A DNA stretch of 40,624 nt. Source: a virus. Taxonomy: Duplodnaviria > Caudoviricetes. Numbering within the stretch: position 1 is the first letter of the stretch; every line of letters starts with the position of its first letter. The stretch is from IMG/VR virus record IMGVR_UViG_3300019877_000003, positions 1 through 40,624 of that record, one strand, 5' to 3'. Shown in pieces: positions 1-40,624 of the stretch. The notes under the pieces were generated by a model. It made no database searches, was not told the DNA's origin, and saw nothing but the letters and a program-made list of their open reading frames with translations. Position numbers and translations under genes: made by a program.

Positions 1-194
1 ACTGAAATATACTCAGTAACAATTACAATTCCGTTTGCTCCAGTTCCACCTGTTCTAGAAGAACCATTGCTATTCCCTCCAATAGCTCCGCTTCCTCCTC
101 CTCCATAGTTATTCCCATTTGTTCCAGCTGCTGTTGCCCCAGTTCCTCCAACAGCACCTCCACCAAATATAGAATTTCCACCACCACCGGCTAG
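1..194. repeat. Terminal direct repeat, left copy (circular overlap; genome unit 40,430 bp)
   Basis: 1-194 matches 40431-40624 except G108/T40538; a gene reads through the junction. Confidence 0.95.
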
Positions 195-950
195 TATTTG
201 GTTTGTTACAGAACTTCCTAACGCACCCATACCAGATTGACCAGAAGCTAGAAAATCTCCAGTTGTAGCAACTCCCGAAGCTCCTCCCATTGTAGTATTT
301 AATGCGGACGTTATAGCCCCAATGAATGATCCACCAAATCCTCCCCCTGAAACACATAAAGCTCCTACTGACACAGAACCGCCATTTGAACCATTTGCGG
401 CGCCTGTGCCTCCATTTCCACCTGCATTTATAGTGACAGTTTGATTAACACCAACCGTAGCAGCTGTTACTGTTTTTCTAGCATATCCACCGCCCCCACC
501 GCCACCGCCTGCAGAAAATTCGGTTGGCGAAGTAATCGCAGCTCCACCCCCACCACCGCCAGAACCTACGCATTCAATGGTACAATATTTCATTCCAGTC
601 GTTGGAGTATACGTACCGCTTGAGGTAAAAACTTGAACAACAACTTGGTTAAAAGCATTAGAAGCAACACTAGAAGCTTGACTAACCCAGTTAGTACCAT
701 TTGAAGTAAGAACATTACCAGAACTACCTGCTGTCGAAGGATAAGTCGCTGTTGAATAAGCGGGGTTAGCAGCATTACCACCCGATTGTAAGACTTGTCC
801 TGCACTTCCTGGTCCTATGCTAGATATAGCATTAGATGCGCCACCAACTAGAACATCAAATTGAGTTAAGGACGATCCTGTTGCAACTCCAGCGCTACTT
901 AAGCTAACGACGCCAGTCACATTAATATTTGCCGCATTATTATAAGCCAT
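1..950 (-). CDS. Glycine-rich tail fibre/receptor-binding protein, 317 aa, spanning the circular junction (stop TAA at 40429-40427)
   Basis: Missing from the ORF track. ATG at 950 (MAYNNAANINVTG...), contains FNQVVVQVFTSSGTYTPTTGMKYCTIECVGSGGGGGG and ends IVIVTEYISV* after wrapping; paralogous to 4388-5449. Confidence 0.8.
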   Translation of the reverse strand, partial: MAYNNAANINVTGVVSLSSAGVATGSSLTQFDVLVGGASNAISSIGPGSAGQVLQSGGNAANPAYSTATYPSTAGSSGNVLTSNGTNWVSQASSVASNAFNQVVVQVFTSSGTYTPTTGMKYCTIECVGSGGGGGGAAITSPTEFSAGGGGGGGGYARKTVTAATVGVNQTVTINAGGNGGTGAANGSNGGSVSVGALCVSGGGFGGSFIGAITSALNTTMGGASGVATTGDFLASGQSGMGALGSSVTNQILAGGGGNSIFGGGAVGGTGATAAGTNGNNYGGGGSGAIGGNSNGSSRTGGTGANGIVIVTEYIS

Positions 951-959
951 TATTTATCC

Positions 960-2453
960 TTAAACTATTGTTGGTGATCCAATACTTGAAATTATATTCC
1001 AGGTGGTGTTTGCGACCACGCAAACCATCTTTATAGAATCTCTAGTTGCTGATGATGTAATAGTACCGGTAGCTCCTGAAGTGGTAGAAGAAGTACCAAA
1101 GAATATTTGCTGACCTGTTGCTTGTGTAATTTGCCACCCTAGAGCTGTATTAATACCAGTAACTTCTATAATCGATCCTATAGCTGCAGTCGCTGGAAGT
1201 GCTAAAGCCAATGTACCTGCTTTATTGCAAATATAACCGTTATTTACAGCTGCTGTTTGATTTGCTGTGATTACAGACCATGCAGTTGAAGTTACAGGGA
1301 CTGCTGCGACACCCAATTGACTAGTAGAAGAATTTATCGTTACCATCAATGGATTCGAAGATGTTACTCCGTTTATACCATGAATGAATGTTGAATTTAG
1401 TTGAAATGATCCCGTTCCAGTAGATGCTCCTATACGGCAAACATTACTTTCACCTACTGTTCCAAGATTATTTATAAGAACATTGTACGATTCAGAACTA
1501 GTATAATTCTGTCCTGCTTGATAACCCCAAGCACAATTTCCATTTCCTGTTGTCAAATTTGACAGACTGCCTGCACCAAAAGCATTGTTTTGTTGACCAG
1601 AAGTTAATAAAGCTAAACAAGCAAATCCAACTCCAGTGGAGTTTGCTCCGCCTCCAACCCCTGTTTGCCCTGCACTAGCTCCGATTAATGTACATTGAGA
1701 AGAGGATGTCCAACTTAATGCACATTGATAACCAATAAAAACACTATTACTGCCAGCACCTGATACATAAGAACTAAAAGCTGCATTACCTATTGCTGTT
1801 GTATTACTACAACCAGTTTGAGCAAGAGTCATTGCATTACGACCAATTGATGTTACTGCATTACTTGTTGTTAACGCAGCCAAAGCACCTTTACCAATAG
1901 CAACGCAGTTATCCCCTGTTGTTAATGCAGTTAAAGCACCGCTACCAACAGCAGTATTAGCCAAAGCTGTAACATTCGTAAAATTACCAGCATTAGTCCC
2001 AACGAATACGTTATCTGCATCACCATACTTATGCATGAAACGATTGCCGTTGATATTCACAACTCCGACTGTTGAGGATGTTGTATCCGGTAAATTAAGC
2101 TCTGGGCTGCTCATTGTCATCGTAGATCCAGAACCAGTAAAAGAAAGTCCTGTTGTTCCTGCTGTTAACGTGACTACTCCAGATGTTGGAGTAACAAATC
2201 CTGTATCACCATTAATTCTCTCAATAGGAGCACCACCGCCAGCAGTATTAACTGTAATGTTAGGTGAAGAATATCCGATGGATAAAGTTGTAGATGTGAT
2301 TGAACCACCTAGAATCTCTGGTGTAGGAAAAGTATTTCCTGTTCCAATTGGTAGTTTACCTGCTGCATTAATTACACCAAGATGTGGCTTTGCTGCTGCT
2401 TCATCAAAGTTCATATTCTTTGCTAACATCACATCATTTTCGAAACCAGCCAT
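960..2453 (-). CDS. Tail fibre/spike protein with beta-solenoid-like repeats
   Basis: Gly/Ser/Thr-rich; ~14-aa repeats NTAVGSGAL/NCVAIGKGAL/NTTAIGNAAF; position in fibre cluster. Confidence 0.7.
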   Translation of the reverse strand: MAGFENDVMLAKNMNFDEAAAKPHLGVINAAGKLPIGTGNTFPTPEILGGSITSTTLSIGYSSPNITVNTAGGGAPIERINGDTGFVTPTSGVVTLTAGTTGLSFTGSGSTMTMSSPELNLPDTTSSTVGVVNINGNRFMHKYGDADNVFVGTNAGNFTNVTALANTAVGSGALTALTTGDNCVAIGKGALAALTTSNAVTSIGRNAMTLAQTGCSNTTAIGNAAFSSYVSGAGSNSVFIGYQCALSWTSSSQCTLIGASAGQTGVGGGANSTGVGFACLALLTSGQQNNAFGAGSLSNLTTGNGNCAWGYQAGQNYTSSESYNVLINNLGTVGESNVCRIGASTGTGSFQLNSTFIHGINGVTSSNPLMVTINSSTSQLGVAAVPVTSTAWSVITANQTAAVNNGYICNKAGTLALALPATAAIGSIIEVTGINTALGWQITQATGQQIFFGTSSTTSGATGTITSSATRDSIKMVCVVANTTWNIISSIGSPTIV

Positions 2454-2462
2454 TTTTATATC

Positions 2463-3017
2463 CTATGGTGATTGAGTATATTCAAATAAGGCACGCCAAT
2501 TTATTGTTCTTCCTGCAACTCCAACAAACTGTATTGACAAAGTCGGGGATGTTGTAATTACATTCCAATCAGCTGTGTTCAATGAAGGATCAGATTCGTC
2601 AAACGTGTCGTTTGTTCCTACTACTACAACTGTTCCACCGGCTTTTCTTGCCAGTCCAATTTGTTCTCCACCAATTGCTGTGTTACCCAATACATCATAA
2701 CCTGTGATTAAACAACGAAATGATATAGAGGTAGTATTCGTGGGAGTTATTAAAACAACTGTTTGTGACTGACCAGCTCCGTCACTTGTAGTAGATGAAA
2801 CGCTAGCTCTGTTGGTTAATGTAAAAGTTTCCGTGCTCGTTCCAGCATTACCAACCGTTGTAATACCATTAGTATTATTAACGGTAGAAGTTCCACCCAA
2901 TAAAAAAATATTATTAGCTGTTGGTGGTACGACTATTCCATCATTACCTGTTACAGTCTCTATTGGAGATCCACCGCCGCCACCACCTGAAATGTTTATT
3001 ATTCCCGCTTGCGACAT
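2463..3017 (-). CDS. Putative virion/tail protein
   Basis: 184 aa, Thr/Gly-rich; shares GGGxPIExxxG motif with 960-2453; SD GAGG. Confidence 0.6.
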   Translation of the reverse strand: MSQAGIINISGGGGGGSPIETVTGNDGIVVPPTANNIFLLGGTSTVNNTNGITTVGNAGTSTETFTLTNRASVSSTTSDGAGQSQTVVLITPTNTTSISFRCLITGYDVLGNTAIGGEQIGLARKAGGTVVVVGTNDTFDESDPSLNTADWNVITTSPTLSIQFVGVAGRTINWRALFEYTQSP

Positions 3018-3024
3018 TTAAACC

Positions 3025-3369
3025 TCAATTAGTTACAAGATACTGTGAAACCAAATAGATACTACCAACACCTGCCGCTGCGGACTTAACACTAATTTGA
3101 GTCCCCTGAGGAATTGCCGGACAACTAGCATTAGAAATCTGAGCTTGCGTCTCATCGTAAAGCCAAAATGAATTAGCTGGAGCAACATCAATATCTGAGG
3201 TTCCGTTTATTGAGACGGTCACAAGAACATTGCTATTGTTTACCATTTTTAGCTTATAAGATGCATGTGCAAGAGGTATTCCCACATTGTAATATGTACT
3301 ACTACTGACCATAGTTGCAGAGTCTAATGATCTCAATGCTTCCCATGTGATTCTATTCGTATATGCCAT
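3025..3369 (-). CDS. Putative small virion protein
   Basis: 114 aa, beta-rich, in tail operon, SD AGGAG. Confidence 0.55.
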   Translation of the reverse strand: MAYTNRITWEALRSLDSATMVSSSTYYNVGIPLAHASYKLKMVNNSNVLVTVSINGTSDIDVAPANSFWLYDETQAQISNASCPAIPQGTQISVKSAAAGVGSIYLVSQYLVTN

Positions 3370-3376
3370 ATAACTC

Positions 3377-4378
3377 CTAGTTTACGATCCAATAATTAAC
3401 AGTAGAAGTATCACCATTAGCGGAGGAAACAATCTGGAAACTCGTTCCTGGTACAATTGTACCAATAGAAAGAAAACCAGGTGTTCCAGCGTTTGCATTA
3501 TATGTAAGGAAAATTTTAGATGAAGCAGTAACGGATGTAGTAGAAACAACCAACTGTGATGGCGATGCACCATCCAAAGCAGCAGATGTTCCGATTGAAT
3601 CTGTTGCAGCTGTTGTTGCGTGAATATTTATCTTATTTCCAGCACCACTCAAACTTAAATTACCATTTGTAGCTGTAATGTTTGTTGCTGCTGTAATAGA
3701 TCCACTAACAGAAGGAGAGCCGCTATAAGCTGGGATTACGCCAACACCACCGCTCATTAGAACTTGACCTGTTGCAACGTCTGCTATTTCACCGATAACG
3801 TTTGTTGCTGTAGCTGCAATTAATGCACCTGCTGTTGACGTATTAGGGTAGGTATCTGTAGATGCAACCCAGTTTGTACCATTAGATCTAAGAATAGTTC
3901 CTGTACTTGTTGCAGTAGCAGGAAATGTTGCTGTAGTCCAAGTCGGGTCAGCAGAAGCGCCTCCAGAAGTTAACAATTGACCAGCTGATCCAGCAGATGT
4001 TGCAGCAATAGAAGAGGTTCCTTCTCCGATTAATACACCATGAGCTGTATAAGTAGCAGGAGTATAAGGACCAATTAGGGATAAGACCACATTTCCAGAT
4101 GTTGGAGAAGCTAGAATTTGGTTAGCTGTACCTGTAACTGACTCTACTGGACCGTCGGAATCGGATAAAATAACCCAACTAGCTGTTGTAATCCCTTGTG
4201 ATGAAGACAAAGCTGAAAGATACCACAATCCGTTAGCTGGCCATAACCAATGCTTTCCCAAAGGGAAAAGAATATCGCTTGTTGATGGTGCTCTCACATC
4301 GTAATGTGGTACTTCTACGTTTTCATGTCTTGAGCCAAAACCTTGTGTATACAGGGTAGCACCTGGTTGAAAAGTCAT
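3377..4378 (-). CDS. Tail fibre-like protein
   Basis: 333 aa; repeated GQ(L/V)L(T/M)SGG fibre-shaft motifs; SD GGAG. Confidence 0.65.
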   Translation of the reverse strand: MTFQPGATLYTQGFGSRHENVEVPHYDVRAPSTSDILFPLGKHWLWPANGLWYLSALSSSQGITTASWVILSDSDGPVESVTGTANQILASPTSGNVVLSLIGPYTPATYTAHGVLIGEGTSSIAATSAGSAGQLLTSGGASADPTWTTATFPATATSTGTILRSNGTNWVASTDTYPNTSTAGALIAATATNVIGEIADVATGQVLMSGGVGVIPAYSGSPSVSGSITAATNITATNGNLSLSGAGNKINIHATTAATDSIGTSAALDGASPSQLVVSTTSVTASSKIFLTYNANAGTPGFLSIGTIVPGTSFQIVSSANGDTSTVNYWIVN

Positions 4379-4387
4379 AAATTCTCC

Positions 4388-5449
4388 TTAACTTGATATA
4401 TATTCTGTAATAATTACTAAACCATTTCCACCAACGCCACCCAAATTTGCAGCATTTGCATTAGACAAAGCACCAGAACCACCGCCGCCATTGGTTCCAA
4501 CATTTCCTGGACCTGATTCTCCGGCACTAAGCGGTCTTCCGCCAGCACCTAACATAGAGTTTCCACCATATCCAGATGTTAATATAAAACCAGAACCAGA
4601 AGGGTCAAGATTTATACCAATACCAACACCACCTCCAGTACCTGAAGTTCCAAAAGATAGTCCAGATCCAGAAGATGTTCCGCCATTACCACCGTTTGTT
4701 GAATTAAATGCAGAAGCACCAGATCCTATTCCACCAGTACCGCCAGTACATGTAATTAAAGGAGATGTTCCAAATATTGTTGATCCACCAGTACCGCCAG
4801 TACCACCTGTGTTAGCTCCTCCTGTTCCGCCAGCTCCAATTGTTACCAATTGACCAACACCTATATCTATGGAAGAAAAAACCCCTTTTCCATAAGCACC
4901 AGAACCACCGCCACCACCAATTGCTATTTGTCCAGATGCAGCAAGTGTAACACCACCCCCACCACCACCCGCTCCCACGCATTCTACAATACAATAAGCC
5001 ATTCCAAGAGTGGGAGCATATGCATCTGTAGTGGTAAATGTTTGAATTACAATTTGATTGAAAGAGCTCTCTGCTGTTGTTCTAAAATCAATGGAATTCG
5101 TAGATCCTGTGATGATTACAGAACTATCACTAGATGTTAATTGAACTTGACCATCACTATTTGGATTAACGGGAAAGCCAGTAGTACCTGTTCCACCTGT
5201 AAATTGAACAATAGCATCACCATCTGAAATCTGAAGCCAGTTAGCAGTTGTAACACCCGCATTGCTAGTAAATCCTGTAAGAATCCATTCTCTAGACTCA
5301 ACAGTATTTATCCATCTCTGCTTGACTTGGTATTGAATACTGCTTGAAGTTGGATCAACAGTGCTAAGAATAGTGATAAACGGAGTAGATGAATTTCCAC
5401 CATTCGCAACGCTATAATTGAAGTTAGGTACTGGAGAATTTGACTGCAT
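4388..5449 (-). CDS. Glycine-rich tail fibre protein
   Basis: C-terminal Gly-rich domain (ECVGAGGGGGG ... GGNGLVIITEY) typical of phage fibre proteins. Confidence 0.7.
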   Translation of the reverse strand: MQSNSPVPNFNYSVANGGNSSTPFITILSTVDPTSSSIQYQVKQRWINTVESREWILTGFTSNAGVTTANWLQISDGDAIVQFTGGTGTTGFPVNPNSDGQVQLTSSDSSVIITGSTNSIDFRTTAESSFNQIVIQTFTTTDAYAPTLGMAYCIVECVGAGGGGGGVTLAASGQIAIGGGGGSGAYGKGVFSSIDIGVGQLVTIGAGGTGGANTGGTGGTGGSTIFGTSPLITCTGGTGGIGSGASAFNSTNGGNGGTSSGSGLSFGTSGTGGGVGIGINLDPSGSGFILTSGYGGNSMLGAGGRPLSAGESGPGNVGTNGGGGSGALSNANAANLGGVGGNGLVIITEYISS

Positions 5450-5553
5450 TGATCACCTGATTAAAATTCAAAGTTATTACTTTTTGTTTAATATTTAAAT
5501 GGTAATATGATACTTTTTATTTAAAGTAGTGTAAAACTCCACGTTGTGTTAAT

Positions 5554-5718
5554 ATGAAAGAAGAAAAAGTAGCCAGGATAAGAATTCATCCTCATTTGTA
5601 TAAAAGATATAAGATTTTATGTGCTAAAAACGATCTTTCTATACCAAAGCAAACAGAGGCTTTGATCAGGAAATTCGTTGAGATACAAGAAGAAAACGAT
5701 AAGTTGTTAGGTAAATAA
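5554..5718 (+). CDS. Ribbon-helix-helix (Arc/CopG/ParG-like) DNA-binding protein, 54 aa
   Basis: MKEEKVARIRIHPHLYKRYKILCAKNDLSIPKQTEALIRKFVE... fits strand-helix-helix pattern; TAATG coupling to next gene. Confidence 0.6.
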   Translation: MKEEKVARIRIHPHLYKRYKILCAKNDLSIPKQTEALIRKFVEIQEENDKLLGK

Positions 5719-5858
5719 TGGAATGGATGCAAGTACTTACAATAATTGTAACATTACTTGGAGGAATGTTTTACATTCACTCTGACGTAAAACAACAAGC
5801 TGCAAGAACAGACAAACTCTATGAGATGTTTGTTGATCTGCTTAAGGAGAAGAGATGA
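5718..5858 (+). CDS. Small membrane-anchored coiled-coil protein, 46 aa
   Basis: MEWMQVLTIIVTLLGGMFYIHSDVKQQAARTDKLYEMFVDLLKEKR; translationally coupled on both sides. Confidence 0.6.
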   Translation: MEWMQVLTIIVTLLGGMFYIHSDVKQQAARTDKLYEMFVDLLKEKR

Positions 5859-5947
5859 TTATTATAGCTATATTATTCGTTGCAGCCACTGCAATTTGCT
5901 TTGTATCACAGGTGATTTATTACACATTGAAAGGTGAATTTCGTTAA
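5855..5947 (+). CDS. Small hydrophobic peptide, 30 aa
   Basis: MIIIAILFVAATAICFVSQVIYYTLKGEFR; SD AAGGAG, ATGA overlap. Confidence 0.45.
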   Translation: MIIIAILFVAATAICFVSQVIYYTLKGEFR

Positions 5948-7644
5948 TCTTCTTTATTTGACATTTCAATAAGCTCTTCTTCTGAACCAAATTCTTCTTT
6001 AATTGATTTATTTAATTTTCTTGCAGAATTAGCAAGTATTTTAGATTTAGGTTGAGAACCAAATTTAGCTGTATCTTTTAAAAATTGAATATAATCTTTT
6101 TTGGTTGAATTTCTAGTAAATAGATTACCTTGAATACGATGTAGAACAGATTTAGCTATATAAAAAGGTGCTCCAACGTGAGCTTTTCCACCTAAAGCCA
6201 ATCCTACTTGCATTGGGGTTAGATTGGTTAAATACTCTTTCACTGTTTTAGGATTTTTTAAGTTATCGAAAATCTTTTTTTCTGCTTCTTTTCCATAAGT
6301 AGCTATCCTCTCAAGATCTTTTACACTATCTTTTCCTAACGATCTTTCTAAAAACGCTCTACTTCTTTTTCCTTCCAAAACAGTTGATAATTTTTTTGGA
6401 TTATAACCATCCGAAAATGACTTCTTTAAAATACCTTCAACTTGATCAAGCTTTGAACCTTCATGGAATATTTTATTAGCGAATGAAATTTCTTTACCAA
6501 GTTCGGGGCTTGCTTTTTCTATTGCCTTAACTAATTGTTCATTTATTCCAGCATATGCATTTTTAACAGCATTTTCAGAACCAGCAAACTCTGGTTTTCT
6601 CCATATAGATGTTACATTAGAATTGTTGTTCTTTATCTGCTTAAGAGCTTTAGTTCCATTCATATCTTTTAAAGTTTCAGGTAGTTTTTTTCCTGTTATT
6701 AAATCAAAAGATGGTTTTGAAGATGGTATTAAAGATTTCTTTTCTTTATTCAAAACATATATATATGCTTTTTCAGCACTACTTAAACTTGGAGCACTTG
6801 ATTTTGTTTTTTTTATTTCTTTTTCTATCCAATCAACAACGTTTGAGTAGTCTATATTTTTATCACCCATATTTGAAGCTGTTTTATTTGCTTGAGAATA
6901 TGCAACATCATAAGCCTCATTTAAATTTACCCCAGAATCTCGCATTTTCTTGATAGGTAACTTTTGATCTATTATGTCGCTGATGGCCTTTTTAGAGGTT
7001 TCACCCAATTCTTTAGCGAGTTTTTTCTCTTTTTCAGCAGATACTATTGGGGTAATGGATGGTGTTTTTTCTGATTCCATTCCTGCGAATTTTCTGAGAC
7101 CAAACTCTTCTGCTGTTTCTCTTAATGCTGATGCTTCTTTTCCAAGTTCTTTTGTTTTTAATTTTGGAGTTTTAGATCCTTTTACAGGAAAACCTGCAAA
7201 TTCAGCAGCAGTTCTCATGACAGAAGCAAATTTATCTTTTGGTTTAGTAGAAACACCTGTTTGTTTCTCTAAAAATTCTTCTGCTAATTGTTGAGTAGGT
7301 AAATATTCCATTGCTTCTAAAAAATTAGCCTTGGATTTTTCCATATCAAAAGGTTCGCCTGACTTCCAGGCTAATTCTTCAGCCTCTTCTAATCCTGACA
7401 ATCCTTCTCCAATGATATACATCTTCATCAAATCTAAAGGGCTTGTCAAAGCTTGACTCAATCCTAAGCCTATTTGACCTGATAAATTTTCAGGGATTTC
7501 TTTTATGCTTTTCAAAACCACGTCATTTAAAAACGACTTTTCTTCTTTAGGTTCTTCTTTTTTTTCTTTTAATTTCAACGATGGAGGTAACGGAGAAGAT
7601 TGTTTAGTAGGATCATGCTTTAATCTAAGTGATGGAGGCATCAT
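5944..7644 (-). CDS. Putative internal virion/DNA ejection protein
   Basis: 566 aa, helical and Lys/Glu-rich; last of three genes after tail genes, as in podovirus ejection modules. Confidence 0.5.
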   Translation of the reverse strand: MMPPSLRLKHDPTKQSSPLPPSLKLKEKKEEPKEEKSFLNDVVLKSIKEIPENLSGQIGLGLSQALTSPLDLMKMYIIGEGLSGLEEAEELAWKSGEPFDMEKSKANFLEAMEYLPTQQLAEEFLEKQTGVSTKPKDKFASVMRTAAEFAGFPVKGSKTPKLKTKELGKEASALRETAEEFGLRKFAGMESEKTPSITPIVSAEKEKKLAKELGETSKKAISDIIDQKLPIKKMRDSGVNLNEAYDVAYSQANKTASNMGDKNIDYSNVVDWIEKEIKKTKSSAPSLSSAEKAYIYVLNKEKKSLIPSSKPSFDLITGKKLPETLKDMNGTKALKQIKNNNSNVTSIWRKPEFAGSENAVKNAYAGINEQLVKAIEKASPELGKEISFANKIFHEGSKLDQVEGILKKSFSDGYNPKKLSTVLEGKRSRAFLERSLGKDSVKDLERIATYGKEAEKKIFDNLKNPKTVKEYLTNLTPMQVGLALGGKAHVGAPFYIAKSVLHRIQGNLFTRNSTKKDYIQFLKDTAKFGSQPKSKILANSARKLNKSIKEEFGSEEELIEMSNKED

Positions 7645-8882
7645 TGTAGTTTATATCCTTCTGGCAACAGTTCAACTTCATCGCTATTTATCTCATAAAC
7701 ACTTCCGTCTGGCCCAATAACGTCAACAATCATAGGCTTAGATTCTTTTTTAGAAGAAGTCTTCTTAGATTTTGTTTTTGATTGGATAGCTAATTCCTTA
7801 AGACGTGATTCATATTGTTTCTGTCTTTCTTGAATGTAAGGTTTTACAGTCTCTTCAGCTACTCTAGATAAACTTCCGGGAAGATAGCCCAATGTTTCAT
7901 CGTATTGTTTTTCTAGATTTCTAACAGTTTCCAACCAATGTTTATCTAAATCATTTTTGAATTTAAATGATTCTATAACTACCTGGTTTGCTTCTTGAGA
8001 TCTTCCAACTTTTGCTAAAGCATCAACCAATTGTTTTTCAATAAACATGTTAGGTCTAGCCCCAGAAGATTTTAAGTCATCAATAAAATAGTTTTTAGCT
8101 GCACTGACAAATTGAGCGCCTTTAGTACTTCTTAGAAATTCAAAACCTGTGATATTAGCAAAGTTATCTGGTGTCCAAAAACTCAAATCTTCATTTACTA
8201 CAGCATCTTCCATCGCATTAACATAAGACTCTTTTAGTGGAAGATTCTCTCCAATTTTATCTGCTCTATCCAAAACCTTCTCTGCTCTTTTTTGACCAGA
8301 TTCTAATATTTTATCTTTAGATGCTGCTGCTCTTTCATCCTGTCTCCTCCTGTTTTCTACATATCCATTTGAATAAGCAGGAGGAATTCCGATTTCATCC
8401 ATCATCATTTTCAATTGATCTGCTGATGCATTCGGAAATTGTTGAATAACTTTATTTGCAGCCATGCTAACTTCAGGAGGAACTGATTGACCAGATAATG
8501 GCGTTCTCTGTTCTTTAGGATTTCTAGCCTTATTAAGCTGAGTCTGAGCATTAACAGGAAGTTTAGACATTTCTTCATCAGTTAATTCTTCTCCTCTCAA
8601 TCCTTTTGCGTAAATAGATTGAATATCTTGAGAAGATTGACCTTTCAATTGATTGGATTTGTTCAGTGCAGATTTTTCAGCTAACATCTTTCTTTGATTT
8701 GGATCTGTTATTCCAGAGAAATCGACATTATATTCTCTTTTAAGAGCTTCGTCTTCTTCTGATCTTCGATATTCGGATAATAGATGTTCTGAAGCTCCTT
8801 CACCTAATCTAGAGAAAGCTTCACCAAACTGTTGAGAAGTAGATTTCGGTTTCTGTCTTCCTTGACCAATAACTTGAACCAT
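7641..8882 (-). CDS. Putative internal virion/DNA ejection protein
   Basis: 413 aa, Gln/Lys/Glu-rich helical; synteny. Confidence 0.5.
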   Translation of the reverse strand: MVQVIGQGRQKPKSTSQQFGEAFSRLGEGASEHLLSEYRRSEEDEALKREYNVDFSGITDPNQRKMLAEKSALNKSNQLKGQSSQDIQSIYAKGLRGEELTDEEMSKLPVNAQTQLNKARNPKEQRTPLSGQSVPPEVSMAANKVIQQFPNASADQLKMMMDEIGIPPAYSNGYVENRRRQDERAAASKDKILESGQKRAEKVLDRADKIGENLPLKESYVNAMEDAVVNEDLSFWTPDNFANITGFEFLRSTKGAQFVSAAKNYFIDDLKSSGARPNMFIEKQLVDALAKVGRSQEANQVVIESFKFKNDLDKHWLETVRNLEKQYDETLGYLPGSLSRVAEETVKPYIQERQKQYESRLKELAIQSKTKSKKTSSKKESKPMIVDVIGPDGSVYEINSDEVELLPEGYKLQ

Positions 8883-8891
8883 GAATAACTC

Positions 8892-9515
8892 CTATAATCC
8901 TGAAAATGCTCTTGATCCAATACTAGCTCCCGCAAATCCACCAGATGGACCACCTGATAGAAAACCGCCTAATCCACCGAGTCCTGCTCCTAATGCTCCA
9001 CCCCATCCGCCCAACGCACTTGATTGACTTTGGGGTTTTTCAACTAAGAATCTATCCTGGGGTTTTTGTCCTAATAATTCTCTGCTAAGAGACATTAAAT
9101 CTTGAAGACCTTGTCTTTGCAATCCCTGTCTTTGAGATCTAAGTTGCATAGCAAAATCGGATGCTTGCTGACCTGCTGCATTCTGAAATCCACTTCCCCT
9201 TTGTGCAGACATCGCACCAGGAGCTAATTGGCTAAACCTAGATCCTAACTGTCCTTGTGCTTCTTGGAATTGTCTCCATGCTGGAGCTTCTTCTTGCTCA
9301 AAAGATGATTCATCACCACCTGCTAATCTTGATAAATAACTTTCAGGTCCAGTATGAGAAAAAAGCTGTTCAAATAGTTGTTGTTGTTCTGGAGTAAATT
9401 GCTGAAGTTGTCCAATTTCATATCCCTTGGGTGCTTTATCTCCACTAAAGTTACCAGCAGGTCTTCGGTTAATATTACCACCAGCAGCTCCTCGATAGCC
9501 TTGCATTGGATTCAT
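8892..9515 (-). CDS. Putative DNA ejection/pilot protein
   Basis: Gln-rich with C-terminal Gly-rich hydrophobic segment (GGWGGALGAGLGGLGGFL). Confidence 0.55.
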   Translation of the reverse strand: MNPMQGYRGAAGGNINRRPAGNFSGDKAPKGYEIGQLQQFTPEQQQLFEQLFSHTGPESYLSRLAGGDESSFEQEEAPAWRQFQEAQGQLGSRFSQLAPGAMSAQRGSGFQNAAGQQASDFAMQLRSQRQGLQRQGLQDLMSLSRELLGQKPQDRFLVEKPQSQSSALGGWGGALGAGLGGLGGFLSGGPSGGFAGASIGSRAFSGL

Positions 9516-9557
9516 AATGTACCTCGTTTTTTCCTAATTATATCATTAAAATCGCTT

Positions 9558-10076
9558 TTATACACTACTTAACCATTCAATAGTAACATATGCAGCGCTA
9601 ATATTTGGAGCTGTTGCACCTAGCACAACCTTAACACTTTGGTTACCACCGGAAGGATTTGGTTCTACTAAAACTGTCATAGATGTCGTTAATAAAGATG
9701 GATCAACATAAGGCAATGGTCTCCAATCTGTTCCCGTATCAAGAGCTGCAACTCCATTTATACTTGTAAATGAAATAAGATTTGGAACGCCAGTGTCTAT
9801 GTTTAAAAATGTTCCAGATGCCATTGCAGGAAATACTATCACTTCTCTAAATGTTTGAAGCGCTCTTGTATATCCATTTAAGTACCATTTTGACCCAGTA
9901 GGAACAATCTTTCTCTCTGGATAGATTCCTATTACTCTATCATTCACCTTAGATGCAATATCTATGTAAGCTTTATCCATCTGAGCAGACATGTCTTTAA
10001 GGTCTGTGTTTGGAAAAAGCCATTGTACTTTAAGATAAGGTTGACGATAGAACTGTGAAAATGGTACTGCTGTCAT
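9558..10076 (-). CDS. Putative tail-associated protein
   Basis: 172 aa, overlaps upstream tail gene (ATGA). Confidence 0.5.
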   Translation of the reverse strand: MTAVPFSQFYRQPYLKVQWLFPNTDLKDMSAQMDKAYIDIASKVNDRVIGIYPERKIVPTGSKWYLNGYTRALQTFREVIVFPAMASGTFLNIDTGVPNLISFTSINGVAALDTGTDWRPLPYVDPSLLTTSMTVLVEPNPSGGNQSVKVVLGATAPNISAAYVTIEWLSSV

Positions 10077-12985
10077 GATGTCATAGGCCCTGGGCTTACA
10101 GTGAATTGCATACCATGTAATACTATTTCATCTTGAGCTAAATCAAAGTCTAACATTTGTTCCTGGCTCAACGTAATACCTATCTGGAAAGTATCTCCTT
10201 GCAAACTTGTATTCACCCTATGCCAGATCTGTTGCATACCTTGTCCAACTAATGTTTGTAGGTTAACATTCGAAGGAGTTAATCCAATATTTGTACTTTC
10301 TAAACATGTATGAAGAATTTGGGTATATATTAATCCGTTAGGTTCACCAGCATATATACGATTATTCCAAGGATCATCTGCATCTTGACTAAGATATATG
10401 TTAAGGGTTACTTGACCACTATACGTTTTATCCATCAGATACTTTTGTACACCAACCCTAACTTGCCTTCCTTGTTCCCAATAAAATGGAAACTGCCTTG
10501 TTTGAAGAAATGGCTGAGATAATCTTCTGAATTCTCCTCCGCCTACATAATCATTAGCTACAAAAAGTGAATTTATAACAAAATTATTGGCATCAATTAT
10601 CTTAAGTACTGAATAAACCTTATTATTCAAAGTAGATGAATTTGTCCCTACACATCCTTCAATATATATAAAATCTGGAGCAGATGTATTAGGATTCAAG
10701 CTTTGTAGGCAATGATTATAAGAGGTAACTTGAGTATTTCCGTTACCATCATTTGCTAATGCTGAAATACTTCCTGATAAACATTCTCCAGTACCAACGC
10801 TTTGAATGATTACATAACCTTGTGGATTACCAGCAATTACCTGTATCTCATAATCTGTTTCTGTACCTGTATTCCATGGATCTGTCCATTGATCCCAACT
10901 AGAATATGGAAGAGTTGCCCATGTTACAGTATCGTTTGCTCTATAGTTTCCTTTGCATGTGTAGTTTTCGTAGAAAACAGCCCATGTATTATCTCTATAA
11001 TTGAAGAAAAATGACTGTGTAGGGAATTTCCAACGACTGTCATCTACAGGATAAGAGAATGTAATCCATTCATTAATATAATCTCGGATTGCATTTACTC
11101 TTTGAGCGCCATTGTTGTTCTTCTGAATCTGGAAAACAGAATTAGGAATATCTAAGTCTATTCTTTGAGCGCTTTGTTGATCCGTTATGCAGATACCAAA
11201 GCTACCAATATCTATCGCACCTTTATCTAGAACAACACTTGAAAAAGTAGATGTAGATGGTAGTTCAGAGTTAATGTTATAGAAAAGAAACGGTTGGAAA
11301 TCGTTTCCAGTATATGCAAATCTGGTTTTTCTTCCATTGCCTCCAAATCCTACTAAAAGAACGTCTTCATTGTTTGTTACTGTTTGGATTGGTTGAGATA
11401 TACCAGCAGGCAAATATCCCCCAAGTCCTGTCTGGTCTACATAATAAGCATTAACTGCAAATGTCTGATTATTTGGAACCAATGAATTATAAAATGGTGT
11501 TCCGTTCCAACTCCAAATAACCGTATCTTGCAATTGTATAGGGGTTGTTGAGGGACTTATTTGAACATACGGACTAAAGAAAAGAAGTCTATCTTTATAA
11601 GGAACGATCGCTAAAGCACCAACTAGATAATATAGATCAGAAGGAAGACCGTTAATAGAAACGGAGGTTCCAGTTAAAGGAGGAGCGAAATTAACCCATC
11701 CAGTTGCTGGTGCTACTGTTGGTATACCTGTTCCACCTGTAGGATCTCCATCATACCAACGAATACCATCTTGACCTGCAACTGAATTAGTTAGAAGTTG
11801 TACTAAACCTGAATTATTTATAGTAGCTGCACTTGTATCAACGGGGATAGTAAATGTTGTGGCTCCTGTCCTTGTTGCTGTAAAGACCAATTGATTAATT
11901 AAAGCAGCATCTGCCCCTGTTATATTATTAAACCAAACTTGATCTCCTGTTTGAACATTATTTGGATTTGTTGTAGTGGTAATAACTGTTGGATTTGCAG
12001 CAGTGATTGCGCTAATTGTATATCCATGAAATCCTGGAACATTGTTGGTAGCCCAGAAAGCACCTGATTGATTTACTGTAGTACTTGGATAATTCGTAGA
12101 CCAAAACTGTTGGTAGTCTTGTCCTGTCCACACAACTGGATTTCCTGTAGTCTTGTAATAACTTACTGAATAAAACGATGCATTTACGGCAACTTGATTG
12201 CATTGATAAGAATAAGTTGTATCAAAAGCTATTAGTAAAGGATAATTTGAAAATGATGTTGATGAAGTAAAATCTCTTTCTCCCATTACAGGAAGACCAG
12301 GAAAATAATCGAAAAATACATATGCTGTTCCAGCACCAGCACCTATTAAAGTAAAAGCACCGGATGCATAATTTATCTGTCCACTTCCTGATGGAGTTCC
12401 TGTAAGAACACCAGTAGAAGAATTATCGGTATAGACATTTCCTTTATATGCAATCGTTATACTTCCTGGAACTAACGAAGCTCCAGAAGTAGCAGAAACA
12501 AAATTGAGTAAATTCCCTATACCATTTCCAGCGCTATTAGTAACTGTTATTGGACCATAATCATATGATTTTTGCAGCGACACTCCAAATGCTATTCCAC
12601 CGCCTGAATATACTCCAAATGCTGTTGAATTAACGTTTATGGTTATAGTAGTAGAACTTACTGCCGTAATGGTATAAGTATTTCCATTCAATTGTGTCAT
12701 TCCTGACACACCACTAATTTGTATTGTCTGACCATTAACGAAAGTATTATTTGCAGTCAAGACGGCAGATGCTGCATTTGTGGCCCCAGTTATATTAGCA
12801 TGAATACTACTTTCAATCTGTCTTTCAAGACGACCAAGTTTAACAGTACCTCTTTTACGCAAAGCACGGCCACGCCAAACATACATATTGAATAGATAGG
12901 TGAATGAGTCATTGTCTTGGTTAAACGCTGTTGTTGCGTCGTTTAAACCTTTCCTGAAGTTACCGATATAGATTTGATCAGGCAT
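10073..12985 (-). CDS. Large tail protein (P22 gp10/T7 tubular B-like position) with inserted E1-FCCH-like beta domains
   Basis: 970 aa, beta-rich; N-terminal GRALRKRGT motif; three IT/ISxxT...GxxxLN...T repeats. Confidence 0.6.
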   Translation of the reverse strand: MPDQIYIGNFRKGLNDATTAFNQDNDSFTYLFNMYVWRGRALRKRGTVKLGRLERQIESSIHANITGATNAASAVLTANNTFVNGQTIQISGVSGMTQLNGNTYTITAVSSTTITINVNSTAFGVYSGGGIAFGVSLQKSYDYGPITVTNSAGNGIGNLLNFVSATSGASLVPGSITIAYKGNVYTDNSSTGVLTGTPSGSGQINYASGAFTLIGAGAGTAYVFFDYFPGLPVMGERDFTSSTSFSNYPLLIAFDTTYSYQCNQVAVNASFYSVSYYKTTGNPVVWTGQDYQQFWSTNYPSTTVNQSGAFWATNNVPGFHGYTISAITAANPTVITTTTNPNNVQTGDQVWFNNITGADAALINQLVFTATRTGATTFTIPVDTSAATINNSGLVQLLTNSVAGQDGIRWYDGDPTGGTGIPTVAPATGWVNFAPPLTGTSVSINGLPSDLYYLVGALAIVPYKDRLLFFSPYVQISPSTTPIQLQDTVIWSWNGTPFYNSLVPNNQTFAVNAYYVDQTGLGGYLPAGISQPIQTVTNNEDVLLVGFGGNGRKTRFAYTGNDFQPFLFYNINSELPSTSTFSSVVLDKGAIDIGSFGICITDQQSAQRIDLDIPNSVFQIQKNNNGAQRVNAIRDYINEWITFSYPVDDSRWKFPTQSFFFNYRDNTWAVFYENYTCKGNYRANDTVTWATLPYSSWDQWTDPWNTGTETDYEIQVIAGNPQGYVIIQSVGTGECLSGSISALANDGNGNTQVTSYNHCLQSLNPNTSAPDFIYIEGCVGTNSSTLNNKVYSVLKIIDANNFVINSLFVANDYVGGGEFRRLSQPFLQTRQFPFYWEQGRQVRVGVQKYLMDKTYSGQVTLNIYLSQDADDPWNNRIYAGEPNGLIYTQILHTCLESTNIGLTPSNVNLQTLVGQGMQQIWHRVNTSLQGDTFQIGITLSQEQMLDFDLAQDEIVLHGMQFTVSPGPMTS

Positions 12986-13684
12986 TTAGTTTCCTATTGC
13001 AAACCAGTAAAAACCAGTATATTGTGAAGAGCCAGAATTGAATCTATAATTAAATGCTGTTTCAGATAAAGACGCTCTATCAATAGATAACGACCCCACA
13101 CCACTTGGAACTGTAGTAGCATATTGAGGTACAGTTAAAACGATAAAACATGTGTTAGGAAAAGGTATTGCTCCCGTTACTCTGTTTTTAAAAGTAACTG
13201 TACCGGCTGCATTTCCCCCTGTAAAAGTTCCACTGGTAGCAGTTGCTTGTCCAGCCCTTCCCCATTGTAGAAGAACTCCTCCGATCCATTGCCAACCATC
13301 TTCATTATCTCCTAAACTGAAACCGCTTAATTGAGAAATTATATTACTTCCAGTTAGGTTAAACAATTGTGTATCTGCTGTTCCTCCAGCTGTATTTGGA
13401 GTATATAGACCTGTTAAAAGTTGATTAATTCCTGAAACAGCAGCCGGTATATTTGCATATGTAGCACCAACTCCTGATCTAGTTAAATTCTGTGATTGTG
13501 AAGCTGAACCAGATGCCATCTGATGAATGACCTTATGATAACCACCATTTGGTATATCAAAACCAATATGATCTTCAGCAATTATTCCATCGATACTCTG
13601 AGTATTTTGAAGCATATCAGGCTGATCATTCTTCGGAGCATTATTGGCATTTGGTACTGAATCAGTGTATGGATATGTAGCCAC
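12986..13684 (-). CDS. Tail protein with gp53-like C-terminal domain
   Basis: GWQWIGGVLLQWG...VTF...FPNTCF...FYWFAIGN signature. Confidence 0.65.
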   Translation of the reverse strand: MATYPYTDSVPNANNAPKNDQPDMLQNTQSIDGIIAEDHIGFDIPNGGYHKVIHQMASGSASQSQNLTRSGVGATYANIPAAVSGINQLLTGLYTPNTAGGTADTQLFNLTGSNIISQLSGFSLGDNEDGWQWIGGVLLQWGRAGQATATSGTFTGGNAAGTVTFKNRVTGAIPFPNTCFIVLTVPQYATTVPSGVGSLSIDRASLSETAFNYRFNSGSSQYTGFYWFAIGN

Positions 13685-13686
13685 TA

Positions 13687-15090
13687 TTAAACTCCTGAAG
13701 AATTATTGTAATTGTGATTTCCTAAAGAATGATTCTGAGAATAGATTGTCTCAGTTCTTGTAGAAGTAAATTGTCTTTGACTTCTTTTCCAAACAAGCGA
13801 CTCTTGCTCTAAAAATATTGGTTGGTAGAACATATATTGTTCTGTATCCATTGTATCTGACAGAATCTTTTGAGCTGCACCTCTCGCAATATATTCTGTC
13901 ATGTAACCAAATGGAATTGCTTGTGATGTACTCAAAAATGCAGCGGGAGTTAAATATGCTTCCATCTCAATGAGATACTGAGTATCTGGGGGAGGCATCA
14001 TTGTAATAATGTTGTTGAAATAAAGAATTGATCTTGGAATTCCTTGTTCAACAAAATAGCACTGAACATTAATAGGAGTTCCGGATGGAATCGGAGAAGG
14101 AAAGTTTATATTTGTAGCCACACCCGTATTGTAATTTATTAAATTTGAAAATGATGTTGCTGTTCCACCTGAAGTATATGCTGTAAAAGAAGTAGAATCG
14201 ACATCTATAGTCACTGTTGTTCCTGAATTACTAACCACAGTGTAATAATTATCGTTAAGTTCAGTCATTCCGTTAACTGCAGTTATCTGAATTGTTTGAC
14301 CTACAACAAAATTACTTGTTATTGTCAGAACAGCTTGTGATGCTTGGGTTATTCCTGTAATTCCAAATGAATTAACATAACCATTCGATGGCTGTTGATT
14401 ACCCAACGGTGCATTACCAGGATACATTAATAATCCATATAAATTTCCATCTGTGTTGCTAGATAAGAATTGTCCGCTATCTGCTACGACAATATTCTGA
14501 CCATTCGATCCTGTTGCAGTGAAATAAACCGCTGAATAAACGCTAGTTGTTGGAACATTCAAGTTTAATGTGGTTCCAAGTATTGGATCGGAAGGTGTTG
14601 ATGGTGGCGTTACACTTGCCATAATACCAGTAATATCTACGTGACCTGGAATGGCAGGAAAGAAGGGTAGATTAAGATTATAATTAGTCCCTCCATTTCC
14701 TGTCCCGACTTGAATTTGCTGTTGAACGTAAGTTGGCCACAGATTATTAAATGATCTCATTTGAGTAGAGAAACCCAATTGAATACCATTCGCTGTACAA
14801 TTACCCGTGAATCCTTGATATACTGGGTAGGAAGCAATGACATTACTTGTAGGCTGCTGAGGACTTGGAGATACTTGAACACTGTAAAGAGGCATGTTAT
14901 ATTGATCAACACCCGGAGTGGTCTGAAACTGATATTTGGTTTTGAAATCAAATAACTGCATCCTAGCATCGATGTCTGATATCCAAAATCTATTGATGTA
15001 ATCAATGATTAGATTATCGGTTAATACGATATTAGATGGAGTTTTGACTATCCTACGGATGTATGTGATGACATCATTCAATATAAACAT
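13687..15090 (-). CDS. Head-tail adaptor/tail tubular A-like protein with FCCH-like insertion
   Basis: Helical N- and C-termini (VITYIRRIV...IIDYINRF; EYIARGAAQKIL) flanking beta-rich insert. Confidence 0.55.
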   Translation of the reverse strand: MFILNDVITYIRRIVKTPSNIVLTDNLIIDYINRFWISDIDARMQLFDFKTKYQFQTTPGVDQYNMPLYSVQVSPSPQQPTSNVIASYPVYQGFTGNCTANGIQLGFSTQMRSFNNLWPTYVQQQIQVGTGNGGTNYNLNLPFFPAIPGHVDITGIMASVTPPSTPSDPILGTTLNLNVPTTSVYSAVYFTATGSNGQNIVVADSGQFLSSNTDGNLYGLLMYPGNAPLGNQQPSNGYVNSFGITGITQASQAVLTITSNFVVGQTIQITAVNGMTELNDNYYTVVSNSGTTVTIDVDSTSFTAYTSGGTATSFSNLINYNTGVATNINFPSPIPSGTPINVQCYFVEQGIPRSILYFNNIITMMPPPDTQYLIEMEAYLTPAAFLSTSQAIPFGYMTEYIARGAAQKILSDTMDTEQYMFYQPIFLEQESLVWKRSQRQFTSTRTETIYSQNHSLGNHNYNNSSGV

Positions 15091-15266
15091 TACTTTTTAC
15101 CAACCTTAAGACCTTTTTTTCGAGCTTCTGAAAGGGCAATTGCAATCCCTTGCTTTGGATTAGTTACTAATGGGCCTTTTTTTGAACCACTATGTAATTT
15201 TCCTTCTTTCATTTCATGCATTACTTTACCAATTTTCTTTTCTGCTTTCTTGGATTCTTTAGCCAT
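15090..15266 (-). CDS. DUF6496-like small basic protein, 58 aa
   Basis: KIGKVMHEMKEGKLHSGSKKGPLVTNPKQGIAIALSEARK signature; not in ORF track; TAATG-coupled. Confidence 0.75.
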   Translation of the reverse strand: MAKESKKAEKKIGKVMHEMKEGKLHSGSKKGPLVTNPKQGIAIALSEARKKGLKVGKK

Positions 15267-15367
15267 TACTTTGCCTTTTTCTTCATGTCTTTTGTAGCCA
15301 TTTTTTCTTTAACAGCTTCGACCATTACTTTTTTCTTTTCTTTTTTATGTTCTTTATTGCCTTTCAT
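15266..15367 (-). CDS. Small Lys-rich protein, 33 aa
   Basis: MKGNKEHKKEKKKVMVEAVKEKMATKDMKKKAK; SD GAGG; coupled to next gene. Confidence 0.5.
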   Translation of the reverse strand: MKGNKEHKKEKKKVMVEAVKEKMATKDMKKKAK

Positions 15368-15375
15368 AATTTCCT

Positions 15376-15987
15376 CTAAAAGTTAGTTTTTCCCATGAAG
15401 ATCGATTTTTGTTCTATTGCTGGATATGCATCCAATCTTTGAACTGCTGTATCTACTGCCATAGTTCCATAGTATTGTCCCATTTGGTCAGAACCTGCGT
15501 TAGTAGTATCCTTCATAACTAGTTTATGATACTTACTACCCTTGATTCTTTCAGCTACCATACGTGGCGCCCAAACTGGTTTATTTACTGGAACTACCCA
15601 GCTTTCGACATTCGTTCCCGGGAACTTTTTTAAATCAAATTCAATTGATTCGCCAATGATTTCATTGTTTTGAGCAACAAATCTTACGTACTCTTTTTGG
15701 AACTCATATTCAGCTCTAAACTTCTCATTGAACTTCTCTCTTTCTCCTGTTTTTGGGTTAACTCCAGGAGGAAAAGATCTCTTTGGCTTTAAATAAATAT
15801 CTTTAGATTTTTCTAGTTCATTTTGAGATAATTTAGTTTGTTGATCGACTTCTTTAGTAGGGGCTTGATTCATTCTATCTAATGTCATAGATTTAACTTC
15901 TGAATCAAACTTATCAAATTGATCAATTGCTTTATCGAGTTCTCTTTGACCTTCGCTATTTACTTTTGGTCTTTTGTTTTCTGTCAT
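15376..15987 (-). CDS. Hypothetical protein (head assembly region)
   Basis: 203 aa ORF with SD GAGGT. Confidence 0.6.
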   Translation of the reverse strand: MTENKRPKVNSEGQRELDKAIDQFDKFDSEVKSMTLDRMNQAPTKEVDQQTKLSQNELEKSKDIYLKPKRSFPPGVNPKTGEREKFNEKFRAEYEFQKEYVRFVAQNNEIIGESIEFDLKKFPGTNVESWVVPVNKPVWAPRMVAERIKGSKYHKLVMKDTTNAGSDQMGQYYGTMAVDTAVQRLDAYPAIEQKSIFMGKTNF

Positions 15988-15996
15988 AAATTACCT

Positions 15997-16416
15997 CTAT
16001 GAAATGTTAATGAAGCTACCCGGGATATACGTTCCATTGTTCGTTCTCCCTTTATTTATGGCTCCTGTATTTATATCCCCAATGGCCAATATTTGGGGTT
16101 GTGTTGTAGCTGATGATGTTTGAAATGCATCTACATTTCTGGATGAGTCTATATCTAATACAACTTGAGTAGTTGAGGGTATTGATATTACAAATCCAGT
16201 CTTTTCGTTTAGTTGTCTACATCCGTTAGTTGGAGGGATGATTAACCTACATTCTTGTCCTATCACATAATCTTGGTTAGCTGTTGTTGTTACTGTAGTC
16301 GTTTGACCAAGTGTTATATTGGATATGAAAAAGAACTTAGGTTGGTAATATTCTGTATGAATTGGCACGTTATTATAAGCTGCTATTGGACCAACGTAAG
16401 GATATGGAAATGCCAT
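15997..16416 (-). CDS. Virion protein with one FCCH-like domain
   Basis: Paralogous to second domain of 16500-17615 (GQExxxxIP...QLN...AxGDxNTG). Confidence 0.6.
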   Translation of the reverse strand: MAFPYPYVGPIAAYNNVPIHTEYYQPKFFFISNITLGQTTTVTTTANQDYVIGQECRLIIPPTNGCRQLNEKTGFVISIPSTTQVVLDIDSSRNVDAFQTSSATTQPQILAIGDINTGAINKGRTNNGTYIPGSFINIS

Positions 16417-16443
16417 CTTTTACCTATTTATTTCTGAAAAACT

Positions 16444-16466
16444 CAATGTAAATCCGGCTTTACATT
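16444..16466. promoter_or_regulatory. 23-bp quasi-palindrome, copy 1 (putative operator)
   Basis: CAATGTAAATCCGGCTTTACATT; exact inverted copy at 19948-19970. Confidence 0.5.
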
Positions 16467-16493
16467 CAAAGGGTGGGATTTTATCCCCACCCT
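16467..16493 (-). terminator. Hairpin/terminator after capsid operon
   Basis: AGGGTGGG-8nt-CCCACCCT followed by a short T run. Confidence 0.5.
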
Positions 16494-16499
16494 AAATTA

Positions 16500-17615
16500 T
16501 CAATTCACAGACAAATCAGGCAACATAGCTTCATAGTATATGACTTGAGCAGCTGTCGGAGCTACTGTCGCACCAAAAATGAAACCTTGGCTTGTGTTAT
16601 TCACATAAGCACCCTGAATTGCTGGTCCATTAATTGTAGGTACCTGAGTTGTACCAAATGGTACAGCATAAGGAGAAGGATACAAATTGGAACCTGCACT
16701 AATCTGAACACCACCAGTATTAACATCACCAACCGCAACCATCTGAGGAAATTGCTCTCCGGGGAATGATGCAAATGCTTGGTTGCTGTTAAATGCTGTG
16801 TATCCAGTAGAGTTAATATTAACTACTACAGTGTTATAATCCGTTACCGCGACGACATATCCATAGATCGGAGATCCAGGAATAATGACGTTAGGTAATG
16901 AATTCAATTGGTATGTACCCCAAATAGTTGGAATACGGAAAGCAACTTCTTGACCAACAACTAGATTGTGAGCTGATGTTGTATCAATTGTTGTTGTTGT
17001 TCCAGTTGTAATTGCACTGATTACCGAAGTACCAGGAAAATATAAACTTGGATACAACACTTTCTTTACCAATGCGCCAGATGGAGAACCACTCAATGCA
17101 GTATAACCTGATTGGTTTGTATTCCAAGGAATTGTGAATGTATTAGCATCAACTACAGTAACAGTAAATGGCATTCCTGCAATTTGCTGCATACCAGTCG
17201 TTGTTGACTGATACAATCCTTGAAACACTACCACATCTCCACTAACCAATCCGTGAGCAGTTGCTACAACAGAAGCAGGGTTTGCTTTTGAAATAGAAAC
17301 AACTTGAACGGTTGGTCCATATTGAAGTGATAATCCTGCTGCATAAGTGCTAATACCACCACCAAGAACACTCGTAGTAGTAGCAGCAACCTGAGCCAAT
17401 GTTCCTGCTGTAACTACATCATAAACTCCAGCGCCTTGACCCATTGAAACATCCCAATACCCCTTCGTTACATATCCAGTTGCACCACCAGATGTCGAAG
17501 CTGTAAAGTTCCACCATTTTACCGTTTGCGGTTGAAAAGGTAGATTAATTGGAGCTGTTCCCCCCCCTGTCAAAGTGGTTACGTGACCTTTCGCGATTCT
17601 AGAATATTCAGCCAT
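16500..17615 (-). CDS. Putative capsid decoration protein with two FCCH-like domains
   Basis: Directly downstream of MCP, strong SD AGGAGG, beta-rich repeats. Confidence 0.6.
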   Translation of the reverse strand: MAEYSRIAKGHVTTLTGGGTAPINLPFQPQTVKWWNFTASTSGGATGYVTKGYWDVSMGQGAGVYDVVTAGTLAQVAATTTSVLGGGISTYAAGLSLQYGPTVQVVSISKANPASVVATAHGLVSGDVVVFQGLYQSTTTGMQQIAGMPFTVTVVDANTFTIPWNTNQSGYTALSGSPSGALVKKVLYPSLYFPGTSVISAITTGTTTTIDTTSAHNLVVGQEVAFRIPTIWGTYQLNSLPNVIIPGSPIYGYVVAVTDYNTVVVNINSTGYTAFNSNQAFASFPGEQFPQMVAVGDVNTGGVQISAGSNLYPSPYAVPFGTTQVPTINGPAIQGAYVNNTSQGFIFGATVAPTAAQVIYYEAMLPDLSVN

Positions 17616-17625
17616 AATACGCCTC

Positions 17626-19786
17626 CTATGGGTTTAAGTTCGCTAAGCGCGTACATAATAGGTTTCGGATCGCTGTATCTTGCGTAATCGCTTGAGCTTG
17701 GGCAAACTTAACTGCCAAAGTAGCATTCTGTGCAAGCATTCCAGAATAATAAGGGTCACGGTAAATCAAGTTCATGGAATATCCATCTTGATTAATGTGA
17801 GTTATTGCTTGTTTACCCAACACGGTGTTGTAGTAAACGTCATTACCATTAGCACTAGCACCACGAGCTACAGGAGCCTCAGAGCTTGTCAAGATACGGG
17901 TGTTAAATACAGAACCGTATTCTGATGGAAGAGCTGATGCATTTGTAGGATAGTTCCACTGAGACAAGAAACCGCTTCCTGTTAGGGAATCGAAGTCTGT
18001 CTGAAGCTCTGTTGAACTCAACATGAAATATGCTGAACGGACAGGGCCTGTTCCGAATCTATCCATACCTTCAATACCTGACATAAATTTGTAGGCATTG
18101 TTAGTATCCAAAGTCGTAGCAACTAAACTAAAATCGGATACACCGAGGTTAGTTGGATTGTCCTATCTGTTACTTGTTGACCTGATTTCTCAGGCGGGCC
18201 AAATCTTCTCAGCTGGCCTCACTATGTCTCCATAGTGTTCAGAGCACCGCATCCTCTTTCGAGGTCTTCTCGCTTGCTGCGTTCAGGCTGTTTTGATTTA
18301 ACTTTATCGATTATTTTATCGATTTGTTCTAGATTTCCATAATAAGCTTGTTCGTTAACCCACATGTTTCTATACCATATGGAACCAAACGGTCTTTTAT
18401 CTAAATCTATCATCACTTGCCCCTTGTTGTCCGTCTGCTTCATGCAGCGAGGAGTTCCAAGTCTATCAGAGAAGATTTTACAACGGCAACAAATCTACCG
18501 TTGCTTCCACCACCAGCGTTAATTTCGCTAGCTGCGGAGACGATGTAATCGCGTAAAATTAACAATCTGTTACTTTTGTGACCTACCTATTGTAGGCGGG
18601 AAAACCTCTTCGGATTTTCCTCTCGGATTTCATTTATAGTCCGAGATCAGACTTTCGCATCTCTATTTCTAGAGTCCAACCGCTAAGTCGTTCAGCCTAG
18701 ACATTTAATTAGTCTTATGCAACAATACACACGCATCTACACACATAACATAGGAGGTGAAAGATGCCCGTTATTCCCTATGAGAAGATTATTTATGATC
18801 CTCTCAAGCTTGCATATCTTGCTGGAATAGTTGACGGAGAAGGTTCTCTTTGTATTTATCGAGTTAATCCCGCGAAGTATAACCGATATCAAAGCCCTAA
18901 CTTTCGTTCCGTTCTTAATATTTCCAACACTAAGAAAGAACTTTTTGACTGGATTGAAGAAAATTTTGGTAATCTCAATAAGTCTAAAAAGCATCGTCGA
19001 TCCATTTTTAAGAAAAACTCGACTCATGAAAGATGGATTTATGAGTGGGTTATTCAAGGTCACCGATTGGTCGATATTTGTACTCAACTTTTGCCTTACC
19101 TTGTTCTTAAAAAAAGACAGGCTGAGTTGATTCTCGAATTTCGTAAGACCTACGAAAACCAAAAAGGATTTGGTGCTCATACACCACTGGACATTGATAC
19201 AATCTCTATTAGAGAAGATATCAGAGTCGAAATGTGTAGACTTAATGCTAAAGGTTTTCTTAAAGCTGAATTCGAACATTTTTCTCCTAATTAAACCCTT
19301 GGCCCTTGTTGCCCTCCTGATTTATCAGTGAGGGTTTCCAAGTCAATCAGGTTAGATTTATCGAGGACTTAATCTTAATCCTCGGCTTGGCGCATCGCAA
19401 CAGCTAATCTTTCAGAAACCCAGGCGAGAACTCCCTCCTGATCCTGCAAGATAACTTGCTCGTTGATTCTTAAGAGCTTATGCCGCCATCAAGCATGCTG
19501 CACAATCATAAATGCAGCCTGTTCCAAAAAACGCCATCTGCGCATCAATAATGTCACGCTGTGGCACTTGAGCTGGAGGATCAATCCCCGAGTTACCAAG
19601 TTGAATAGTAGGCGGCTGTAAAGCACGCGGTCTCATAAAGCGACAAGTAGTTCCGCCGTTTGCAGGCATGGAAACTTTGTCACAAACTGTAATGTAATTC
19701 ATTGTTGGGGTAGGCACATAGAGCATTGCAGGCGCAAGCGACTGTAATATCATTGGGCCTAGATTCCCAGTATTTGTGATTTGCAC
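17626..19786 (-). CDS. Major capsid protein (N4-gp56 family), spliced: exons 19786-19512, 19468-19378, 18562-18497, 18162-17626 = 969 nt, 322 aa
   Basis: Joined exons give a continuous frame ...FFGTGCI/INEQVILQDQEGVLAWVSERLAVAMRQAED/LILRDYIVSAASEINAGGGSNG/DNPTNLG...SEYGSVFNTRILTS...; GTG start with SD GAGGT; each junction has U at the exon end and G at the intron end. Confidence 0.9.
18163..18496 (-). mobile_element. Group I intron 3 of MCP (334 nt)
   Basis: P1 CAACGGU/GCCGUUG with U-G; P10 UUGUU/GACAA; P3 UCUUCUC/GAGAAGA; P7 G(C)AGCA/UGCUC; P8 CCUC-GAAA-GAGG; ends UAACAGAUAG. Confidence 0.88.
18698..18726 (+). promoter_or_regulatory. Putative sigma70-type promoter for the endonuclease
   Basis: TAGACA-17 bp-AACAAT with TGn extension; SD AGGAGGTGA at 18752-18760. 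Confidence 0.4.
18764..19294 (+). CDS. LAGLIDADG homing endonuclease (single motif), antisense to host intron
   Basis: LAYLAGIVDGEGSL motif; LLPYLVLKKRQAELILEF C-terminal motif; strong SD. Confidence 0.92.
   Translation: MPVIPYEKIIYDPLKLAYLAGIVDGEGSLCIYRVNPAKYNRYQSPNFRSVLNISNTKKELFDWIEENFGNLNKSKKHRRSIFKKNSTHERWIYEWVIQGHRLVDICTQLLPYLVLKKRQAELILEFRKTYENQKGFGAHTPLDIDTISIREDIRVEMCRLNAKGFLKAEFEHFSPN
19469..19511 (-). mobile_element. 43-nt core-less group I-like mini-intron 1 of MCP
   Basis: UUAUGAUUGUGCAGCAUGCUUGAUGGCGGCAUAAGCUCUUAAG; P1 GCUGCAU/GUGCAGC with U-G, P10 UGAUU/AAUCA, terminal G; removal restores frame. Confidence 0.75.
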
Positions 19787-19947
19787 GGTAACCTCATGAA
19801 TGAGATTAATATGATATGATGATCGGTATGCGAACCTAACTACGCGGATTTTCGATCATATCTTGATGAAAGGTGCGATGCTTTCTAACGCTGATTTGTC
19901 CATAACGCAGGACTTGCGAAAGTTCTTTATATCAATGATTTAATTTA

Positions 19948-19970
19948 AATGTAAAGCCGGATTTACATTG
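19948..19970. promoter_or_regulatory. 23-bp quasi-palindrome, copy 2
   Basis: Exact reverse complement of 16444-16466; abuts tRNA-Thr 3' end. Confidence 0.5.
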
Positions 19971-20041
19971 CTTGAAGTAGGAATTGAACCCACAACCGTC
20001 CGATTACAAATCGGATGCTCTACCAATTGAGCTATTCAAGC
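19969..20041 (-). tRNA. trnT: tRNA-Thr(TGT)
   Basis: Acceptor GCTTGAA/TTCAAGC, anticodon arm TCCGA-TTTGTAA-TCGGA, T loop TTCAATT; no encoded CCA. Confidence 0.92.
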
Positions 20042-20043
20042 CT

Positions 20044-20116
20044 CTCCGTCTGTAGGATTCGAACCTACGGCCTATTCATTAACAGTGAATTGCTACTACC
20101 GCTGAGCTAAGACGGA
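20044..20116 (-). tRNA. trnN: tRNA-Asn(GTT)
   Basis: Acceptor TCCGTCT/AGACGGA, anticodon arm ATTCA-CTGTTAA-TGAAT, T loop TTCGAAT; discriminator G. Confidence 0.9.
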
Positions 20117-20123
20117 ATTTGTA

Positions 20124-20786
20124 TTAACCTCTAAGACGATTTTGTAACTCTTTCATTTTAGCATGAGCTGCCTTCTGACCAGTTGCAGAAAAATCACCCT
20201 GACTAGCATAAGGAGAAGCGCCAACACCAGTAGGTTGGTAGTAAGGACTACGCTTATTAGCGTCGATTTTATCTTGAATTGTAGGTTGTTTTACTTCAGG
20301 ATTATGCAGACCCATAGTCTTAATAGTTTTGTAAACTAACTTCTGTCTTTCAAAACCTTCTGGCATATTAAGAATCGTTTCAGCAAGTTCAGGATCTCTT
20401 TGAGCAAATCTCTCTGCATGTTGCATGACATCATAGAAATCAGAATTATTTTTTAACCAAGATTGTTGCTTATCTTGTTGCATCATTGAATAAGCTTTCT
20501 CTTCTGCTTTCTTTTCAATTCTTTCTTCCATACGACGTTCAAAATCGGAAAGTTTTCTATTCAATTTCTTATCATTAACATAAGGCTCATCGTCATTATC
20601 ATCTTCTTCTACTTTTCTAGATGAATATTCCTTAGCTACTCTTTCCGCCTCAATCCTTGCTGCTCTTTCTTGATCAAGTTCTCTTCGGTACTTAGCTTCA
20701 AGTGTTCTGAAATTAAGTTCTTTGTCTTGTTGTTTCTGATCTACAGATGGAACTTGTGCTTGATTTGCAACTTGATTTTCTGTCAT
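20124..20786 (-). CDS. Capsid scaffolding protein (putative)
   Basis: Charged coiled-coil protein upstream of MCP. Confidence 0.65.
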   Translation of the reverse strand: MTENQVANQAQVPSVDQKQQDKELNFRTLEAKYRRELDQERAARIEAERVAKEYSSRKVEEDDNDDEPYVNDKKLNRKLSDFERRMEERIEKKAEEKAYSMMQQDKQQSWLKNNSDFYDVMQHAERFAQRDPELAETILNMPEGFERQKLVYKTIKTMGLHNPEVKQPTIQDKIDANKRSPYYQPTGVGASPYASQGDFSATGQKAAHAKMKELQNRLRG

Positions 20787-20855
20787 ATTAAAAAAACTCC
20801 TTTACGGATAAGTGGTTGTTGTTATTAAAATCTTTATTAATATTAAAGGCAAGAC

Positions 20856-21371
20856 ATGAAAGTAAATGTTTTAGAAGCACATGACCGACTTAAGCATTTA
20901 ATAAAAGATCAATCAGCTAATATATTTCAAGGAGCGGAAGATTGTTTGAAAAAGAACACCCTTTCATTAGCTATTCAGGAGAAATCACCATACATTTATA
21001 TATTCGCTCATCCTAGAACTGCTGATGATGGAGTGAATAAAGTAATGTATTGGGATCCTAGATTATCAATTCCTGAAGCGCAGAGTAACTCATACCTGTT
21101 CAGGGCAAAAAGCCATACTGATGAGATAGAGGTTATTTGGATGATTCCTGCCCCTGAAATGTGGGCACAATATGATGAGGGAAAAGTTACTGAAAGCAAT
21201 TGGTGCTCATGGTCGATTAATCAATATAAAACCAACAAGAAAACACTTGAAAGACCACATCCAGGAGATGTGCCGGAAGAGAAAGCTCGTTTAATAATGA
21301 AAGCAGTTGTAGATGAGAAATTGTTTCAAGTTAGACAAGATAAAATGATGAATAGAATTTATTTGCCTTAA
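20856..21371 (+). CDS. Hypothetical protein
   Basis: 171 aa ORF, counter-oriented within head module. Confidence 0.65.
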   Translation: MKVNVLEAHDRLKHLIKDQSANIFQGAEDCLKKNTLSLAIQEKSPYIYIFAHPRTADDGVNKVMYWDPRLSIPEAQSNSYLFRAKSHTDEIEVIWMIPAPEMWAQYDEGKVTESNWCSWSINQYKTNKKTLERPHPGDVPEEKARLIMKAVVDEKLFQVRQDKMMNRIYLP

Positions 21372-21378
21372 GGATAAA

Positions 21379-21810
21379 GTGGCTAACCATAAAACTTACG
21401 TTACACAAACACCTTTCTCAGAAGTGAAAAAATACAAAGATAGTTTAAATAAGTTTTTCGAAGAAAATAATGAGTATCTTATTAAAAACGATATTTTCAT
21501 ATCCGACATGCATAAGAATTTGAGTAAGCCTTTTGAATTTATAGATGCAGAATTGCCTGATATAGAATCGGAAAAAGGTAAAGATGATATCTATTTATGT
21601 AGTGTTCGTATGGATATCGCATTAGAGAAATTCATAGAGACAGAAGTCGTCAAAAAATGCGAAGAAGACTCTGAATTTATATCATATAAAAAACAAATCT
21701 CTGAATTTAAAGAAAAGATTTATGAAATTAGATGTAGATATAAAAATCAAATAACAGAAAAATACAACCCTAAACAATCGACTTCGGAGGAGTCCCAAGT
21801 TGCTTCTTAG
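21379..21810 (+). CDS. Hypothetical protein
   Basis: 143 aa, GTG start with SD AAGGA. Confidence 0.55.
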   Translation: MANHKTYVTQTPFSEVKKYKDSLNKFFEENNEYLIKNDIFISDMHKNLSKPFEFIDAELPDIESEKGKDDIYLCSVRMDIALEKFIETEVVKKCEEDSEFISYKKQISEFKEKIYEIRCRYKNQITEKYNPKQSTSEESQVAS

Positions 21811-21982
21811 ATAACTTAACCATTCCAACAGTATCGTCTCTAACTTTACCAAGCTTTTGACGAATGCCAGTTCCGTAGTTGTCACCCATTCCATACTTTG
21901 TATTTGCAGTATGAGCTTGTATGTTTTTTTTATACTTCGGTTGAGTACGATTAGGTTGATTTGCCTGCATTGCTATAGCCAT
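21770..21982 (-). CDS. Small basic hypothetical protein
   Basis: 70 aa, SD GAGG, in head operon. Confidence 0.55.
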   Translation of the reverse strand: MAIAMQANQPNRTQPKYKKNIQAHTANTKYGMGDNYGTGIRQKLGKVRDDTVGMVKLSKKQLGTPPKSIV

Positions 21983-21985
21983 AAA

Positions 21986-22315
21986 TCAACCTCTGTCGTC
22001 TACTTTCATTGTGTTTTGTCTTCCAAAAGGAAGAACATCGACTTTATCTTTAGGATTTCCTTCATTACCAACTGGTTGTCTATTTCCAACACCGTAATGC
22101 GTTCCAGCATTCAAGAAGTTGCTAGATCTTTGATCATATTGAGGACAACGAAAATCCCATGGAGATTTCTTTCCATCAACTGGTTTATCTAGTTCTCTTT
22201 GCTGTTTAATAGCAATAGGATCTTTAAAACCAGATTTAGCGTTGATCTGTTCTTTGTTTCTTTTCATAAATTTCCTTTTAAATTTCCCAAGAGAGACTTT
22301 CACTCTCATTTCCAC
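21986..22315 (-). CDS. Hypothetical protein (start may be at MKRNK)
   Basis: ORF between portal and scaffold. Confidence 0.55.
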   Translation of the reverse strand: MEMRVKVSLGKFKRKFMKRNKEQINAKSGFKDPIAIKQQRELDKPVDGKKSPWDFRCPQYDQRSSNFLNAGTHYGVGNRQPVGNEGNPKDKVDVLPFGRQNTMKVDDRG

Positions 22316-22374
22316 ATTTAAGTGACGTCCTTCCGGGTCTCATTTATTGCCGGTCTTAGACGACTGAGAAAAAA

Positions 22375-22593
22375 TTAATTACGATATCCAGGCTTCATAG
22401 GATGAGCTTTAGCTTTGCTGATACCCATATTTTGTTGTGCTTTGATTGTTTCAGTAGTATCTTCATACTTAGAAACTGCACCTGCACCTTCTGCACTAGA
22501 TTCATTCTTTGTCTTTGCACCCATTGGGAATACAGATCCGTTAGAACCTTTTCCAGCCCAAAATGAATGATCATCAATTCGTTGTCCGCCCAT
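22375..22593 (-). CDS. Hypothetical protein
   Basis: 72 aa, SD GAGGT. Confidence 0.6.
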   Translation of the reverse strand: MGGQRIDDHSFWAGKGSNGSVFPMGAKTKNESSAEGAGAVSKYEDTTETIKAQQNMGISKAKAHPMKPGYRN

Positions 22594-22630
22594 AATATAC
22601 CTCGTTTTTTTAGAGGCATAATAGCCTCGT

Positions 22631-23008
22631 TTAATCTCTTTTTATAACATCATATCCATGAAGATTCAAGAGAGTTATCATGAAATTTACAATTTCTTTT
22701 GATGCGTCGTTTGAAGTTTCTGATTTTTTTTTATTTTTTTCTTCTTCTTCTAATATTTCTTTTAAACTTAATTTTTTAGGTTTTGCAAATTTTGTTCTTT
22801 TTATTCCTAAACTTTCAGCTTGTCTAAATATTGTACTTGGATTAACTCCAAAATATTCAGACATTTCATTATGAGAAGCATTTCTTTCATAAAGAAGTTT
22901 TAAAACTTCTTTATCATCATCCGTAAATTTATGTGTTTTTTTGTCTTTGCGCATACAAACCCCTTGTTTTATGCAAGAAGTGTATCGTGTTTGCGATTTT
23001 ATTTGCAA
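22631..23008 (-). CDS. HTH-domain protein (likely start at MRKDK)
   Basis: SHNEMSEYFGVNPSTIFRQAESLGI helix-turn-helix. Confidence 0.55.
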   Translation of the reverse strand: MQIKSQTRYTSCIKQGVCMRKDKKTHKFTDDDKEVLKLLYERNASHNEMSEYFGVNPSTIFRQAESLGIKRTKFAKPKKLSLKEILEEEEKNKKKSETSNDASKEIVNFMITLLNLHGYDVIKRD

Positions 23009-23012
23009 TATT

Positions 23013-25151
23013 TTATAGCATCGACATCATATTCTGAGAAGAATTTTGTTGTTGAGGTCGTTGATTCTGTCCCTGACTCGGTTGACTTCCCATTAATTGC
23101 TCAATAAATCTCTTTGAAGCCTCTGTTCTCTCAACATTCTGCCTTGCTATCTTCTCTTCTTCTTGATCGTCGTTATTGATAAGATCTAAGTTATTAGACT
23201 GCATAAACGCTTCAACTTCACCAAATTTCTGTATAGTTTCAAGTAATTGAGCCAATGCAGCGACCTTCTCTTTAGTTGCTAAGCTATGGTTCTTACTAAT
23301 CATTGACATACGCTCTTCGAACAATCCAACGTTAGATTCAGATCTAGAATCTCTCTCACGAGCTTGTGATAGCTGATTATGAATCTTAGCCATCATATCT
23401 TTAATCTTCATCTCTTCGACAGTATGCTGAATATTTTGTAGTTCAGATTGAGCAGCAGCAGCTTGTTGCTCTTGCTGTTCAAGGAATGGTATAATCTCAC
23501 CCTTACCGGTAATATTCAGTTTAGGAATAATCATCGAAGGAGGAAATACTTCTCTACCAAATGTAGTATTGATATCCATCATCTGTTGAGCTTGCAAATT
23601 CTGTTGAGTTGGTGTCAAATCTGATTCTTCAACAATTACCTGAAACTTAGAGAAAATCTTGCTATAGAAGAATGGAGAAGGCTCTTCTCCGATTAATAAT
23701 TTAATCTTTTCTGCATTCCAATTCTGAAGTAATATTTGTAGAATAACTTCACCAAGCATCTTGTCAGAATAGTCCCATTGGTCGAAATACTTTTGGAATA
23801 CCATTAAGTTAGCAGCTTGCTTAAGCAATACTGTTAAGCTAGATGCGTTCTTATCTTGTTGAGCTGACCAGTTCTCCATATTTATTCCAGATGTAGAATA
23901 AATAAGATTCATGAATTGATCTGCTAACGCTAAATCGGACTCTGGAACACCGCTAGGAATGATCTTTTCGCAATCAGTTAGCTCATAACCTTCGTTAATA
24001 ATTACATCCCAACCCTGACCAGATTTCTTAAGATTATCTTCGTTGGCTACAGCACCAACCTTACGCTTCCAACCAGCATTGATTGTAGCTTCAGTGATAT
24101 CTGCGTTAGTGATTATCTTATGGTTAAAAAGGAATTGGCTAGAGCGCATTGGACGAACTAAAGATCTAACTCTCAAATCAAACTGAGGTACATGTGGATC
24201 ATAGTTCCAGAAATAAGGAATGAATGGGCAACCATCAAATCCTAGGGGATTTTCACCTTGATACATTAACTGATCGTTAAGAATCGTAGCCAATTTCCAA
24301 CAAGGTGTATCTACAGTAACAATTTCCATATCTGGAATATTATACAAAATTTGCTCTAAATCAGCTTCTTTCCCAAAGTCAAAAAACTGATTCCTAGAGC
24401 GACTGTAGAGACGCTTCTTTTTCCTTTTCCATTTGTACCAAACATAGGACAAGACCATAAGGTCGTTTCTCGCCATGTTATAGTTTTCTGGAAGGAAGTA
24501 GAAATTTCCGTATCTCTGTGGAGTACCAGACATCGGAGCGATTGCTTCAAATTTGTCGGGAAAACGATCCTCTGCTTCTTTCTTAGATATATACTCTTGA
24601 CACCAGATGAATTGAGCTTCATTGATATCGTTTCTCCAAAATGGATCCATTAAAAAAGAGTTGTATTCCCAGACTTTTACTTTAAGATCGCCCTGTGCCT
24701 GATCATCACCAGAGAAATCAAGATACGGTTGCAATAATACCATTCCAGATATTGCTGCAAGCTCTTTTGCTTTAGATTTCATCTCATGGACGTTACCAGA
24801 ATTTGCAATATGAGTAACAAGTTTAGTATATTGATCCGTGGTCTGAGGATCTGATCCTTCGCATGGAACGTAAGAGAAGTTTTTACGGTGTTGACGTTCA
24901 TACCCAGTAACCATGTTAATAGGCTGCTGAATCAGGTTGAATTGATAATTACTTCCGCCCTGATTATTAGCAAAGCTGAATTGTCTGTTAATGAAGTCTT
25001 GACTTCCAGCATAGAAAAGCGTGTCTATATTAGATTGATTCCAGCGACTTTGCTCGATAGGCTGAAACTTACTATACAAGTTATCAAGCCATTGCCTGAT
25101 ATTTCCCTGATTCGGTTCTAAAGAATTGTTCCAAGGGGGATAGAAACTCAA
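23013..25151 (-). CDS. Portal protein (P22-like)
   Basis: 712 aa; FNLIQQPINMVTGYERQHR, SLVRPMRSSQFLFN motifs; long C-terminal coiled coil. Confidence 0.85.
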   Translation of the reverse strand: MSFYPPWNNSLEPNQGNIRQWLDNLYSKFQPIEQSRWNQSNIDTLFYAGSQDFINRQFSFANNQGGSNYQFNLIQQPINMVTGYERQHRKNFSYVPCEGSDPQTTDQYTKLVTHIANSGNVHEMKSKAKELAAISGMVLLQPYLDFSGDDQAQGDLKVKVWEYNSFLMDPFWRNDINEAQFIWCQEYISKKEAEDRFPDKFEAIAPMSGTPQRYGNFYFLPENYNMARNDLMVLSYVWYKWKRKKKRLYSRSRNQFFDFGKEADLEQILYNIPDMEIVTVDTPCWKLATILNDQLMYQGENPLGFDGCPFIPYFWNYDPHVPQFDLRVRSLVRPMRSSQFLFNHKIITNADITEATINAGWKRKVGAVANEDNLKKSGQGWDVIINEGYELTDCEKIIPSGVPESDLALADQFMNLIYSTSGINMENWSAQQDKNASSLTVLLKQAANLMVFQKYFDQWDYSDKMLGEVILQILLQNWNAEKIKLLIGEEPSPFFYSKIFSKFQVIVEESDLTPTQQNLQAQQMMDINTTFGREVFPPSMIIPKLNITGKGEIIPFLEQQEQQAAAAQSELQNIQHTVEEMKIKDMMAKIHNQLSQARERDSRSESNVGLFEERMSMISKNHSLATKEKVAALAQLLETIQKFGEVEAFMQSNNLDLINNDDQEEEKIARQNVERTEASKRFIEQLMGSQPSQGQNQRPQQQNSSQNMMSML

Positions 25152-25267
25152 TTTAGCCTCTTATATGAAATGAAAATTCAATATAATGAATTCTTTAGAG
25201 ACTGTCCAGTATAGAATTGAAATTTTAATTAATATATTTCAACAAATTACTTGTATTTATATAATAA

Positions 25268-25399
25268 AAAATATGGAACGATTCGAACGTTCACGTCTCT
25301 GGAGTTTAATCCAGTGACTCGGTTATGCTTATTGTTATCACCCAATAAACCCGCGCGTCTACCAACGATAGTCTCACTCTATCTTTCCGCCACATATAA
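25268..25399 (-). ncRNA. tRNA-like RNA with enlarged D, anticodon and variable arms
   Basis: TGGCGGAA...GGTAGACGC D-arm signature, T arm GAACG-TTCGAAT-CGTTC, acceptor ATATG/CATAT. Confidence 0.55.
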
Positions 25400-25401
25400 A
25401 A

Positions 25402-25587
25402 TTATTTATTCTTATAATCTGTTTCGTAGAATCCAGTGCCTTTAAAATGAAGTCCAACTCCTGATCCAATGCATTTACTCAAAATCTGATTACAGTCAGG
25501 GCATGATATATAAAGAATATCATTCATCTTATGTAGATGCGAGGATATTTGTTGGCATTTTGGACATTTGTAGTCGTAGGTTGGCAT
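25402..25587 (-). CDS. FmdB-family zinc ribbon protein
   Basis: MPTYDYKCPKC...CPDC...FKGTGFYETDY signature. Confidence 0.85.
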   Translation of the reverse strand: MPTYDYKCPKCQQISSHLHKMNDILYISCPDCNQILSKCIGSGVGLHFKGTGFYETDYKNK

Positions 25588-25815
25588 TTATGGAAGACTC
25601 TTTATATTTCCAATTATTTCTATATCGCTTTCATATGATTGTTTTCCCCATTCTTTTGGACGAATTGATCTAAATGGATTGTTTTTTATTATTTCTGGGG
25701 TTAGAACAACAAAAACAAATTCGCCATTCTCAGAAAAATAACCAATTCCAAAGAAATCTTTTTCTATTCCTTTTATTGTAGGAAGTCTAACAAGTTTATA
25801 GTCGTAGGTTGGCAT
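25588..25815 (-). CDS. Hypothetical protein sharing its first 7 aa with the FmdB gene
   Basis: 75 aa, starts MPTYDYK. Confidence 0.55.
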   Translation of the reverse strand: MPTYDYKLVRLPTIKGIEKDFFGIGYFSENGEFVFVVLTPEIIKNNPFRSIRPKEWGKQSYESDIEIIGNIKSLP

Positions 25816-26018
25816 TATTCACTCGGTTTACAACAATAATTCATCCAATATATTATTTTAGGATATCTCTCTTCACAATTCCAATCAATAGTGTCATCTT
25901 CCCAAACGCCTTCAATTAAACATACCCTTAACCATTCATCTTCTTCCATGTGTTCAGTTCTACCTTTTACGATATGTCTTTCTTCTGGCAGTCTATAACT
26001 ACATTTGATCCAGTTCAT
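25815..26018 (-). CDS. DUF551-like protein
   Basis: MNWIKCSYRLPE...IIYWM. Confidence 0.65.
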   Translation of the reverse strand: MNWIKCSYRLPEERHIVKGRTEHMEEDEWLRVCLIEGVWEDDTIDWNCEERYPKIIYWMNYCCKPSE

Positions 26019-26266
26019 ATATCACTCGGCTTTTCTGGTAAAGGCATCCAATGCGTTACTTCTTCGCTTTTCATTTCATATTCTATATCCATATAAGCAC
26101 CAACAGAATCAGAAGGTCCCATTCCTAGGAAATCCCAAAGACCAAATTGATTAACAATCCTAGCTATAGAAATTGGTTTAGGTTCATCTGTTCCTTGATT
26201 ATTGGCATACACTAATACAAAATCATATAGTTCAGGAAGTTTTTCTTCGACTTTTATCCAGTTCAT
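26015..26266 (-). CDS. DUF551 protein
   Basis: MNWIKVEEKLPE...VTHWMPLPEKP. Confidence 0.8.
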   Translation of the reverse strand: MNWIKVEEKLPELYDFVLVYANNQGTDEPKPISIARIVNQFGLWDFLGMGPSDSVGAYMDIEYEMKSEEVTHWMPLPEKPSDI

Positions 26267-26733
26267 ATTTGTAATACTCCATTAGATTCAATAGGTAATC
26301 TAGGAAATGGTCTCCAAAATAACGGTTTATTAAATCCATGTTTACATGACCACGTATCACTTTGATATCCATTCCAATACTCTGCTTCAGCTATTCCTTC
26401 TATTCCATCAAATAAAATAAATTGCATAGAATTTGATTTATAAGAAGGTGGCTTAAAATCTTCACATAAAATCCATTCATCTTCTGCATACCATTCACCA
26501 TCTATCAATATCGGTAATTTTGGTATAGGATGCCACCATTTTATGGAGTGTACTCCATACCCAACTGTAGTCAAAAAATTTGTTCTGTAATCTATTTCAG
26601 ATACACTATCCTTATAAACTTCATCTACTTTACCTATACATATCCAATCACATGAATCTTCGTTGAATGAACTTATTCCGATTAATATTTCATCTTCGGG
26701 AGGAAGTTTATTCGAGATGTGAGTCCAGTTCAT
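26263..26733 (-). CDS. Tandem DUF551-like protein
   Basis: Two W...P / W.P.P repeats (IKWWHPIPKLP, LFWRPFPRLP). Confidence 0.65.
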   Translation of the reverse strand: MNWTHISNKLPPEDEILIGISSFNEDSCDWICIGKVDEVYKDSVSEIDYRTNFLTTVGYGVHSIKWWHPIPKLPILIDGEWYAEDEWILCEDFKPPSYKSNSMQFILFDGIEGIAEAEYWNGYQSDTWSCKHGFNKPLFWRPFPRLPIESNGVLQI

Positions 26734-26771
26734 TTTATTCCATCGTGATGTTTAGGGTGGTCAACGAATCA

Positions 26772-27074
26772 TTAATCTTCATTTTCGTAATAAGTTCGTC
26801 CCTTCATGCGATAAATGAATTCTTCAACCTTTTTGCAATCATTATAATCGCCTCTGAAATAAAAAACTGCGCAGCCAAGATGAGGCGCATCACCAGTTAA
26901 AGTAAATCTCTTTAATTCATGAAAGTGTTCTATTCCTTTTTTTAAAGGACAATCTTTCATTTCTTCTGCACTTTTCCAAACTCCACAATCGCATTTTGAA
27001 TCAATTATTTCTGATCCGCACATATCGCAGTTTTTCATCTGATCTCTCCATTTAGGGTAGTCATTCTGTTTCAA
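26772..27074 (-). CDS. Hypothetical Cys-rich protein
   Basis: CDMC...CDC motifs. Confidence 0.55.
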   Translation of the reverse strand: MKQNDYPKWRDQMKNCDMCGSEIIDSKCDCGVWKSAEEMKDCPLKKGIEHFHELKRFTLTGDAPHLGCAVFYFRGDYNDCKKVEEFIYRMKGRTYYENED

Positions 27075-27429
27075 AAAAACGGGTATTGATCAATTCATTA
27101 ATTTTTTCCATTCTTTTTTTATATTTTTCATTGAAGTTTTCGCAATCAATTCCGTCATCAAATTCTTTATCAAGATAATAATATATTATATTTTCAAGAT
27201 CGTAAAAGTTTGGCTGAAAACCTAAAGTTATTTGTTTCAAAATATCATCTGGATCTACACCTTTACAATTTATGTATCCTAATACATATTTTTCTTCTGA
27301 TGTATTTTCCAAATATATTTTATATGCAATAGATTCTCCCATTTTTCTATCTTCAATAGACTGCCAATTTAAGAAGTCCCATTTTTCTATATTTACAAAT
27401 CTTTCAATATCATCTTTAATCCAGGTCAT
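27061..27429 (-). CDS. Hypothetical protein
   Basis: 122 aa, in operon. Confidence 0.55.
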   Translation of the reverse strand: MTWIKDDIERFVNIEKWDFLNWQSIEDRKMGESIAYKIYLENTSEEKYVLGYINCKGVDPDDILKQITLGFQPNFYDLENIIYYYLDKEFDDGIDCENFNEKYKKRMEKINELINTRFFETE

Positions 27430-27521
27430 ATTTAACTCATCACTCCATTTGGGTATGTCAACGTCTGATAATAGAACTTACGTTGCATTGTCTTCATCAA
27501 ACCTTATCAATATATAATTAT

Positions 27522-27725
27522 TTATTTAACCTTTATAATCCTTCTAAGTTTTGGCGGTGGATTATGCGGATCATATCCTTCAGGATCTGTAAATCGTCTT
27601 TTAGTCTTAGAATAAGCACTGCATTTTGGACTACAAAAAGGGTGTAAAAATCGAACACTCTTAAATTTTCTTTTACAAATTATGCATTCACAATCTTTGT
27701 AGTTCTTTTTTCTAACTTTTTCCAA
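27522..27725 (-). CDS. Small zinc-finger protein
   Basis: CIICKRKF...FCSPKC; SD GGAG. Confidence 0.6.
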   Translation of the reverse strand: MEKVRKKNYKDCECIICKRKFKSVRFLHPFCSPKCSAYSKTKRRFTDPEGYDPHNPPPKLRRIIKVK

Positions 27726-27825
27726 ACTCCTTCCCCTGGAATCTATAAATAAATTCTTTGTCTATCATAACTTTCCAAACTCACTAAAATCAGTGCCAAA
27801 ACAAAACATCTCGCTCATGAAAGAT

Positions 27826-28146
27826 CTAATCTTTATAACTTTCAAAGCGCATAGTTGACGACGAATTCGATATACTGGATCTTTGCTGAGAGTCTTTAAT
27901 CTTTGCTTTATACTTCTCTTCTTGAGTTTTCTTCCGCTCATATTCCTCGTAGTATTCTTTTATGAGTTTATCGAATTCTTTTCTTTTACCTGAATTTTTT
28001 GGTCTAAGTACGATTTTTTTGTAATATAATCTTATTATCTCTGATTCGACAGTTTCCTTACTTATTTCAATAATAGACATCAAAAGTTTTTTATTGAAAG
28101 ATTGGATTATTTGAGGTGGTATCGATGATATTGTTGTTGTTTTCAT
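27826..28146 (-). CDS. Hypothetical protein with MCP-like N-terminus
   Basis: MKTTTISSIPPQIIQSF resembles MCP start MQITNTGNLGPMILQSL. Confidence 0.55.
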   Translation of the reverse strand: MKTTTISSIPPQIIQSFNKKLLMSIIEISKETVESEIIRLYYKKIVLRPKNSGKRKEFDKLIKEYYEEYERKKTQEEKYKAKIKDSQQRSSISNSSSTMRFESYKD

Positions 28147-28385
28147 ATCCCCTCTGGTGGTTTAGGAAGCGGCATCCAATAACAAATTTCTATATCTTCA
28201 TAATCATGTTCTCGTCCTGAACAATGACAAGACTCCATATATTTATATCCATTCCACAAACATGTTTGAATATCTAAAGTTCTTTCATCTAAAATACCTG
28301 GAATGAAATTACCTACTAAAACATATCCTAAAAACTCGATATCTTTTGGAGCTTCTTTATCCTTAACACTGATCCATTCATTCAT
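28143..28385 (-). CDS. DUF551 protein (start re-assigned to MNEWISV)
   Basis: MNEWISVKDK...ICYWMPLPKPP. Confidence 0.75.
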   Translation of the reverse strand: MNEWISVKDKEAPKDIEFLGYVLVGNFIPGILDERTLDIQTCLWNGYKYMESCHCSGREHDYEDIEICYWMPLPKPPEGI

Positions 28386-28386
28386 G

Positions 28387-28623
28387 TTAACCTGGGGGTT
28401 TCGGAAGCGGCATCCAGTGAGTAACATCTCCCTTTTGAGCCCAAGGTATTTCTGTTTCCCATCCACTATCTGTATAAAATCTACTTCCATCATCTTCTAT
28501 GTAAGAACGAACATTATCCTTTTCATAAAAACCAACGGTTATATGATCGTCTAAATAGTGGTATACCAAAACATCATCATCGTTTTCAGGAAGTCTATCA
28601 CTACACTTTATCCACTCACTCAT
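28387..28623 (-). CDS. DUF551 protein (start re-assigned to MSEWIKC)
   Basis: MSEWIKCSDRLPE...VTHWMPLPKPP. Confidence 0.8.
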   Translation of the reverse strand: MSEWIKCSDRLPENDDDVLVYHYLDDHITVGFYEKDNVRSYIEDDGSRFYTDSGWETEIPWAQKGDVTHWMPLPKPPG

Positions 28624-28624
28624 A

Positions 28625-28906
28625 TCATTTCCTTGCATCAAAAACACAAGTATCCGGATTATATTGTCCATCTTGAGCATAAGGCCAGAATTCACCATTA
28701 TTCATCAAAGTCTCATCCATTACATCCTTGCATCTGATCATATCAGGATTATCTGAACGGATTCTATTATAGATTCTATTGAATTCAGAAGGTGCGTACG
28801 TACATCTAAAATCGCAATAACGTCTAGCCCAGTGTAGTAAGTCAATGAGATCTCTTTCGCTTATGATTGGGTTTGATTTAGTCATAAATTGTGCTGATAT
28901 TCGCAA
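28625..28906 (-). CDS. Hypothetical protein (likely start at MTKSN)
   Basis: ORF in operon. Confidence 0.55.
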   Translation of the reverse strand: MRISAQFMTKSNPIISERDLIDLLHWARRYCDFRCTYAPSEFNRIYNRIRSDNPDMIRCKDVMDETLMNNGEFWPYAQDGQYNPDTCVFDARK

Positions 28907-29237
28907 GTTCGCAATGAGGGCATTTCCATTCTTTAGCTTTGTTTTTTGGAATGAGGTCTATTTTTTCACATTTTGCACATGTTAAATATAGAATATAATT
29001 TTCTCTATTAAACTTAACATCATCTGGATCATAGAAAGGAGAAACATGCTCTCTCCCTGCCGTAATATTCTTCTGAGCACGAATATCTTTGTTAGACCAT
29101 GTCCAGCATTCTCCGGAATTATCTTGGAATGTAACCCAAAGAAGATCTGTTTCAATTCCATTGTCTATCAAAAAATGTGCTAAACATGTGCCTTTGGGGC
29201 TTGTTAGTGGAAGTGCTGGATCTATTCTAGTTATCAT
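28878..29237 (-). CDS. Hypothetical phage protein with C-terminal zinc ribbon
   Basis: PLTSPKG..AHFLIDNG.E..L.WV...GECWTW.N.DIR; CAKC..CPHC. Confidence 0.6.
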   Translation of the reverse strand: MITRIDPALPLTSPKGTCLAHFLIDNGIETDLLWVTFQDNSGECWTWSNKDIRAQKNITAGREHVSPFYDPDDVKFNRENYILYLTCAKCEKIDLIPKNKAKEWKCPHCELANISTIYD

Positions 29238-29902
29238 AAAACGATCCTCATAACCTTGTTAACAGGCTTATATCTTTCGTTAACGTAACTGCAATTGATA
29301 AAATGATAATCAACTCCACTTATAGTTTTATCTTTGTATTCGCCATACGCCTCATGAATATGACTAAACACCCATAATTTTGGTTTTACTCTTCCCATGA
29401 TTCTTCTTAGAGATTTACTTCCGCAATGTTCACCGTGAATATTTTTATCTAAAATACCGTGTGGAGGAGTATGGGAAATAAGTATGTCTATATCATTCGC
29501 AATCTTATCATATTCTTTCTTGAGCTCTTCTTCAGTTCCCATGAAAGCAGTACATTTTGGATTAACACCGTCGAATAGTAATGAGTTCGGAGTTCCCCAT
29601 ATCTTTAATCCTTCGAATTCTGTTCCTGAGTTGCACAAGTATTCAGTATTTTTTGGCCATTCTAAGTTAAATATTTTTCCATCAAAGAAAACTTCATAAT
29701 CTCCTTTTTCAACCAATTGAGTATCATGATTACCAGCTATCCATATTATTTTTCTGTATTCTTGTTGTGATAACCAATACAAAAACTCAACTGTTTGTAA
29801 TGGCGTATGTCTAGAAGTCAAATCCCCAGTAACAATTAATAAATCTCCACCTTCAAGTTTTGGATGGTGACCGTGAAGGCAACCGATGCAATCGATAATC
29901 AC
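29234..29902 (-). CDS. Calcineurin-like metallophosphoesterase
   Basis: GDL, AGNHD, ISHTPP, SHIHE motifs; first motif degenerate (GCLHG rather than SDxH). Confidence 0.85.
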   Translation of the reverse strand: MIIDCIGCLHGHHPKLEGGDLLIVTGDLTSRHTPLQTVEFLYWLSQQEYRKIIWIAGNHDTQLVEKGDYEVFFDGKIFNLEWPKNTEYLCNSGTEFEGLKIWGTPNSLLFDGVNPKCTAFMGTEEELKKEYDKIANDIDILISHTPPHGILDKNIHGEHCGSKSLRRIMGRVKPKLWVFSHIHEAYGEYKDKTISGVDYHFINCSYVNERYKPVNKVMRIVL

Positions 29903-30051
29903 TTCTCTTTCCTTATCATCTCAGCTAACCATTCAGTCATGACACCTATATGAAAGAAAGCGGCTCTATCATTACCTTCGATCAGTAAATTATGAATTAG
30001 AGTTAAATGATTCAACCCGTTCAAAGGTGTAAATTCGTTATTATCTTTCAT
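29899..30051 (-). CDS. Small hypothetical protein, 50 aa
   Basis: MKDNNEFTPL...; SD GAGGA; GTGA overlap with next gene. Confidence 0.45.
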   Translation of the reverse strand: MKDNNEFTPLNGLNHLTLIHNLLIEGNDRAAFFHIGVMTEWLAEMIRKEK

Positions 30052-30066
30052 AACATATCCTCATAT

Positions 30067-30095
30067 AAAAAAGCCCCTGGAAACACACCAGGGGC
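30067..30095 (-). terminator. Rho-independent terminator downstream of terL
   Basis: GCCCCTGG-7nt-CCAGGGGC-TTTTTT. Confidence 0.7.
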
Positions 30096-30238
30096 ACAAG
30101 ACCACAACACAATGTAATTGTATGAAAACTACAATATTACTGTACAGAAATTCGTTGATTTTGTCCATTATTTAAAGACAAAAAAAAATCCCCGTCGCCC
30201 ATTGCTCCGAGGATTTTTGATTTACCCATATAACTATA

Positions 30239-31513
30239 TCAGAAATTAGATTTAAATCGTTTGTCTTTATAATCGTTAGGATTGTGTTTATAAGGATCGT
30301 ACGTTGAAATCTTATGAGAAGCTACTACATATCTTAAAGCGTCGATTGCATGATCATCTCGTTTCATGGGCTCATCGTAACCACGCTCTGATGCTTTACT
30401 ATCCCAAACATAAGATTCCACTTCTCTAATTAGATTCTTGCATTCAGAGCATATAATCAATGCACCTCTTCTCATCTCAGATGTCATCATATATATTCCA
30501 TTCTCTACATCATTATTAGCATCAACAGTATGCATTCCTCTACGCCTAAGTTCAGTCTTGAAAGAAGCGGCACTTGGATCAATGTAAATCTGTTTTACAT
30601 CATAATCTTGCAAGAATTCTTGAACATCATCGGCCATCTCACTATTAGTCTTCTGCTTATTTTTTCCTTTATGATCCCAATAATATTCTTTTTCTACCCA
30701 CATTATCTTTCCAGTTTGAGTATAACGGCCCGTAGAAACTCCAATAAGCAAACAAGCAAATGGGTTGGAGGCGCCATAATCAATGCCAGCCACCCAATAC
30801 TCTGCCGCGGCAGGCGGCTTTGAAGTAACATATATCTTAGGTTCAAAAAAGTCGAAGATAGCCCCCTCAGCAAGACACCACAACCCCAAGTAATTGCGTT
30901 TATGAAAAATACCAGTGGAACTATCACGAATACGATTTTTATAATCTTCCGCAACGTAAGGAGTATCTGAGAGAGTAAAGTGAAGTGAGTAATAATTTGG
31001 ATCTCCTTGAATAGACTTATCAATCCATTGCTTAACTTTATGCTTCGGATGACTTGGGTTCATTGCTGCAAAACCACGACTATGAGGAAGAGATAAACGA
31101 GAATCAATCATATCAATAATAGATTCAGGATACAGAGTCATCTCGTCGCAATATACAAGAGAAATTGTTAATCCTTGAAAGTTACCAATAGCCCCTTCAT
31201 CCTTAGCTCCAAGAACTGTGATAACCTTATCTCTAAAGTAAAGCTTCTTTCCTGACCAAGTACAAAATGGACGAAATATAGCCATCTCAGGCGATTCCAT
31301 TAGCATCCGAACTACGTTTCTATATGCTGTATCAAACGTGTGACCCACGATGTATATCTGAGAATCAGGGCACATATATACAGCATGCATAAAAGCAAAA
31401 ACAGTACATACCGTTTTCCCTGTCCGAACTGAACCATGAGCAAGATTCCATTTTTTAGTACAACACTTGATAAATTCTAGTTGTTTGGGTGAGAATGCGT
31501 CTTTATTACTCAT
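30239..31513 (-). CDS. terL: Terminase large subunit (PBSX-like)
   Basis: Walker A GSVRTGKT, Walker B VYCDE, MNP coupling motif, nuclease GIDYG, IDPSA, DHAIDALRY. Confidence 0.95.
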   Translation of the reverse strand: MSNKDAFSPKQLEFIKCCTKKWNLAHGSVRTGKTVCTVFAFMHAVYMCPDSQIYIVGHTFDTAYRNVVRMLMESPEMAIFRPFCTWSGKKLYFRDKVITVLGAKDEGAIGNFQGLTISLVYCDEMTLYPESIIDMIDSRLSLPHSRGFAAMNPSHPKHKVKQWIDKSIQGDPNYYSLHFTLSDTPYVAEDYKNRIRDSSTGIFHKRNYLGLWCLAEGAIFDFFEPKIYVTSKPPAAAEYWVAGIDYGASNPFACLLIGVSTGRYTQTGKIMWVEKEYYWDHKGKNKQKTNSEMADDVQEFLQDYDVKQIYIDPSAASFKTELRRRGMHTVDANNDVENGIYMMTSEMRRGALIICSECKNLIREVESYVWDSKASERGYDEPMKRDDHAIDALRYVVASHKISTYDPYKHNPNDYKDKRFKSNF

Positions 31514-31646
31514 TTTTACCCTTTAAATATAGATGAATGGGATTCCCGCATCTAATTCCATTGTGAAGAATTCTCCACTTTTCAATACTTTTATTGATTA
31601 ATTCAATTTGTTTTTGACATGGTTTTTTTTCAGACATGGAGATCTT

Positions 31647-31823
31647 ATGTTTAATTGTAAAGAATGTAAAAAAAAGCTTTCATATAATGAAAAACATGAT
31701 GCTTACTATTGCAAGCGATGCAATATTTGGAATGAAAAGAATTGTGGATTTGAGAAGTGTTGTTTTTGTAGAGATAGACCTGAAAAACCATTAAAACCCA
31801 AAGTAGTAAAATTAAATGAGTGA
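31647..31823 (+). CDS. Small Cys-rich protein
   Basis: MFNCKEC...CKRC...C..CCFC; SD GGAG. Confidence 0.6.
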   Translation: MFNCKECKKKLSYNEKHDAYYCKRCNIWNEKNCGFEKCCFCRDRPEKPLKPKVVKLNE

Positions 31824-31986
31824 CGAATTCGTAAAGCCAACAAGAAAAGAACTCATAGAAATGCTAGACGAAATGAATGCTTCTATTGAAAGACTCCCTG
31901 TTTATGCGATGTCTTCACCTGTTTCTAACATGGATTTATCGGCATTGCTGATATTGCTTTCCGCCATACTTAAATCTGAAACTTGA
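31816..31986 (+). CDS. Small hypothetical protein, 56 aa
   Basis: MSDEFVKPTRKELIEMLDEM...LLILLSAILKSET; coupled to upstream gene; overlaps terS 3' end antisense. Confidence 0.5.
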   Translation: MSDEFVKPTRKELIEMLDEMNASIERLPVYAMSSPVSNMDLSALLILLSAILKSET

Positions 31987-32336
31987 GACTTAGTTAACAA
32001 GTTCATAACAGAATCGAATTTCTCTGCGATGGCATTGTTGAATTCGATTTGATCGGGGTTTTCTTTTTGTTTTAATCTATTTTTTCCTAACCATATTAAA
32101 AGAGTATTATCTCCTTCAATTGCTTTATGAAATTGTTTCTGTCTTAAAAGATAGTCACCAATAGATCTCTTTTCAGTACTATAGGCAGTAAAACCCATCT
32201 TAAACTTTTCTTCTACTCTTCTATATAAAGTATCCGGATGCATACAAAACTTAGCTGCAATTTCAGTTCCAATGCATCCTTCTATAAGCATTTGATCTAC
32301 TCTGTTCCAATCTATTTCTATTTCAGGCCTACTCAA
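31902..32336 (-). CDS. terS: Terminase small subunit
   Basis: N-terminal HTH (GTEIAAKFCMHPDTLYRR), LIWLGKNRLKQ motif, upstream of terL. Confidence 0.75.
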   Translation of the reverse strand: MSRPEIEIDWNRVDQMLIEGCIGTEIAAKFCMHPDTLYRRVEEKFKMGFTAYSTEKRSIGDYLLRQKQFHKAIEGDNTLLIWLGKNRLKQKENPDQIEFNNAIAEKFDSVMNLLTKSQVSDLSMAESNISNADKSMLETGEDIA

Positions 32337-32344
32337 ATTTCACC

Positions 32345-32818
32345 TTAGAATTCATGCCCACAACTAGGACAACATTTTAGTTTCTTTTCTTTTTCTTCAT
32401 CATCTTTAGAATCTAATTCATCATGCTCAAGATTCAAATGTAACTCTTCAGGAGTAAAACCAACGCTAATAAGTTCATCAATGTCATAAATACTAGCAAG
32501 TAAGTCATAGTCGAATTCGCCAGCATGCTTATTGTCCTTTAATACACGTGATTTCATTAAATCTAGTGATAGATCTTTCTCTACAATACAAGGAATTTCT
32601 TTCCATTTCAATTTCTTAGCAGCTTGAACACGTTGATTTCCTGCGTATACATTTAGAATTCCGTCTACTTCATTAATAAGTATAGGCCGACTATCAAGAA
32701 ACCCAGGATCACTAATGAGGGAATCACACAATCTATTAAGTTCATCTTTAGTTATCTTCCTTGGATTATCTTTAAGCAAAACAAGATCTTTTATACTGAC
32801 ATTTCTGATTTCGTGCAT
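32345..32818 (-). CDS. ParB/Srx N-terminal domain protein
   Basis: NPRKI...PILI...AGNQRVQAAK...DNK; C-terminal CPSCGHEF. Confidence 0.85.
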   Translation of the reverse strand: MHEIRNVSIKDLVLLKDNPRKITKDELNRLCDSLISDPGFLDSRPILINEVDGILNVYAGNQRVQAAKKLKWKEIPCIVEKDLSLDLMKSRVLKDNKHAGEFDYDLLASIYDIDELISVGFTPEELHLNLEHDELDSKDDEEKEKKLKCCPSCGHEF

Positions 32819-33216
32819 TTGGGTCTCTTAAATTTTTTGTAAAAAATCAAATCTTTATTTGCTTCAACATCTTGTCTTTTTATAATATAAGAAGAACCGC
32901 ATTTTTTAGCAGGCAGTATTTTTTTTCTAATCAGATGATATATTCTTTGCCGATCTAATTTAAATATTTCAGAAACCATTCCAGGAGATAGAAGTCCTTT
33001 ATCTAAATCGTATATTTTCTTTCCTTTTCTTAGAGTATAAAGTCGATTATGTTTAGAATTCACGTAATCTTGCCACCAACGATCAGTCAACATCCATTTT
33101 CCGTTTTCTTTAATTGCATTCAAACGATGATTATAAATACTTAGATAAATAGCCTGTCTTGTAATGCAATACTTATGCATCGCTTGAGAAACTGTCATCA
33201 GATTATCTTGATTCAC
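32791..33216 (-). CDS. euo: EUO-like transcription regulator (tandem HTH_17 domains)
   Basis: ITRQAIY...W...DY...G...DLDKG..S...Q.IY...GS..I collinear with chlamydial EUO as recalled. Confidence 0.75.
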   Translation of the reverse strand: MNQDNLMTVSQAMHKYCITRQAIYLSIYNHRLNAIKENGKWMLTDRWWQDYVNSKHNRLYTLRKGKKIYDLDKGLLSPGMVSEIFKLDRQRIYHLIRKKILPAKKCGSSYIIKRQDVEANKDLIFYKKFKRPKCTKSEMSV

Positions 33217-33270
33217 TTAATTCCTCGTTTCTTAATCTCTTCTTTCATGACTTTCTGTTTCTTTACTGTG

Positions 33271-33420
33271 TTAACTGATATTGTTTTTCTCCACGGATGA
33301 TCTGCTTTCGGCTTTATTTTTATCGTTGTATCCATATGTTTTATCGCATCCTATGCAATAGTAAAATGAAGAATATCTTTCGTATCTGTGAATGAAATTA
33401 TTACAAGACTTACATCTCAT
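33271..33420 (-). CDS. Small zinc-ribbon protein, 49 aa
   Basis: MRCKSC...CIGC; ATGA overlap with upstream gene. Confidence 0.4.
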   Translation of the reverse strand: MRCKSCNNFIHRYERYSSFYYCIGCDKTYGYNDKNKAESRSSVEKNNIS

Positions 33421-33620
33421 GTAATTTCTGGAATTTCCATCCAAAAGTCAGCCACGATTGGATGAGAATTATTGTTTTCTAAACTATAAAACTTATTTTC
33501 TTCTTGTACCCAGTAAGCTCTATGCGGTAACGAATATCTTCCATCAGCATGCTTATACATAACTAAGTATGTAGCATCGTCTTTAAGCGAGAATCTATCA
33601 AAAGACCAGTTAGGAATCAT
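33417..33620 (-). CDS. Hypothetical (divergent DUF551-like) protein
   Basis: Ends FWMEIPE. Confidence 0.5.
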   Translation of the reverse strand: MIPNWSFDRFSLKDDATYLVMYKHADGRYSLPHRAYWVQEENKFYSLENNNSHPIVADFWMEIPEIT

Positions 33621-33802
33621 AAAGCAGGAATACTCACATTAGCATCAACATCAGGACTTGCAGCTTGAGTCTCATCAACCACATCTGAAGCTTGACCTTG
33701 CGTATGAATCATGTTAATCGAATACGTACAAGATGAAAGATAAAGAGCTAAAATCAATCCTGCAATTATCAAAGGAACAAACATACATTTAAATAAGCTC
33801 AT
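33617..33802 (-). CDS. Putative small lipoprotein
   Basis: Hydrophobic signal followed by LSSC lipobox. Confidence 0.55.
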   Translation of the reverse strand: MSLFKCMFVPLIIAGLILALYLSSCTYSINMIHTQGQASDVVDETQAASPDVDANVSIPAL

Positions 33803-33875
33803 ACAAATGGATTCCTAGGTTTTGTAAACGAATCAATAATACATATAATTTTATTTAACAAATAAAGCAAGAAAG

Positions 33876-34355
33876 TCATGACTCCTCGATAGTTACCTCT
33901 ACATAATATTCTCGTACCTTACCTTTTCTCTGATCGTACTTTACAGTGATACCTTTATTATCATCCGCTCTTCCTGGCCTGAAGTCTTTTGTTATTTCCG
34001 CACAGATTTGATCCAGAATCCATTTCATGGACATAGGAAGGTTATCCCATTGGTCAAGTGATTTTGGCGCAATACGGATCATTGTAATGATTAACGGAAG
34101 CTTAAACTCAAATTGATTATCACAGAAGACCTTTCTTACTAACCATTTTTGAATTTTATGCCTATGCGCTTTCTTAACCCAGTTCTCTGACGAATTGCTT
34201 TCACTGACTGTTTTAATAGGAATATTGAATGTTGTTGTTTTTGTCATAAAGTCACTTGCAGATAAATAATTCGTTATGCAATATGAAAATGCATATTGTT
34301 TCATGTTTTTAAGGTTCGGGCCCTGGAGTCTTTCCAGGGTTTTTTTATTCATCAT
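33876..34355 (-). CDS. rusA: RusA-like Holliday junction resolvase (possible start 34247)
   Basis: D.WDNL..SMKWILD...ADD motif. Confidence 0.6.
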   Translation of the reverse strand: MMNKKTLERLQGPNLKNMKQYAFSYCITNYLSASDFMTKTTTFNIPIKTVSESNSSENWVKKAHRHKIQKWLVRKVFCDNQFEFKLPLIITMIRIAPKSLDQWDNLPMSMKWILDQICAEITKDFRPGRADDNKGITVKYDQRKGKVREYYVEVTIEES

Positions 34356-34707
34356 TTAGAACAGCTTTAATTCTCCCTTCAAGACCATGAATTTCGATTA
34401 ATTTTTGAATATACTTTAAAGAATCTTGAAGTTCCGATTCATCTTCTTCATCTTCTTCTTCATCCCTCTCATCTTTATAAACAACAAGACCTAATGATTC
34501 AATTTGATCTGAATGAAAATTTAATGTGTTTTTCATACCTTCAAACTTATTTGATAAAGTGACATAATATTCAAATAGATTTTTTATCATATTATGTAAA
34601 TTTTCAATTTTTTGTGATGTCAAAGTATCATTCAAAGATGAGTTCTGTCTTTCTTCCGATGATTTTCGCATCTCGTCTTTCAATTCTCTGAAAAAGCAAT
34701 CTTTCAT
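34345..34707 (-). CDS. Hypothetical coiled-coil protein
   Basis: 120 aa, SD GAGGA. Confidence 0.55.
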   Translation of the reverse strand: MKDCFFRELKDEMRKSSEERQNSSLNDTLTSQKIENLHNMIKNLFEYYVTLSNKFEGMKNTLNFHSDQIESLGLVVYKDERDEEEDEEDESELQDSLKYIQKLIEIHGLEGRIKAVLNDE

Positions 34708-34962
34708 TTTGTCCTCATTTGTTTGAGTTGTCCGGTAATTACGGAGAACTGTGGTATGTCTCGTCTAAAATATTGGCTGTTTCTTTAATCTCAAGATTGA
34801 AAAGTTCTTGTGCAATCTCTAATTCATCTTCTGTGATCTGAGATTTTTCATATTCTGTCAATTTTTCGATGTATTTTTCTGAATCTGACATTTCTTGATC
34901 CGATGTTATTCTTAAAACGTTAAATTTGGTGGTTTACTTCGTTTTGGTGACGATATATTTGT

Positions 34963-35796
34963 TTACTTGAATCTATAGTGGTCACACAGTCTTGATATCT
35001 TCTCTGTTGCTGATTCTTCGTTGAACTTAATATCTCTTGGCGTTTGATCAACCCCTTCAATTGGCGTAAAATATATACAATCATTCGTAATTATCACCTC
35101 ACAAGTTTTCGACTTCCTTGACCCAAAGTAATTTACGCAATAATCATGCAAGTGATTCTTTTTACTCTTAGCGGATGGTTGAGGTGGTTCCTTCTGCTTA
35201 CAATGCCAAATCATCTGCTGAATCTTAGAATGAGTCGGCTTCTCTTTCTTGTTGAACTCAATAGCGAGCATTACACGTTCTGGCGGAAACTTTGAAAGAG
35301 ATTTTTTTTCTTCATCCGATAGGTCTTGTATTTCTTGAATGAATGAAGGAACAACAACAGGCTCTTGTTTGTTGTTTCTTTCATTATTATTAATACTCAT
35401 TATTATTAGTGGCGGGTTTTCCGTAAGAGGATTTACCGTAACCGGGTTTTCCGTATACGGTTTTATGGCTTTCGGTTCTTTCTCTTTTATCTCTGTAGAT
35501 TGAGGAGTTTCAAATAAAATATAATCGGATGTTGCCATTCTACCGTGAGAGTCTCTTTTTTGAGTTCTTACGCAATATCCATGATTAATTAACTCTTTGA
35601 AAGCTGCATATATAGCATCCTTTCCCTCTTTAAGAACCTTAACTAATTGATCTATGTGAAATTCCCATGCGTCGTGCTTACACATGCAATAAGCAAGAAG
35701 ACCCTTTGCTTTAAGAGATAAATTTACGTCATCAAGAAATGTTTTATTAAGCATTACATAAGGATGATCTTTGTCTTTAGACGTTCTAATCAGCAT
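34963..35796 (-). CDS. Phage replication initiator (winged-HTH N-terminus)
   Basis: YVMLNKTFLDDVNLSLKAKGLLAY...KELINHGY; internal iteron-like repeats. Confidence 0.8.
   Translation of the reverse strand: MLIRTSKDKDHPYVMLNKTFLDDVNLSLKAKGLLAYCMCKHDAWEFHIDQLVKVLKEGKDAIYAAFKELINHGYCVRTQKRDSHGRMATSDYILFETPQSTEIKEKEPKAIKPYTENPVTVNPLTENPPLIIMSINNNERNNKQEPVVVPSFIQEIQDLSDEEKKSLSKFPPERVMLAIEFNKKEKPTHSKIQQMIWHCKQKEPPQPSAKSKKNHLHDYCVNYFGSRKSKTCEVIITNDCIYFTPIEGVDQTPRDIKFNEESATEKISRLCDHYRFK
35381..35472. repeat. Putative replication origin: 15-bp tandem iterons plus AT-rich flank
   Basis: CGGGTTTTCCGTAAG / AGGATTTACCGTAAC / CGGGTTTTCCGTATA / CGGTTTTATGGCTTT at 35413-35472. Confidence 0.6.
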
Positions 35797-36260
35797 AAAT
35801 CGCCTCTTTCATCTATTTCTTTTATAAAATATTTCTTGTAGTCACACATATAATGAAATTCTTGATGACAGTTGGCGCATATTTTGACTACATCTTTACC
35901 ACCATCCTTTTTTCTCTTTGGATAATGATGTTTATGTAAAAGAAGAGTTTGTGATTTACACCATTCACAATGAGAAAATTTACCTTCATAATTATGAAAA
36001 ATAGACGGTGATTTTGATTTTAATAAGTCTACTGCATTTTTTTCTTCAAAATTGAATTCATCTAAAATATTGAAATCTTTCATTTTATCAATGAGATTTC
36101 TAATTTGATGGTTAGTTAGGAAAGGCATTAAAAATTCCATATCCCTAGAATCGAACATTTTTATATAATACTGTTTGCAATACCAAATCCATACGGATAT
36201 TTCTACCCCGAATTTAATAGCATGTTCGCGTGAAAAATAAACTCTTTCGGGTACTTTCAT
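35790..36260 (-). CDS. HNH endonuclease-domain protein
   Basis: CEWC...HHY...GG....ICANCHQEFH. Confidence 0.8.
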   Translation of the reverse strand: MKVPERVYFSREHAIKFGVEISVWIWYCKQYYIKMFDSRDMEFLMPFLTNHQIRNLIDKMKDFNILDEFNFEEKNAVDLLKSKSPSIFHNYEGKFSHCEWCKSQTLLLHKHHYPKRKKDGGKDVVKICANCHQEFHYMCDYKKYFIKEIDERGDLC

Positions 36261-36400
36261 CTCTTCACCCCCTTAAAATAGAGGTCGAAAATAAAAGATT
36301 GTAAAATAATTGCTGTATGTCGTAGCATTAAGACATCCTCGTAAAAAGGTTGTTGGATCTAAGATTTCTACTCCTTAAAGTTTCATCTTAGATTTTCGTT

Positions 36401-36435
36401 AAAACCGATAGACCACCTATCGGTTTTTCTTTTTT
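36401..36435. terminator. Bidirectional terminator-like hairpin
   Basis: AAAACCGATAG-ACCAC-CTATCGGTTTT with T tract. Confidence 0.6.
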
Positions 36436-36542
36436 GTAAAGCTATAAGTTTCTTGTATCAAGAGAAACGTTTTTCTACCTTACTCCTGCATTATTAATTT
36501 TTCCACTAAATTGTAAAGAAATGTTAAAGAAAACTTAAATCT

Positions 36543-36743
36543 TTAAGCTGCTTTGTATTCCATTAGATAATCTGCTGTAACTTCTGAATTTGTCACCCTT
36601 TCAATAGCCTTAGCTAAAAGTAAAGAAGGCATATCTACTCCTCTACAAACGCGGCTCATGTGAATTCTACTTACACCTAATTCTTTAGCGAATTGTGTAA
36701 TGCTAATTTTTTTATAAAACAAATATTCTTTAAGTTTATGCAT
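36543..36743 (-). CDS. Cro/XRE-family HTH regulator (start MHKLK)
   Basis: ITQFAKELGVSRIHMSRVCRG...PS..LAKAIERVT.SEVT. Confidence 0.85.
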   Translation of the reverse strand: MHKLKEYLFYKKISITQFAKELGVSRIHMSRVCRGVDMPSLLLAKAIERVTNSEVTADYLMEYKAA

Positions 36744-36821
36744 ATTAGTCCCCTTTTTATGGAACCAATGTAACATGATGAATATTTTAGATCAATTGTA
36801 AACTTATTTATCTTTTCCATG

Positions 36822-36851
36822 TTGACATAAATACATTACGTTTGATATATT
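36822..36851 (+). promoter_or_regulatory. Early rightward promoter
   Basis: TTGACA-18 bp-TATATT with TGn; in divergent intergenic region. Confidence 0.6.
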
Positions 36852-36945
36852 GGTTTACATCAAAGCACAGTCTCCTTGATAGTCAAATCTTGAAAGTCGT
36901 AGCAGTGCTGAGATAAAGATCTAAACACAATACAATAGGTTAAAT

Positions 36946-37167
36946 ATGAATCAAGAATTACAAGACCTAATAGACACAGCAAATAAACTGTGCAAAAACT
37001 TAGAAGAGTATGCAATCGAAGAACAAAAGCAATCAGAAGAAATATGCAGTGAATTAGAAGTCATGTCATGGCAAATACACTGCATGGCTGAAGAATTGAA
37101 GTTAATCAAAGCTTACAAAGAATTAGACTTAAGAACAGAAAACGAATTTGAAAGACAGGTTGGATGA
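36946..37167 (+). CDS. Hypothetical protein
   Basis: First gene of plus-strand arm. Confidence 0.6.
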   Translation: MNQELQDLIDTANKLCKNLEEYAIEEQKQSEEICSELEVMSWQIHCMAEELKLIKAYKELDLRTENEFERQVG

Positions 37168-37475
37168 TCATGGATAAATATCTAGAAAAAGAAGAAGCAA
37201 AGAGAATGTACTTTTACCACAAGATGGTCGAACGTAAACAACAAGCGCTTAATAGACTTTTATTTATATCAGACGATTACGATACAAGAGAAAGATTTGC
37301 GCAAATGATGATAGATGCTGAAGAAGAAGGCGTTATATATGCAGATGAATTTATTGAATGGTTAAGTCTTGATAATATTGATAAACTTGCAATTAAAGAA
37401 GAAATAGATCTTTTTATACAAGAATGTATTGAAGAAAACGAAAATAATTACGCAGAGGATAAATACAATGGCTAA
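37164..37475 (+). CDS. Hypothetical protein
   Basis: ATGA-coupled ORF. Confidence 0.6.
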   Translation: MIMDKYLEKEEAKRMYFYHKMVERKQQALNRLLFISDDYDTRERFAQMMIDAEEEGVIYADEFIEWLSLDNIDKLAIKEEIDLFIQECIEENENNYAEDKYNG

Positions 37476-38277
37476 CGAATTAGTAATACAAGACGATTTC
37501 AGCAAGCAATTAGCTGAGTTAGACAAGATTCAAGAGACTTGCAAGAAGCTAATGAATACTAAGCATTACGCTAAAATGGGTGAAGACGGAATACATACAA
37601 TCATTGCTCGTTGCAAATCGCTGGGAATACATCCATTTGAAGGCCTAAATGGAGGTTTCTACATGGTGAGCGGGAAAATGGGTATGAGTACTGAGATGAT
37701 GGCTGCATTGGTCAGGAAACGTGGTCATTCAATAACGAAAGACCCTAAATCAAATGACGATATTGTGATTCTTCACGGAAAGAGAGCAGATAGCGGGGAT
37801 ACTTGGACTTGCTCATTCTCAAAACAAGATGCTCAAAAAGCAGGGTTATGGGATGGCCCTACATGGAAGAAATACCCTGCTGTGATGCTTTACAATCGCT
37901 GTATGAGTATGCTTTTCCGTCAGTTATTCCCAGACTTAAGCATGGGAGCTGGATACGTAGAAGATGAACTCAAAGAAATAGCTAAGGTTGATGAATACAA
38001 GCTTCCAGTTACTGAATGTGTTATTACTACTCCGATTAAACAAGATTTCATAAAAGTCGATGAAATAACAGAAGAACAAACAGAAAGTTTACACGAAATG
38101 ATAGATAAGCTCCGTTCTGTTCTTAAAGATTGCGGTCAAGAATATGAAGTCAGAATACTAACTCATTACGGAGTTGAACATATCTCTAAGATTCCTGAAG
38201 AAGAAATGAAGAAAGTAATCGTTAGAGCACATTCGTTTAGAGAAGATAGAAAGAGACAACAAGAATTGCAAGGATAG
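37468..38277 (+). CDS. recT: RecT/Red-beta-like single-strand annealing protein (start MANEL)
   Basis: SLGIHPF...WKKYPAVML..R......RQLFPD..G.GY..DEL; adjacent to YqaJ. Confidence 0.75.
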   Translation: MANELVIQDDFSKQLAELDKIQETCKKLMNTKHYAKMGEDGIHTIIARCKSLGIHPFEGLNGGFYMVSGKMGMSTEMMAALVRKRGHSITKDPKSNDDIVILHGKRADSGDTWTCSFSKQDAQKAGLWDGPTWKKYPAVMLYNRCMSMLFRQLFPDLSMGAGYVEDELKEIAKVDEYKLPVTECVITTPIKQDFIKVDEITEEQTESLHEMIDKLRSVLKDCGQEYEVRILTHYGVEHISKIPEEEMKKVIVRAHSFREDRKRQQELQG

Positions 38278-38280
38278 ATC

Positions 38281-38478
38281 ATGAAAAACAAAAAAGAAAA
38301 AGAAGTTTTTTTGGGATATGAGAAGAGTCTTATATACATCATAAGAGCAGCGTTTATGTCAGGAGAAGTAAGCCCAGGTATACTACATAAAGCGACAGGC
38401 GTTGACATTGATACTTGTATTGATTTTTGCGCAAAACAATTAGGGGAAGTTATGTTTTCTTCTCCACCAGAGGTATAA
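38281..38478 (+). CDS. Hypothetical protein
   Basis: 65 aa between recT and yqaJ. Confidence 0.5.
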   Translation: MKNKKEKEVFLGYEKSLIYIIRAAFMSGEVSPGILHKATGVDIDTCIDFCAKQLGEVMFSSPPEV

Positions 38479-39318
38479 ATGAACGAACTTAAACAAGGTT
38501 CAAGTCAATGGCTTGAGCTTCGCAAACAATATGTGACGGCAACGGATTCTTACGTAATTCTTGGTCTTTCTCAATGGAAAACCCCATATAAACTTTGGCG
38601 TCAGAAGATGGACTTAGACCCACCAGATGAAGAGAACGAAAATATGCGCAAAGGTTCCGATATGGAACCATACGCACGCGCTTGGATAGAAAATCATATG
38701 GGACGTGAATTCAAACCAAAGGTTGTATTCAAAGAATTCATGATGGCTTCGTTAGACGGAATGTCAGATCTCGGAGAAATGATTGTTGAGATTAAATGCG
38801 GAAAAAAATCGTTTTCTTCGGCATGTGATGGAATCATACCGAATTATTACGTATGCCAAATGCAACATCAAATGTATTGCGCTGATGTCGATCATTGCTT
38901 ATATGCGGCATTTGATGGCGTTGGTGCAATTATCATTCAAGTTGAAAGAGACGATAAATATATAAACGAAATGATCCCAAAACTAAGAGAGTTCTACGAA
39001 TGCTTATTACAGTACAACCCACCTACGATGACTACGAAGGATTATCAGATGAGGTCAGATCCATCATGGAATGCCTTAGCAGAGAGTTATCGGAACGCAT
39101 ACCTGGACAGAAAGCGCGCAGAACTGTTGGAGGAATCCCTAAAACAAGAGTTAATACTATCCAGTGGCGGACAATCAAGTATGGGAGCGGGTATAAGACT
39201 ATCGAAGATTCCACGAAAAGGAGCAGTCGACTACTCGCAGATAGAGTGCCTGAAAGAATTGGATCTTGAGCCTTACAGAAAGAAATCAATTGAGTACTGG
39301 AAAATAGGAGTTGAATAA
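38479..39318 (+). CDS. yqaJ: YqaJ/lambda-exonuclease family protein
   Basis: QGS.QWL.LR, ASLDG, VEIKC, YYVCQMQHQM. Confidence 0.92.
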   Translation: MNELKQGSSQWLELRKQYVTATDSYVILGLSQWKTPYKLWRQKMDLDPPDEENENMRKGSDMEPYARAWIENHMGREFKPKVVFKEFMMASLDGMSDLGEMIVEIKCGKKSFSSACDGIIPNYYVCQMQHQMYCADVDHCLYAAFDGVGAIIIQVERDDKYINEMIPKLREFYECLLQYNPPTMTTKDYQMRSDPSWNALAESYRNAYLDRKRAELLEESLKQELILSSGGQSSMGAGIRLSKIPRKGAVDYSQIECLKELDLEPYRKKSIEYWKIGVE

Positions 39319-39548
39319 TGCAAGAATTTGCTGATGATAATACCTTAGCTCTAATTATAAAAAAATGTCGTAAAGAAATGAAAGAAATTTACACAAAAGA
39401 CAAAATGACTGTCTGCATTAATTTGACACAAGGGATTTTGCGTATTTTTTGTATACAAGGAAAAAAAGAAGATATTTTGGAGCTTGTGGATGAAATTTAT
39501 GATTCATTAAAAAATGAAGTTGAAGACATGTACAAAGATAATGATTGA
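39318..39548 (+). CDS. Hypothetical protein
   Basis: TAATG-coupled ORF. Confidence 0.55.
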   Translation: MQEFADDNTLALIIKKCRKEMKEIYTKDKMTVCINLTQGILRIFCIQGKKEDILELVDEIYDSLKNEVEDMYKDND

Positions 39549-39559
39549 CTAGTAATTCG

Positions 39560-39587
39560 TTGACAAAATATTACTGTACACTATAAC
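39560..39587 (+). promoter_or_regulatory. Putative promoter
   Basis: TTGACA-16 bp-TATAAC. Confidence 0.55.
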
Positions 39588-39605
39588 ATTTAACCCGAAG
39601 TTTTT

Positions 39606-39806
39606 ATGAAATTAGACAATATAACATCTTTCTTGATGGGAATCATTTTTACTGCATTCCTAGGTCTTGTGATGTTCTTTTTCACATATCTGATACATAT
39701 GCGTGAAATGACTAATGATATCCGAATAGTTAAGACGCAATTGAATGATATACATAAATCTTCTTCAATAGCAGAGAATTACATAATCGATAAGCATAAG
39801 AAATGA
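39606..39806 (+). CDS. Small membrane protein
   Basis: One TM segment plus coiled coil. Confidence 0.55.
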   Translation: MKLDNITSFLMGIIFTAFLGLVMFFFTYLIHMREMTNDIRIVKTQLNDIHKSSSIAENYIIDKHKK

Positions 39807-39807
39807 T

Positions 39808-40005
39808 ATGGCACAGTTATTTTTATTTGAAGAATCGCAAGAAGATAAGTTACAAAGAAAGATGAGACAACTAGAAGAGAAATATGATTCTCTTAGAAAA
39901 GGTCAATACGCTAAGATTACAGCATTGCAAGGGCAAGTTAAGGCTCTGATAGAGCAAATGGAATTCTTGCAAGGAAACATTGCTAAGAAAGGGTATTACT
40001 TATGA
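39808..40005 (+). CDS. Small coiled-coil protein
   Basis: 65 aa. Confidence 0.55.
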   Translation: MAQLFLFEESQEDKLQRKMRQLEEKYDSLRKGQYAKITALQGQVKALIEQMEFLQGNIAKKGYYL

Positions 40006-40223
40006 AGAAAGTTGATCAAAAAGAAGAAAAAATCTGGTGTTTGAAGATTTCATTTCTTCTAATCATGATACTAGGATTCTCTTACATGAGTGCACTAGAA
40101 ATAAAAACCGAGCATTGCGGGCTATGGGGTGATACCTGGGAATGCAAAAACTGCGGATATGAAAGCTATGAAGGAATAGACTATTGCCCTATTTGCTCTA
40201 CTCAAAAGGGAAGATCAAAATGA
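40002..40223 (+). CDS. Membrane-anchored zinc-ribbon protein
   Basis: TM then WECKNCGY...CPIC. Confidence 0.55.
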   Translation: MKKVDQKEEKIWCLKISFLLIMILGFSYMSALEIKTEHCGLWGDTWECKNCGYESYEGIDYCPICSTQKGRSK

Positions 40224-40435
40224 AAAAACTAATTATTTTCTTTTGTTTTATGAATTCTGTTTGTTTTTCTTTTGAAAGATTCGATAATTTAGAAGATTTT
40301 CTAAATGAACGAATCTATATCCTAAAACAAGCGACTAGAAATAAACAAGTCTTTGAACAAGACGAATCTTATTTCTATAGACTTGGATATCTAACTGCTT
40401 GTGAAGAGATTCTTATGTTTCAGGAATTAGACTGA
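40220..40435 (+). CDS. Small secreted/hypothetical protein (start MKKLII)
   Basis: Signal-peptide-like N-terminus; ATGA overlap; converges on the fibre gene stop. Confidence 0.5.
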   Translation: MKKLIIFFCFMNSVCFSFERFDNLEDFLNERIYILKQATRNKQVFEQDESYFYRLGYLTACEEILMFQELD

Positions 40436-40624
40436 AATATACTCAGTAACAATTACAATTCCGTTTGCTCCAGTTCCACCTGTTCTAGAAGAACCATTGC
40501 TATTCCCTCCAATAGCTCCGCTTCCTCCTCCTCCATATTTATTCCCATTTGTTCCAGCTGCTGTTGCCCCAGTTCCTCCAACAGCACCTCCACCAAATAT
40601 AGAATTTCCACCACCACCGGCTAG
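40431..40624. repeat. Terminal direct repeat, right copy
   Basis: Matches 1-194 with one mismatch. Confidence 0.95.

Follow-up and report, generated by a model that had tools for sequence, protein, structure and literature searches.

Core-less group I-type introns in a phage capsid gene and their probable excision by a tethered neighbouring intron

Group I introns of bacteriophages, as portrayed in excerpts of two accounts (PMC3984707, PMC11878797), carry a P1 helix with a U·G pair, a P10 pairing, a terminal G and an early in-frame stop, can occur several to a gene and may hold endonuclease ORFs in their loops. The 43-nt insert described here shares these features of phage group I introns and their genes, and differs in lacking the P3-P9 core and P9.0 and in having a predicted tether to the P1 of its neighbour. 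In vitro, a group I core can excise an internal segment ending in G, as partial accounts of trans excision-splicing (PMC2532722) and of spliceozymes (PMC4094466) describe; there, too, the flanks are joined and P10 matters in the second step, and in trans excision-splicing the terminal G of the ribozyme can be the nucleophile (PMC2532722). These systems, so far as those accounts go, were engineered, with the guide provided by the ribozyme, whereas the insert would bring its own guide, recruit a core through an exon helix, and is natural and apparently under selection. The PaSSU intron of Phialophora and its kin in fungal rDNA resemble it in being short (63-75 nt) and in having P1, P10 and a pairing of the intron's middle part with the 3' exon, but as excerpted (PMC3160393) they possess their own P7, end in U, splice independently of a neighbour, lie in rRNA and lack endonucleases; the insert ends in G, and its relatives of 29-33 nt have no room for P7. 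Collaborative or trans homing in phages, in the part of the source seen (PMC3984707), offers a parallel in which an endonuclease and an intron lacking an ORF share the work. However, there the endonuclease is free-standing and splicing autonomous, while here the endonuclease can sit in the core-less intron itself and the function that appears to be borrowed is splicing. No description of a natural case was found in the literature searched, which consisted mostly of open-access texts.

The DNA analysed, hereafter the window, is the whole 40,624-nt stretch of the virus record IMGVR_UViG_3300019877_000003. It represents a phage genome with portal, terminase and, on the minus strand, a major capsid gene of the N4-gp56 type, a family name taken from the source annotation of an intronless relative. 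Four exons of this gene are separated by three inserts of 43, 815 and 334 nt. Exon 1 (19512-19786; 91-99% identity among the 80 loci listed) is followed by the 43-nt core-less intron (19469-19511), the 91-nt exon 2 (19378-19468), the 815-nt intron 2 (18563-19377), the 66-nt exon 3 (18497-18562), the 334-nt intron 3 (18163-18496) and exon 4 (17626-18162), all on the minus strand. Exon 4 matches phrog_1357, major head protein (E 2e-9); Pfam gave no match for exons 1 and 4, and the locus had no match among 50,697 GenBank phages. Between a likely scaffold gene and the capsid gene lie genes for tRNA-Asn and tRNA-Thr (19969-20117, minus strand), and the PF16190 (E1_FCCH) repeat recurs in three proteins of the structural region (10076-17615).

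Excising positions 19511-19469 restores the capsid frame as G-C-I-I-N-E-Q-V, the reading found in intronless relatives. A preliminary description, made from the letters alone, had held that these 43 nt, with an in-frame TAA (19480-19478), break the capsid frame, and that they keep the splice-site elements of a group I intron around a missing P3-P8 core; its coordinates and this part of its account stand. The last 7 nt of exon 1 (19518-19512) form the 5' strand of a 7-bp P1 with 19503-19497, closed by a U·G pair and predicted with pair probabilities of 0.94-1.0. An internal guide (19497-19508, minus strand) combines this P1 3' strand with the P10 strand (19508-19504), which pairs with the first bases of exon 2 (19468-19464), and the last base of the insert is G. 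The exact U|...G boundary follows from the P1/P10 geometry, since shifting both ends by one base also gives Ile-Ile. Only 28 nt follow P1, and the catalytic core P3-P8 with the G site of P7 is absent: a core model of the family, run over the whole window, finds nothing in the insert, its matches being introns 2 and 3 and a weak 9-bit match at 13154-13197 (E 0.33). P9.0 is likewise lacking; of the 56 core-less introns, only two show a motif resembling the family's P9.0 tail, and the idea that the UAA of the insert might stand in for P9.0 was considered and rejected. The small hairpin GCUU/AAGC that had been proposed did not survive, with a pair probability of 0.01 in context, and a local P2 hairpin reached only 0.02.

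Collapse of a longer intron during assembly could have produced such an insert. It is excluded because contigs from three runs (X3, X6 and X13) span the insert without gaps, that from X13 belonging to a diverged strain, which shows 35 differences within 1.3 kb. None of the listed runs containing the locus was RNA, and two runs labelled as perhaps RNA, though probably DNA, gave contigs of distant relatives only, whose joints carry no information on splicing. On the evidence of the sequences, the insert is real and under selection rather than an artefact.

A total of 359 loci, including the window, were gathered, besides one locus identical to the window that was left out. Capsid anchors were present in 349, the 10 without them being dropped; 191 were distinct, 188 remained after clustering, and 181 were kept once seven distant or fragmented loci had been removed, together with six mis-split intron calls. 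Introns of relatives were called with a spliced aligner that enforced the U|...G boundary, and the insert site of the window is enriched in the sample through targeted scans. Ten loci from genome bins carry mixed labels, one of them Chlamydiia. Among the 181 loci, 56 core-less introns occupy four sites of the capsid gene: 26 at the site of the window, 15 after F-F-G, 14 after Q-E-G and one after R-L-A. From the end of P1 to the terminal G they measure 15-29 nt, a distance that is no less than 150 nt in full introns; this length split sets aside two full introns with false P1 picks (83, 118), and for it the P1 of one core-less intron was reassigned by hand.

At the site of the window, 25 further inserts of 32-44 nt speak against a chance origin. 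All 26 rows have P1 with its U·G pair, P1 is fully paired (100%) and P10 is paired in 93.8% of cells. Compensatory changes are few, with one pair in P1 (A-U/G-C, 2 rows) and one in P10 (G-C/A-U, 2 rows). P10 reaches at least 4 bp in 55 of the 56 core-less introns versus 51 of 89 ordinary introns, and in 46 of 46 cases it matches its own 3' exon more closely than the exon that follows the partner. On a tree of the 3' half of the capsid gene, carriers at this site are scattered (14 changes versus 15.2 when shuffled), although bootstrap support is not fully settled and recombination is likely.

Presence of a core-less intron is bound to that of a full one. The next intron is full in all 54 cases where it is visible (46 seen whole, eight by their start only), the contig ending in the other two, and the core-less intron is upstream in 54 of 54. 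Of 136 complete genes, 70 are intronless, 26 have full introns only, 40 have both kinds and a core-less intron by itself is found in none; where the core-less intron is absent, no more than 11 of 96 genes have a full intron in the corresponding stretch. Three genes carry two core-less introns, each with a separate full partner. Two untagged full introns stand at usual partner sites with no core-less intron upstream (L289, after R-Q-A; L318, after A-E-D), and these are possibly former partners.

The partners are complete ribozymes by their sequence. Rfam group I models gave no match to any of the three inserts, at the gathering score or up to E 10, and Rfam on the window returned two tRNAs only. 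For a family core model, 37 short full introns from relatives were used; the model comprises P3, P4, P5, P6, P7, in which a G-C pair never varies, and a P9.0 of one pair, which is A-U instead of G-C in 8 of the 37. P3, P4, P6, P7 and P9.0 covary in this set, with 96.4% of cells paired, a value reached by none of 500 shuffles. The model finds both halves of introns 2 and 3 (E 9e-22 and 2e-19), and both carry the covarying core with the P7 G-C pair. In intron 2, the likely partner ribozyme, the P1 5' strand is the end of exon 2 (19384-19378), the P1 3' strand 19368-19362, and the core halves lie at about 19361-19290 and 18700-18563 (minus strand). Antisense within it (18764-19294, plus strand) is a LAGLIDADG-like endonuclease ORF of 176 aa that matches PF00961 below the cut-off (E 0.01) and phrog_5046 at E 6e-25, for which the PHROG label reads HNH. 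A 73-aa ORF (18222-18443, minus strand) overlaps the P6 loop and core of intron 3, and small unrelated ORFs occupy this P6-loop position in many relatives. One partner, the 661-nt intron after A-E-D in L283, has a long insert between P7 and its 3' domain.

Folding suggests how the two introns may be connected. The segment behind the mini-intron P1 (19480-19494, minus strand) is predicted to pair with exon bases just ahead of the P1 of the partner (19395-19385 in exon 2). The 15 nt before the partner P1 rank in the top 5% of gene windows in 52 of 54 cases and in the top 1% in 41 of 54, the two outside the top 5% being L220 and L247; the pairing is better than shuffles in 53 of 54 and better than 68 intronless alleles on average in 51 of 54. 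In each of 56 comparisons with the gene's other full introns it favours the next intron, the energies in the window being -13.9 kcal/mol for intron 2 and -8.6 kcal/mol for intron 3. In 51 of 54 cases the best stem stops 7-10 nt short of the partner splice site, and the pairing is kept across 12 combinations of mini-intron and partner site, seven partner sites and intervening exons of 21-168 nt. G-C/A-U swaps in it follow synonymous Arg codons, and the mini-introns of L247 and L312 have a common 3' part and differ where their partners differ. Thus the tether, as predicted from the sequences, follows the position of the partner. In the window it is weaker than in relatives, with one A·C mismatch, pair probabilities of 0.26-0.68 and a rank in the top 1.7% of windows. 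A different tether had been suggested before, to the 5' junction of intron 2; it beats shuffles in only 2 of 54 cases (window p=0.08) and is abandoned.

A further feature, missed by the preliminary description, is the peptide made when the intron is left in place. The unspliced insert would yield a 102-aa product ending Leu-Met-Ala-Ala at the TAA, the end of this tail being encoded within the 5' strand of the tether. An Ala-Ala-stop closes the read-through frame in 50 of the 56 core-less introns (four of the other six end Val-Ala) and in 66 of 73 ordinary introns past codon 35, intron 3 with its L-L-A-A-stop among them, against 0 of 18 introns before codon 35 and 0 of 386 other frames. Ordinary introns encode the tail inside P5 or P6, about 18-30 codons into the ribozyme (18496-18434 in the window, and likewise in most capsid introns of relatives). 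In ten cases (L246, L247, L248, L250, L262, L291, L305, L312, L316 and L317) it is the following exon, read out of its own frame, that supplies the end of the tail (R-L-A-A-stop or the like), an arrangement that demands particular synonymous codons. The underlying motif GCNGCRTAA was also considered as a promoter or tertiary contact; this was rejected, the motif being Ala-Ala-stop. An in-frame C-terminal Ala-Ala is shared with the ssrA degron, of which it is the element that matters most to ClpXP, according to the part of the source seen (PMC7652416). The ssrA tag is added by tmRNA, whereas here the Ala-Ala is hard-coded in the intron read-through, and the truncated capsid protein that carries it would be destined for proteolysis by Clp. 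No account of intron-encoded degrons was found in the literature, as judged by titles.

Partner introns stand apart in this respect. Only 4 of 54 end in Ala-Ala-stop, and intron 2 itself stops at once (A-E-D-stop, no tag), whereas 37 of 40 ordinary introns merely located behind another intron keep the tail. Partner status is confounded with site for both tags and guide energies, so p-values overstate independence; compared by partner status within shared sites, tag counts are 1/8 versus 1/3, 3/29 versus 0/1 and 0/1 versus 5/5. The loss of the tag from partners suggests that RNA from which the mini-intron has gone while the partner is still present is seldom translated, and the contrasting pattern in core-less and partner introns indicates that the two splicing events are tied together.

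Some core-less introns may also be mobile in their own right. Five at the Q-E-G site, 946-975 nt long (L147:4573-5546, L160:4573-5547, L231:3732-4684, L268:4855-5800 and L302:6281-7237), have a LAGLIDADG ORF with two motifs inside the P1 loop, and in five of five PF00961 scores above the cut-off. Guide and tether lie at their 3' end, a full intron is next in each, and the core model found no core in them, apart from a single 28-nt match at E 0.4. We infer from these sequences that this endonuclease-bearing form moves. A sixth long core-less intron (L314:3830-4154, 325 nt) has in its P1 loop an ORF of 74 aa whose start is hydrophobic and which has no Pfam match. In L111, L318 and L130, the P1 loop of a full intron contains a LAGLIDADG-like ORF, and introns of this type are a possible source of the endonuclease-bearing core-less form.

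Taken together, the insert is a core-less group I-type intron that is most likely excised by the tethered next intron, intron 2 and not intron 3. An intron needing a neighbouring core had been proposed at the outset; co-occurrence and the compensatory changes in P1 and P10 speak for it, its original hairpin and tether have fallen away, and the earlier choice between introns 2 and 3 is narrowed to intron 2 by the tether found here. As the tether adjoins the partner P1, the mini-intron P1 would branch 1-2 nt from the attachment of the core and could swap into its docking site, and a strong P10 may substitute for the absent P9.0 in the choice of the 3' splice site. In the order that is somewhat favoured, and that we would give about an even chance, intron 2 would self-splice first and remain on the joined exons through its guide sequence, then cut out the mini-intron in the manner of trans excision-splicing, the nucleophile being either its own terminal G or free GTP. 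This order is preferred on account of the tag loss in partners, its avoidance of exon skipping, the likeness to trans excision-splicing and a stronger pairing of partner guides with joined exons (-17.4 versus -14.4 kcal/mol, p 2e-6, a comparison confounded with site); no difference between partners and other introns appears in P10 length alone (p 0.37).

The reverse order, which forms part of the same overall reading, appears somewhat less probable. Here the core of the still-attached intron 2 would take the series of mini-intron P1, tether and partner P1 in the manner of a P1-P2-P2.1 domain, remove the mini-intron with free GTP, and then self-splice at once. A three-helix series of this sort is reminiscent of the 5' domain in larger group I introns. 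The constant upstream position of the core-less intron is what co-transcriptional folding would favour, and the preference of P10 for its own exon would guard against exon skipping. However, a state with the mini-intron gone and the partner present would then be obligatory, yet partners mostly lack the Ala-Ala tail, and the P9.0-anchored G of the partner would compete and lead to skipping of exon 2. Exon skipping is known in phage genes with several introns, in the part of the source seen (PMC11878797); as the main route here it is rejected.

It is improbable that any excised group I intron, be it intron 3 or one of the host, docks the mini-intron P1 freely in trans, the linkage to intron 2 reflecting only joint transfer by homing. 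Engineered ribozymes do remove introns in trans, according to partial accounts (PMC4094466, PMC2532722), and the scattered carriers indicate that mini-intron and partner move as a block. Free action of this kind leaves unexplained why the tether is retargeted to seven partner sites, why it prefers the next intron throughout, why each mini-intron has one partner and why the tag is lost specifically from partners.

Removal by a protein nuclease and a ligase, the helices serving as recognition elements, is quite unlikely. Small protein-spliced introns exist in archaea, and an insert devoid of catalytic RNA would suit such a route, but U·G, P10 and terminal G belong to group I chemistry, and a tethered full intron is always next. 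Slightly less credible still is that the insert is never spliced. Ribosomal bypass is rejected, as take-off and landing codons match in none of the 56 and the lengths are spread over all three frames; so is a dead gene, as downstream exons are conserved like those of intronless genes (0.916 versus 0.920), the window at 0.97. Least credible is self-splicing aided by exon structure, after the model of the 67-nt PaSSU intron, whose type keeps P1, P10 and a 3' exon pairing in the excerpt seen (PMC3160393): the insert depends strictly on its neighbour, and P7 does not fit beside P1 and tether because some inserts have only 29-33 nt.

Viewed more broadly, the evidence is evenly poised on whether these introns form a natural class of mobile, non-autonomous splice-site cassettes that recruit the core of a neighbour through a re-programmable exon tether, are excised in its second turnover, can bring their own endonuclease, and carry a tag that makes that of the partner redundant. 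If so, they would constitute a minimal natural "spliceosome by RNA", with the catalyst separate from the substrate intron and a single RNA enzyme removing two introns. A split between core and splice-site signals is the step presumed to underlie spliceosomal introns, and for group I it has so far been achieved only by engineering, as far as the excerpted sources go (PMC4094466, PMC2532722). The 56 natural variants offer a design rule, namely P1, 1-2 nt, a tether against the partner P1, and a strong P10. Moreover, core-less introns escape searches based on the core, and the capsid genes that hold them look like pseudogenes. Finally, for the phages themselves, a selfish intron would have become indispensable for the production of the capsid.
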